Assembly (NCBI GenBank): GCA_003427395.1
Contig: BFEA01000005.1
Location: 6,929,495-6,993,494, forward strand
Source: Chara braunii
Lineage: Eukaryota > Plantae > Charophyceae
Direction of reading: 5' to 3'
DNA length: 64,000 nt
Shown here: positions 1 to 64,000 of the stretch, piece after piece
Position numbering within the stretch: position 1 is the first letter of the stretch
Layout: each line of letters begins with the position of its first letter
Made by a program: the position numbers and the translations under genes
Notes under the pieces: model-generated
What the model saw: only the letters and a program-made list of their open reading frames with translations
The model's database searches: none
Told to the model about the DNA's origin: nothing

Positions 1-1674
1 AACGATTCAGAACAACGCGAAGGTGTACGATGTGCTCGTCCAACGTCCTACTATAAACCAAGATGTCATCGAGGTAGATGAGGACGCTGCGATCGAGCAA
101 GTCACGAAACTCAGTCGTCATTGCTGCTTGAAAAGTTGCGGGGGCATTGGTGAGGCCAAAGGGCATGACAACCCACTCAAAATGCCCGTAACGCGTCTTG
201 AACGCGGTCTTGTACCGGTCTTGAGGCTGGATTTCAATCTGGTGGTAACGTGACTTCAAGTCCAACTTCGAGAAGTACGTCGCGCCGCCTAACCGCTCAA
301 GGAGATCATCAATCCGAGGGAGAGGGCCGACGTTCTTTACGGTTTGTGCGTTAAGTTTCCGATAGTCGATGCATAACCGTAGATCTTTGTTCTTCTTCCG
401 GACGAAGAGAACAGGTGCACCGTATGGCGAGCAACTAGGGCGAATCCAGCCCTTGTCGAGAAGATCATCAAGTTGTGCGCGAAGCACCTCGAGTTCCTCT
501 TCGCTCATGCGGTAGATACATCCACGCGGAGGGACGGCGCCAGCCTCGAGAGTGATCCCGTGACGTATGGNCCGATCCGGAACCGTTCCGGTGGGGGCCT
601 CGAAGACGTCTCTTTACTCGTCCAAGAGGTGAGAAATGTGTGGGTCCGGCGGTGACGCGGCTGGTCCGTCCGGCGAGGGGAGAGCATGCAAGAATACAAG
701 GCCCATCTCCTCAACGTCATTCCGAGCAATGGCGTCGCGAATTCTCGCAACGGAAACCACGTGACAAACAATCGAAGTGTGAGGGGTCGCGACCGTACAT
801 GGGACTAACACTCCGTTCCGATCACGGATGTGAACGGTTCGGTCATGGAAGTTCACCGGATGATCGGCGCTATGCAACCAAGACATGCCTAGAATCATGT
901 CGAACTTGGTGTCGAGGATGTCAAAAGACACTGGCTCGCACGCAAGTGCCGCAAAGTAGACCGGGATGCCGTCAACGCATCGGTCAATTGACTTTTGCGT
1001 GCGGCCGTCCGCGAGTGTAACTTGCGTAGGTTGCGTCTTCCTTCGAACGCGCGGGCCAAGACCTGCGCGGGCCATAAAGGCTTGGCTCATAAAGTTGCGA
1101 GACGCTCCGCAATCAATCAAGGCACTACAGGTTGCCTTTCTGATTTGAATGCGGATATAGAGCAAAGGTGCGTCGGTTTCAGCGTACCTTTGGGTGGCGT
1201 GATCGCGGTCGATCTTCGCAAGATAGGAGCGGAGATCGGCAACCGCTACCCCGTCGTCCGTCAACGGAGCTGGTACTATAGTGTGCAAGTAGAAGCGTAG
1301 ATTTGTCATCAAGGCGTTGCAATGCGGCCTTGGCAAGGTTCCGGTCGAGGGTAGAGGCATCCAGGCGAGAAGTCCTCTCTCGTGAGCGGGTCAAGGTCCT
1401 CAAGTCTTGGCCACGTCGTCGAGTCCTCGGAAAGCAGTGGCGAACTGACCGGATCACTTGCCGACGGTGTACAGGCTGCGCATACGCAATCTACATGCAC
1501 GTGGCTAGGCTGGTCTAATGGTGGTACCAGCTGGGCGGCATAATCCTCGTACGTAGCACGAGAATCAGCGACTAACGCATGCTCCCCGGTAGTGATATCG
1601 ATTGCTAGCAAGGCAACCGGGTCCAGCGGAGTGAGGAGAGACGTCGCCCCTCTCCTTGCGTAACTCAGTTTCCC
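1..1674 (-). pseudogene. pol: pol fragment: aspartic protease and reverse transcriptase
   Basis: ORF 614..1360 contains ALIDCGASRNF and DMILGMSWL. Past the stop at 614 the frame reads [36 protein letters not shown] and [11 protein letters not shown]. Confidence 0.93.
1631..1674 (-). promoter_or_regulatory. -1 ribosomal frameshift signal (G GGA AAC plus downstream hairpin)
   Basis: Gag ends TCG GGA AAC TGA and the -1 frame is open. An AGGAGAG...CTCTCCT stem lies just downstream. Confidence 0.7.
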
Positions 1675-2904
1675 GAGTTTGCTGGACGGGGTACGCGTGC
1701 CTTGCCCTTTTTGGGGCATTGTGCGGTCACATGAGTGACTCCGTTGCACCAAAGGCAGTATCCGTACTTCTGACGCAGGTCATAGACCTCCTTGGTGATC
1801 TTATATGCCGTCCATGGGTGCTGCCTAGCTCCCGTCGCTGCCGTCTCTTGTGTCGCCTTGTTCTTACGAACTCTCTTGGGACGCTTCGTCAGGAGTGCTG
1901 CGACAATTCCTCCATCACCCGAGGATGCTGCTGCAGCGTGGTGGTCGTTGGTTTCCTCATAAATCACGGCATTGCTATGTGCCGGACGTTGATAGGCTTG
2001 CTTAGCCACATAATGCGGCTGGGATTGTCTCTCGTTAGCGGCCTTGTCGTCCGTTTGGATGACCAAGTTCGCTCGATCCAGAATGGCCTGNAATGTGGTA
2101 TAGTCGTACTCATTACCGAGTGCCGACCGCAATCCCGCGCATGATCGCGAGAAGAACTCGGATCGTTGATTTGGAAACGTCAAGTCGAAGCCTGGTGTGG
2201 TCACTATCTTTTGCCACTTCGTTGTCCAGTCTCGAGTTGGCATGTTCCCCTGAGAGCATGTGTACACCTCATTCATGGCCGCCTTCACGACGTTGCGGAC
2301 CATGAACCGGGTGAACCATAGCTGCTCGAACTCCTTCCACGTGATGTGCGTGTGGAGTTCGGCGATGGTGCACTTGTGGGTGGCCGCCAGGTGGTTCATC
2401 CATGCCTGCGCTCCTCCAATCAGTTGCAAATAGAGTGCCTTCAACATGTCGTTCGTCGTTCGTCGGGGCACAAAGATCATGCCTTGGAGTATCGTTGTCC
2501 GCTGATGCTCACTAGCAATCAGGGACTCCGTGCTGGCGGCATTCCGTCTGTTTCGTGTCGCTTCGTCAGTCTCCGCTGTCCGCTGAGCTTCGGCTGCCCC
2601 CTCATTGGCCAGCCGCTGACGTTCTGCCTCTGCCGCAGTCTGCTGAGCCTCGGCGGCGGCTACAAACGGCATCTGTAAATGCCTGTAGCCGCCCACGATA
2701 GTCAGCCAAAGGCTCGCTGGCCTCTCGGACCGGGCATGTGGGAAGATCTCCGGTGGTGTCTTGTACTGTCAATGCCGTACTTGATGCCGCTGGAGTCGTC
2801 CGTCTGCTGAATCTCTTGGGTCTTGGAGGTACCGCAGGGCAGGCACGAACTGCGATCCTGGCACTGCGCCGTGGCAGTGCCCCGTTGTCCTGTTCCATCG
2901 ACAT
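1665..2904 (-). pseudogene. gag: gag, frameshifted near 2660-2690, with CCHC zinc knuckle
   Basis: ORF 1665..2696 has a retrotransposon Gag core (TWKEFEQLWFTRF...SQG) and CLWCNGVTHVTAQC. The likely N-terminus MSMEQDNG (ATG at 2904) is in another frame. Confidence 0.85.
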
Positions 2905-4016
2905 CAGTCTGAACTGATGCAGTACTTTAGAGGTGCCGGTGTTCACAGAATACAGGGGGGTAGGGAGAGTGGGAACAGGGGTAGAACAATCAAGCAATAT
3001 ACATACAATCCCCTGCCCACTGATGGACTGTAGACACCTAATCAAACAGAAATTAAATTTCCCGTAAATCACTCCAAAATTCGTAATAAGAATTTAATAA
3101 CGATTTAATCAGTAAAATTAATTAATAACGAAATAATAATTCTTAATGATAATCCAAAAGATAACCAATAATCAATATTTGCAAAAAAATAAATCAATAG
3201 TCAATCATTGCAATCATGATAATACGAATTTGATTGGTGTTATGATTAGGTCTCTTTGAGATCACTTGAGTCCGGGGGTTCACCGTTAATGAGTGAACTA
3301 CCCGGAAGTTGCAGTTTGAGGGTCAGATACGGCTTAGTGTGCTAAAAAAAAAATTCGGAAAATTTCAGAAGAAAAAACGCTCAAATTTTCAAAAACGCGA
3401 ATTTTCGGGAATTTCCACCGTCAAAATCCGATTTTTAAAAGCCTAAACCTATTTTCGGAATTTCTCAAGCAAGGGGAACGAAAACAGTTTCGCGAAAATT
3501 TCGGTCCTAACCCTAATTTTCCGCGTTTCTGCGAAATTTCCGGATTTACGGTCCCAAAACGTTCGAATTTCCCTAAGTTGATCTAAAACCCAAAGATTCT
3601 CGTAACCCTAATTTCCAATACGGAAAGACAACGGAAATCCAAAAGACAACGAAATATAGGATTTACAACAAAAATGCCGAAAAACGGAATGCTGAATGGA
3701 AATCAGAAACGCCAAATTTCAACATGATACTGATTCAACCCTAATTCGTGTAACATCAGAAATCCGAAACTTAATCAATTATCGGATTAGTATTACTCAA
3801 TCGGAACTCAAATAGCAGCATACCGGAAGAAAACAGAAATCCGAATTATAAGTCNGAATACCGAATTGAACGGAAATGCCGAACTAAATAGAATACCGAA
3901 AAGAAAATTTTTTGCAACTTTGAACTTAATAGTGGTACAGCTCTGATTTGGAAGATTGAGAAGGCAATCTAATTCCTAACCAGACTTACCTTCGTGAGCA
4001 GATCCGTTATATGGTC

Positions 4017-4029
4017 TGCTCCGATACCA
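4017..4029 (-). promoter_or_regulatory. Primer-binding site for initiator tRNA-Met
   Basis: The minus strand reads TGGTATCGGAGCA, 4 nt from the LTR end. Confidence 0.9.
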
Positions 4030-4033
4030 AAAC

Positions 4034-5081
4034 TGTTGCATACTTCAACGAGTATGGGCAGAACCAAAGATCAACCAATGTAGGATGAGCATGTATGCAG
4101 CGGAAGTCTGATAAACGGACTGACTCACATAGACTGGCTCACATAGCATCACTCCACACGCATACAATCGTGAGATGGTGGGGTCTGGGCCATTCATAGA
4201 CGNTGCCCAGATCCCGTACACGCATTCACAGATGAAAGGTGGGAGGAGAGACGAAGGAGGTGGGGAGGTAGACAACACCGATAGATAGAGTCTGATAGGT
4301 CTCCGATATGGTAGTCCANAATGTNNTACAACAAGATCNAAATGTCGAGGCCCATAGGTCACCAATGTCGGAGATACAGAGTCCAGATGTAACCGGTGTC
4401 CAACNGTGATGCAGCCGAGTATCAACCTCAACAATCTCCAAGTCTCCAATCAGGTAAGTACCACAGTCTCATATCACCGAAGTCCAACTCTGATCTCTGT
4501 CCAACTAGTATAAGTCTCTAGTCTGAAGAAGAAGAAGAAGAAGAAGAAGNNNNNNNNNNNNNNNNNNNNNNNNNNNNNNNNNNNNNNNNNNNNNNNNNNN
4601 NNNNNNNNNNNNNNNNNNNNNNNNNNNNNNNNNNNNNNNNNNNNNNNNNNNNNNNNNNNNNNNNNNNNNNNNNNNNNNNNNNNNNNNNNNNNNNNNNNNN
4701 NNNNNNNNNNNNNNNNNNNNNNNNNNNNNNNNNNNNNNNNNNNNNNNNNNNNNNNNNNNNNNNNNNNNNNNNNNNNNNNNNNNNNNNNNNNNNNNNGTAC
4801 CGGTACTTATACCGGTGGGGCAGAGGCCGGCCTCAATGCTGCGAGNCCTGGNCATGCCCTGAACCGTCCAGATGGACGGTTNANCCCCANCCGGCGGGCG
4901 GCAGCCTCAAGAGCGCCGCCAGGCCCAAACGATAATGCCGTTTGGGCCTGCCCGTCGGGTACTGGTCCAAGATCAGACCTTTAGGGCCTGTAATACCCCA
5001 AGGTCGGGCCTTTAGGCCCTGATGTGTCCTTCCGGCCCCAAGTCGGGTCCGGTAGGACCCGTGTGCGTCGAAGATGTAACA
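4034..5081 (-). repeat. 5' LTR (contains an N gap)
   Basis: TGTTGCA...TGTAACA termini; near-identical to 19782-20907; homology ends sharply at TGTAACA. Confidence 0.93.
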
Positions 5082-6134
5082 GGTGTGTTCATGCCGGTGG
5101 TAGGTTACGAGAGAAAACAATGAAAGAATACGTGACTCACCAGTGGCAGATTGAGACAACGACTAGAGAACGTGTGTAAGGAGGAAAATAACAACCTCTT
5201 GTCGTAGCATGGCTTGAACTTCGAACTAGTTGACTTTGCACTGTTGCAGTTTGAACTCATGACTTGACTCGTAGGTCACTAGAAATAGGAAACTCCACTG
5301 TATGCGGCACTTGCGGCTGTGTGGTAGTAACTGTGAGTTACCACTGGGTTACAACTTACAAGCCACGTACAGTACTTCAAGAAGAAAGGAACCCGTGGAT
5401 CAAGCGATCAACGAAGCAATCAATCTATCAATCAATCAATCGAGCGATCAAGCAAGCAAGCAATATATCAAGAGATGGATTAGTTAGACTATCGATAAAT
5501 CAACTGTCCGCTGATGCTGCAGCAAATGGAAGGAATGAAATTTTTATGTGAAGTTATGAATGTAGAGAGTCCTTAGGAAATGAATGCGAATAATGGAATT
5601 ATTATCCCAAATTAGTGAATGTAGATTGTCCTTAGAAAATTGTCAGAATGCCAGGATGATGGAGGAACTTGCTACCATCTTTGCCCATACGGAATGCTGG
5701 TCGTTATTGCTGTATCTGGACTGAAAGTTTCCCCAAGTACAGCATTTGGGCTTTCTATTCGGGTGAAGACGGTAGTAAAAGTTTTAAAGCGTAGCAACAA
5801 ACAAACGAATGGTCTGAACAGAACCAGTTGTGTACTGATCAGGCACGTTCAGCCTAGGGAGTCAAGAGACTCGACCATTGGTTAGTCCTTGATTGGTTTG
5901 GCTGTTTGAAGCAGCCTGAGACGTCAGATTTATGTACCCTTTTGTTGATCTGGGGTAGTGGGGTGGGGTGGGGTGGAAGGGGCAGATCTATGTGCCTTGT
6001 TGGTGGTCGAATAGTGCACATCAAGGATTATGGAACCACACAGGTTAAACTCCTGCACAAGAGAAAACATCCCAAGAGGTTGTGAGTGACAAGAAAAAGC
6101 AGAGCTAGAACAAGTAGTGAAATACATACAGCTG

Positions 6135-6511
6135 GCCAAGTGGCCTAGCTCAGTCTGTAGAGCACACAAGTGACATTCAGGAGGTCGTGGATTCAATTCC
6201 GGTCCATTCGCTCCCCCACGGCCCCCTGCAGCACACTTGGGGTTCACCAGCGGACGTAGTTGGCTTGTCCCCCCCAGCTGGTCCTGGCAGGAATCATGTC
6301 CTTCCATCTCTCACCTGGGGCTAGGAGCTGGGGTGCCACTCCCTGCACAGAGTAGAGGTCGCTTGTAGTACCCCAGGGGGTCTGTTTGCTGGTCTTGGGA
6401 GTCGTGGCTGATGGTTTGAAGAGCCAAAAAATAGAGGAAAAATATATGGGCTGTCCCCCTGATGAGGAGAAGGCAGCCTTTTGAAAAAAAACAAAAACAA
6501 AAAAATAAGCA
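6135..6511 (+). mobile_element. tRNA-derived SINE with A-rich tail and 15-bp TSD
   Basis: A-box-like TAGCTCAGTCTGTAGAGC and B-box-like GGATTCAATTCC; A-rich tail 6484-6511; AAATACATACAGCTG at 6120-6134 and 6512-6526. Confidence 0.85.
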
Positions 6512-6545
6512 AAATACATACAGCTGACATGTGTTTGTATGCATG

Positions 6546-6546
<1 letters not shown>

Positions 6547-6640
<94 letters not shown>

Positions 6641-6647
6641 NTGTGTG

Positions 6648-6736
<89 letters not shown>
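6547..6736. repeat. (TG)n microsatellite
   Basis: Direct observation. Confidence 0.99.
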
Positions 6737-6739
<3 letters not shown>

Positions 6740-6815
6740 AGAACAACTCAGTGGGGTGGCGGCTTCTAGAATGGAAATTGATTTAAATCGAGCCTTTCAT
6801 TTATCAACTCTAGTT

Positions 6816-7238
6816 CAGGGTTGCATCCCTGCCGACCGCCGGCCCCGATCGCCGACTATTGCCGCAGACCAGTAGGGCCGACCGGTCGGCGGTCTGCCGA
6901 CCAGTCAGAAAACAACCATTCACTTTTTTTTTCAAATCTGAGTTGGGGGCTTTGCTGCGCTTGTTGAGTACAGCCCAAATCCGCTGAGAAACTCCTGGGG
7001 ATGGGGGGGTTGGGGTTGGAGTATTGGGGGGGTATAGGGGGGTATAGGTGTGATATAGGGGGTATTGGGGGGGGTAATGAGGGTGTTGGGGGCAATTTGG
7101 GGGTATTGGGGCCCGCTATGGGGGTGTTGGTGGTGTTATTCGGGGATCTGGACGCCTTTTTTTTGTGGGGTGGCGATATCCCTGACCGGTAGGTGCCGAC
7201 CAGTCAAGCGCTGCCGACCGTCGGGGGGTGCAACCCTG
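6816..7238. mobile_element. hAT-like MITE
   Basis: TIRs CAGGGTTGCA(T/C)CCC; 8-bp TSD CTCTAGTT/CTTTAGTT (1 mismatch); subterminal GCCGACC repeats. Confidence 0.85.
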
Positions 7239-9904
7239 CTTTAGTTACAAAAAATTGCTTGTAAATCTTACACCACCACCCATTCTTTGTTGCTGGATCC
7301 CGAGCCTGCACTGGTATCCTAACGAACCTGACTGGGGGAGCATTTTCAATTTGCACCCCGACCGAACCTGTGCTGGGTCTGTTCTCCGAGCCTGGTTAGG
7401 GCCTTCTGTTTACCAATTGGGATTTTTATTGGTTGCCAGCAAGGGTGGCTGTTTAAAGCCTACCAGAAGTGTGTACAACTGATGGGAACTGATCGGACTC
7501 CTTGGAAACGAGCGCAGACTGGGAACGGGGAACTGCTATGCACTTGCCATTGCTTCTAAGAATACGGAACGGTGAAAGGGGCCCGACTTCATTTTTTTCT
7601 TAGCCTATATGCCAGTAACTCTCATCACTGACCTTTGCCCCTACCTCTCCTCCTGTGCTCAAGGCTTTCCGGAAATTTCACCACTTGATCGTGTGCTCGT
7701 TCAGGTGGGTAGGAATTCATGAATCCATTTGAGGCCGTACTCACATGCGCACTTTCCTGGGTGCATCTGACTGTTTTTATGGCCCGCTCATGGACGTATC
7801 TGAACACAAAAACGTTGTGAGCTCAGTTGAAAAAGTCCTAGTCTGAGTATGCCCTGAGTCATAGGCAGGTTGGTATGTACATAGCATAGGTTCAGTAGCA
7901 AATCCAGTGTCTTTTTGTTTTGCAAGCTAGCGCATCCGCACATTGCTGTTAAAAAATATAGGCTATTTCTGGCAGTTGTGGATTTGCGGGAGAGATCAGG
8001 ATCAGGATGGTTGGGGAGCTGTGGTGGTCAGTGGTGATAATCATGTGGTGGACATTGGTATTGAATTTCAAACCGCCCTCACCTTTGAACCTTACCTGCC
8101 GAACTGACCCAATTAGGCGAGGTCTTGCACGGGTTTTGGGCAGTCTGGGAGGGGGGAAATCTGAGCCTGAGGCCCTATGTGGTGGTCCCCACTTTCGAAA
8201 GAGGGAGACTTCACCTGTCAAGCCAATGAGCCCTGGTAATGGGTCAGATTTGGCAGTGCAGGAGGGAGTAGAGAATCACTTTTGGGAGAAAGGAGGATGT
8301 CGGTGTCAACTTGAGTTGCGTGGCGAAAGTTTTAGCGACTTGTCACGTGAAAAGAAGGAAAACAGGTGAAGTACTTACTTTTTCAGTGGCTCACCCTAGC
8401 CTACAGATGCCCGGTTTGGGGACTCACAAACCTTTCTGTGAAAACAAGCCTCTGGCAAGGCGTGCAAATGAACTGGAGAATTGACGTGAACCAGCTCAGT
8501 ACCTCGTCTTTGTTCTCTTCACTGGAGCTAATGATCGATGCCAGTTGGTCCTAACTCATGCTGTCTTTGTGGAAGGTCCGTGGTAGATCCCGAGGGCGTT
8601 GGGTATTTCCTTGGGTGGTGTCGGGACCTGTGCTGAGTCCAGGCTCATGGAAGGTCCGCACCCGGAGATGTCTCCGGGCCTAAACAAGTCACTTTTTCAT
8701 GAAAACTGGACAAATGACTCCTTGATGTGACCTTCTTAGCAAGACCCGGTGTTTCGAAATGGTGGTGAAGCGTTTGGACACCAAGTTCTGCCCTTACATT
8801 CTCCAGCTAGCGAGGAACTGGCATTGGAAGGGTTTAGGGTTTAGGGTCCCCCTGCCTTCTTCCACTGGTAAGAACTGACGTCCGGAAATGGTGGCCAACT
8901 GTGTAGCATGTGGCTGCCTCTGTACTGTTGACCGATTCCCAAACAATCCTTACGACACAAACCACAAGTGGCTGACGTGTACGCTTTCTTGACTTCAATG
9001 ATCGGCCACTTCTGACCAATGCAACCACCTCCGAGGGCTGTGACGTCGTTGGTGAGGCAGCATTGGCTGTTAACTTCTCCCCATTGTCCTTTTTTGCTTT
9101 CCCACCGCTGTTTGTCGTTCTGGGTTAGTGCTGCCAGCAACCCTTTTTCTCTCTCTAGTAGACCGATTCGTTGAACGTGGTTGAACCCCCCCCCTCATCC
9201 CCCCCACCAAAGTCAACCACACATAGCCCACCAAACTGGGAGGCACTGCACTTTCTGGTGAAGAGGCAGTGTGTGTGGTCATCCTTCGACTGACCTCTGT
9301 TTCGCATCATCTGTTCAAGTTTGCACCTTGCGAGGAGCAGAACCTTTTTCGTGAGGTCTCTCCTCTCTGGTGGTGTGTTGATAAGGAAGGAGTGTCGTGG
9401 GTGTGCTCTTGACATCTCATTGGCAGTTAACCAGCATACCTTTTTCTTAACTGTCTATCCGATGAAAAGAATCCAAAGAAGTCCGGGGATGTGTTGTCAA
9501 ATTTCCAAGGGCAAAGGTTTCCGCTGTTCCATGGGCCCAAGTTTGCTGAGCACCGAAGTTTACCAAAATTAGAGGTCCAATAATTTTGTTCTTGAGAGCG
9601 TGTTGAGTAATGGATGGTGTTGGCTTGATGTGCATGCTAGCCGTGGATCTCTGTCGGTGTCCGGCCTGCTTTGATATTGCCACATGTTCATCATCTTGCC
9701 GACAGTTTCAGCTATTAGCAAAGTGCATGAAGGATGCAGATGTAATCGGCAATATAGCGCCAAGCGTCCGTCTGGAGTTTGCTGTTATCTTTATGGAATG
9801 GGGTTTGCGCCGTTAGCAAAGCTCATGAAAAATGTGAATGTGTTGAAACTCTTTATCCTTTTTGTATCCTTCTGGGCCAATATCTGGGGAGTGATTAGCC
9901 GAGT

Positions 9905-10003
9905 ATGTGGAAGCTGTGTAGATATAATAATGTAGCAATGTGGAAGCTGTGTAGATATAATAATGTGGCTAAGTATGTGGAAGCTGCGTAGATAAAATAA
10001 TGT
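9905..10003. repeat. Three copies of ATGTGGAAGCTGTGTAGATATAATAATGT
   Basis: Direct observation. Confidence 0.9.
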
Positions 10004-10237
10004 GTTGTATGTTGTTGTATGATGAACCTCCTCCTTCGAGTAATGGGTAGTTATTGGCTTGAGCTGCGACCTCCATTATATCGTCGTCCTTGTCTGGGTA
10101 TCGCCAAATGTCATGTGGGTATCTTGACGGTTGATCGCGACACATCGTAGGATCGTGAGGATCGGTTGTGTCACATGGCAGGAGATGGTCAACGCAATGA
10201 ATGCAGAGTGTTTCCCACGAATAGTGTCCGTATTCTT

Positions 10238-10590
10238 TGCTCAGTGTGTTTGGTTTCGAAGCTTCTCTTTTTTTTGGTTCTCTTTTGTTTGTTCTGGAAA
10301 AAAGGGTGTGCTAGTGTACTATCTCTTTCTGTAGAGGATGCATCTGCACGAACATTTGCTCGTTCGCTGTCTTGACGCCAAGTACCTGCCACGTCAATTT
10401 GTGCAGCGCAAGCGAGATAGCACTTCGATTCTTCCCTCAGTCTGTTTGGTTTGCAAACTTTTCTTTCTTTTGTTCTGGGAAAATGATGTGCTGGTGTACT
10501 ACCTCTCTTTGTGGAGGATGCATCTGCACAAACAAACAACATTTGTTCGTTCACTGTCCTGATTGCAAAGTACCTGTTACTTCAATTTGC
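10238..10590. repeat. Diverged tandem duplication, unit about 195 bp
   Basis: CTCAGT.TGTTTGGTTT...GAGGATGCATCTGCAC...AAGTACCTG occurs twice. Confidence 0.75.
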
Positions 10591-11209
10591 GCAGAGGGAG
10601 CGAGAGAAGGGCTGCGTACCATTTGCCGTTGTTCACAGAGAAATCTAGGGAAGGATGTCGTCACGGGAGCTCCAAGAAACGTCCGAGCATGCCGGGCTAT
10701 GCACCGGGCCAGTGGTGGATAGCGTGTTCTCTGTGGTGCTTCTCCTGCCTTGGATTCATCTTCATGAGTCTGCTTCACGACTGCCGAATCCGCATTCTGC
10801 TGGTGTGATTTGGGTGCTTACCGATGTGCACACTGCAGTCTTCCTCTTCGAGTGAGTCGCGGTTCTCACCCATCGCCTTGTGCCTGTTGTGTGTGAGGAC
10901 GGCATCGTCGTCCTCTTCGGCGTACACTTTTCATCTATCTGCGTGCTGTCCATCTGTTGTTAGTGGGGAACGAAAAGCATAGGATGCTTAATTCATGCGT
11001 GTTGCTGAAATTTGTCTCAACGTATCCACAGTGTCTGTTGTTATGTCGTGTTGTTCGTGTCTATGTGATTGGGCCATCGATAGGAGGGGTGGGTAGGTGT
11101 GCATAAAGTTATGCGACAACTGCAACAGGTGATAACTGCGCTGTATGCAATTTTGGTCGTACGAGTCTTTGCCAGGTGAAAAATTCTGTTACTGTAACAA
11201 CAGATAAGG

Positions 11210-11410
11210 TCTAGCGGCTTTCTAGCGGCTTTGTAGAGGCTTTCTAGTGGCTTTCTTGTGGCTTTCTAGTGGCTTTCTTGTGCCTTTCTAGTGTCTTTCT
11301 AATGGCTTTCTAGTGGTTTCCTGGTGGGGTTTTCTAATGGCTTTCTTGTGCCTTTCTAGTGGCTTTCTAATGGGTTTTTAGTGGTGTTCCGGTGGCTTTC
11401 TAGTGATTTC
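11210..11410. repeat. Minisatellite with an approximately 12-bp GTGGCTTTCTA-type unit
   Basis: About 15 degenerate tandem copies. Confidence 0.9.
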
Positions 11411-14400
11411 CAGGCATGTTTGTCTGTTGGTCACACATGTAGGCTTTGGTCTGTGCTTAGTTTGAGCTTTTGACCCCTGGAGCATAACTGTGACGAGAAC
11501 CATGGTCAGCACTCATGTGAGGCAGTTGCGGTCCTCGTCATGGCGACGTTGTCGTCTTGAGATGTGGACATGACTTCGGAATCTCTTCTTTTTGCCAAGC
11601 TGGGCATCCACCTTTTGGAATTTCTAATAGGGATGCAGCAGGATGTGCATCCCCAGAAAGTGCCCACAAATTTGCTACGCCATCAAATTGCAGCTTCCAA
11701 ATTGTACGCGTTATAAACTTGTCTTTCCTCCGTTTGGGCGATGCCAGCCGAGCAGCGTGGGTGTGCTGCTCCTGCAATCACATGATAGCCTGGAATCCCC
11801 TTCTGATGGGCAATCCGTCCGCGCCTTGAAAGGTACTTGGACACAGACAAGAGGAGGTAGTTGCTTCCTTTATTGAGAGAGATATAACATGGGTGCGACT
11901 CTGAAGGGGAGGGCGTGCATCGTAAATCAAATCAGATTCTGGCCAAGCTGTACAGGCACTTGAAACACTGTGGATTGTTGTCTGCAGCAGCAACAGTTAA
12001 GCCTGAAATCCCCTACCGACAGGGAACGACTCAATCTGGGCACACCTTAAAGGTTATTAGACACACGCAAGAGGAGGCGGTGCCGTCCTCTACCGAGAGA
12101 GAGAACATGGATGGGACTCCGAAGGGGAGGATGCGCATCATGACTCAGACTCTTGCCAAGCTGTGCAGGGCGTTTAAAACACTGGGGGTTGTCATCTGCA
12201 GCAGCAAGAGTTATGTTGGCAGTGAGGTCTAAATAATCGTGTTCAGGCAATAGGCTAGTAGGCGGGGAAATATGGCAACAGGCTGCTGCTAATCAGGAAA
12301 TGAGTGATGCTTTGTCATTCACAGTCACGTCTCCCACCCCTTACTTTGAATTTCTGTCGTAGACAAATAATTCATGAATAATTCACCACTGTCCTCCCCA
12401 TAACTCGTGAGTAACATGTCGATAAGTTGCCCGTAACTCATCAATTACTTGTCAGCTACTCGTCTGTAACTTGTCCTGCCTTGCAGTAACCAAGTTGGAC
12501 AATAATCGTGTCCAGTTCTTTTACGGGTAAGTTACTTAGCAGCAACTCACCCGGGTGAGTTGCTGACGGAGCTGGTCCCATAACACGATATGCAGGACCT
12601 GAGTTGGATATCAAACATGAGTTAACCTGACAACCTGGAGCGCTTGGAATTTCCTCCACGCGGGCTTGTCCAATATTTGCTCAGCCAACTGCATGCTGTT
12701 GGGCATCGAATGGTGCCCTTTGGTTTCTGCACACTGTGGGAAATGGAAGAGGCACGCAGTGTGTGCTGGATGTCATTGGAGGTTGTAATCGTACCTTTAT
12801 TCGCTGACGCGGTATGCATTTGCAGGATACCTTTCTTTCGTCTTTTTTGTTTGAGGTGAAGTCGCACACATCTCTTTTCACACAATGTGCAGATGTGGCA
12901 CCGCCGCTGAGTCTTTTTCGTTTTCAGAAGGCAGGCGGTTTTTGAAGAGGATCTGAGCTTTTCCGATACCCATGATCTCCTTTGCACCTTTGCCCATCTG
13001 GCTCGTATCACACGACAGCGCTTTCCTCGCTCGTTGCTTGACATTCAATTATGTTTGCTGAGTTGGCTGGTTACTGGCCTGAGGCGGTCAAGCTGGCAAT
13101 GTGTTGTCATCATCGCGCAGCTGGTAATGCAATGCTCGATGGAAAGTTGTGGGATTCCCAGCCAAGTTTTCGTCAAGCATGTAGCTAGCTGGCCAGGCCT
13201 GCGACTTTGTCGTCACACTGATTGGGGATTGCAAATTTCGGTGGTGCAAATGTGAGCTTGCAATGGTTGGGGGCCGGTTCTTCAATTGTTTTCACCGTTG
13301 TCGATTTGTTAGGCACTGTTCTTCACAAAATGGGGGGGTGCATTTGCCGCAAGGCTCTTCATCTTCCTCGATGCAAACGTCTTTTTCACTCGCGGCTGAT
13401 GTGACGTCGAAACTGTCTGTTTGATCTGTGCAGTGAAGGCGGAGCAGCGTTTGCTGATCTCGTGATGTACTGTTCGACGAACTTGGGCTGATCGTCCCCC
13501 ACCTATTCATCCGTGCGCCAGTTGTAATTAATTATCGCCGGACAGCTGCAGATGGGCTGTGAATGGGCCAGATTCTGCCACGATTCGGCCACATGTTGGT
13601 GATGATGGGGTGGAGAGGATGTAGCAGATCTCGAAGGAGTCTAGCGTTATCGAGCCAAAGGATCTTTTGGATTCCTTCCTCATCCTTCGATCAAATCATC
13701 ATTCTCGTGTCTTTTCTTTGCCCCATGGTAAAATTACCATCCTTCTCTTACCTTGTCTTCATCTCGCCGGAAAGTCGTGTAGCCGCAAATCTACTGCTGA
13801 GTTCGCTGGGTTCTTCTGTTGGGCCAACAACATATCGAGCATTGCAGATAATCTCTCCGTTCAGCCGTTCTCCCCCCTTCTCCGTGCCACTCTTTCCCGC
13901 CGTAAACCATGCAGGAAACTGAGACAGGCCTGTCCAAACGTTCAGCATTTCTTTCATACCAGTACAGGGCGTACACTCACATTACGACTTTTGTGACTGG
14001 ATTTGGCCGGCTCTCCGGCTGAATGCGTCATCCAGAAAAAGGTTTGTGCTGTGAGTGTGTTACCAGCCAGGATGGGCACCTCTTGACTTCTGATCGGGTT
14101 GAGATTTTCGGATCAACGCACATGTCTCGAGTTAGTTTTAGCCGATTGATTGACCTTCACAGTCTTTTGTTCTTTTTCTTCTTCTCTGATCTTCCCTGAA
14201 GGACACGGCCGATTGTGCTCAATGGGGACGACTTTGGTGTTGAGAAGGCGAAAAACGAGAGAAAACTGGAGAACGGATTCGAGTTTGATGAGCTACATCT
14301 GTATATCTATGCGGCGATTCGAGTGTCTTCCCTGCGACCGACCGTCTTCTTCTTGGTCTCAGAGTGTTGCATTCTGATGCAGCGAATGCGTCCACGTTTT

Positions 14401-14608
14401 TCAGGTAAGCTTATTCTTCGAGGTGCATGGCCAGCTTTTCTAGAGATGAGCTTTATCCGAACTTTTTGCAAGTGTCTTTTACAGATAACTGAGATAGGCC
14501 TCTTCCGAACGTTTTCTAGAGACAAAGCTTGTCCTAACTCTTTTCGAGAAAAAGTCCTAACTTGTTAGATCCGGAAAGCTTCCGGACCTCTAAATAGTAA
14601 ATATATAG

Positions 14609-14786
14609 GGCTGCTGCATGGGTGGCCCCAGGTGAAAAAAGCTGCATGCCAGGCAATCCACCCACACACATGATTTCCTCCACAGTTTTGTGATTTTGGC
14701 TGCTGCATGGGTGACCCCAGGTGAAAAAAGCTGCATGGCAGGCAATCCACCCACACACATGATTTCCTCCACAGTTTTGTGATTTT
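14609..14786. repeat. Tandem duplication, unit about 89 bp
   Basis: GGCTGCTGCATGGGTG...CCACAGTTTTGTGATTTT occurs twice. Confidence 0.9.
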
Positions 14787-15044
14787 TTTTCTTTTTTTCT
14801 TTTGGTGCCGATTTACCGTCAAGTTCTTAGGTTGCAGACGAAGAAAGTGGCGATGGAGTTTTTCAGATCGGTGCTTTTGGTTCGCGTTTGATTTAGCAGA
14901 TGCAGGCCGATTCGACATTAGGAGCGTGTTTCTGTCATGTCATATTATGTCAGGGAAGGGATTGGAAGTAATCCTTTGAGTAACATAGTTGTTGTTGGAT
15001 TCGATGGATTTGTTCGCACTATTTTTTTTTTTGGTTCTTAGAAT

Positions 15045-17405
15045 GGGCGTCGTTAGACACTCCTTACGAGTTCCTTGAGCTACAAGGAAATTTCCTTGCG
15101 GTTCAAATTTCCTTGTGGCTCTTAAGTGAAATTTGCGGCGTCGTTCCACGCATCCTTGGGGACCTCCCCCGAGGATGTTTCCTTGTGGCGTGCCCGCGGC
15201 CATTTTCATACGTAAATTTGTGGCCGCGGGGTCGGTCGTCCGTGGTCAACTATCTTTTGTCCGTGTGGAGGCGGCGTGGTCCAGCGACATGTGGCGGGAA
15301 CCGGCATCAGGTGGGCGCCAGGAAAAAAATTAACCCGGGGGGCCTCGACGTTTGCAATTCGAATTTTGAATGACGGCAGCGACGACGACGACGACGTGCG
15401 GCTGGTGGCGCGAAGACGACGTAGTGCTGAAACGGGCTCAGTGGCGGCGTCCCTTCCGTACACTGGCCGTTGTGACTGAGCAGGCATCGTCGGCTGCGTC
15501 CATCGCCGTCGACCTTCTTCCACGTCGACTGCGCCGTCAAACACATTTCGGTCGGCAGGACTGCATCCAAAGAAAAGGCGGAAGCTTTCGATGGACGTCT
15601 TCGGCTTCTTCGTTGGACACATACGGCAGCGGAGCGATGGATCCGTCTCCAGGTCGCGGATATGGAGGGCGACCGAGAGGGTGGACGTGCGTCGTTGACG
15701 CCACTCGAGCTGCAGGCCGTGGCGGTGGCCGTCTCGACCGTTGTTCTTCGATGTCAGAAGGAGAGGGCGCTTGGACGAGTGGAGCAGTTGCGCGCGCGTA
15801 GGAGGACATTGATGGAAGCTCCAGACAATGGCCCCGAGCACCCCTCTCGTTATTGTGTCCGTTCCAGCTTGACGCAAGGCCTGCCTGCACTCCGCCCACA
15901 GCTGCCTGCCGTGGCGTTCTACATGCACACCTGCCGCGGACGTGTCCTCCTGTCGCTGCCGTCCACGTGGAGTCCCGGATCCATTTTATGATGCAGGTGA
16001 TGATCGCATGCATTCCGGACGTTGATCCACGCCGCCTCCTCCTCTACCCTGCGTCGAGGACACATCTCGATTCTCACCGCCCTCGCTTTGTGATGCAGGT
16101 GATGATCACATACATTCCGGACGTTGATCCACGCCGCCTCCTCCTCTACAATGCGTCGAGGACACATCTCGATTCCCACCGCCCTCGCGAAGTGTTTGAG
16201 GTAGCCGTCTCACGGTCTGCAGGGACCAACCATCGTCTGCTTCGTGCAATCCCCATCTGGGTGGTGATTGATGATGCGAGCATGTGTCGCCGCTGCTCCG
16301 CTGCTGCTCGACAACTGGAAGCTCAGATCGACAGCTGCATTGCCATCGTCATCGCACAGCCCCTCGTTCAGCAGTGACGTGTAAGACCACGGGGTCTTCG
16401 CCCGCCTGCCACTGTAGGACTGCATCGCCGCCCAATCCTGCGTGGAACCACTTCCCAACGGCACAATCAGCGACCTGATGTCTACCCCCTTGTCATCCGA
16501 CGGCGGCAGAGGAATCTCATGCGAAGGCAGGTGAACATACAACGTGGGGTCGTACGCTTGCTTGCCCACAGACCTCGCAGTGCGTTGCCGATTGCTCGCT
16601 CCTGCTGTCGTGCCTGCCGGTCTGCCATTGGTCATTCGTCGGTCCATCCTGTCGCCGTTCTTGGAAGACCTCCTTTTGCAAGCCGCGACAGGGAGCTGGC
16701 CAACGAAACAGACGTGGAAGAAGACAACGATGACAAGCAGCACGGCAGTGAGTAGCAGAGGCAGCCTGTGCAGCAGGTCGGCCATGTAAGGGCCGTGGAA
16801 ATGGCAGCAACTCCACATCAGTGGTCGACCGTCCACCGAAGAACGCCGTTGAGAGAAGAAAAAATGAGGGAAGATCTGTGCTTGGACGTGCACGGCGTGA
16901 CAACAACCGACAAAAACGACGATCTTGCCAAAAAACACTGTTGTCGTCGAACAAAGCGTCAGCGCGGAAAAGCATTCAAATTTCCGACCATTGTCAACAA
17001 TCTCCCAGCGCAGCAGACCGCATGACACCGGCCGGCGGTGGCCGATTCGTCGGACGGAGGCGTCATGCAGACTGTGACCGTTTGGAGCCATTGGGGTGCT
17101 GCTCAGACGGTGGAGGGCAGGGATGTCCGTGCTCCCGCTGGGCGGACCACGTCTGGACCACCCTCAAACCGAAACTGTGCGTCGACGCATGCCTTCGCCG
17201 CTCCGAATATCGCGCTTCCTTGTGCTCCGAGGGACCTCAGGAGGTCCCTTGGGGATTACGAGAAATTGGCTGGAGCCACAAGGACATGACAAGGAAATTT
17301 CCTTCTGCTGTTTTCACTTCTTTTTTCGTAAATCGTCCCCGAGGATAGGTGGAACGAGCATGTCCTTGTGGATTTCGGGTCCCCAAGGAGTGTCTAACGA
17401 CGCCC
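15045..17405. mobile_element. Non-autonomous PIF/Harbinger-like TIR transposon
   Basis: Perfect 21-bp TIRs GGGCGTCGTTAGACACTCCTT; 3-bp TSD AAT on both sides (15042-44, 17406-08); subterminal AAGGAAATTTCCTT palindromes at both ends; internal ~102-bp duplication (15989-16190); no transposase recognised. Confidence 0.85.
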
Positions 17406-17772
17406 AATTTTGTACTCCTTTTCACCGCTTTGCGTTGAAATATATGCTGTGCTCCGTAAAGTGGTATGTCCATTGAGTTGCCGCTCTTCTGTCTTTCGTT
17501 TTTTATTCTTTTGTTTTGCACAAGTGCAACTAAACGCAGTAGGCAAATTTTGTGAACATGATGAAGCAAAACGTTGTTACCAACTTGTTTTTGGCTCAGT
17601 TTCCTATTTGCCCTTTTCCTTCTTTTTTTTTTTGGTTTTTTTTTTTTGGTTGCGGCGCACCAGTGCGCAGTGCGCTGTGCGCCATACGCAGTGTGGTGCA
17701 CAGTGCACAGTGCGTGCGCTGCGGGTGGTGCGCCAGGTGCACGAAAAAAAAAAAGAAAACATTTATTTGTGC

Positions 17773-17829
<57 letters not shown>

Positions 17830-18685
17830 TTGTTTTCACAATCTGCTTTGGCATTGTGGAGACATTGAGGACCGTCGCTTTCAGCAAGCAGGAGGGCTGC
17901 GTCATATATGGGAGAGGTGGGAGCAGACCACCAATATATGCTGTGGGTGGGAGTTCAGGTCTGTAGCTTGGGAGTTATGGGTCACCAATTCAGCTAGACC
18001 CTGTTCGTGTCTCCACGTGATTCTCAGGGCCTAGCTCCACCACTCACCAATTTGAATGAATCTTCTGCTAAAACATGGAACCATACAACGCCATATGGTA
18101 TGTCTTTTGTGCATGTGGTGAGTAGTGGCGAGAGGCCCCTTGGGCCACTACGTTTTTTTCTTTTTTTTTTTTAAATCATGGTCCTGGCTCCTTCTATTCT
18201 GGGGAGCGTCAGTCCGGTTCCTATTCCAACCGGCACAACAATTAAGACCCGATCACGCTTCCTTCCGTCTGGCCGAAGGACCCCTGAGCAGCATTGATTA
18301 CTCCGTCTTGACGGAGGATTGACTGTCAGCTTGCCATGACACCATCTCTCCTGTCAGACCTGGTGGCTAGGTCCGTCAGATAGTTTTATGTTCCTAGAAT
18401 CACTGTACGTATTCATAAGAAAACAAAAAGAAAAAAAACGAGAGCGCTACAGGCATCTTCATCCTAACCCATAACTGCCGACCTGCAGACCCGAATGCCA
18501 ATCTTCAGCATATATTGGTGGTCGGCCGGCTCCCCTCACCAAACATGTATTGTGAATTCTGTGAGCAGTGTGGTGCAAATTCGTCCACTGCTATGTGGGA
18601 TTTGCAGAAGGGAGGGGGAAGGCCAGTTACCACGCCCCGCCTGTAAATGAAAATTGGAATGATGAGGCTCAATGAGCCCTATTTT

Positions 18686-18814
18686 TTTATTTCTTTTTTT
18701 TAATTTTTATTTTATTTGGACCATTTCTCGATTTATGCGTGTCATCCTTGCGCAGGGGCCATGCTAATCTTCTTTCTGTGTATCGTTCCAATTTTAACGG
18801 ACGTCCCGAAGGAC
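18686..18814 (-). pseudogene. U6: U6 snRNA retrocopy with poly(A) tail and TSD
   Basis: 18814-18714 reads GTCCTTCGGGACGTCCGTTAAAATTGGAACGATAC...ATTAGCATGGCCCCTGCGCAAGGATGACACGCATAAATCGAGAAATGGTCCAAAT, then an A-rich tail. Flanked by AATGAGC(C/G)CTATTTT (18671-85, 18815-29). The ACAGAGA box is disrupted. Confidence 0.95.
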
Positions 18815-19699
18815 AATGAGCGCTATTTTCATGATTCGCGATTTTGAAATTTTGGGGGGAGGGGCCTATGGAACGCAAAATTCGGCAGCCCTTGCCCAGA
18901 AAGGGCCAGAAACAATATTTCGGGCCAAGGGCGCGGACAGTTTCCGAACTTGCGCAGCGAGTCGAACATTTGTGCTGGGGTGGGTGCCGTAGGAAATTAG
19001 GAAACCCGTACTTTTTTTTTTTTTTTGTGGGACCTTAATTTTCCGGGTGCGCGTGCGCGTGGTGGGCTGTGTGCAGTGCGCGGCGCGTGCGCAAATCAAC
19101 GCACCGAGGTGCGCGTTAACTATGATTTAATTATTTTAATCCTTTTCTTCTGCAGAAGAATTGTGAAAATAGTAATGTGGCAAGTCGTCAGCAACTGTGT
19201 ATTCTTTGTCGTCTTGTTTTTTTTTTTTTTTAGTATGGTTCGGTAGACCACGGATCAGATATTGAAATGATCAGAACGGACGCTAGATCTATTTTTAGCC
19301 CAAAAGACTTAGAAAGGTATTTTGTACCCTATTCCTGTTTTGTTCTTTCCTTCTTTTTTTTAAATCCTTTGTCCTGCAGAGGACAGTGCTGTAGCAGAAT
19401 TCTTAAAATGATGTGGCAAATGTCAGCATATGCTTCGTCTTCTTTTCCTTTTTGGCCCGGTGCAGTGTCATATAGGTCTTCTCCATGTTTGCCGGAAAAA
19501 AAAAACAAAAAACTGAGAACCGGAGGACATATCTGTGATTTGTCACTGGGGCCGTTTATGCTGGACAGGCTCATATCTAATGCTCTCTGTTCTTTTGAAG
19601 AGTTGGGATGGTGTGTGGGGGTGGCTGTGGGTGTGTGTGGAGACCAGAGAAAGGGATGGGATGACAAATGTTTGGTTGGGGGGGGGGGGGGGGGGGGGN

Positions 19700-20907
19700 A
19701 AGATTGAGAAGGCAATCTAATTCCTAACCAGACTTACCTTCGTGAGCAGATCCGTTATATGGTCTGCTCCGATACCAAAACTGTTGCATACTTCAACGAG
19801 TATGGGCAGAACCAAAGATCAACCAATGTAGGATGAGCATGTATGCAGCGGAAGTCTGATAAACGGACTGACTCACATAGACTGGCTCACATAGCATCAC
19901 TCCACACGCATACAATCGTGAGATGGTGGGGTCTGGGCCATTCATAGACGGTGCCCAGATCCCGTACACGCATTCACAGATGAAAGGTGGGAGGAGAGAC
20001 GAAGGAGGTGGGGAGGTAGACAACACCGATAGATAGAGTCTGATAGGTCTCCGATATGGTAGTCCAAAATGTCATACAACAAGATCCAAATGTCGAGGCC
20101 CATAGGTCACCAATGTCGGAGATACAGAGTCCAGATGTAACCGGTGTCCAACTGTGATGCAGCCGAGTATCAACCTCAACAATCTCCAAGTCTCCAATCA
20201 GGTAAGTACCACAGTCTCATATCACCGAAGTCCAACTCTGATCTCTGTCCAACTAGTATAAGTCTCTAGTCTGAAGAAGAAGAAGAAGAAGAAGAAGGAG
20301 GAGGAGGAGGAGAGAGAGAGCTGACGAGGGAGGGAGGAGAGGTCCTCCGCTCCCAGGTACCTCAGGCGGCAATGGCCGCCGTGCTGGCTCAGTCGCCCTG
20401 CTGCTGCTCCGCTTGCCGCTGCGCTAATGCTGCGCTGCCGCTGCTGCTCCTTGCTCGCTCAGTCGCCCTGCTGCTGCTCCGCTTGCCGCTGCGCTAATGC
20501 TGCGCTGCCGCTGCTGCTCCTTGCTCGCTCCTGCGCTAAACTTAGCGCATCAAAACAGTGCTCTGGCGCTGACCNTAACGCACCGGTAGAGTGCCGGTGG
20601 TTCGATGCCTCCAAGTGAGGCTGTACCGGTACTTATACCGGTGGGGCAGAGGCCGGCCTCAATGCTGCGAGGCCTGGCCATGCCCTGAACCGTCCAGATG
20701 GACGGTTCAGCCCCAACCGGCGGGCGGCAGCCTCAAGAGCGCCGCCAGGCCCAAACGATAATGCCGTTTGGGCCTGCCCGTCGGGTACTGGTCCAAGATC
20801 AGACCTTTAGGGCCTGTAATACCCCAAGGTCGGGCCTTTAGGCCCTGATGTGTCCTTCCGGCCCTAAGTCGGGTCCGGTAGGACCCGTGTGCGTCGAAGA
20901 TGTAACA
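19700..20907 (-). mobile_element. Second copy of the Gypsy LTR (19782-20907) with PBS and about 80 bp of leader
   Basis: Near-identical to 3952-5081; TG...CA termini; begins immediately after poly-G and a single N. Confidence 0.92.
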
Positions 20908-20943
20908 CTACTACTGCTACCTTTTACTTTATAGGGGATTCTG

Positions 20944-20991
20944 CAGACTGTTGAGGGTTCAGCCTCCTCCTGATGAGTCGGTGAAACTCTG
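20944..20991 (+). ncRNA. Type III hammerhead ribozyme-like motif, probably degenerate
   Basis: GUU triplet; stem I GAGGG/UCCUC; CUGAUGA; minimal stem II G-UCGG-U; GAAAC; stem III with a 2-nt bulge. Confidence 0.45.
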
Positions 20992-21084
20992 ACCAAACAG
21001 TTTGTCACAGCCCCTCGTTTGTTGTCCTCTTCTCCCTTTTCTCCCTCCCTCTCTGCCTCCGCTTTACCGTAGGCAGCTCTGTTT

Positions 21085-21134
<50 letters not shown>

Positions 21135-21547
21135 TATGTATGTATATATATATGTGGATGCATGAAGTTGTGTATCGTCGTTCTTTTTTGAAGCTTTTTT
21201 TCCCGATTCCGCTTCCCCTTGCAGACCTGTACAACGACAATTGCCACTTCGAAGACGTATGCTTCCAGAACTGCCCCTTGTAGCACCTGTACAATGACAA
21301 TTGCCACTTGGAAGACCTGTACTTTCAGAGTAGGACCTCTACTTTCAGAATTACCGCGTGGAAGACCTATACTTTCAGGCCTATTCTGTCCTTGACTTGG
21401 AAGACGTATAGATTCCTGGAACACTCGTAGTGAGTTTGATGGAACAGGCCTGCATGGCGAAGGCTCAAGCGCAAGACTTAGTACAAAAATAAGAAATCCT
21501 GCAACACACTCTTTGGTGATATGCGTCACTGTGATGAAAGAAAGGCA

Positions 21548-22139
21548 TTCAAAGAGCGGATACGACACACATGATGAACCGTAATCACCCAGCAACCGAA
21601 GGAGCCGACCGGTGATGGCTGTCCTTTTCTGGTTACACCTCGCATGCTTGGTATTTTGAGATGCTTTTGGGTGTTAAGGTGTGAAGGTGTTAAGTCTTAA
21701 TTTCTTCGCGTGTTGCTGTGAACGAGGGTCATCGCTGCCTGCTTTTTAGGGGTGGGGTATCGAGTTTCTCCCTCTGTCGTGCTCGCAGCCTATGAGGTGG
21801 CTGAAGGATGGTTGTGGGTGGGAGAGAGTACGCTATGTGACGGGTGATGACGATTGTATTTCTTTGTTTTCCTTATGTGTGAGGTGTCCATCGGAGGTGG
21901 TTCTATGACTCTAGCAGGGGGAGAAGTGGGTGGTTTAGACAAAGTTCTTCTTCCCCTGTGATCGACCTTCTCCCCTGTGATTGACGGTTCTCACCCCCCC
22001 TTTTTGCGCTCTCCCCAATTCGTTGAATGGGTAGGCGCGGCCTACATGACTGACCTCTACAACACCATGGACTTTTCAAAAAAAAAAAAAAAAAAAAAAA
22101 AAAAACAAGGAAAAAAAAAGAAAAAAAAAAAGAAAAAAA
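21548..22139 (+). mobile_element. Non-LTR retro-insertion (SINE or LINE 3' end) with long poly(A)
   Basis: Poly(A) 22078-22139; candidate TSD AAAGAAAGGCA (21537-47, 22140-50); 3' motif GACCTCTACAACACC shared with the element ending near 33270. Confidence 0.6.
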
Positions 22140-22777
22140 AAAGAAAGGCAGTTGGCTTCAAATTGTGTTTAGCAGTCTATTAGTTAGCAACGTGGTGGCT
22201 TGTTTCCATACAGTTCGAAGCGCTGTCAATCCCCTCGGGAGACGGCAATCAATGTTGCTCATCACAGTTTGTTTACTATTGGTTCCATCTCTGTATTTGG
22301 GAAGGCTGGACCTAGTCTCTTTTCAGACTTGTGATGCTCCCGAGTCCCAACCAATAGACTGGAGCCTCCTGTCAATCGCATAAACAGTTTCAGCCTTGTG
22401 ACTGTACTCCCCAGCCAGAGTGTTTAACACATTAGGTATGTCCCTCATGGAATAGGCAAACGAATATATCTCTGTATCTCTATGTATACCCTTATAAAGC
22501 GAAAAGTGATCCTCTCGTGAGGCTTTCCGCGGGTCCGCTATAATCTGCGGCGGGAGTGGGAGCCGGCTGGCTGAGTGGTGTTTGGGGACGAGCGCGATTG
22601 CGGAGTATTGGATGTTAGACTACAAGTACAGAGGAAGTCGGTTGCGTGCATGCCATTTTGCAAGTTTTTTGTTTCTTTTGTTTTCGGCAGCATCAACAAT
22701 ATAACCACATAGTAAGGCCTTGTCATTGCTGTACTGCTCAGTCTTCCGGCCCCACTACTCCCTGCATGGAGGAAAGG

Positions 22778-23745
22778 CGAAACGAGAATTGCCGTGTATC
22801 TTCGATTGTTCCAGTGGAAAGTTCATTCCCGTTTGCACATTCGGTGAGTAGTGGAGCGAAGCCCAGTGAGCGGGAGGAGCGGCGGGATGACGAGGAGGAC
22901 GGCGGGGAGGACAACAAACAGAATGAGTACAAGTGCCACAAAGACGATGAGTGGGAGGAGGTGATGCGAGGAAGAGTGGCAGGAGGAGCGCGATGAAGAT
23001 GGGGAAAACTAGTAGGAGGAGAATAGTGGCACGAAGACGATGAGTGGGAGGAGGTGGGCGAATGGGAGGAAGAGTGGCAGGAGCAGCGGCACAATGACGA
23101 GGGGGAACTTGGGTAGGAGGGGGAACTAGCCGCATGCAGGTCATCTATCTTCCCATGTTGTGGCAAAGATTCATTCTCGTGTGCAAGGAGGGCAGGACGA
23201 CGAACAGGAGGGAAACGAGTGGCGTGAGGAGATGCACGATGGGGAGGGGGAAGAGGGGTAGGGGGAGGAGGTGGATGGCTAATATGAGGAAGAGTCGCAG
23301 GAGGAGAAGCATGATGAGGAGGGGGAGGGGGAGGGGGAAGCCAACTAGGGGGAGGATGTGGAAGAATGGGAGGAAGAGTAGGCGGAACTAGCAGCATGGT
23401 GGAAATACAAAAGATATGGCTGCGCATCTTCCCGTGTTCCAGCTAGGATTCATTCTTGTGTGCAAGAGGAGGAAGACGATGAACAGGCGGAGAATGAGAG
23501 TGGCAAGAGGAGTGCAAGGCAGAGGGGGAAGGCGAGTGGGAGGATGCGGACTACAAACGAGAGGAAGAGTGGCAGGAAGAGGAGCGCGATGAGGAGGGGG
23601 GATAAGGAGGGGGAAGAGGAGTAGTAGGAGGAACTTGACAACTCGCCACATTTAGGAAGGACAAAAACTATGGCTGTGTATCGTGTCCCTGTTCCACCAG
23701 AAGATTCATTCTCATTTGGCAGATTTGGTGAGTAGTGGAGCGAAG
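22778..23745 (+). repeat. Purine-rich dispersed repeat with internal subrepeats; inverted copy at 30358-31112
   Basis: The reverse complement of 30358-31112 aligns with 22778-23560. Confidence 0.85.
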
Positions 23746-23916
23746 GCCGGAGAACACAGGAAGGCGGTCCTGCCAGGGGAAACCTCCGGTCCACCCCTCT
23801 CTGCCCCCCGTTGTGTTGTCTGTCTGTTGTCGTTATGGGTTATGTTGAGGGTGCAGGGTAATGTTGATCCCATAACTTGGATGTAACAGATTGTAGAGTA
23901 TTCTTTTTTTTTCTTT

Positions 23917-23950
<34 letters not shown>

Positions 23951-24228
23951 AACAAATGCTCCAGTCTATTCGTGGGGAGCAGCACGTGCTGGGAACCGGG
24001 CACAGCGTCCCATATCGAATTATACAGATCATTGAGAAAATTTGAGGTCTTTTGAGGACATTTGAGATACTGGGGCCATTACCCGGCTTCGGCTGAGAAC
24101 AACTGTGAAACAGAGTCCTACATCGCTCACTACTCTCAGGTTCCCTGGCAACACCGTCGTACTCCCTGCTGAGTCTTATTCGATGGTGTAAATGTAATCT
24201 TCTTCTGAATCGCTAGCCTTAGGGATGT

Positions 24229-24300
<72 letters not shown>

Positions 24301-24575
24301 TCACCATGTGCTGGGGGAGGAGGAGTAGGAGAAGGCGGACGATGAACGCAGGTGTAGCAGGAGAAGGAGCGCGACGAGGGGGAAGAAGAAAGGTGGGAGA
24401 AGGAATGGGTGGAGGAAAGGGAGGAGAGGGAGGAAGGCGGTCGTTTTTTTGCTTTTTTCTTTTTTTGGAGAGAGATGGGGGGCAGGAAAGAGGTGTCCTG
24501 CGAGGGTAGCCGCAGTGGGCGGAATTGTGAAATTAATCAGAATTAAGTCAAATTAGGGGAATAAATAAAGTTTAA

Positions 24576-24702
24576 ACCACCAGCACCTCCACGTTTTTAG
24601 GCCGTTCACGCGGTGGCTGAACCAGTGCGCTGCGCGGGTCCCTATGCATTTGCATCAGAGCCTTCCCAGAGGAGGCCTAAGACCCACTGGGGTACTGATG
24701 GT
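24576..24702. mobile_element. Tiny TTAA-flanked MITE (ACCACCAG TIR family)
   Basis: TTAA-ACCACCAGCAC...GTACTGATGGT-TTAA. Confidence 0.65.
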
Positions 24703-25066
24703 TTAAACTTTGAAGATAGGGTGGCCTGCTTTTTTTTTTCTATTTTTGTTTTCTATTTCGAATCTATGGTGCCTCTTTTTCAGGCGCCTTTCTTAAGCTG
24801 AAATGGTTCCGGCCATTTTTCTCCAACGGGGCCATTAATTGGCCACGACTTTTGGGGAATGGCCTTCCATATCTTAATGGCTGGCCGCACCAACCTAAAA
24901 AGAAACTGTGCTGGTTCATTTTGCTTTCATTTTGCTTTTGGCTTGCAGGGTGTTTCTAGGCCCGGCGAGGGAAGGGTCATAAGTAGTGGTGGTTTAATTT
25001 GCCATCAATCATTCTGCATTGATTGGTCTGAGTGAAGTCTGGGAAAGCCTGAGTCAGTTTGTGAAC

Positions 25067-25109
<43 letters not shown>

Positions 25110-25908
25110 GGAAATTGAGGTACCAGGGCCATTACCCGGCTTTGGCTCGAAAAAATCAGAGCTACTTCAGACATGTCCATTGTCCAGGGCAATCTGTATG
25201 ATTATGTGAAATTCAGAAACAACTCAGAAAATCCCCCATCAATCCACTATACCTCACTCCGGCTAGACTGACTGCAGCAGAGCCACCACTTCTGCTGCTG
25301 CTATGCCATGCTCCCATCCTACCAGCTAGGCCCCTCACCGGTAGAACGCGTGGTAACCCACCATCCTCTCCCTCTCACCTTATCTTCTTTTTGAAATACC
25401 TAAGAAGCATGAGAATAGGCCACAGAGGTCCTACGATGATTCCAAAAACCTCGAAATCCCACCCAAACCCTTCCAACGTTCTGTAAAACTGTCGTACTCC
25501 CTGCCGATTTTTTCGACGTCTCCCAGAGTCCTACCATTAGTGCGTAATGTGGGACGGTTGGGTTTTCTGAGTGTTTTCATGACAATTCTATTGCTGATCA
25601 ATAATTAATCCTTTTAACCACTGCTAATCTGTTTTATAATAATCTAATCATAGATAATTTGACCTATTTTTGTAAAATCTTGCTCGCGTAAAACGTAAAT
25701 CATGGGTTTATGAAAACGCGCGAAGCGATCACTTCAAAAACACAAGTGATGGAGTGTTGTTTTCTAGTGCCTTTCTTTTGATAACTTGGGATACACTCAT
25801 TTCTCCCATTGGACGTACGTAATTTTGATTCATAGATTGCAATTGAGTAGCATTCAGCGCCATAGGCGCGTGAGCGCTTATAGAATAACTGGCTCATAAC
25901 GGTGGAAC

Positions 25909-25952
25909 CGTTTACATCGAGAGAGCCAGCGGTTCAAGTCCATTATTACCCA
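25909..25952 (+). pseudogene. trnV: 3' half of mitochondrial-type tRNA-Val(UAC), NUMT
   Basis: CGTTTACATCGAGAGAGCCAGCGGTTCAAGTCCATTATTACCCA: TAC anticodon loop, T arm and acceptor 3' strand; 5' half missing. Confidence 0.7.
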
Positions 25953-25955
25953 GAT

Positions 25956-26029
25956 GGGAAATTAGCTTAGTTGGTTAGAGTGCTGGTCTGTCACGCCAGA
26001 AGTCGCGGGTTCAAATCCCGTTTTTCCCA
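25956..26029 (+). tRNA. trnD: tRNA-Asp(GUC), mitochondrial type (NUMT, probably not expressed)
   Basis: Full cloverleaf with anticodon arm CTGGT-CTGTCAC-GCCAG and T arm GCGGG-TTCAAAT-CCCGT. Confidence 0.9.
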
Positions 26030-26093
26030 GGAGGTATGGCTGAGTGGCTGAAGACATTGGTTTGCTAAATCAACATACAACAAGATTGTATCG
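26030..26093 (+). pseudogene. trnS: 3'-truncated mitochondrial tRNA-Ser(GCU), NUMT
   Basis: GGAGGTATGGCTGAGTGG...TTGGTTTGCTAAATC...ATACAACAAGATTGTAT resembles plant mitochondrial trnS-GCU; T arm absent. Confidence 0.85.
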
Positions 26094-26730
26094 AGCGAAT
26101 CGCAATATCAAAAGACTAAACATTTCAGGAATCCTGGAAGAGGAAATACCAGTAACCTCAATGTTTGCAGATGATCTTACAATCATAATAAAGGCTTCCG
26201 CAACAAACATGGAAGAAATAAAAAAACCTTTTGGACAATTTGTCTGCCCTCTCAGACATGGTGGTCAATTGGGGAAGTAAAACGCAAGGATGGTGGATCC
26301 ACTCAAATGGTGGCCGTCCACCCGAATCCCCCAGGATACAATGGTTGCCATTAGAAGCCCCTCTGAGAGTGTTAGGTGCATCGTTGACTGCCTCAGGCAA
26401 ACCCACAACTAGTGATGAACGGATTTCAAAACCCGCAATCGAAAAGATGAATCAATCGAAGAATCAGCATACCTCTCATCTAGGGAGGACACTGGTTATA
26501 AATAATGTGGTGTTTGCTTCAATTTGGTACAAATCAGCAATTTGGGCAATTAGCAAACATCTCTTAAAATGAGTGACGGCGTTTCTCTGGAGAGGAGATC
26601 ACGAGCTTCAAAAGGTAATTCCGAGAGTGGCATGGTCTACCCTTCATCCAACGTAAGTCCAAGGGAGGGTTAGGAATTTTGGACCCCACCTTACAGTGTC
26701 AAGCTTTGTCACTACAGTGGATGATTGACC
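26094..26730 (+). pseudogene. LINE (L1/Tx1-like) reverse transcriptase fragment
   Basis: SMFADDLTII (RT catalytic motif), then LGRTLVINNVVFASIWY, AFLWRG and RVAWSTL across frameshifts. Confidence 0.85.
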
Positions 26731-26844
26731 TCATTCTTGGTATGTTGATTCTTCAAAAGTATGCATGTGTGGAAGGTGTCCAGCGAAGAGGACACAAAAT
26801 ACCAGACAAAAGTCGCTTGGAGAAAAGTGGAAAACATCTGCGCC

Positions 26845-26887
26845 AGAGAGAGAGAGAGAGAGATGGCGGCCCTCCATGAAGGTCCCC

Positions 26888-26931
<44 letters not shown>

Positions 26932-27072
26932 TGTTGTGCGGGCGTTTCAAAATGCAAAAGGGGGAACAAATTTCCCCACATATCCGGGAAGATTCATTCC
27001 TGTTTTGGACTTTCCAAACGCGCAGCAGAGAGAGAGCGAGAGAGGGCGACTTCGCCGCGGCCCTCCGTGCAA

Positions 27073-27140
<68 letters not shown>

Positions 27141-27444
27141 TGTGTGCGGCGAGAATGAATCTTCCTGCTTTCGAGGGAAGATGCATTCCCTTTTGCACTT
27201 CTCCCTCTCTCTCTCTCTCTCTCTCTCCCCTCAGTGTGTTTTTGTTTAACGGCTTTTTCTTTGTTTTGTTTTCGTATTTGTTTCTTTCGTTTTTCTTTTT
27301 TTTTCCCTTTTGACTGACTCATGCCGGGAAAGGTGGAGCCCGGCCTTCAAGCACAGACCGGGCCTTCCCTTGGCTGACCCCCTGGGGTGTCGCCGCGTTA
27401 ACGGGGAGGGCCTGCGGCCGATGTATGGGCCAAGTACTGGTGGT
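26845..27444. mobile_element. Partial copy of the TTAA/ACCACCAG TIR family carrying microsatellites
   Basis: Ends GGGCCAAGTACTGGTGGT-TTAA; internal segments are homologous to 40248-41566; left boundary approximate. Confidence 0.65.
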
Positions 27445-30283
27445 TTAACGGGCACAACTTTAGGAATTTCTGGTGGTTTAAATCTACAGGTCAGGGAATC
27501 TGTTTTGAGCGGTGGCTGATGGATCCTCGTCTTCCATGAGTAACGAGGCGGATGGATTTTCTTTTATATCTGTTCAGCTGATACTGCTAAGGAGTTTATA
27601 TCAGCAGATTTCGTCAAGTAATCTGGAAAGTCCTATGTTCTGAATCAGGCCCCTTTTTTTTTTTGAAGGGGAAGAATACGACGATTTGATAGACGCTTAG
27701 CAGTAAGTAGTCTGGCATAGAACGGACACAGGGCAACTGGGGATCCTCTGAGTTCGGGGGCCGAAAGGTCACGAGGTCCAGTACCCTACCGTCTTCCGCT
27801 GAACATAACGCACCCTAAAGATGAATGTATACAAGCTATATTTCTGGCCAGATACGGCCAAAAGAAGGGTGCGTTGTGTTCGGGGGATGACGGTAGTATG
27901 GGACACAAAGGTGGGGAGGCAAGAGTGAGGGCTAAGATGAAGGTTGATGTAAGGGAGGACGTTGGACCCAGTTTCCAGCAAGTGCAGCTCCCCACAAATA
28001 GAATGGAGTAAAAAAACTGCTTTGCAAATGATAACAAATTGTTGGGTTCTATAAAAAGAAAAAATGCTGGGATTCTGGGTGGGAAAAAAAAAGAAAAAAA
28101 CGAAAACCATTCTGACATTGTTCGGTACTTCGCAGCATCTACACTGGAGGGGTGTCGGCATTTGATTGGTTGGAGATTCTGTTTTTTTTTTTTTTTTTTC
28201 TTTATGTATATCTGTATTCCGTCTTGTAGACAGCAGCTTTGCAGACAGCCACTCCTGGGAGATTATGAAATGCTCTGTTTTTTCTTCTTCTTTTTTTTTG
28301 TTTTTAATCCCCACGCTTTCTTGAGGGTTGCAAACTTCTCTAGGAGTGAGGTCCCACTAGCACCCTCAGGTTTGAACCCTAGGAGTGAATCTGGACATCT
28401 TTTTGGAGAGGTGCAGGAAAAACCGCAATGCGTGGACAACCGTGCAATGTCAGGGGATGATTTTTGCGTTTCCAGAATTCTCAAGTAGGCCGGCCTGTGC
28501 GGACTGTATGTAATGTGTCAATGCCAACTGGCCCCACCGACCTGCATTTTTTTTTATTTTTTTTTTTTATAATCATTACCAGCTGAACTTTCACAAATGC
28601 CATAGCTGCTACTTGCAGTTTGTTGAGACAAATTGTCAACCCCCCCCAACTGCACCGAAAAAAAAAAAAAAAAAAAAACAGATAAAAATATAGGAAGTGA
28701 GTTCCAGCATCATATAGTGTATATGCAGAGGACTCGGTTTTTAAACAGCAGCACTGATTTGCTGACAGTGATGGTGTGTGGGGATGAGTGCACAAGAATT
28801 TCAGTCAGAGGGGCAAACATCAAATTCCTCACCAAAATTCACTGGCGGAGAATTTCGGTCAGCTGAGTGCTCCCTCTCTCTTGCATACATCGTACCGATT
28901 ACAGCCACCCACTCCATACGAGCATTTCCACCGCTGCTGTTTCGCTTTCCCCAAGGACACTGTCCTCACCATTCCACTCCTTCCAGTGGCCATGAGGAAA
29001 ACGTAGGAACTCAAACAGGTTTCCATTCCTTGCGCGCTCGTGATTCTTCATTATATGGTGCATGCTTGTGGCATGTCAGCAGTAGCAGTAGTAGATAGAT
29101 AGCTGCACGCCAAGGGCACATAGGTAGGTACACACAGAAAAGCGGGTTGTGCAAGAGTAGCAGAGATCGTGTTCGGTCCTGAGATGGAACCAAGACTCGG
29201 AGATAACACAAACCTTGTGGTGTGCGATAAATCCCCCGCACCAACTCATCGGACTGCGATGAAAGACTTTCAAAGGCCAAGCAGGTCGGCTCGAATTAAG
29301 CGCAGGTGTTTCGTACCTTGATCAAAAAACAAGTTCCAAGCTGTCTCTCTCACCTCGAACGCCCTCCCTCCTTGGAGTCCATGACACCAATCATCTGAGC
29401 AGTGAGCGGTGCACAGACCGCTTGCAGAAAGAGAAGGATCTGGTTCTTTTCTGCACCTTCTTCCCATGCGCTTGATTGAACACCCGGAACCACAAATCAA
29501 CCCTCGAGAAGTGTGACGAATAGTCTACGCTTGAAGGCAGACAAGCGAGGACAACAAACTGCACATTTCAAAATGCACAGAGAGACGACGGCCAGTTGCC
29601 AGTTTTGAGCGGTCACCATTCCACCAGCCAGGACTGGCATGCCAGTCTCTGTCCTCAGCTTTTCGGGTCAAACTAGCAAATACGAGGGCCAGCGATCAAA
29701 ACAAAGCCTTCACCAAATTGAACTTTAAGCGCGATGAATAACATTCATCGATTCAAAAAGCGCTGATGCTATTTACAAGCCCATAACTCTCCTCGTCCAG
29801 TGAGTGAATCATCAATTCAATCAAATTGAATTCTATCTGTCTTATGGTTGTTATCGTGTCGCCATAAGGCCCAACGAACACATGCTAATGGACTTGCGNN
29901 NNNNNNNNNNNNNNNNNNNNNNNNNNNNNNNNNNNNNNNNNNNNNNNNNNNNNNNNNNNNNNNNNNNNNNNNNNNNNNNNNNNNNNNNNNNNNNNNNNNN
30001 NNNNNNNNNNNNNNNNNNNNNNNNNNNNNNNNNNNNNNNNNNNNNNNNNNNNNNNNNNNNNNNNNNNNNNNNNNNNNNNNNNNNNNNNNNNNNNNNNNNN
30101 NNNNNNNNNNNNNNNNNNNNNNNNNNNNNNNNNNNNNNNNNNNNNNNNNNNNNNNNNNNNNNNNNNNNNNNNNNNNNNNNNNNNNNNNNNNNNNNNNNNN
30201 NNNNNNNNNNNNNNNNNNNNNNNNNNNNNNNNNNNNNNNNNNNNNNNNNNNNNNNNNNNNNNNNNNNNNNNNNNNNNNNNNNN

Positions 30284-30357
<74 letters not shown>

Positions 30358-30361
<4 letters not shown>

Positions 30362-31112
30362 GTAGTCCACATCCTTCCGCTCGTCTTCCCCCTCTGCCTT
30401 GCACTCCTCGTGCCTCTCATTCTCCGCCTGTTCATCGTCTTCCTCCTCTTGCTCACAAGAATGAATCCTAGATGGAACACGGGAAGATGCGCAGCCATAT
30501 CTTTTGTATATTTCCTGCATGAGGCTAGTTCCGCCTACTCTTCCTCCCGTTCTTCCACATCCTCCCCCAAGTTGCCTTCCCCCTCCCCATCCTCATCATG
30601 CTCCTCCACCTGCGACTCTTCCTCATAGTACCCATCCATCTCCTCCCCCTACCCCTCTTCCCCCTTCCCATCATGCATATCCTCGTGCCACTCGTTCTCC
30701 TCCTGTTCGTCGTCCTGCCCTCCTTGCACTTGAGAATGAATCTTTGTCGGAACATGGGAAGATATATGACCTGCATGCGGCTAGTTCCCCCTTCGCCGCT
30801 GCTCCTGCCACTCTTCCTCCCGTTCGCCCACCTCCTCTCACTCATCGTCTTCGTGCCATTATTCTCCTCCTACTCCTTTTCCCCCTCTTCATCGCGTTCC
30901 TCCTCCAGCCACTCTCCCTCGCATCACCTCCTCCCACTCGCTGTCTTCGTGGCACTTGTACTCATTTTGTTTGTTGTCCTCCCCGTCGTCCTCCTCGTCA
31001 TCCCGCCGCTCCTCCTCCCGCTCACTTAGCTTCGTTCCACTACTCACCGGATGTGCAAAATGGAATGAATTTTCCGCCGGAGCATGAGAAGATACACGAC
31101 AATTCTTGTTTC
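30358..31112 (-). repeat. Inverted copy of the 22778-23745 repeat
   Basis: Sequence comparison; left end runs into (CT)n and an N gap. Confidence 0.85.
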
Positions 31113-32639
31113 ATTTTTTCTTTCTTTTTTTGGCGGGCGTTGGCAGGTGCTGGCGGCGTCGAAGTTCCGTTGTCAAGTGCATCGAACCCCGCCTTTTCGC
31201 AAAGCGCGGGAACCCTCCCGGCCATGTCACGCAGAAGTTGAACAGAAAAAACAAGAGACAACTCGGGAACGCTCGCCAAAACGGACGCGGTTGCGTCGTT
31301 CGACTTGTCCCTTCGCCACTCGTGTCGGGTGCGCCAGCGGTACTTCCCGCGGTCCCCTACGACAGGATAGGTTCCCGCGGGGCACAACATGCCTTCCCTA
31401 AGGGGCTGTCACCACCCTTAGGGGCGTATCCCTACCGAGCTACTAAGCTTTTAAATGCAATTGTAGAGATAGGTCAGCCAAGGGCGTTTGATTGTTCGTT
31501 GTAGTATAGATACGCTTGGTTAACGTCAAGCGGACCCAAACGTCGTCCATTCCTAGGCCGCTGATCTCCTAAGTACGAAGTGTACGCCGGTCGAGTAGGA
31601 CGGTTTCAACCAAGCATGAAACCCTCAACTCGATCGTAGACATACAGTCAAACAAACATTATAACAACTATACATAATTATATAAAAAAGAGTTCATCGA
31701 AGTCAATAAAAATAAATGTTCAATATGAAATGATAACTAAAAGTATAAAAATCATCATATGATACATTCAATAACACAAATATCAAAATAAAATGCGACC
31801 ACTCCGATTCGAACTCACAAAACAATCATACGACTGTCAACGAGGGGTTGGCTACAGACAATAATATTGATGCAGTCGACAAGGTAATTGACTGCCTTAG
31901 TTTTGATTTGATGAGACGCGTTGTCAAAATTATTCATTCAACCTATTGCCGACTTAAGACCAAACATGCATACCCATCTTCGTATGTTTTGAATTTCTTG
32001 GATAAACGATTACTTTACGAATGATTCTTTATTAGGTGCATTGCTTGAAGTGTCCCATGTCTGTCCTTCTAGAAAGTGGTATGGGGTAGTCCTCCTCTTC
32101 GTCCGAGCACAAGATTCAGATATCAAAAGTTGGGCCGTCTCCACCGAATCGACAAAGTACCCCCCCGTGGAAACGGTCCACTCTGGGTCGATGACAGGGC
32201 CGACTCCTAAAGCAACGAACCCCCGCCCCAGATGCTTCTTGAAGATAGAAAATGTGTCCACTGCAAGTAGCTTTCAGATATTCTCATTTCTCCTAAGTTC
32301 AGGGTGACTTTGATGAAAATAGTTCGAGGAGGTGAAAAATGAGAATTGTTTGGACAGGTACAAGTATATAAGATCTTTAGGGATAAAATGGGTAATTATT
32401 GGGAAAAAACAAAGTCTATTTGACCTTATCTGCTTTGTTTTAATCAAATTCATTTTACGACATGCACTGAGTTAATCTTTTTCAGAACGACAAAACTTTT
32501 TGACAAGCAGGGAGGTGAAAGGTAGAAAGAGGACAATTTTTTTCTTCATCCCAAATAAGCATAATCAATCTCATTTGCAAGCATCATTCTACCTATCTGC
32601 ACAGCAAGTAAAGAAAACAAATTCAAAAGAAAACAGTAC

Positions 32640-33273
32640 AAGCTCAGACCCTGGGAGGTTGCGGGTTCAAAACTCCGCATCCTTGCGCATGGACACCGGC
32701 AGGGTGTTAGAATGACGCACGACTGGACACACTCCCCTGGGATGACGCATGGTACTATTACAGACACTGCCTGCACACCACCCAGGGGACTGTCCATGGT
32801 GTTGTATGTTGGGTCCTGGCCTATGAGGGGTTTGCCTGATACAGTTAGCAGTCTAATGAGGATGCAGGTACGGGTTTGTGGTTAGACTGCTCNTNNGTGN
32901 TGGTTACCTTAGGCTCTGCTTTGGGGGGGGCAAGGNCCNNAGGTGGGATGGGGTCCCGTTTGGGGGGAGGGTTGGCTTGGGACAAGCTCTGCTGGAGGAT
33001 ATNGGTGGGGAACCTACAGTAGGGGATTGTCTTAAGGGATCNCGGTAGGAGGGGTGTTAGTAGATAGACTNTGCTGGAGGAAATCGTTGGGGAACCTGCA
33101 GTAGGGGCTGTTTGAGGGGGATCCTCCAAGATAGGATGGTCTGGGTCCCATAAATTAGTTGCTGACTGTAGATAGGTACCTGTTATGGGTCCAGACACCG
33201 ACCTCTACAACACCCTGGGCTTAAAAAAAAATAATAATAATAATAATAATTATAATAATAATAATAATAAAAA
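32640..33273 (+). mobile_element. Probable tRNA-derived SINE with A/(AAT)n tail
   Basis: tRNA-like head GGAGGTTGCGGGTTCAAAACTCCGC; 3' GACCTCTACAACACCCTGG followed by A/(AAT)n; no clear TSD. Confidence 0.5.
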
Positions 33274-35356
33274 ATCGAGTAATTATGCCAATCGGAAAAA
33301 TAAATGTCGCCTGAGTCCAAGAAGCATGGCCCGCAACTTCACCAGTTGTGGTCTCCCAATTGGATGATGGTCCACACCTTCGCTCAAGTACTCAAATAAG
33401 AAGAGGTTGGGCCACAGAAAAAACTCAAGCAAGAGAGCCCTCCAGGAAGGTGTTTCCACAAATGAGTTTTCACATGGTCATAATGTCTGAAACTCATCCC
33501 TACTTAGACCGGTTCCAACGTCCTAGGTTGTCCCACCACAACCCCAACTGCACTTTACCCACCAAGGATACTCCCCAACCAACTGCAAGTCCACGCTGCC
33601 TCTAGTCACCACATCCGCTCAAGATAGCCACACTAGCATGCCGATCCCGTTCTCAAAATCAGTCTCTCCTAGTCCCAGAATAATCCCAAGTGATCTTAGG
33701 CGGTCCCACATCATCGCACGCAACACCAGATGGTCCAGAATTAAAAAACGCTCGGACTGTATGCCGCAAAAAAAAGAAAAAGGTGGCCCTGGTTGAAAAC
33801 TGCATGTGTCGCGTGCCCAATAATCACTGTCGTGTGCACTCACTCTGCACTTTCTTCATGCCGCTGGCCCACACACCACTGCCGCACAATCCCAAATGCG
33901 CACCAGTGCGCATACTACCAGCGGATCGTTAGAGAATAGTCCACCATCACTGCACACATTAAAAAATTAAAAGCGGGACTGCCGCTCGCCATGCCGTCGA
34001 AACCGGTACCACGCCGCCGTGCCAAAAAATTGGCAGCAGTTTCTCATCGAAATGCCGCTACCGTGCCAAAGATTTTGCAGAGTACCTCACATAAAAAATA
34101 TCATTGTTTGTCGTGCCGCCAAACAGACAGCACCTTAGGGAGACCTTGATGCCGCCTTGCTACCAGTCCGACAACACCTCCCCACCGAAGTGCCGCTGCC
34201 GCCGTGCCAAAAAAAATGACAGCACTTCTAAAAAAAAGTTGTCGCCGAGTCACAGAATGTCGGCAGCGTAACCCCCTACACACCCATGCCGCTTGCTGCA
34301 CCATCCAGCCTTGACGCATTCTCTCCGCCACAACATTAGCACAAGGGTGGGGCAGCGAGCCTTCAACCCTTGGCTATGGCTTCCCTGGCTGCACTCCTCC
34401 AGCAACGTCTCCCCGTATCCTGCAGACCTCCACTTCCTCCACCGGCAGCACTTCCTCTCTACAGCAGCATGCAGCAGTTATCCAGCATTCACATGTGAAT
34501 GCCCCAACAACACTGCCACAAGTGTGAGGCTGCTGGGTAGAGCGTTGACTTTTATAGCCAGTTTAAGGCATGTTGGTAGTTGCTTTGCCCACAACTAGGC
34601 AAAATTTGTTAGTGCTCCTGAGCTTCGATCTTGATGCCTTGGTTTTCCCCTAAGGGAAGCAAGGTCATCAACCCCCAGAAGCACTTGGCCGTCATCCCAG
34701 GTCAGATACTCCTAGAAATGGCTGTATTCAGCCATTTTACTACTGCCTGCTCAAAACGAACAGGCGCAGTCCCATCAGCCCCTATAACCTTCTGGGCTGC
34801 ACCTGTTCAGCGGCCTCGACCATATTTCCGGCTGTTACTTTTTTTCCTTCTTTTCTTTCTTCCTTTTTTTTTTCCTTTTTACCCCCCCTCGTTTTCCTGT
34901 TAGGGTGGCAGCCTGTTACTCAAAAATGAACGGGCGCCCCTCAATCATTTCACAGAGTCGAACTAGAGTCAAACTCAATAAACCTTCTACCTTGCTGCCC
35001 CAACAAGCACCCGTACCTGGGCGCCAACAGCGCCTGGTTCAGGCGCGCAGTTGGTTGGCGCAACCTATTCTTAAAAACGGACGGCATAGCTAGGGAAACC
35101 TGGAAAAAAAAAAAAAAAAAAAAAAAACCCTTACCTGAACGAATAGGCTGCCTGTTGAAACGGGTGCCCATTCACCCTTCTGCCCGTTCGTTAAAACGAA
35201 CGGTGCATAGTTGATTGAACGAACCAAAGAGGGGGGGAAACTATGCGGCATGCATATTTCCTTGCTCTAGCGAAAGATTCGTTCGATTTGGCTCGTCCTA
35301 TCAATGGAAGCAACGTGGGGGCAGCGCCATGTAGGACCTCTCTCTCTCTCTCTTTC

Positions 35357-35414
<58 letters not shown>

Positions 35415-35567
35415 TGTGTGTGTGTGTGTGTGTAATCCCATGTTCTTGTAGTAAGCTTCTTCGTTTTTGCCCATCCCATCGAAGGAAACCTCTCTGCAGC
35501 CCATTGCTCTGAAACGAATGGGCACAAAAAAGACATTACAACTCGTAAAAACGAGCAAGGCGGGGGC

Positions 35568-36231
35568 CTGCGTAGCACCCCGTTCGCGTTCTCCGGCGAA
35601 CGCGAACACGTTCGCCCGAACGTAAACAAGCTCCGAAAAACAGCGAACGCGAACGTAATTTTTTTTTATTTTTTTATTTTTATATATATAGGGGTGGGGG
35701 GGGCATAGGTGATATCCCTGAACCCCCGTGGTATCTGCAAATCCATCATCTCTGCAATGGTGCTGCCCCCCACCAGATCCACCCCATCCCCCCCCTGCAC
35801 GCCAAGCATATATGTTGTTGATTCGCATTAAGGTCCCTGTTTCAACAGTTATGGGACCACTGAGCACGCGAGCTGAGCATGCGAGTTTTTGGGCAGTAGC
35901 AGGTCAACTCACCACGTGCTTTTCAGGGCTTCCCTCCACTACTCACCAAATGTGCACAACTAGAATGAATCTTCTGCTAGAACATGGAACCATACGTCGC
36001 CATATGTTTTATCTTTTGTGCAAGTAGTGACGAGTGGAGCAAGGCTATTAGGGCCACTGCTCGTAGGAAAACGAAACAAAAGAAAAAGAAAAGAAAAGGA
36101 AAAAAAAAAAACAAAAGAAAAAGAGGAATGAATCTTCTGCTGGAACATGGAACCATACGCCGCCATATGTTTTGTCTGCAAGTACTGACGAGTGGAGCAG
36201 GGCTCTTAGGGCCACTGCTCGTAGGAAAATG

Positions 36232-36265
<34 letters not shown>

Positions 36266-36741
36266 GAAACAAAAGAAAGAGAGGACTCAGAGGAATGAAT
36301 CTTCTGCTGGAACATGGAACCATACGCCGCCATATGTTTTGTCTTTTGTGCAAGTAGTGACGAGTGGAGCAAGGCTCCTAGGGCCACTGTCACTAGGAAA
36401 ACAAAACAAAAGAAACAGAGGGCTACCGTAGTAATGTAACCCATAACTTCTAGAAAGCGGACCTGACTTCGAAACCAGAACATATATTGCTGGCCTGCTC
36501 GTGTCTCACACGAATTCTGCTCAACATCTCTCGAGATGTTGGGACCCTTGCAGATACACTGCAGGGGTCCTTCGGGAAAATGATTTAACAAGGAATACGT
36601 GGGCCTAATTTTTTTTTTTTGTGCCCTTTTTATTTTTCAGAAGGGAGGGGCACCATTGGCTACCTCAGCCAACCCTCCCCGATTTTTTTTTTAAATCCTA
36701 TATATTGGGGTGCGCCTCATCATGTGCGCGCCGCAGGTATG

Positions 36742-36796
<55 letters not shown>

Positions 36797-36972
36797 GATG
36801 CTCCCCAGGCCCCTCCAAAGCCCCGCCGGCAACCGGTACCGGCCCAGGGAAACCCCGTTCGCGGGCCTCGAAAATACGTTCTCGCGAACGTGTTCTCGAC
36901 CTGTTCGCGCGAACGGGAGAACGTGTTCGCCCGAACAGAAAGGGCCGCGAACACGTTCGCCGTGCTACGCAG
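35568..36972. mobile_element. Non-autonomous TIR element with 8-bp TSD
   Basis: TIR CTGCGTAGCAC/GTGCTACGCAG; TSD GCGGGGGC (35560-67, 36973-80); subterminal GAACACGTTC-type repeats; three internal ~165-bp tandem units (35963-36410). Confidence 0.8.
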
Positions 36973-37447
36973 GCGGGGGCGAATCTAAATGAAAAAAAAA
37001 GAATCTAAAAAAATCGAAAAGAAAAATCAAAGGCAAATCTAAAAAAAAAATCTAAACAAATAAAGAAAAAAAAAAAGGAAAAAAACCAAAACTTACTTTT
37101 TCGCAGAATAGTCGCCCGTTTCTTCGGGCACTGTCAAGAGCACTGGGGCTGAAACGCCCCAGTCACATCCAAAAGCGCCAAGTGGCACTTCGGTTAGTAG
37201 TTAGTTTTTTTTTTTTTCTTTTTTCTTTTTTTTCTGATTTAATGCCTCATCCGCGCGACCATTTCAGGCCGTGCGATCTTGCAGATCGCGCGGCCGAAAT
37301 CGATCGCGTTAGATGATTCCTACCTACAACTGCTCCAAAAGAAGATATGCAAGTAGGGGGTGGCATATCAGATTCGATCCTTGTATCTGTCGGGTAAGAG
37401 TCATGTATTATATCCTACTGGGCTAGCTCCTATTACAACTATCTACA

Positions 37448-37614
37448 ATTTCATTACGCCTACACCTAAGGGTTTAAGCTTACGCTGACCCATTATGCAA
37501 AAGGTACGTCGTTAACCTTTGCAAATCCATTATCCATTGATTGATGATGCATCTTTTAGCCTTCGACTAATTGCTTGCATCGGGTTTCAGGTTTTCTATT
37601 TCACTCCCTTCCTT

Positions 37615-37646
<32 letters not shown>

Positions 37647-37647
37647 C
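37448..37647 (-). pseudogene. rrn26: Mitochondrial-type LSU rRNA fragment (NUMT)
   Basis: The minus strand reads GTACCGTGAGGGAAAGGTGAAAAGAACCC...GGGAGTGAAATAG...GTACCTTTTGCATAATGGGTCAGCG. Confidence 0.85.
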
Positions 37648-40247
37648 GTGATAGGAGCAACTCTTCCATATGAAGAGCTTGGCCCTGTCGCTATCCCTCC
37701 TGCCAAGACCTTGCAGGCCTCCTTGCCTGAGGCCCTGCAGGTTTTGCCTACTTGAAGCTTAACGGGCCTAACTTGTTGGCCCTGCCCTGGCCACGGTTTG
37801 ATTGCTCACCCAACCGGGTAGGCTCCAACATTAGCCTCTCGCCCCCTTTTCGTGGTCGGCTATCCATCGGTAGCCTGAGCGATCACCCATATCCGACACA
37901 ACCCTCTATTTAGCCTACTTAGACCCTGAAAGCAGCCGCGCGGCATTATTTTCAATCGAATAGGTCTAGCTTCACCATTTCCATGTCCGCGTGCCGTCGC
38001 GGCCCTGTGAAAAACCGCCAACTACCGCCATTACTCTCGGACGCCGTAAGCATCTGGACTAATTTTCTAAAAGTTTTAGTCTCTCAGTCATAAGCTTAGT
38101 CTGAATAAACTTTTGGCAAACGTCAATCCCATCAAGTCGGACTCCCTCAATTCAACGACAAAGTCGGAAGGTGTCCGACATTGTAAATCCCTGGCAAATA
38201 TCAGGGTATTTGCCTCGACAAAGCGATTGAAAATTTGGTCGGCAGTCGGGAATTCTGGAATATGTGTCCTCGCTTCCCGCTAACGTGTCCTTTCTTGCAA
38301 ATGAATGTTCCTAAATTCGCCCTTGAAGGCTCTGTGAACTTTTAGTAGGATCTGAATAGACATAAAAATTTTCCTACGCCCAGTCTCGAGCGTGGATATC
38401 ATGTTTGAGTTTGTCAATCTTGAATTAGCTTTAGAACTGGGATGAACGAAACGTGACTGTTTTGGTGCCTTTTTGTTTCTGTGCCAGCACCATGTATGCA
38501 AACTTCCCTCACTTCGTACCATCCTTACGCTATTTTTGCTTCTCCATCCGTAATTGTTTTCCATCCCCTCTCCCGACACGCTTCTCTCTCGCTCCTCGTC
38601 TGAATCTTGGTCCCCCTTTGCACTAGTCTTTGCGCTCTCCTTCTTCCCGTCTTTAGGGACTCCCTACCGATCCCCCCCCTCATGGTACTCAAACCATCAG
38701 GTGAAATCGTGAAAGGAGGAAACACCCCTCACACTGTAGTCTGATTGGCTGCAAGAAACCCACCTCCACCTCGCTCCCATCTTCTATCCTGAACGATTTA
38801 CCCAAACTCTCCCTTTGCCTCCTTCTACCTCCACCCTGTTCCTTCCCATCTTCTATCCCCCTCGTAGCAACTATAAAATTCGTAAGCGCATCCGAAAAAC
38901 TCTCTCTCAACCCATCTGCCAGCTTTGGGGAAGTCGTGGCTAGATGATGTGTATAATGTAAGGCAAGTGGAAAAGTCCTTACGAGCTAACTGTAGTTTTG
39001 CAAGGCTGTGCGCCTGATGGTCGCGAAGGAGTGCAGAATCTGGGCAAGTCCGTATAAAAGCGGACTTGGCGGGGTGACAATTGTTGTGGGGTGAGGCTGG
39101 TGTGTGGCAGTCTGGATTGCCAGTACCAGGGTAAGGAAGGTGTGTGTACGAGTGGTTGTATGGCCCGAGGCCATAGTCAGAGAGTAGGAAGTTGCGCGCC
39201 TTCGATCTTCGATTCCTCCTTTTCTTATATTGGAAGCTAAGTTTACGGCGGATCGCCGGTTTTTGTTTCAAGATCTACCAATGTGCTCACAACTCCTCCC
39301 TTGTCTTAGTCCCCTTACAACTCCGTTTATCTCCTTGACCTCAACTTCCTTTTCTCTCTCTATCTTTTTGATATTTTATTTTTTCATAGATGGTTTGATA
39401 CTCTCTCATCCCTATCAACTCTCGAGGTCCTTTCTTGCTCGTCTCATTGGATTCAATCAGATCTCGCAAAATTGAGTATTGTTGGATAGAAAGATACTAA
39501 CGGGAACATGCGATCTTATTTCGTCCCTCTTTCTGCTCCTCGATATTCGATGGTTAATACATGAGTGATCTCTCACACACATGTATTGATTGATTTTTTA
39601 CTCCGATGATGGGAACAAAACAAAAATCTGATGTGATCACTTCGATGCATACTTAACTATTCGCACGAGTAAAGAATGGTCGTTCCCTCGACTGATTGGA
39701 TTGTATGGACCTATGCATTGGATTTGTTTGCATGATGGGTGGAAGATATATTTGTTCCTTTTCGAATAACTGATTGATTAGACATACTCGATCAGCCTCG
39801 CTAATGCCATGTGGACCGATTGCCCCAATCCGTGTGGGCATCGACTTCCTGTATCCCCGCCATGCCTATTCACGTACAACGAGGAAAGGACACGTGTGTG
39901 TGAGTGGTATGTACGAGAAGTCATCGCCAAGATTGGTGGACGCTACTATTTCTCTCTCGAAACAAGGTGCTAAGGATTCGTACGCGCTGGTTTTGTCATT
40001 ATTGATACTCACTTTCCCCCGTACTCATTGTTATTCCCTTTTAACGACTTGATGGTCATCTCGTGGACGACGGTGACACCTCATTGGCCCAACAGTTTGT
40101 GTAGCGATTGTCGCTGCACATAGCATTATCGGGAAAAGTGGTTCCATTACCGGACATGTAGCGAGGACGAACACAAGGAAAGAGCGACCAAATTGAGGCC
40201 ATCCACATCCGATTCTGAACTTCGTAACGAACGGTGGTTGGGCTTAC

Positions 40248-40516
40248 ACCACCAGTACTTGGCCCAGCTATTGGCCGCGGGCCTTCCCCGTTGACACCTT
40301 CGAGGGTCGGCCAAGGGAAAGGCCCGGTCGCTGCTGTAAGGTCGGGCCCAGGTACTGTTGGCATCAGACAAATAACGTGAACGAAAACTGAAAAAATATA
40401 TATATATATATATAAAAACAAAGAAAAGAAAACGAGATACGAAGACAAAGAAAACATAGAAAAGGAACAGGTGAAAACAAAAAGACCTACGGGAGGGAGG
40501 GAGGGAGGGAGGGAGG

Positions 40517-40599
<83 letters not shown>

Positions 40600-41212
40600 N
40601 NNNNNNNNNNNNNNNNNNNNNNNNNNNNNNNNNNNNNNNNNNNNNNNNNNNNNNNNNNNNNNNNNNNNNNNNNNNNNNNNNNNNNNNNNNNNNNNNNNNN
40701 NNNNNNNNNNNNNNNNNNNNNNNNNNNNNNNNNNNNNNNNNNNNNNNNNNNNNNNNNNNNNNNNNNNNNNNNNNNNNNNNNNNNNNNNNNNNNNNNNNNN
40801 NNNNNNNNNNNNNNNNNNNNNNNNNNNNNNNNNNNNNNNNNNNNNNNNNNNNNNNNNNNNNNNNNNNNNNNNNNNNNNNNNNNNNNNNNNNNNNNNNNNN
40901 NNNNNNNNNNNNNNNNNNNNNNNNNNNNNNNNNNNNNNNNNNNNNNNNNNNNNNNNNNNNNNNNNNNNNNNNNNNNNNNNNNNNNNNNNNNNNNNNNNNN
41001 NNNNNNNNNNNNNNNNNNNNNNNNNNNNNNNNNNNNNNNGGTGACCTGCACGGAACTCCGTGGCAAAGTCGCCGCCTCTCTCTCTCTCTCTGTCTCTCTC
41101 TCTCTCTCTCTCTCCCTCTCTCTCCCTCTCTCTCTCTCTCTCGTGCGCCTTGCCAAGTGCAAAACAGGAAGGAATTTTCCTGCGAAAGCAGGAAGATGCA
41201 TTCCCTATTCCC

Positions 41213-41294
<82 letters not shown>

Positions 41295-41566
41295 CGTCCG
41301 CACTGCAATAAAAGTTGAACGGATTGTTTTCTCGTGATTTCTTTTTTTTTTTCTATTGTTTCTTTTCTTTTTCCTTTCGTTTCTTTCGTTTTCTTTTTCG
41401 GCTTATTTTTGTCAGAATGGCGTTTAGTTTATTTTGTTCTCTTTTTTGTCCCCCCTCTTCCCGGAGAGGTCTGGGAAGGCAGCGCTTGGTACTCCGAGCC
41501 TCGGCACGGCTTGGCGTACCGGTCTGCCAAGGCTCCGACCCGATAGCTGGGCCAAGTACTGGTGGC
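40248..41566. mobile_element. TTAA-flanked non-autonomous TIR element spanning an N gap
   Basis: 24-bp TIRs ACCACCAGTACTTGGCCCAGCTAT (1 mismatch); flanks TTAC and TTAA. Confidence 0.75.
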
Positions 41567-42692
41567 TTAATTCAAAAGAACATCCCACGAGCGTACCCTC
41601 GCCTTTCCATTCGAAAGACGTCCAGTAGCTCGCATGGAATTTCAAAGATACTTTTTGGATTGAACGAACGTTTGAAAGCAGTGTGCACTATTTGTTTCCC
41701 ACGCGGCTATGCCATGTCTCACTAAACCAAGACCACACGGGAGATTTCAGTTCCATCAGTGTCCCCACTCTCAATTTTCCAAAAATCCTTGGCACACCCC
41801 ATTTTGCTGTTCTTTCAGGGCCTATTCCGCATATTTTATTACTCTGACTAGAAGACAATACAGGGCGTGAGGTTGAACGTCACACCTGGACTTGGAAAAG
41901 AGAGAGAAAAAATGAAACACCAAGCAGTTAACGGTGTGAGAATAAGGGGCAGATCCCACCTCTTGTCTTTTTGGCAAGAAAGTTAAAAGAACCGGTTTTC
42001 CAGGGTCCATCCCACTCGCTCCGTGTTATAAAAATCGGATGCCACATGCCCACCAAACGCGGTTCTTGTGTTGAGGACGCGACTGGAAGTTGTGGGCGGC
42101 GAGGTAAACCTCCTTTTTGAGGTGTGTCCAGGCGGACACTTTCTGGGGTGCGTGTGGCGGCTCGTTATTGTGTGGCAGAATGTGTGCGGTCCAGTGTGGA
42201 AGTTGGCAGTACGGGCTGTCGCTCTCGTGCTGGGTCTAGGGGTCCCACCACCAGGCCCATGGCGGCAACCTGCACGGCGCTCATGAACTGTGTGCCCGGT
42301 GAACCTGCCCTCCTGCTACCGGTTCCTTCCGCCAAAGGTGCAGATGGGTATGCGGCTTCGCACAACCCGACCATCGCCGTTTTCTTGCTCACCTGCCTTC
42401 GCACAAGCCCACCACGCTCGCCTTCCGCGCGCACGCCAGCAGGGTTTTGTTGTTCGACTCGCCATCGTTGTGGGGTCTGTGAAGGACGAAGAGTTCATAT
42501 CGTTCAGCGAAGGTTGTACCACTTGTACCACTGTGTTCCGGAGCACATGTGCATATGCCATGTGTTCTTCCGCCTTTTCTCCGCTTCTTTCTTGAGTTTC
42601 GTTCACAAAGCGTCTGCCTCCGCTTCCAGCACGGACCCTCAACCGTGGAGTGATATCGTTTTCGTTCTTCTGAATTTGAACTGCTCTCTCTC

Positions 42693-42759
<67 letters not shown>

Positions 42760-42869
42760 NNNNNNNNNNNNNNNNNNNNNNNNNNNNNNNNNNNNNNNNN
42801 NNNNNNNNNNNNNNNNNNNCTCTCTCTCTCTCTCTCTCTCTCTCTCCTGTTTTTCCTTCCTTTGAACAC

Positions 42870-44170
42870 ATGACCCCCATCCATCTCGCCATGGTTCTTG
42901 CGGCCGTCATTCGATGGCTGCGAAAGAGGGACCACTTGTGCGTTATGTCTGCTATGATTTTCATGCATGCTGTGACGAGCATGGTTGCCTTGCACAATGC
43001 GACGACAATGGTGTTGGTCCTGGCGTACCACTTGTACGAAGATGATGGTGGGGCCGATGCTTTCAATCCGTTGGGTGGGATCCTACCAAAAAGACGGTTT
43101 TGGGTTCGAGAAAGAGTGGGTGGGACGTGGGAGGAGCTTAACATGGAAGGAGTGGGACATGAGAAGAAATTCCGGTAGTACACACGTCTAACGAAGCCCC
43201 TGTTCAACCAATTTTTGCAGCGGATCGCGCCAAGAATACAAAGGATGGACACTCAGTATTGACCGGCGTTGCCAGCTTCATTGAAGTTCGCTTTCGCACT
43301 ATACCGATGGGCGACCGGAGGCTATTACCAACAGTGTGGTAATGACTTTGGGCTGGGATTTCACAGCGCCATCAGATGCACAGACGATGTCGCAAGAGCT
43401 CTTTGTGCTGAGTACGGCATATGCTGTCTTGGTTGACCGGGGCTCGCCTGCGAGGTACATTGGATTACTATGAGGGTAAAGGATTCCCTGGTTGTTCCGG
43501 TGTGAGTGACTGTACATCCGGTGTGAGTGACTGTACACATATCCATATCGACAAGCCACGTGGCACCGAGGCTGAGCCGTACTTCGATAGGAATAGGCAG
43601 TACTCCCTAGTTGCGCAAGTGGTGTGTGATGAGAACCTGCACATTTTAGACGTCATCGTCGGGGTACCTGGCTCGGTGCACGATTCATGTGTCCTACGCC
43701 TGTCTGATCTGTACAAGCGCGGGGAGGAGGGGAGGGAGCCTTTCATTCGGAGGACGAACATCCTCATGGATGGTGTGGTGATGGGACGATATCTGATGGG
43801 TGACGCAGGGTATCCTATCCTTCTATGGCTGATGATTCCGCTTGGAGGACCTGAACGAACTGCAGAGGAAAGAGCGTTCGACAACAAGTTCTCCGCCCTC
43901 CGCAGTGCTATCGAAAGGTGCTTTGGCCGGTTGAAAGGAATGTGGCGTTGCTTTGGCCGGAAACAAATCGCTAATATGCGGAACGTGTGTTACCAGTTCT
44001 TTGCGTGTTGCATTCTGCACAACATTATCATCGATGCCGGCATCCCCGTCGACAAGGACTTGTTGCGCAGGGCAGGGAGGGGAGATGACGACGAAGACGA
44101 CGACGACGACGATGGACATGCAGGCGGGGNTGTTGACGAAGAGGAAGACGATGCGGGGGTTGAGCAATGA
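42870..44170 (+). pseudogene. PIF/Harbinger DDE transposase (HARBI1-like)
   Basis: Motifs RFWVRER, GFPGC..DCTHI, SLVAQVVCD, PGSVHDS, YLMGDAGYP and IERCFGRLKGMWR; stops and a frameshift in the 5' half. Confidence 0.93.
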
Positions 44171-44350
44171 CAAGAAGGGTCGTTGTTGTTTGCTAGCCAT
44201 TGCATACGCCGCGACTGCGCTGCGTTCCTCTGTCGTTCGCCATGCTCTCCATGTCTCAAGGGTTTTCCATGTAGACGGTGGTGCGCAGCAGTAGTAGGGG
44301 GTTCCTGGGGTTGTGCATGCGGTGAAAGGTCGTGGACAAGGACNCACATG

Positions 44351-44424
<74 letters not shown>

Positions 44425-46310
44425 NGACATTGAGATTCCATGTGCTTGCAATTGTGGAGTGCAGTCTGACTGTCCATGCTGCGTTTTTTGTGTGTCAATC
44501 GTGGAATACGGTCTGCCTGTTTTCAGTCAAATGAGAAGCATTCAATGAGGACATCTCAGGGAAAACAGACTTCGGATGTTGTGGTCCTCACGTGGTGACA
44601 ATTTCCGCATACGTCACAGTTATACCATGCTGTTTTTTTTGTTTTTTTTTTCGTTCAAGTACATGTATTGTATTGATCATTTGTGTTTTTCGGTCGGACC
44701 AGGGACTGCTGTTGATGCACTTCACCCACAAGTTTGCACAACAACAGCAGCAGTGCATCGAAGTGGTATGATGCAGGTGCCACCACGCCCTTGCCTGCGT
44801 GTTGTGTGCATCGATTACTTCTTCGTGTGGCACTCCAACAAGACGCCCTGTTTTGCCTTTTTTTTTTTTAGGATCGTTTTTGATTTTTTTTCCTTCCCTG
44901 CACTGCTTGTTGCCATGACAAGTATTGTTTCATCTCTCTCTCTCTCTCTCTGTGCTTGTACCATTTTGACAACCATAGCTGTGTACAACGACAATCGAAA
45001 CCGTGTACTGTGTCACACCTTTGATGTGCAGATACGATGTTCGATCATGGGTGGAGGGGGACGATAACATTGTGACTGGTGATTGGACACCTGTATTCCA
45101 AACACATATGAACACATAGAATAGCAACACACATTCCAGTCGAAGATGTGAAAGCGAAACACGAAAGATAAAGATGAACCACGTATAAAAAATTAAAAAT
45201 GCGATATACCCATGGAATCTTCCATGGTCATTCAAACATCAGCCATTGGTCGTTTCATCAGTTTGAGGACCCACGGAATCAAAAACATCATACTGAATAA
45301 AAACACCTGGCCGCTTCCACGTACCCATCAAGAGTGCAGGGGTGGTACTGCTACCCGCTGATCGACGCACCGACATTCAAACAAAAAATGGCCAGGCACA
45401 GGCGGCCATCCCCACTAAGAACAAAACCACCACACTATTTTTAACCCAGAGAACAAAAAATCCGAAGCTGAAAAAAAAAAAAAAAAAAAAAAATTCCGCT
45501 GGAGAGCAACTTCAAACGACTACCCCGAACACAGCACTACCGGAGGCCGCTCACGGAATTGGCCTCCATACACATGGCTCTCCTCAACTGATCAGCCACC
45601 GCCGTGACGTCACGGCGGTTGGTGTCCGGCGACACGACTGCCAGGCTGCCAGCGATGAAGGTGATCTGCTGTCCGCGGATACCCGCCTCTGCGGAGGTGT
45701 GCGTTGACCGCTGTCACGTTGCATGCGGCCCACTGACACTGTGACACTGGTGATGGTTCCTCCTCACCTGCAGCCGGGGCTCTGCACAGTTGTTACGAAA
45801 CTGTCAGGCTGTCCAGGGTTATGGTCACAACCCCCTTCATAAAGTGCTAATTGCTGCTGCAGGCGCAAAACTTCCTCCCTCAGGACAGCAGTAGATCGGT
45901 CCGCAGCTTCGGTCCTTGACACGGCCACACCTTCTATCATGTTTGCCTTCTCCACCTCGCCCTGCAGACGCTGCAGCTCCTCCACCATACTCGTGAACAA
46001 CACACCCTGCTTCCGTGCAAGCTCATGCGCTTGCTCAATGAGGCGCCTGTGGGTGAGCACGAAATCGCCCTCCATGTCTATAACCTCACCAACATCGCGC
46101 AGCGGAGAAGAAGACATGTGGCCACCACGCGTGGACGCTCCCTTTCAGGAATCCTGCAAGAAAGCAGTCAGGAATGCGACACGCAGATGGACGGGTGTCA
46201 GATCGTACTGCCGCACCCATGCACCCGTGTGGTGTATCCCATCAGTCCACAGAAAAAAAAAAGAAAAAAAAAAGGGGGAAGTATGTTTATGTCACATGGG
46301 AGTTTGTAAT

Positions 46311-46944
46311 GGGCACAAAAGACAGCCTTCGGCGTCTGTGTCAGGGCCTGAGTTCGAAAAGGCGTTCGTAACTCAAGGCCGGCAGTGGTGTCAGGGCGGA
46401 GTTCGAAAAGGCGGTTNTTTTTTTTTTTTTTGTCTGTCGCACGGCGCCGGGTCGTGACGCGGCTGAAAAAAAAAAGAAAAAAAAAGGAAGAAAGAAAAAA
46501 AAAGGTCGGGTTTGGCCGATACATCTCGGCCGTGGCCAATCTGGGGTGTGGCCGAGACATCTCGGCCGTGGCCAATCTGGGGTATCGGCTGTGGCCAATC
46601 TGCGGTGTGGCCCAGACATCTCGGCCGTGGCCAATCTGGGGTGTGGCCGACGAGACATCTCGGCCGTGGCCAATCTGGGGTGTGGCTGAGACATCTCGGC
46701 CGTGGCCAATCTGGGGTGTGGCCGACACAGCTTGGCGCAGCGCCACCGACCCAAGCCTCTGCACGGCGCGGAGCAGCGCTACAGACCAAAAGAAAAAGAA
46801 AAAAAAAAAAAAAGAAAGAAAGAAAAAGAAAAAACACAACCGCCTTTCCGAACTCCGCCCTGACACCACTGCCGGCCTTGAGTTACGAACGCCTTTTCGA
46901 ACTCAGACCCTGACACAGTCGCCAAAGGCCTGTTTTTCGTGCCT
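46311..46944. repeat. Foldback-like insert: ~105-bp inverted arms around a ~33-bp GC-rich minisatellite
   Basis: 46311-46416 is the near reverse complement of 46838-46944; about 6 copies of GACATCTCGGCCGTGGCCAATCTGGGGTGTGGCC lie at 46515-46725. Confidence 0.85.
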
Positions 46945-47241
46945 TTAGGAACTCAAAACATGCTGCGTCCGCCGTTGTTTCAAAAAAAAAACATAACTTT
47001 CAAATCCACAGAAATGCACACAACCAAACAGTATATGCCGAGGGTCTTTGTGGACGGATCACAAAGGCCACATGGCCACCAAACATGTGACATCAAATCT
47101 TCCGGCCGTCGTACATGACACCGTCACCGTCGCAGTGTGTGTTGGCCCCTGGAGGAACAAATGCAGGGTGTCCCGCCATCGCACCTGAAAGCATCGTGAA
47201 GCATTGCAGCAGCGTGCTGTTACCTTCTGCCATGGTCTTGT

Positions 47242-48244
47242 TCATCCCATCCATGGCCTGTACAAAACTCCCTGCGATCTTGTCAGCATGACGGTCATCG
47301 CTTCGGCAAGAGCATGTGCTATGCCAGCGAACGAACCTCCCCTCGAAGCGTCAGTCGAACTCTCTGGCACCGCTCGCCGATTATGGCCGCTCCCTCCCCC
47401 GGTCCTCCTAAACTTCGCCCCGTCAGTGCTGTCGCTGTCTGCTTTCCGCTGACTCCCTCCACTCTCGCTGCCGCCGCCGGTTTCATCGTCATCTGTCACC
47501 GTGTTGGTGTGCCCTCCCTGCAAATTGATGCTGTGCATCATGCCCTCACACGAGCCATCTGCCTTCCCAAGCTTCCATTGCAGAGCATCGAACATCTGTT
47601 TGTCGTAGGTTAATGGAAGGCCCGCCTCCTTTCTCTCCGAGCGTGACATGTCCCAGTAGCTCGGCTTGCCAGATTCGCCGGTGTAATTGTGGATCTTTTT
47701 CGCTTTGTTGAGAAGGCCAGAACTTCGACTCGCAGTCCTCCATGGTGCGTTTGGGGAATCCTTGTTCCACCATTTTGCCTGTTATCCAATCGTACTGAGT
47801 CTTCTCCCGTCTCCCCCTGATCTTCTGCCGCCCCCGCCTGCTTTGCTGCGTGCAGTCTTCCTCAAACAGCATCCTCACCAGTCCCATGCTCTCCTTCTCT
47901 GTCCAGTCGGGACCCCGAACTCTCGCCTTGCCCTTGTCTCGTCCCCCACGACCTCCCCCCTCTGCCCGTGTGGACCTTTTCACGCAATCCGGCTGTGGAA
48001 TGACGTCATCAGACTGCACACCCCCTTCGTCGTTGTCGATGTCTACAGTCGCACGTCCTCCAGCCTGGGTCCCTGCAATGTCAACGGGGGGTTCGGCGAA
48101 AGCATCGCCCATGCCGCCATCAATGATGGGATCTCCTCCATCATGACAATGGCTTCCCATCCCGACATCACCACTCCTGGCAGAGATGCCTGCCCCGACC
48201 ACAGGTGCAGAACCACGGTATAGTCCGCTGTCTGAAGAGTACAT
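47242..48244 (-). pseudogene. Harbinger Myb/SANT (trihelix-like) DNA-binding protein, frameshifted; a further exon may lie at 45764-46117
   Basis: GPDWTEKESMGLVRML...YDWITGKMVEQGFPKRTMEDCESKFW, followed by MSRSERKEAGLP in another frame; located inside the TIRs. Confidence 0.85.
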
Positions 48245-49851
48245 AAACTGCGGTCAAACCTGGGTGCTGTTCGGTGGTGCTGCTGCGAAAGATGGTGAAT
48301 GGACCCTTCCCCCCTCCTCCCCCCGACATGGAGTTCGCTGGAACTGCTGCGAAAGATGGTGACTGGACACCCCCNNNNNNNNNNNNNNNNNNNNNNNNNN
48401 NNNNNNNNNNNNNNNNNNNNNNNNNNNNNNNNNNNNNNNNNNNNNNNNNNNNNNNNNNNNNNNNNNNNNNNNNNNNNNNNNNNNNNNNNNCCGTTCACCA
48501 CTGGCCCCCGTACCATGCCCATCATGCACATACCCAACTTCACGTGCCATCCCCCATGCCGGATACGGTGATTGAATGCCAGCATTCAATCTTCCCATTC
48601 CTGAAGATCGCGGTGGTCCAAAACTCTGACTTCCCGCAAGGAGAGAGGTCATACTATGAGGCTCTTTCCCTGGACTATAGACAGAAGTGTGCAGGCAGGC
48701 AAAGGTGGCAAACCGTTCGGGAGGGATGTGGCGATGCGTGACATGGCCGATGATCGTGCTGTGGCGGACAATCCTACCAGCACCGGAGCGCCAGCGCCTG
48801 GGGTGGATGGCGGGACTTCCTGGAAGCCTGTGTCCATCAGAGGAGGTGACGGGGATGGTGATCGCCGTTGCACAGGGTGTCGAGAGTCCATACCTCTAAC
48901 AAAGTTGTGATCAGACGTTGCTATTGATGGGGACGCCGCCGCCGAGCTCCACGGAACGGAAATGCAGCGCCTGGGACGAGCTATGGATCGGATTGCAGAA
49001 CAACGGCCGTTCGATTCTGAAATCGAACTGCTCTGGCAATGCACGTGGCAGAAGCAGTGCTCTCCAGGCAATGCACGTGGCGAAAACGCGGGCATGTTCG
49101 AAATGCTGTGGCAGTGCTGGGAGCGGAAGAAGTGCTCTCCAGGCAATGCATGTGGTGAAAACGCGGGCACGTTGGAACTGCTCTGGCTGTGCACGTGGCG
49201 GAAGAAGTGCTCTCCTTACGAGTGGGAGACAAGCTGCGGGCACGATGAAATGGCACGACCAATCGAAGACCAGGGTTTGATGATGGACCACCGCTGGCAT
49301 CCGTCGAAAGTACCGCTGTTGCAGGAGGAGCACGACCGGTGTGCGGTGCCAGGCCCAGGGCCTCTTCTCCTTTTTCCTTCCTCAGGTAATTTTCCCCGCT
49401 TGGAGAGCCCGGTACCCACATTTGGGACATTGACCGCCAACGGTAGAACCCTCTTGGTTTTCCTCACGTCGCACACCTCTTTGGACCAGCGGACATTCCA
49501 ACACGATGATGCGGACATCAAAAAAAAAAAAAATCAAAAATACAACACCTTTTTCGGGGAAGGGTACGGGCGTGGTGTCTTTCGGGTTTCGCACGAAAAG
49601 CCTTGCCGCCAAATGCGCCCCGCACGCCACGTCCCAGGATGTTTCCACTTCCTTGAAAAAAGAGGGGCCCCTCCGCAAGAGATGGAAAGAGGTGGGATCC
49701 CAACAATTCCCTAAGAGTGCCTCGCCTACAAGAGGTGGGATCTGCCTCTAATCCTGTCCACAACTGAGCAGCCCTGTCCAAATAACCCATTAAATTTTAT
49801 TAAATGCATCTAGGGAACAAACAGAGCTTCAAAGATTCAAACATTGCTTAA

Positions 49852-50230
49852 ACGACCAGTACACCCATACATCGGCCGCGGGCCCCTTTCAGAGGCCGGT
49901 AAGGCTTCAGAGGGCGGCAATGGGATTTATAAACAGCGGTGCCGCCACGCCCGGCCGGACTTTTTTGGTGGGGCTGAGGAGTCTCTTTCTGCAAGGCTGG
50001 GGCCGTGTACTGGTGGTCTAAACCACCAGTACTTCCAAGGCACTTTTCTCCACGGCTGGAAACGCCCTGCGCACCGAAGAAAAATGAATCGGCGCACTTT
50101 TCTTTAGGCTGGTGTCACCAGCCATTTCGTTCTGTTACCCGAGCTCCTAAGAGCTTGGCACATTAACGCCCGGGCCAAAAACAAATAGCTGGCCCAAGTA
50201 CTGGTGGTTTAAAAACCACCAGTACTGTCC
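49852..50230. mobile_element. Tandem array of TTAA/ACCACCAG MITEs (49852-50017, 50022-50208, third starting 50215)
   Basis: Junctions GTACTGGTGGT-CTAA-ACCACCAGTAC and GTACTGGTGGT-TTAAAA-ACCACCAGTAC. Confidence 0.75.
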
Positions 50231-51625
50231 CCATCTATTGTTCCAACGCTTCCTTCGGGCTCAGCCTACTGAATGGAAAAGGCTGACAGCACCAGCCAAA
50301 ACAATTCTATTTTGCGCCTGCGCTGGTTTGAGAAAGCCCACTCCGCAGCAGAAATGGGCATGGGAAAAAGAGGGTCGAAAGTGCCGGAAGCTTTGTCCAG
50401 CCAAGGACTGGGAATTACCTGACCAAGCTGGAGGGCTGCCAGTTGCCATGGAGCATTCTTTGCGCTGTTGGTTCGGAGTATCTTCATCGCAGTTGAGTCT
50501 TCTCGCCGTTCTCGGTAGCTTCAGAGTATACTCCCACTAGGCCCTCAAAATCGCAAAATCCCCAAATCAGCGGCCAGATTGAGTCCTTGCAAAAGGAGGA
50601 GGACACTTGGCTGCTTACTTCGCGATTCTGCGATTTCGAGGATGTAGCGTGAGTATGTCCTCTCAGACCCACATTTTGATGATACCAGCTTTTAGCACAA
50701 AAGGAAATTTAAAGGGAAAAAGGGGAAAACAAAGGAATCTTCCAGTAAGGTGATTTGGCAGGTGGTACCTTTTTCTTCCTATTTTCTGTTGGAGACCTTA
50801 ATTGGCTAACCCCTCAACTGGCAAAGAGGGTTCGTGCGGAAAAACAGACTGCGTGAGAAATCTCAGCAGGGAGAAGGAAAGTTTGCCTTCAATTTCAGAA
50901 ATTACGCTGAGCACGTGTTGCTCCCCACTAATAGATTGGAGCATCGTCCCCAATTGAAAAAAAAAAAAGAAAAAGCAAAAAAAAGGCAACCAAGACTGAT
51001 GGCAGACTATACAATGTCCTTTTTCAAGTTGTTTTTTTGCACAATGAGAAGGATAAACCTTTAGGACACCAATGCACACCCACTGGCTGACTCGACCCCG
51101 ACAGAGTCGGTAAATTGCATAGGATTGGTTCGACAACTCCACTAGTGCAGTGTTGCAGTGTTTGAGGGACAAGGTCGAATGTTCGCAAGACATTATGGTG
51201 TTGGAGAGTTCTGGAGAGTTTCGTGTTCGTTTAATGTCGAGTTCACCTTAAACAAAGAAAAGAAAAAGGGAAAAGAAAAGGTGCTGGAGAGTTTGCTGGC
51301 CCAGGAGGTGAATAGTCTCTCTGTCTTGGAGAATTTGCACAAGGCAACCCTCCCGTGGTAGGTGGTCCAAAGGTGTCGAGGAGCAAGGAAGGCTCAAGAA
51401 GAAAGAAAAGAAACAACCCATGGTCGCGAAAAAATGATGCCGCTATGTGACAAACTGCCACCGGGTAAGGCGCAGCCTCCTGGCTGCGGGGGGGGAAAAA
51501 GAAGAAAAAACATGGTTGTACCGAGGAGGCCAGAGGCTGCTCCCTGTACTTGGACTTTCGCAGAAAGGAGTTGGCACGAATTACGTAAGGCCCGTGATGC
51601 TGTATTTCGGCACAGATTCCATGAA

Positions 51626-52652
51626 TGACGAGTCTTCAGCGTGTGACTGGCCTGCGAACTACACTACGGGTTACGTGCGCCTGGAGCCTGCAAAGCCTAC
51701 AGACTCCATGTGGAGATCATATACAGATTACACAAACAGTCCCATATTACACCTCTGCAAGGAAAATGAGCGAGAGCGAATCACAGAAACCAAGCAGCAT
51801 CATACACATGTAACCAGACAGTCGTGACCTCGAACCGAAAGCAGAATTGCAACACGAGTTCCACCAAATAAGAGCACAGCAAAAGCTCATAAGTGACAAT
51901 GTTGGAATAGTCTCATCATCATCAACAAAGAACCAATGTCGACTTCCTATCTGGCGCTCTGCACCCAGACTACAAATGGCAGATCCTATCTAGCCTATCT
52001 ACAATGCCGCTGGTGACGTCAACAGCTCCCCGAAGTACGAGCAGATCTCGGCCAATGCCATTCGCCTCAAGCACCACTCACAGATGCCACATGCACCCAA
52101 GGACCACCATGCGGCCCATCCAGCATAGTGCAGCGCAGCTCGGCTATGGCTGCCTGCTGATCCACCTCGCCGTGAGCGCGTGGGCCTGGCCAGCGATCAG
52201 CGCAGCAGCGCTTGCGCAGCATGCAGCCAGTGCCCGAATGCCAAATGCGAGGGCAGGCACTTTCCTAAATGGAAGTGGCCTGCCTGCTGTGTGTGGCCTG
52301 GCTGCGCTGGGCCCCTGCCCAGAAGCTTCCGGTAGGCCCCGAGAGGCTGAGCCCCGGTCCAAACGAATCAGGCCCAGGGCCTGTGGCGGTTGCCTGTGCC
52401 CAACTGCCTGCAGCCTGTGTTCGGCCCTTGTTGTGTATCTGGCCCGGGGCCTGCCTCAGTTACGTACGAAAAAGGCAGCCTGGGCCTGGGCGCTCTCAAC
52501 CAACTGGCGCTGCGCAACAGCCTGAATTTCCCCAAATGCATGGTAGCCGAAAAATAGGCCTCTTGGCCTCGGTCGGGCCTGCCTTCACTTAGGGCAGCCG
52601 ACTGTGCTGCTTACAGGGGAAAAAGGGGCTCATCGGGGCCTTATGCCTCGCA
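51626..52652 (-). repeat. Probable 3' LTR of the chromovirus remnant
   Basis: On the minus strand TG follows the polypurine tract GGAGGGAA just after the integrase stop. The far boundary (TGACGAG on +) is tentative. Confidence 0.5.
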
Positions 52653-52689
52653 TTCCCTCCATAGTTTGACAGTCCTCTGAGAAGTTCCA

Positions 52690-54640
52690 TTACTCAATCT
52701 GGCACTTTCCCTTCTGCAGTAACTTCTCGTAGTGAGCGACAACCTGTGGAGTGGTCTGCATCCGTTCCTCCCTGGTAAACCATCTGTCCTCCTTAGGATC
52801 AATGTGATGTCTGAACCGAACGCGATATTGCAGTTTCGGCTTAGGAGGACATCCTCTGCCTGTCGGTCTTGGAACTGGCATTTCTCTATGGTCCACGATG
52901 TCGACCTCTCCATCCATGGTTGGGGCCAGCATTGAGCGTCGTGAGGGAAACTGAGCAGTTTCCTTGAAAGGTGCAAGCTTGGAGGCGTGAAAGAAAGGGT
53001 AAGTGCGAAGGTGACCAGGGATCTGAACTACATATGAGTCATGATATGACGGCCCATCCGGATCATCCCCGACGATATCTAGAGCCTCCCAGGGTCCAAA
53101 GTACTGTGGCATGAGCTTACGGGATATCCCGTGCTCTTGTCCCAGTTCTGAGGACTTGATCCAGACTCTGTCCCCTACTTGGAATGTAGATGGACGACGG
53201 TGCTTGTTCTCAGACTGTATCATCGCCGCCTGTGCCCTGTGCATCTGTTCTACAACTTGCTGCATCAGGCGCTCATATCGATATGCAAACTCTAGGGTGC
53301 CTGGTGCAGCAGAAGGCTGATTCTCAGGTAGTAGAAAATCTAAGGGAAGTCTTGGTTTGAAAGTCAGTAGCAAACTGTTGGGGCTCACCCCGGTTGCACT
53401 GTGCACGACGTTGTTATACAGACTGGCGATGAGAGCAAGTTTCTCATCCCAGTCCACCTGATTAGGCTTGATGTAATGCCTCAGCAGGTGTTGAACAACG
53501 CGGTTCAGCTGCTCTGCTTGCCCGTTTGCCGCTGGGTGGTTGTCGGAGGTCATCTCCAGTTGTGTCCTTTGTTCTGCCGCTGTGGCCTTCCACGATTCAC
53601 TGGTAAATCCCACATCCCGGTCACTAATTATAGACTTTGGCAAACCGAAGTCTCTGGCCCAGTTTTCTTTGAATAGCTTAATCACGTACTCAGTCTTGGC
53701 TGTTGCAGGCATTGCGACTAACCTAGCATACTTGCTAAACCTATCTACAACGACATAGAAATATCTCATTCCACTCTTGCTGGTGACCAGCATGTCCATG
53801 AAATGCATAAACAAACTCTCACCTGACTTTTCCGGTATCGGAAGGGGCTTGAGAAGCCCAAGAGGGGTCTATGTACGTGGCTTGTCTCTCTGATAAACCT
53901 GACAAGTATCCACGTACAACTTGGTGTCTCTCATCATTGTGGGCCACCAGAACTGCTGCAGCAAGTTGGCTGCAGTTTTTTTGTAGCCAAAATGTCTTGT
54001 GGCATCATGACATTTACCTAAAAGTAAACTACGCAAAGACTCCCTATTAGGCACACACAAACGTTTCTTCCCGGCCTTCTCAAAGAACAGCTGGCCGTTG
54101 ACCAACTCAAACTCGGCAGAAGTCACTTTGTCCTTCACCTCGAGTCTACGTATGATCTCAGCCATAAACGGATCCTCGCGATAGGCTTCCACCAAAGACC
54201 GAGTAACATCGTCCGCAAGCCTAAACTCAGTGATTAGCGCACCAAGGAAGTCTGGCCTACGCGACAACGCATCAACGACTCTATTGTACTCTCCTTTGAT
54301 GTACTAAGGTTCATACTGCTCAATGACTTGGATCTATCTTTTCAACGCATCAGAGAGCACTGACTGGGTTCTCATCCACTTCAGGGTCTGATGATCAGCC
54401 CTGACGTAGAAGAAGCTACCAAGGAGGTAGTGCCTCGAGTGGGTTAGTGCTTTGTAGATCGAATAGAGCTCCTTCTCATAGGTGAACTTAAGCCAATTTT
54501 TTAGAGGGCATTTTTTTGGACATGTACTCAACATGCCTCAACTTTGGCCCCTCATGCTGCACGAGCACGACGCCTATGCCATATTGGCTGACATCCATGG
54601 TTACTATAAACGGCTTGTCAGGATCTGGAAGTTTAAATGA
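52690..54640 (-). pseudogene. pol: Ty3/Gypsy chromovirus pol: RNase H, integrase and chromodomain
   Basis: LPDPDKPFIVTMDVSQYGIG, YEKELYSI, DHQTL, DALSRRPD, HD...HFG, VVDRFSKYA, IISDRD, NGQAEQLN, LMPQYFGPW, YRVRFR...EDRWF. Confidence 0.95.
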
Positions 54641-56004
54641 ACCATATCTAGATATCTAGGTATCGAACAGTAATGGTTGTTCCCAAACTCATTGACAAAA
54701 AGATACATAGAGATCATATAAAAATACATAGAAATCATATATAGCAAAACTATGCAAAATACAAAACATTAAGAAACGGAGATGGCAGAGGGACGACTTA
54801 GGCGCAGTCAAAGAAGCATAGCTCACTCGATCCTTAGCAGAATCGAGGGAAGGAAGAGGCAATCTCGCGGTTCTGACCCCAGACGAGTTATCTGGCGGGC
54901 TTAGTTCGGTCGTAGAGTGAGTAGAATAGGAGAGAGATGAAGAAGGAGGTGCGCGGGGATATCGAAGAGAGACGACGAGGAAGGAGATAGGGAGTGAAAT
55001 TGCTATAACTCGGTCGTTTTTTTACTGTTCTTAGCAAACTAACTTGCCATCTACGGTTTTTTCGGCAATACGGAGTGATTGGCTGCACCAGATTTGCAAT
55101 CTGGTCAGCGGCCTGTTCGGTATAAATGAAAGGGGTTGCGCCCAGCGGCTATGACTACGGAGATGGCAGAAGGAACGCATGACTCGGATGTTCCTCAGCA
55201 GGATCAGACAAGAGAGGTGGGCGATCAGAGACTTTTGACCATCATGCAACCGATGGTGCTGGCAGATTGGGCGTGAAGGGCGTGATCTTGGAGGTATGGG
55301 CGTCTACCGCTGCGCACACGGAAAGGTGGTGTAGTGATTAATCTTTCCGTTTTCTAGCGGAAGATTCATTTTCGATGGTTTTTTCTTTATTGTTTTTGTT
55401 TTTGCACGTTTCCTTTCTTTTTCCTTTATTTTGGGTGAGCTCTAGGTGTTGCCCTTCATCATCACGTTGTCCTTCTCGACGGTGCCTCTCGTCGTCTGCA
55501 GTCCACCATTCGCTCGTGGTGAAGTACGCGGCCTTCTTGATCTGGGGCAGTAGCCATGATCCCCGTATTAGCGCAGTACTCCCCGTCTAACCGTGCTTCA
55601 CCGCGAATTGAATCCGACCGTTAGTGCAACCGAACATTTGATCTGTAAAGCTCGTGTAGAGAGAGAGACAGAGAGAGAGAGAGATAACCTGGCGCGAGAG
55701 AAACCAGAATCGGAGCATTGTCGTCTACATAATACAACACATCATGAAGGTGATCAAGTTCATCAGACTGCACCTTCCCATATTGCTGACGGAAGATTCA
55801 CACACATTGTGGTCATGCAAACGAAAAGAGTTGGGAATGTATCCTCCCACCTTATAGTGAAAGATTCATTCTCATATAGCACATTTGGTGAGTAATGGAG
55901 CAACGTCGGATAGTTGCGCACCCCTACTTATGATCATGCTCATTGTCCTAGTCCTGCCGTGTATCCAACTCTATATGAGCATCTGCGCTACTTGGGGTCC
56001 TGTC

Positions 56005-56325
56005 GTGTGTCCAAATTACGAGTTAACCCAGTCACCACACGGATGTTTGGTCGATACAGACAGCAGGACGGTGGTCATGGAAGTCGAAATCCGTTGAGGA
56101 GTGTGTAACAACTCTCCTACCAAATCAACCAGCTCCCAAAAGGATGGCGCTGAAGCGCCCGAGCTATGGTCGACCGTCGTGGCGATTCTGGCGCCTCGAC
56201 CAGTGCAAGGGCGTCGGACCTACTGCGCGAGTCTAGGTGTGGTGGGTCCCGGTGCAGATCTTGGTGGCAGTAGCAAATCTTCAAATGAGAACTTTGGAGA
56301 CCAAAGTGGGGGCGGTTTCCATATG
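56005..56325 (+). pseudogene. Diverged nuclear LSU (25S/28S) rRNA fragment, sense
   Basis: AGACAGCAGGACGGTGGTCATGGAAGTCGAAATCCG..GGAGTGTGTAACAACT; GGTGCAGATCTTGGTGG.AGTAGCAAAT.TTCAAATGAGAACTTTG. Confidence 0.9.
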
Positions 56326-56359
56326 GCCTGCTGCTGGGACAACCTGCCGCACAGTTTAA

Positions 56360-56665
56360 ACCGTGGCAGCCTCCCACTAGTGCCCTCTTGCCCTGCTCAG
56401 CTCAGGCATAGTTCACCATCTTCCGGGTCCCAACAAGCAGGCTCACACTCAAGCCTCTCACAACAGATCATGGTTGGCGGACGGTTCGCCTGCAGCGACC
56501 CCTGCCACCCTCGTTGCTGCAGCCCCACAGGCCCGCTCGGAATGTTATCCAACTCCCTTCCACTTTAGGCTATCGGCACTCTCCAAATGGGAAGCAAGGG
56601 AGGCCTCGGTCACGGACCCCACCCTCTCACGCACGTTGACCTCTTCGGTCCGAGTTTCAAGATGA
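56360..56665 (-). pseudogene. Diverged nuclear LSU rRNA fragment, antisense (more 5' part of the gene)
   Basis: CTCAGGCATAGTTCACCATCTT.CGGGTCCCAACA and GGTCCG.GTTTCAAGA are reverse complements of conserved LSU motifs. Confidence 0.85.
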
Positions 56666-57509
56666 CAGGTAGAGAAATTTTGCCAACATCCAAAACATGC
56701 AGGAAACCCGGGTGGGCCCGCCAAAAGAGACGCGTGATCGAAGTCCTCGACTGCCGTAACGACCACCCGTGTCCGTCAAGGTAGTAGCCGAGCTAGGCCT
56801 GTGGGGCCCGATGTCGATCTCGAAACTAGTCACCGGAGTTAAAAAAAGAATAATAATAATAAAAATAATAATAATAAAATTAATAAAAATAAGAATAAAC
56901 GCGAGGAAACAAAAAAGGTAAGGGGACGAGGGCCTCACGTCCTGCTAGCCTGTGACGCAGCACACACCCAAGCCGCGCATGGTTGCACCTCGCCGTCGAT
57001 ACCCCGTGCACGCCACTCACCCGGGCGAGGACCTAAACTTCCTCTCAACACGCGCGCCGTCAAGCGGACGAGGTTGCACTGGTGTGACTTGCAGAAAACA
57101 CGCCAAATACCCTTGTAACGGTATTTGGTACGACACCGTAGCGGCAGCAATTGGACCTGACGATGAAGAAGCAGCAATTTGTGCTCCTGTTGCTGACGTA
57201 CCACTTGGTGGGGTACCAAATAGAGGGGCAAATGGGTTTGTCATCGTTGGTGTTACTACTGGCAATGGAAACGCTGTCTGCGGCCGGACACTGGGCCCAC
57301 CAGCTAAGGAGGGATGAGGTCCTCCTCTCGTCTGCATAGCATTCAATATGTAGTCCAAGGTGTTCTGGATTGCATCCAGTTTGATGTCCTCTAAGCGTAC
57401 ATGCTCAGCATACCCGCATTGAGGATTTTACAAGTGTCGTCAAGGGTCGAGTCATCTAACCCTTCTATTGTAGCCTTGTCTTCCCTTCTGCTCCCTAATC
57501 CCAGTTTCC

Positions 57510-57543
<34 letters not shown>

Positions 57544-58387
57544 GGCTCCATCTATTGGTGGGGAGCGTCACCTGCTGGAAAACGGGTCCAGCGTTCCATA
57601 TACAGAAAAACTTAAAAAGGGGAATGTCTGGAAAAGAAGGAGAACAATGAGCGTGGGACCTGTCAACATTGATTGCCCTGCGGCCCAGGGGATTGACTGA
57701 GCAGGTCTATAAATTATCTCTCTTTCAGTAGATTCCTTCTCTAGCCGTAAGCGGATTAACTCCACGTGTTGGAGTTCTATGGCCTGTTTAGTGCGTGGAG
57801 GTGGCAAGTTGTACTGCAGGCCCGCCATCTAACTTGTGGAAGGTCCTGCACCCATTCCGTTGGATGAGGCGGAGGAACTAGCTAAGGTTCCTCACGTCTG
57901 CTAACCTTGAGAGGTCACTGCAAATGTAGCCATCACTACAGCCCTAGTTGTTGTTGCCTCCCTAGCGGTGTGCAAATGTCAGGCTCTTGCTTCGGCCCGG
58001 AACCTTCTCTCTTCCCCTGGTAGCAGAACCTGAAAGTTAGCTGAAACACTATCAGAATTCTTCGTGTATCCCGCCATGTTTGCCTCCTATCGTCAGTTGT
58101 CCCTTCACTATTACCTGTACCGCTCATCAGCTAAGCAAATCTTTGTCTGCACTAGTGCCCTCACTAGAGCCTACGGCAACATGTGTCTGACCGAGTTGAA
58201 AAATAATTAAAAATAAATAAATAAATATTTGGCAGGTCACTCAGGCTACCAATCAAGTGGTGCCAACAGTTTATACACAAACTGAGCAATTCATTTACTC
58301 GTACTTCGATTAGTCCTCCTACAAGAGCATCACATAGAACTGGCAATGGTAGACTACTACAATTATAAACTAATGATGTCAGTTAGG

Positions 58388-59393
58388 TGTTAGCAGTCCG
58401 TCATGCAATCAGACTCACTCTCATTCACACTTCGCATGCATGCAAACAAGGTGCACAGCAAACTGGCAACAAGCGCCCACTCAAAACTCAGAGATATGGT
58501 AACCAAGAACACAATCAGGTACAAGTTCACTTCAATGGCTATGGCGACTCAGCGCCCACACAACTCTCTATTCGCACACACAGGATCACCCTGGATATCC
58601 CACACGCGATGCCCTGTACACACACACACTCACACACTCACACACTGCATGCTACACTCTATCTACAGCTATGGCGGCTATGGCCGCTACTACCCTATCG
58701 TTATGGCTAAGCTTCTTCTCTCTCGCCCACTTCGTCTTCGGGCTCACTGCAGACCACCTCGCACAAGTCGCTGTGGCAGCGTTTCCGCATGGCTCAAACA
58801 TGAATGAATGAATGGCTGGACGCTGCCCTTTGATTTATACTTTTGTAGCTCGCTGGTCCGGCCCCTTTCCCATGTCCGTGGTGCATACAGTCCCATGCGG
58901 TACTTGCTTGACTGGACTAGGACTGACTGGGACCGGTACTGCTGACTGCATGGGTTTGCACTACCAACTCGATGGAGTCGCACTGCCGACGTAATGCAGT
59001 TGGGCTCACCACTTGCCCACTTGCCTCGGCCAAGACCTCAGCAACTTTGAAAGGTCACTACTAGGACCTTCCGGAAGTCTGGGTCCTGGCCTTTCGAAGA
59101 CTGTAGCAGCTACGACCTTGACCCTTCAGGACTATAGCAGCTACGACCTTGACCTTTCATAAGTTTTACGGCTACGACTTCTCGAACTCCCCAGGACTTC
59201 TACTCGACAGGTTTTTACAGATCGAACCCCTGCTACCTACGGACCATACGACAGTCTACCAACTGTTACAAATACACAGGTCACGGGTTCAACTCTCGAG
59301 GTCGACACAGATACTGTACACAGGTAAGGCAAGGACTAGGGATTGAGCCCTGGGATCTCCATCAGCTACGGTGAACTGGTGAATACCATTTCA
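58388..59393 (-). repeat. Probable 3' LTR of the second chromovirus remnant
   Basis: On the minus strand TG follows a purine-rich tract about 40 nt after the chromodomain stop; left boundary tentative. Confidence 0.4.
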
Positions 59394-59431
59394 CTCTCGC
59401 CGACCTAAATCCCAGGTCCTCCGAGAATAAC

Positions 59432-59920
59432 TCAGTCCAAGGCAGGACCTTTTCCTTTCTTATCTCTTTCATAGGCTCTAACTATGTCGGGAACTATCTC
59501 TATAAGTTCTATTCTCGTAAGCCAGCGGTCGTCCTCTCGCTCCTGATAAGCAAATCGGACCTTATACCGTTTCTGTGGACGACCTCTACCTCCTGTTCTA
59601 AACACATCTTCACCTACGATGCCGTCAATGTCGTACCTTCCGTCCATGTCCGGAGGGATCATGGACTGTCTAGATGGAAACTGTTGACTTGTAACACACG
59701 GCGACAACTTTGATGCCTGAAACACAGGGTAGGTATGGAGGTGTGTTGGTATCTCTACTGTATAGGATGACCCATCCTCTCCACCCTTGACTTCTAGAAC
59801 GGGTCACGGTCCTCTATACGCGGGCAGTAACTTCTGCGAGATGTTTCCCTCAGGAGCAAACTTTTTGGACTTGACCCAGATTAAATCGCCTACTTGGAAC
59901 TGTGACGGTGTCGCACTTTT
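59432..59920 (-). pseudogene. pol: Chromovirus integrase C-terminus and chromodomain
   Basis: FQVGDLIWVKS, KLLPAYRGP, VFQASKL, YDIDGIV...YKVRFAY...DDRWL; paralogous to 52690-53200. Confidence 0.9.
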
Positions 59921-60274
59921 TCTAGTCGGGCCTCTTCAGGCGACCAGAAAGCCAACAGGCTGTCACGCAGGATTTTGTATATATTGTTTGCAATAAATAA
60001 AATAAATTAAATAAAACAAATCCCTTCCTGTTGTGTGCGTCCGGCTTCGAACGAGACCCTTGAATTGCGGTTTTCGTCGGTCCCCGGTCTTAGGAATCTT
60101 TTATTTTGATTCGGAACATCAAAGAATCATGCAAATAATATTCATAAAGTTCTGGTGTGTCATGCATTCATCAATTTTACCGTTTCTCTAGTTTTGAGAA
60201 CTGTGACTGAACCATCAAAGAATGCAATCATCAAGCAAAGCAATGTAAAGAAGCAAGACTTACTGACTCGAGCA

Positions 60275-60586
60275 ATGACAAAGTTAAATGAGGGAAGAGT
60301 AAGGACCCGGATAGACCTGGATACATATGATGTGAGAATTTATGTTCCAAAAGAAAGAAGTATGGATGCAGAGTATGGGAGATGTTGGGGATTTGCTGAA
60401 GAGGTTGTACTGAAAGAGAAAGAGAGACTGGAGAAGGAAAATAAATGTTTCACAGGATCTACTCGATTTACTGTCTTTGAGGGATTTTCAGCTCCTCTCT
60501 TACCTGATATTAATTTGTCAAGAGATGATTGGTCTGCAGTGGTTGAGTTTGCTCTGAAAGTGAGAAGAAATCAAAGAATGAAATGA
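60275..60586 (+). CDS. Unknown small ORF A1 (family A)
   Basis: Open frame with ATG in AGCAATG context; shares IDLD.YDV.IYVPK and SRD.WSA motifs with A2. Confidence 0.7.
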   Translation: MTKLNEGRVRTRIDLDTYDVRIYVPKERSMDAEYGRCWGFAEEVVLKEKERLEKENKCFTGSTRFTVFEGFSAPLLPDINLSRDDWSAVVEFALKVRRNQRMK

Positions 60587-61077
60587 GTCAGCTCTACGTA
60601 CCTCCAAGAAAGAAACCCTCGTTTAGACCGGTAAGAGGACATGGGAAGTTAAGTAAGACTGAATCAGATAAGCTTTTAAATTCCCTTAATTCTATAACAA
60701 AGAGAGTTGTGATTCCCTATGAGATCGTAAGATATGAGGCTCTAAAGAATTCAAGCCGAGAGCAGGACAGTGTGTACGTTCTTACCTTTTATTTTATTGA
60801 CCTTGATGAGTATGATGTTGGGATCTACGTACCGAAACAAAGATTTGAAGAGTACAGAAAAGATTCATGCTGACAACGAGCGTCAGATATTGTGCATGAT
60901 GAGAAAAGCAGGTCAGAACGAGAAGGGGAAAACTTCTCATGGAGTACTTATATCAGACCTTTCGTTGGAATACCATCTCCTCCTGTTGAAGGACTTACTT
61001 TTTCGAGGGACAATTGGTCGGCCATGATAAATCTTGTATGGAAAGTGAAGAGGGCCGAAGAAGAGTACTCTCAGTAG
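60583..61077 (+). pseudogene. Unknown small ORF A2 (family A), one internal TGA
   Basis: Track ORFs 60583..60873 and 60892..61077 share a frame; the TGA aligns with Trp in A1; ATGA overlap with A1. Confidence 0.75.
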
Positions 61078-61079
61078 CA

Positions 61080-61585
61080 AGGATAAATATTGTGAGGGAC
61101 AAACTTTATGAGGTAAAGGGGTATGATAATCCCTTTGTTATCATGAGGCATGAGATTTACGGGATATGACATATAACGTTTCACATTCCTTGGTCAAGTT
61201 CTTGAACTCTGACAGTCTGGACGTGAGGGTTTACTCCTCAGCCTGTCTAGAGGAGGAAGTTGATTATTTGGAGTGTCTAAAAGGGGCGTATATCAGTCTC
61301 GAGCGAACAAAAGAGTGGCTAGAGAAGTTAAGAAGAAAAGTGACATGGGGAGTGAGAGCAAGTGAATTTGAGAGACTCCCTGAGTTCTCAATTGCTGATG
61401 GGTTCGAGGACAGGAGAGATTGGATGCCTCTGCTGGAGACTATTATCGAGGTTGGCAGAGCAAGAGAGAAAGACTCTATAGTGATGATAAAATCCCTACT
61501 TTTGAGTACCTTTGAGCACAGATTCGAGATCCCTGATTATGTCCAACCTGAGATTTATCTTTCAGATGTTGCCTATGATGGTTAA
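61080..61585 (+). pseudogene. Unknown small ORF A3 (diverged family A); start codon and 5' part probably mutated
   Basis: 61166..61585 has D.LDVRVY, C, TWG..F and RRDW matching A1/A2. An upstream frame gives PFVIMRHE, similar to A2 PYEIVRYE. Confidence 0.6.
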
Positions 61586-61587
61586 CA

Positions 61588-61878
61588 ATGCCCAACTTGG
61601 TTGAACAACTAACGTTTGAGGTTGTACTGGAAGGTAGAATAGTCAAGATAGAAGAGACTCTTTGGATCTCTAATTGAAACCTCTCAACCCTAGATGAGCT
61701 TGAGTTCCTGCAACCTTTCATTGATCAGATGAGAAATTTTGCCCTGAGAGTTGTCACTGATCAGACTGAGATTAGTTATTTATTAAAGGTGGTGAAAGTG
61801 AGAACTGTTGAGAGAATATCATACCATTCCTCGAGGGAACGAGTCTCTCTTACCAAAAGAATTAGCAACGAGCTGTAA
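61588..61878 (+). pseudogene. Unknown small ORF B1 (family B), one internal TGA; absent from the ORF track
   Basis: Manual translation MPNLVEQLTFEVV...SN*NLSTLDELEFLQPFIDQMRNFALRVVTDQTEISYLLKV...ERVSLTKRISNEL aligns with B2. Confidence 0.7.
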
Positions 61879-61881
61879 GCA

Positions 61882-62154
61882 ATGCAATTTGATTATGAGA
61901 TCATAGACTTGACACGATACTTTATGATTCGGGGTACTGTGAAAGGGTATAATAAAAGATTGAGTAGGGATGATGAGAGAGAATTGATTGAAACTTACAT
62001 TGGAAGGCTGAGAAGGATTGCATTGTCACTGATCGCTATCCAGTCTATTATTGCGTACATTCTCTATGTACAAAATTCTCAAGGGGTAGAGCAGACGAGG
62101 GAGGAGAGAAACGAACATGTATCTCTGGTAAGAAGAGTGAGAAATTATAAATAA
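61882..62154 (+). CDS. Unknown small ORF B2 (family B)
   Basis: Intact 90-aa ORF starting 3 nt after the B1 stop; paralogous to B1. Confidence 0.72.
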   Translation: MQFDYEIIDLTRYFMIRGTVKGYNKRLSRDDERELIETYIGRLRRIALSLIAIQSIIAYILYVQNSQGVEQTREERNEHVSLVRRVRNYK

Positions 62155-62206
62155 GAAAAGGAAGGGCAGGAATGACAGGGAGAGAAGAAAGTATAAGGGA
62201 GAGTCT

Positions 62207-64000
62207 ATGGTCAAGATTGCAGGACGAGGAAGACCGAGTTCTTCTGCAGGGACTAATGAGGAGGCTCTTGTAGGTGTTATACGGGAACTGGTAGAGAGAG
62301 TTGACACTATAAAAGAAGGGTCAGATATTGCAAGAGCAAAGAGGCCAGATGAGAGGATTAAATGCTTCAGAGGGCCTCAAGTAAATGATTTCTTAGATGA
62401 GCATGAATTATTTGGGCTCAGTTATGGCTGGACAGAGAAGCAACAACTTAAACATCTTTTATCTTATTGTGACACTGACTCGAGGTTGGTTGTTTAAGAA
62501 CTGACGGAAGGGGCTACTACATGGGAGGAGGTCAAAAAAATAATGAGAAGATGTTCCGACTACTACCAAGAATCTCCTCAACATCAGAAGAACTAAATAT
62601 GATACTTTCAATGTTTTCCTTCAGACCTTTATCAGAACGACCAAAAGAATTTCATACTTGGATGAGGCTCAGAAATGTCATATTTTCCTGACCAATTTCA
62701 CTGAAAGGAAGACTGTTCTTAATCAGGCTCAACACTATCCTCTCAGATGGGATGAAATGGTTGCAATTGTTAGAACCCTACCTACGGTCTCTCACAAGAA
62801 GTGGTCGTTGGATCAGATCAGTACATTGGCCAAAGATTGGGAGACTGAGAATGGTATAAACAGGGGGAACAACTTGAGTGTTGAAAATATTATTCAAAGG
62901 GTCATGGCTAATTATATGCCTGCCAATCATGTTGTGGATCAGAAAGGGAAGAAAAAGGCGGAGAGTGATGATGATGAGGATGATGATGATGATGATGATG
63001 AAAACTATGGTAAGAGAGGGGATTCCTCCAGACCCCGAAAGAATTAAGGGAATGGTAAAAAAAGGAACAGAGAGAAAAGGAAGTACGACGAGCGACCAAG
63101 GAAATTTTTTGTCTGTTATTATTGTGGTGAAGGAGGTCACACAACCACTTACTGTAAGTCATTGGAAGGGGATGTGAAGAGTGGGGTGGCAAAGAAGAAT
63201 GCAATGAGTCATATTTGTGACAGTTCATGGAACAAATTAGATCCATACATCCTGGAGGTATGCGACTTCTTGCTCTTAAGCATGATGAAAAAATGAAGAA
63301 AAAGAAGAAAAGAAAGGCTAATGTGAATGTTCATACTTTCGTAAGCGAACTGCCTAAGGGACTCACACAAGAGTCTGATGATTCACTTGCCTTTATTGAG
63401 TTGCCCCGACGGTCTCTCTCTTTAGTGGAGGACGTGACTGATGACATCATTCCAGGCAGTTTTTCGTTCGGAGAGAATTCTACTCCTCATATTTCCTCTG
63501 AGTTGGCAATATTTTCTCCTAACAGGCCTACTTGTTCGGCTAACATGATGTCATTTGAATGTAACTTACCACCAGAACTTGTTATGGAACCGGACACAGT
63601 GATTGGGGAAGTGAGGAATGTTCATGCACATTTAACCTCTCAAATGATAGAGAGAAAAAAAAAAAAAGGTCGAGGAGGCTCTGATTGAAATTCTTAATGA
63701 TCAAGAACCAGAACCTTTAACCAAGAGAATTGAGCAAGGGAAAAATATAAAATTTATACTCAAGAGTGAACTAGAGGATGAAACAGTAATTACTGATGTA
63801 ATTACTAAGATGTTGGAAGAAATAAAGGTGGCGTTGTCCTTTAAGAAGACAATGACACTAGCGCCTAAGTTGAGAGAGGAATTGAAGAAATTAATTGAGA
63901 AGAAAATGATGAAAGTTAACTACTTGGGATGAGTCTTTCCTAGTCAGGTTAACAAGACTCTGCCCGGATGTAAGATGAGATTCACAACCATGGGTTTAAC
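62207..64000 (+). pseudogene. gag: LTR-retrotransposon gag with CCHC knuckle and start of the gag-pol linker; continues beyond the window
   Basis: FRGPQVNDFLDEHE...GW and TWEEVKK resemble Gag; CYYCGEGGHTTTYC knuckle at 63114-63155; multiple stops and frameshifts. Confidence 0.75.

Follow-up and report, generated by a model that had tools for sequence, protein, structure and literature searches.

Five Small Reading Frames of Two Duplicated Families Between a Probable 5' LTR and a Gag-like Gene in Chara braunii

Organization of the locus

Near the right end of the window, by which we mean the whole 64,000-nucleotide stretch of Chara braunii DNA analysed here, five small reading frames follow one another on the plus strand in front of a decayed gag-like gene. 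A1 (60275-60586, 103 amino acids) is open and consists of the A-family core without the family's N-terminal part, while A2 (60583-61077, 164 amino acids) is an A-family gene of full length, interrupted by a single in-frame stop at 60871. A3, the most diverged of the A paralogues, occupies an open frame at 61154-61585 and extends from its ATG over 61166-61585 (139 amino acids). These are followed by B1 (61588-61878, 96 amino acids), which has one in-frame stop at 61675, and by B2 (61882-62154, 90 amino acids), which is open. The first-pass annotation had described five co-oriented ORFs with almost no spacer between them. Five frames do lie at that place and on that strand, with 2 stops in 592 codons compared with 110 in the other two plus-strand frames, but the in-frame stops make A2 and B1 read-throughs rather than open ORFs.

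The tight packing holds at three of the junctions: the A1 stop overlaps the A2 start in an ATGA (-4 nt), B1 starts 2 nt past the A3 stop, and B2 starts 3 nt past the B1 stop. It does not hold between the A2 stop and the A3 ATG, where 88 nt intervene, a gap that closes only if A3 starts near 61083 across a frameshift near 61190. A3 probably does begin there. In other copies, a one-base length difference occurs near 61190 (depth units 279.5/450.5 in DNA run X1 and 107.8/150.9 in X2), and the homology of the piece upstream of A3 to the A-family N-terminal part is below significance. With stops in A2 and B1 and a likely frameshift in A3, the copy in the window is decayed.

The gag-like gene (62207-64000, plus strand) carries a CCHC zinc knuckle at 63114-63155, contains several breaks, and leaves the window before protease or reverse transcriptase (RT). 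Its identification as a retrotransposon gag is favoured by the visible CX2CX4HX4C motif and the context, and is weakened by a Pfam zf-CCHC match (E 0.09) that falls below the cut-off. No capsid match was obtained for this gene in Pfam or the PDB, and a word-seeded protein search with its N-terminal part returned 251 candidates, none of them significant. The zinc-knuckle region is 72% identical to C. braunii GBG76466.1, with 69% and 54% over 62943-63592 in a second comparison, and this gene model also contains a stretch weakly like the terminal part of Ty3 RNase H (4OL8, E 0.86). The gag-like gene presumably resembles Ty3 gags of the moss/fungal type.

On the left, the element starts at 59909 with TG, as indicated by the unlike flanks found before that point in 144 (X1) and 111 (X2) contigs, whose agreement is 0.4. 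It interrupts a chromovirus integrase gene on the minus strand: the integrase match runs from 59450 up to the probable left target site at 59905-59908, and chromovirus RNA reads depart from the window sequence at these same four positions. The target site fits NCGN, and in both DNA runs the consensus of the sequences flanking other copies terminates in this motif too. A probable 5' LTR (59909-60131, plus strand) follows, and depth in the DNA runs falls about 10-20 fold past the bin at 59988-60131. In plus sense, the LTR-like part has TATATA at 59978, AATAAA four times within 59992-60015 and, at 60029-60040, a tract rich in GT, and such signals in the first 220 nt are expected of a 5' LTR driving downstream genes. 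No primer-binding site was recognised past the LTR, whose 3' end is only approximate; no 9-nt self-complement was found, and one TGG, at 60153, could not be assigned to a tRNA. A second element starting at 59961 was considered and dropped, as contigs continue through the position and the listed flanks do not accumulate at it. The element is likely of the Ty3/gypsy class and Phygy-like, an assignment made in a window that ends before RT.

Several other features of the window were recorded alongside. The interrupted element appears as a chromovirus-type Ty3 at 59908-52690 on the minus strand, with an integrase end (59908-59432), a probable LTR, the start of a gag that runs downward from 57828, and another integrase end at 53868-52690, and it possibly comprises two units with a common LTR and an internal deletion. 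In both DNA runs, the flank consensus before 59909 includes a stretch that presumably resembles the 3' terminus of tRNA-Asp. Nesting of copies in the primer site of another element, biased targeting, or an oppositely oriented LTR could account for it. Additionally, ARAGORN calls a tRNA-Asp at 25955-26030, which has an atypical 3' end and may be a tRNA-derived repeat. A second chromovirus-type Ty3, with gag, protease and RT on the minus strand, lies at 1-5081 and 19700-20907, and the repeats at 3952-5081 and 19700-20907 are 98-99% identical. Further, the ORFs at 43412-44170 and 47546-48253 presumably represent a PIF/Harbinger nuclease and its Myb/SANT-like partner.

Two paralogue families and past coding selection

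The division of the five proteins into one family of A1, A2 and A3 and another of B1 and B2, proposed in the first-pass annotation, is upheld by local alignment against 5000 shuffles per pair. None of the shuffles reached the score for A1/A2 (z = 30.7), A1/A3 (z = 9.7) or B1/B2 (z = 15.1), and one did for A2/A3 (z = 6.2). All six A-B pairs were at chance in the shuffle test, and profile comparison gave no A-B relation either. The paralogy within A and within B supports the suggested expansion by duplication.

As had been observed, the similarity is clear in protein and weak in DNA. It is near chance in DNA for every pair except A1/A2, which scores 31 against a shuffle maximum of 29 (0 of 300 shuffles) and is seen in DNA as a repeat spaced 485 nt, with a nearly gap-free codon alignment. 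Past coding selection, the conclusion originally drawn from this pattern, is corroborated by codon alignments of four paralogue pairs, in which the similarity is frame-specific and silent sites are near-saturated. Codon position 2 is the most identical in all four pairs. The BLOSUM sum for A1/A2 is 173 in the annotated frame versus 16 and 31 in the others, and for B1/B2 it is 116 versus -6 and -51. Estimates of dN and dS are 0.55 and 2.13 for A1/A2 and 0.84 and 1.50 for B1/B2, ratios that are biased downward by the protein-guided alignments from which they were obtained. Among the 18 differences listed within the ORFs between the window copy and other copies, 14 are non-synonymous, and the changes are mostly private to the decayed window copy, as neutral decay would produce; the evidence for constraint therefore comes from between the paralogues and not from among the copies.

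Relatives and structure of the cassette proteins

A profile built from the three A cores was compared with 1.84 billion representatives and yielded seven matches, four of them real (E 5e-25 to 9e-13); the other three, two repeat proteins and IFIT2, were dropped as spurious, arising from repeats or chance. P0007 is an intact protein of 161 amino acids that is 44% identical to A2 over 140 amino acids, and P0008, P0010 and P0014, from ENA contigs, form a separate A group at 25-38% identity. The ENA contigs carrying A homologues are 513-644 nt long. In C. braunii GBG64722.1, an A1-like core (76% identical) is joined to the full A-family N-terminal part; together with the zinc-knuckle match, this protein points to a host that is C. 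braunii or closely related to it. The complete A domain spans about 130 amino acids with invariant D, V, Y, C, A and E, and the paralogues have diverged to 21-40% identity; no further A copies were found within the 64-kb window. The C. braunii gene models P0006 and P0009 are both chimeras assembled from parts of retrotransposons that belong to different families, and accessory domains can thus lie hidden within annotated Chara proteins.

Neither family had been assigned a domain at first sight, and the searches agree, since Pfam, PHROGs and NCBIfam gave no match at cut-off for any cassette protein; the searches for B covered these three together with the PDB and the ESM Atlas. IMG/VR yielded no viral relatives, with 0 of 21 candidate stretches accepted in one scan and 0 of 17 in the other. 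The word-seeded protein search with A1 gave three candidates, none significant, and the ESM Atlas gave no usable match for A1 and a best value of 0.76 for B2. Further candidates were rejected. IFIT5, reached by sequence in the PDB, went from E 0.0015 with a three-row profile to 0.069 with eight rows and was set aside as chance, and the 2 of 145 stretches that reached E 1e-4 in a metagenome scan were both discounted; L002 matches off frame within the gene of a bacterial ATPase, and L001 has the same score. Two AlphaFold models are of low confidence (pLDDT 50 and 68), and each starts with a beta-hairpin plus a helix. Fold searches with the models produced no convincing match, with best E values of 0.14 and 0.25 in BFVD and a best Z of 6.5 in VIA, the latter on generic helices. 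Hydropathy in a 19-residue window stays below 0.8 at its maximum in four of the five proteins. B2 is a basic protein with a single hydrophobic stretch (1.94), which B1 lacks, and in view of this lack of a conserved membrane segment the cassette proteins are not env-like.

Copies, transcripts and linkage to gag

Copies of the element were examined through public runs, of each of which 6-12% was read. Contig pieces on 59700-64000 number 12,138 and 12,080 in the two DNA runs, most of them below 95% identity, and the cassette belongs to a repeat family. It also varies between copies. Behind 60298, 53 and 52 contigs in the two DNA runs pass into another sequence that keeps the frame and has no stop. 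By eye, this sequence is either the N-terminal part missing from A1 (with an NSL motif as in A2 and P0007) or A1 in a diverged form. In addition, a single contig in each run lacks the 485 nt between matching points of A1 and A2, which creates an in-frame fusion of the two.

The RNA runs X5 and X6, at the same 6-12% of each run, gave no support for expression of the cassette. In X6, both strands are covered equally and coverage tracks DNA depth (rho 0.89, 26 bins); in X5, the few cassette reads have the mate orientation of the minus-strand neighbour and are likely antisense. The interrupted chromovirus family, unlike the cassette element, shows strand-biased RNA in X5 over window positions 59700-59908 (43.9 vs 7.3).

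Whether the cassette belongs with gag was addressed by comparing the two sides of their junction. Composition is closely alike (cassette/gag: A.33/.34, C.15/.15, G.26/.26), CpG is depleted to 0.49 in the cassette and 0.35 in gag, and stop density is also alike. Median bin depth, over 13 bins each, is 3928 in the cassette and 2915 downstream in X1, and 2070 and 1313 in X2, where contig depth does not equal copy number. Between B2 and gag, no junction, terminal repeat or composition step was found. Contigs of other copies bridge A1-A2, A2-A3 and B1-B2; among the 16 listed of about 24,450 contig pieces, none bridges A3-B1 or B2-gag under a 31-letter rule. The B2-gag joint is crossed by one contig per run, across a deletion and with 24 letters on one side, and 23 contigs ending at 62180 extend leftwards into sequence resembling the B2-gag spacer; the loose ends listed were 24 of about 2,530. 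The linkage to gag that had been anticipated thus draws on similar depth, similar composition and the spacer-like leftward contigs, and lacks a long contig from B2 to gag among those listed. Linkage in other copies is likely.

Interpretation

The five ORFs probably form an accessory cassette of this element, made up of two duplicated families, with a likely 5' LTR before them and a likely gag behind. All five are likely carried on one LTR-driven RNA and read serially by stop-start reinitiation, which would produce much A1 and little Gag. Termination-reinitiation is suggested by the stop-start junctions together with the lack of AUG depletion, as the cassette holds 49 ATGs against 44.9 expected, some of which decay may have added. 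AUGA and UAAUG are described as reinitiation sites, and termination-reinitiation as operating in caliciviruses and SART1, in the available portion of PMC10275272, and the leaky scanning of badnaviruses is stated to require AUG-free upstream ORFs in that of PMC5902531. A cost of this layout, and a point against it, is that translation of gag would be severely curtailed by five ORFs ahead of it; no acceptor-like site before gag was found in the sequence.

If the ORFs are an accessory cassette of the element, their proteins may act against host defences such as silencing, a role that we consider plausible, though slightly short of an even prospect, by analogy. It is proposed because the proteins are small and without a conserved membrane segment, because they have been duplicated, have diverged deeply and differ between copies, because the family shows CpG loss, and because transposable elements offer a precedent in anti-silencing and fast-evolving accessory proteins (PMC13547354, in its accessible part). 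Taken as a whole, duplicated accessory genes of an LTR retrotransposon, translated by reinitiation and serving counter-defence, are on balance the explanation we favour.

Unlikely, in our estimate, is that the same cassette of the same element encodes proteins for replication or spread, such as particle or RNA chaperones, reinitiation helpers, or factors of nuclear import or of movement through nodal plasmodesmata. Sharing an RNA with gag would suit such helpers, as would the basic B2 with its hydrophobic stretch of 1.94, and caulimovirids combine small upstream ORFs with a reinitiation factor (PMC5902531, as excerpted). However, B1 has no hydrophobic stretch, no long extra ORFs are recorded for elements of the related Phygy and Selgy clades, and core helpers would be expected only rarely to triplicate and diverge to 21-40% identity.

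Less probable still is a separate passenger, that is, captured viral or other mobile DNA which some copies or a non-autonomous subfamily carry and which once encoded proteins without serving this gag. Comparable depth on both sides, a similar spacer before gag in other copies, and the passage from B2 to gag over 52 nt with no junction, terminal repeat or composition step all speak against it, although an LTR-like part 10-20 times deeper than the interior, several-fold depth differences between bins, weak direct B2-gag bridges, and ENA homologues on contigs of just 513-644 nt are what a passenger might leave. The polycistronic layout, the A+G-rich coding strand and the zinc knuckle would also be met in an endogenous pararetrovirus of the caulimovirid kind, with small ORFs before the capsid protein; this is highly improbable in view of the sharp end that starts with TG and before which over 100 contigs in each run have unlike flanks, the lack of a movement-protein or other Pfam match, the absence of AUG depletion, and the lack of relatives in IMG/VR. 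Non-coding tandem duplications left open by chance, to which the stops, the probable frameshift and the missing sign of expression in the window copy might point, are scarcely credible, as they are contradicted by the frame-specific similarity, the avoidance of stops and the intact homologue at 44% identity.

Returning to the accessory genes of an LTR retrotransposon, their most far-reaching form would be a Chara LTR lineage in which two new families of small proteins are encoded by a polycistronic array of the kind found in viruses. The array would be read by reinitiation, would expand, fuse and contract among copies like a gene accordion, and would disarm silencing, which is possible but doubtful. 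Were it true, the algal relatives of land plants would have supplied new anti-silencing proteins. Five constrained small genes upstream of gag would further imply that an LTR element can carry an accessory region in the style of viruses and must solve polycistronic translation, and A and B, as two small, apparently soluble, unannotated protein families, are suited to silencing and reinitiation assays.

Comparison with known systems

The published descriptions compared below are represented by partial texts, and the contrasts apply to those portions. Neither a five-gene 5' cassette nor an account of the A and B families was found in the mostly open-access literature, a body of work without the Chara genome paper, the Chara repeat libraries and the REXdb sequence supplement. 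The first-pass annotation had held that known extra ORFs in plant LTR elements are mostly single. Single or paired ORFs do prevail in the reports, and the contrast is weaker than it looks, for the main survey counted ORFs of at least 250 codons only and would have missed all five cassette ORFs (PMC6317226, in part); small-gene arrays in LTR elements would in general escape surveys that ignore ORFs below 250 codons.

Viruses and other mobile elements offer partial parallels. Badnaviruses and tungroviruses place the small ORFs I and II before capsid/gag, fused or with stop and start close together, which is the packing seen here, but the upstream ORFs of badnaviruses are described as free of internal AUGs (PMC5902531, excerpted text), which the cassette ORFs possess. 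Endogenous Caulimoviridae have no LTR-type integration end, whereas the present element has a sharp TG end with unlike flanks. Reinitiation in caliciviruses and SART1 serves a single junction in the available account (PMC10275272), compared with the five in series proposed before gag here. The VANDAL elements with their VANC proteins are multi-gene transposable elements with fast-evolving accessory proteins (PMC13547354, in part); they are DNA transposons of eudicots, no sequence similarity to the cassette was found, and the likeness is one of functional analogy. Burro and the Terminons are retroelements with several accessory functions, whose extras, according to the portion of PMC6431247 at hand, can be recognised as enzymes or domains and are for the most part long or contained in the polyprotein. 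Charophyte retrotransposons that carry DNMT are likewise reported to acquire extra domains (PMC5890265, partial text), while the cassette extras have no recognised domain.

Among plant LTR elements, the extras are one or two long ORFs, often with the plant mobile domain, or else env-like ORFs in 3' position or antisense ORFs (PMC6317226, PMC7264820 and PMC6431247, as far as these texts extend), as opposed to the five short sense ORFs in two duplicated families found here. Most extra ORFs outside Ogre lie 3' of pol and are of obscure origin and function (PMC7264820, in part), and Retrosat2 ORF0 is a further extra ORF in a plant LTR element (PMC3485330, in part). Ogre elements of the Tat group have extra coding capacity upstream of gag (PMC6317226, PMC7264820 and PMC6431247, in the same portions), a position common to the cassette, and one or two extra ORFs are given for them (PMC6431247); the Ogre 5' ORF is a single long one, often with the plant mobile domain PF10536, in contrast to five short ORFs without a Pfam match. 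The Phygy clade is listed with a 4-nt NCGN target preference, the same as at the element's left end and in the flank consensus of its copies. In the available part of the same survey (PMC6317226), the polyproteins of Phygy and Selgy fill the interior with no extra ORFs of at least 250 codons, whereas 1.9 kb of small genes precede gag here, and their primer sites correspond to tRNA-Trp or tRNA-Ala, neither of which was recognised in this element. Extra ORFs in LTR elements are already known, and a five-gene cassette at the 5' side is unusual.

What the first reader, a model, noticed from the sequence alone, without database searches (positions are those of the whole stretch)
60583..61884. Stereotyped stop/start junctions suggest polycistronic translation of the cassette
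Seen junctions: A1/A2 is an ATGA overlap (60583-86); A2/A3 is TAG-CA-AGG (61075-82), plausibly a mutated TAG-CA-ATG because the following frame is homologous to A2; A3/B1 is TAA-CA-ATG (61583-90); B1/B2 is TAA-GCA-ATG (61876-84). Three starts share (A/G)CAATG. There is no room for separate promoters. Established: such spacing is typical of termination-reinitiation, as in caulimovirus polycistronic RNA and calicivirus stop-start. Inference: ribosomes reinitiate serially on the genomic RNA, or gag needs splicing or shunting to bypass five upstream ORFs.
Basis: partly seen in the sequence, partly recalled or inferred. Interest (0 to 1): 0.8.

Follow-up and report, generated by a model that had tools for sequence, protein, structure and literature searches.

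The report
Five packed genes ahead of gag
A decayed copy of a high-copy repeat, likely an LTR retrotransposon of a charophyte alga, carries five small genes from two undescribed protein families packed end to end in front of a likely gag gene, a layout that suggests, but does not show, that ribosomes restart from gene to gene on one RNA as in plant caulimoviruses.

Summary
The four junctions are in the sequence as written. They join five small ORFs: A1-A3 are paralogues, and so are B1-B2. The ORFs lie between a 160-nt LTR-like repeat and a gag-like ORF of a high-copy, probably Ty3/gypsy element. The only named homologue is from Chara braunii.

One part fails. The AGG at 61080 is not a decayed ATG, because other copies keep G at 61081. 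A3 most likely starts at the retained ATG 61038, overlapping A2 by 40 nt. The shared (A/G)CAATG is the plant start-codon context.

Junction lengths show no indel at 15% or more among copies, whereas the B2-gag spacer varies. Spacings of -4, -40, +2, +3 and +52 resemble CaMV (+1, +1, -19, -38, +60). Leaky scanning is unlikely: 53 AUGs precede gag, with no depletion. No calicivirus UGGGA motif precedes any stop.

My best reading is restart after long ORFs on the unspliced RNA (0.45). The main rival is spliced or subgenomic RNAs (0.30). Related RNA reads came mainly from one of three libraries and do not decide the question. The A and B proteins match no known family. The architecture is new to my searches; the mechanism is unproven.

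The parts
59432..59959 (-). Integrase/chromodomain end of another gypsy element, into which this element appears to be inserted
   Evidence: 45% identical over 167 aa to the integrase ORF at 52693-53868 (Pfam rve and SH3_Tf2-1 on that ORF); boundary inferred from where that frame's similarity ends
59960..60119 (+). Likely 5' LTR (TG...CA, TATA-like and AATAAA words)
   Evidence: sequence; summed contig depth falls about 6- to 8-fold after the 60032-60113 bin; 3' LTR lies outside the window; no PBS identified
60120..60274 (+). Leader with four short upstream AUGs (60129, 60162, 60222, 60243)
60275..60586 (+). ORF A1, 103 aa here; probably shortened by an internal deletion near 60299-60310 relative to other copies
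   Evidence: loose ends at 60298 and 60326; 40 of 51 residues identical to a stretch of Chara braunii GBG64722.1 (counted; name)
60583..61077 (+). ORF A2, 164 codons, premature stop at 60871; starts in the ATGA overlap with A1
   Evidence: homologues have Trp at the stop position
61038..61585 (+). ORF A3, most likely starting at ATG 61038 (40-nt overlap with A2); broken here by a stop at 61167 and a frame break near 61190
   Evidence: T61039 and G61040 have no alternative letter at 25% or more; one-base length difference at 61190 in 15 contigs, 62% of depth; 8 of 10 between-copy differences in 61193-61300 synonymous in its frame
61075..61082 (+). A2 stop followed by CA-AGG; not a decayed start codon
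61588..61878 (+). ORF B1, 96 codons, 2 nt after the A3 stop; premature stop at 61675 particular to this copy
   Evidence: about 95% of depth differs at 61675
61882..62154 (+). ORF B2, 90 aa, intact, 3 nt after the B1 stop and in the same frame
62155..62206 (+). 52-nt purine-rich spacer before the gag-like ORF; variable among copies
   Evidence: 50 of the 60 bases before ATG 62207 are purines; indels and loose ends at 62146-62180
62207..64000 (+). Decayed gag-like region with a CX2CX4HX4C knuckle, running off the window
   Evidence: sequence; Pfam zf-CCHC E=0.092, below cut-off; no significant gag hit, so gag identity is inferred

Best explanation
This is the 5' part of a decayed copy of a high-copy element, likely a Ty3/gypsy LTR retrotransposon of Chara braunii, whose five small abutting ORFs (three A paralogues, two B paralogues) are likely translated one after another by ribosomes that restart after each stop on the unspliced element RNA. 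Shown: the ORF layout, the paralogy, the constant junction lengths, the retained ATG 61038 and selection on A3. Inferred: the ORFs arose by tandem duplication inside the element; ribosomes enter through a short leader, translate A1, restart on the ATGA overlap, back up 37 nt for A3, step 2-3 nt for B1 and B2 (helped by a plant-type start context), and scan about 50 nt to gag. The restart would be of the caulimovirus or LINE-1 kind, without a UGGGA tether. A helper factor, host- or element-coded, is probably needed, because unaided restarts would leave very few ribosomes for a sixth ORF.
For: Only 5 nt of non-coding DNA lie among five ORFs whose proteins are 25-40% identical. No junction indel reaches 15% in 6,565-7,448 contigs per run, while the B2-gag spacer varies. 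Spacings of -4/-40/+2/+3/+52 parallel CaMV's +1/+1/-19/-38/+60, and CaMV ORF V can start 35 nt upstream of the ORF IV stop (PMC5902531 section 13). Downstream ORF A3 is under selection: 8 of 10 differences are synonymous in its frame, against 4 and 2 of 10 in the other frames. AUGs are not depleted (53 seen, 49.5 expected; 36 in strong or moderate context), which excludes simple scanning. The 60 nt before gag are 83% purine, unlike a U-rich plant splice acceptor (acceptor composition recalled). Related RNA reads run through the A2/A3 boundary without a dip in run X6.
Against: No translation data. No cis-element is shared among the junctions: no TGGGA, and no common upstream sequence or fold. 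A 37-nt back-step exceeds the roughly 20-30 nt window of TURBS-type restart (PMC10275272). No TAV-like protein was recognised. TURBS restart runs at 3-20% per step, too low for six ORFs in series. Even CaMV probably uses a spliced RNA for its distal ORFs. RNA evidence is thin: 43, 1 and 1 reads in three libraries, none 95% or more alike to this copy, in both orientations, over 311 nt only. Chance of the tight junctions is only 0.02-0.05. pol lies outside the window, so the element class is inferred.
Confidence: 0.45

Rival explanations
1. Spliced or internally initiated subgenomic RNAs bring the downstream ORFs and gag to the 5' end; the tight junctions only reflect compact packing after duplication.
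For: Precedent in CaMV (acceptor inside ORF II; separate 19S promoter) and RTBV (PMC5902531), and Ogre splicing (PMC4408406 passages). [quoted passage not shown] Gag must be abundant (general knowledge).
Against: No joint, read pile-up or molecule end in RNA over 60990-61300 (low depth, one junction). Purine-rich stretch before gag. Splicing alone gives no reason to hold 2-3 nt spacers constant.
Confidence: 0.3
2. Only the first ORF or two are efficiently made; the rest are duplicated passengers squeezed together by deletion.
For: This copy is decayed, and no expression of it was seen (0 of 45 RNA reads 95% or more alike). No homologue was found outside one Chara gene model and four ENA short-contig ORFs in three clusters.
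Against: 8 of 10 differences in A3 are synonymous. The breaks at 61675, 61167 and 61190 are absent from most other copies. The paralogues stay open in frame at 25-40% identity.
Confidence: 0.12
3. Recoding makes fused products: a -1 frameshift in the A2/A3 overlap and stop read-through at the in-frame B1/B2 junction.
For: The A3 frame is open from 60990 through the A2 stop. B1 and B2 share a frame. ATG 61038 has a weak -3 base.
Against: No canonical slippery heptamer in the overlap (read by eye). The hairpin after the A2 stop is broken at 8 of 12 paired variable sites in other copies. B1 and B2 end at homologous positions. P0002, P0003 and P0005 are stand-alone 121-161 aa ORFs.
Confidence: 0.08
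4. Leaky scanning, as in RTBV or green-algal bicistronic mRNAs.
For: It is the mechanism shown for chlorophyte bicistronic genes (PMC11291117 passages). B1 is somewhat AUG-poor (2 seen, 5.0 expected, 32 of 500 shuffles), so it could serve B1 to B2 locally. Some AUGs here are decay products (60362, 60525, 61143).
Against: 53 AUGs precede gag, no fewer than chance (392 of 500 shuffles have as many or fewer); A1, A2 and A3 hold 11, 11 and 13. RTBV needs AUG-free ORFs.
Confidence: 0.05

Closest known systems
Caulimovirus (CaMV) 35S polycistronic RNA with TAV-activated reinitiation
   Same: Several consecutive ORFs ahead of the capsid/RT genes, joined by 1-nt gaps, short overlaps (19, 38 nt) and a 60-nt gap; no TURBS needed; short uORFs in the leader (PMC5902531 sections 10 and 13).
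   Different: This element has an LTR-like end and a gag-like ORF. No movement protein or TAV homologue was recognised, the leader shows no strong fold (z -0.96), and the upstream ORFs are tandem paralogues.
Ogre/Tat Ty3/gypsy elements with extra ORFs upstream of gag
   Same: Plant-lineage LTR retrotransposons with sense extra ORFs between the 5' LTR and gag, of unknown function (PMC4408406, PMC6431247, PMC6317226 passages).
   Different: Ogre has 1-2 extra ORFs, often with a plant mobile domain. Here there are five ORFs of 90-180 codons with no Pfam family. The survey in PMC6317226 counted only ORFs of 250 codons or more, so it would miss these.
Calicivirus / influenza B TURBS termination-reinitiation
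   Same: AUGA overlap at A1/A2; stop and start within a few nt at three junctions.
   Different: No UGGGA upstream of any stop; one 40-nt overlap; five steps instead of one.
SART1 and LINE-1 ORF2 translation (non-LTR retrotransposons)
   Same: Retroelement ORFs coupled by restart; LINE-1's 63-nt spacer resembles the 52-nt B2-gag spacer (PMC5972666 passages).
   Different: Those are bicistronic non-LTR elements. There is no UAAUG overlap here and no conserved downstream hairpin.

Membership tests
Ty3/gypsy LTR retrotransposon | Paired LTRs with TG...CA ends | tested here: inconclusive
   5' candidate 59960-60119 has TG...CA and far higher copy depth than the interior; 3' end is outside the window
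Ty3/gypsy LTR retrotransposon | gag with CCHC nucleocapsid knuckle | tested here: inconclusive
   exact CX2CX4HX4C in sequence; Pfam zf-CCHC E=0.092, below cut-off; no capsid hit
Ty3/gypsy LTR retrotransposon | pol order PR-RT-RH-INT and RT phylogeny | not testable with these tools
   element runs off the window at 64000; no genome held
Ty3/gypsy LTR retrotransposon | Primer-binding site after the 5' LTR | tested here: inconclusive
   no self-priming match of 8 nt or more and no TGG next to the LTR end; only one tRNA was on hand to compare
Ogre/Tat extra-ORF elements | Extra ORF with plant mobile domain or Transposase_28 domain | tested here: not met
   0 Pfam families for all A and B pieces; one sub-threshold unrelated hit among 8 aligned A proteins
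Calicivirus-type TURBS reinitiation | [quoted passage not shown] | tested here: not met
   0 of 5 stops has TGGGA within 100 nt in this copy; GGGA alone at 3 of 5, at unequal distances
Calicivirus-type TURBS reinitiation | Stop and start within about 20-30 nt | tested here: inconclusive
   met at 3 of 5 junctions; A2/A3 start is 37 nt upstream and gag 52 nt downstream
Caulimovirus-type transactivated reinitiation | Consecutive long ORFs joined by short gaps or overlaps | tested here: met
   -4, -40, +2, +3, +52 against CaMV values
Caulimovirus-type transactivated reinitiation | Element-coded TAV homologue | tested here: inconclusive
   no family or fold hit for A or B proteins; 3' half of the element not seen
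Caulimovirus-type transactivated reinitiation | Trans-activation of a downstream ORF in reporters | not testable with these tools
   bench test
Leaky-scanning polycistron (RTBV, green algae) | Upstream ORFs cleared of internal AUGs | tested here: not met
   53 seen, 49.5 expected; counted in a decayed copy
SART1-type coupling | UAAUG overlap with a conserved downstream hairpin | tested here: not met
   no UAAUG junction; the only strong hairpin is not kept in other copies

The most novel reading that the evidence does not exclude
An LTR retrotransposon that translates six or more ORFs from one RNA by caulimovirus-style reinitiation, with one of its own A or B proteins as the transactivator. 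This would be the first TAV-like activity outside Caulimoviridae (none known as of PMC5902531, 2018), and a gypsy-side parallel to the polycistronic strategy of plant pararetroviruses.
Probability: 0.12. Interest if true: 0.85.

Novelty: new variant of a known kind. Interest (0 to 1): 0.55.

Why it matters
Extra ORFs upstream of gag are known in plant gypsy elements, usually one or two, with unknown function and unknown translation route. A five-ORF paralogous cassette with junction lengths held constant across many copies makes the question sharp: how does gag get made as the sixth ORF? The junctions are short enough to test directly in reporters. If restart is confirmed, it extends serial reinitiation to LTR retrotransposons and offers natural parts for multigene expression in plants. 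The two protein families matched nothing described in my searches.

Tried and rejected
No whole genome is held, so full-length copies could not be aligned.

Homologue searches for A1, B2 and a gag piece gave 0 hits among 3, 2 and 144 candidates. The profile search gave 6 hits: P0002-P0005 were kept; P0006 (repeat protein) and P0007 (IFIT) were dropped as chance.

Locus scans of viral, metagenome and prokaryote collections found nothing except L001, a chance seed match (7 bits). No RNA holder was listed by the run search; this is not used as evidence.

Structure: A-type models had pLDDT 57 and 63. Foldseek gave no E<=0.001 in PDB or BFVD. VIA best Z was 4.7, with gelsolin-family rows, below the level that means anything. 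My first idea of a PC4-like fold got no support. The Atlas gave no usable hit for A1 and only scores of 0.83 or less for P0002; B2 was not searched there and B proteins were not folded.

The hairpin 61080-61169 (z -4.1, the only window below -1.5) was rejected as a family feature. No shared sequence upstream of the stops: the best pair had 3 of 200 shuffles, among 10 pairs tested. ATA 61083 as the site of a majority start was considered: neither single read of X5 or X7 differs there, and the one unlisted A>G place probably has under about 35% share (ranking rule inferred), so it is kept only as a minority or near-cognate option.

Earlier scan findings: none returned. Literature searches showed no description of this cassette. 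The Chara genome paper, Macas and Neumann 2007 and Steinbauerova 2008/2011 were not seen, and repeat libraries and supplements were not checked.

Full report
Setting. The window is repeat-rich eukaryotic DNA with several gypsy remnants; no whole genome is held. The finding lies in an element that begins near 59960, apparently inserted into the integrase of a minus-strand chromovirus remnant (45% identity to the integrase at 52693-53868). A stretch of about 160 nt with TG...CA ends has far higher summed contig depth than the interior, as a 5' LTR would. Downstream come five small ORFs and then a decayed ORF with a CX2CX4HX4C knuckle (Pfam E=0.092, below cut-off). pol lies beyond the window and no PBS was identified, so 'Ty3/gypsy' and 'gag' are inferences. 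The only named homologue of any cassette protein is Chara braunii GBG64722.1, a gene model that joins an A1-like stretch (40 of 51 residues identical, counted) to a reverse transcriptase. The host is therefore likely C. braunii.

Observation. All four junctions read as stated. A1, A2 and A3 are paralogues (z 31, 10, 6), B1 and B2 are paralogues (z 14), and A and B are unrelated. The starts of A2, B1 and B2 are fixed without using the junction argument. In shuffles, 3 or more tight junctions of 4 occur with probability 0.022, or 0.046 of 5 when B2/gag is counted. Four DNA contig runs (2 samples, 1 study, possibly the window's own source) put 6,565-7,448 contigs each on 59950-62400, mostly 80-95% alike. 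Their indel table has rows only at 59981, 61190 and 62146-79, so the junction lengths are constant at the 15% level while the B2-gag spacer varies. Only 40 of 512 substitution rows were shown. None is a junction base, and the premature B1 stop at 61675 is among them (about 95% other letter). The decayed A2 stop is not listed, so absence from this list is weak evidence.

The A2/A3 junction. I spent the second lay on 60990-61300. In 339 contigs of run X2, every G and T change at 25% or more is accounted for by the listed rows (G>A 8 of 8, G>C 1 of 1, G>T 1 of 1, T changes 12 of 12). The single G>T is at 61020. So 61081 is G in other copies and AGG is not a decayed ATG. T61039 and G61040 of an upstream ATG in the A3 frame, and T61075 and G61077 of the A2 stop, are likewise kept. 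The spacer base 61079 differs in 43% of depth, at a wobble position of the A3 frame. One A>G place and two C>T places are unlisted; the A>G could touch 61038, 61076, 61080 or 61085. The A3 frame is open from 60990. The simplest reading is that A3 starts at 61038 and overlaps A2 by 40 nt. Homology does not settle the start, because the N-terminal piece alone scores -1.4 bits against the A profile. The stop at 61167 is absent from 57% of depth and the frame break near 61190 from 62%. In 61193-61300, 8 of 10 between-copy differences are synonymous in the A3 frame, against 4 and 2 in the other frames, so A3 has been under selection as a protein.

The shared motif. (A/G)CAATG occurs at ATG 60243, 60275, 61588 and 61882 (1.0 expected; 13 of 1000 shuffles reach 4). 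It matches the plant initiation consensus TAAACAAUGGCT (PMC3536603, passages). It marks good starts, not a junction-specific signal.

Mechanism. Frames change at three of the four junctions and no junction indel is common, so one polyprotein is unlikely. B1/B2 is in frame, but both ORFs end at homologous positions. Leaky scanning needs AUG-poor upstream ORFs (PMC5902531 section 10; PMC11291117 passages). Here 53 AUGs precede gag against 49.5 expected, 36 of them in strong or moderate context; a few are decay products and B1 alone is mildly poor. TURBS restart needs UGGGA upstream and codons within about 20-30 nt (PMC10275272 and PMC5972666, passages). None of 5 stops has TGGGA within 100 nt, and no shared sequence or fold was found. 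A hairpin after the A2 stop is broken at 8 of 12 paired variable sites in other copies. What does match is the spacing spectrum of CaMV: +1, +1, -19, -38 and +60, with ORF V able to start 35 nt upstream of the ORF IV stop and no cis-element required (PMC5902531 section 13), against -4, -40, +2, +3 and +52 here. I therefore favour serial restart on the unspliced RNA, probably with a helper factor (0.45). Against it: no TAV-like protein was recognised, unaided restart is inefficient, and CaMV itself probably splices for its distal ORFs. Spliced or subgenomic RNAs remain the main rival (0.30), although the 60 nt before gag are 83% purine.

RNA. Three oligo-dT raw runs, 6-13% of each read, gave 1, 43 and 1 reads on the 311-nt stretch (about 0.4, 8.3 and 0.2 per kb per million). 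None is 95% or more alike to this copy. The 43 come from many starts and both orientations and cross the A2/A3 boundary without a dip, joint or pile-up. This shows family-related molecules in one library. It cannot separate mRNA from read-through or DNA carry-over, and the leader, the other junctions and the gag start were not examined in RNA.

The proteins. Among 1.84 billion representatives the A profile found 6 hits. Four are real: the Chara model and three ENA short-contig ORFs of 121-161 aa, each a stand-alone A-sized ORF; a fourth ENA member came. Two are chance. B2 found none in a word-seeded search. Pfam, PDB sequence, Foldseek and the Atlas gave nothing significant. The model (pLDDT 63, pTM 0.62) is a small alpha/beta domain whose best VIA rows are gelsolin-like at Z 4.7 or less, rmsd 3.6 over 84 residues, a lead only.

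Comparison and novelty. Extra ORFs upstream of gag are known in Tat/Ogre elements, 1-2 per element, often with a plant mobile domain (PMC4408406, PMC6431247, PMC6317226; passages). The large survey counted only ORFs of 250 codons or more and would miss these. Ten literature searches showed no account of this cassette; the Chara genome paper, the original Ogre papers and repeat libraries were not seen. I class it as a new variant of a known kind: a likely gypsy element with an unusually large, tandemly duplicated, tightly coupled 5' cassette. Interest 0.55; 0.85 if an element-coded reinitiation activator is shown (probability about 0.12).

Noticed in passing
window 60222-60277: A second (A/G)CAATG start at 60243 is followed at once by a stop here. 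Low-agreement loose-end lines from other copies suggest a uORF of about 7 codons ending 8 nt before the A1 start, a restart-friendly leader.
   Followed up: partly
window 60298-60326: Other copies continue with different sequence on both sides of this stretch, so this copy seems to have an internal deletion of unknown length. The family cassette may have a longer A1 or more ORFs.
   Followed up: partly
window 62155-62206: The out-of-frame ATG at 62172 appears not to be an ATG in the loose-end lines of 22-23 contigs in each of three runs, so the spacer before gag may be AUG-free in other copies.
   Followed up: partly
window 61080-61169: Strong predicted hairpin (z -4.1) just after the A2 stop, not kept in other copies.
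   Followed up: yes
protein P0002 model: The top 20 VIA rows are almost all gelsolin-fold proteins, at Z 3.5-4.7; weak, but curious in an alga known for fast actin-based streaming (recalled).
   Followed up: no
run X6 on window 60990-61300: About 25-40 times more family reads than two sibling libraries: condition-specific activation or DNA carry-over.
   Followed up: no
window 3952-5081 and 19700-20907: Near-identical repeats about 15.7 kb apart (100% over 300 nt, 98% over 285 nt): LTRs of a young element or an assembly duplication.
   Followed up: no
window 43412-44170: Harbinger/PIF-type DDE transposase fragment (DDE_Tnp_4 E=3.7e-34), with Myb-like ORF remnants near 47242-48253 (by eye).
   Followed up: no
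window 25955-26030: tRNA-Asp(GTC) gene called by ARAGORN.
   Followed up: no
window 46300-46954: 132-nt inverted repeat enclosing 36/59/75-nt tandem repeats, MITE-like.
   Followed up: no
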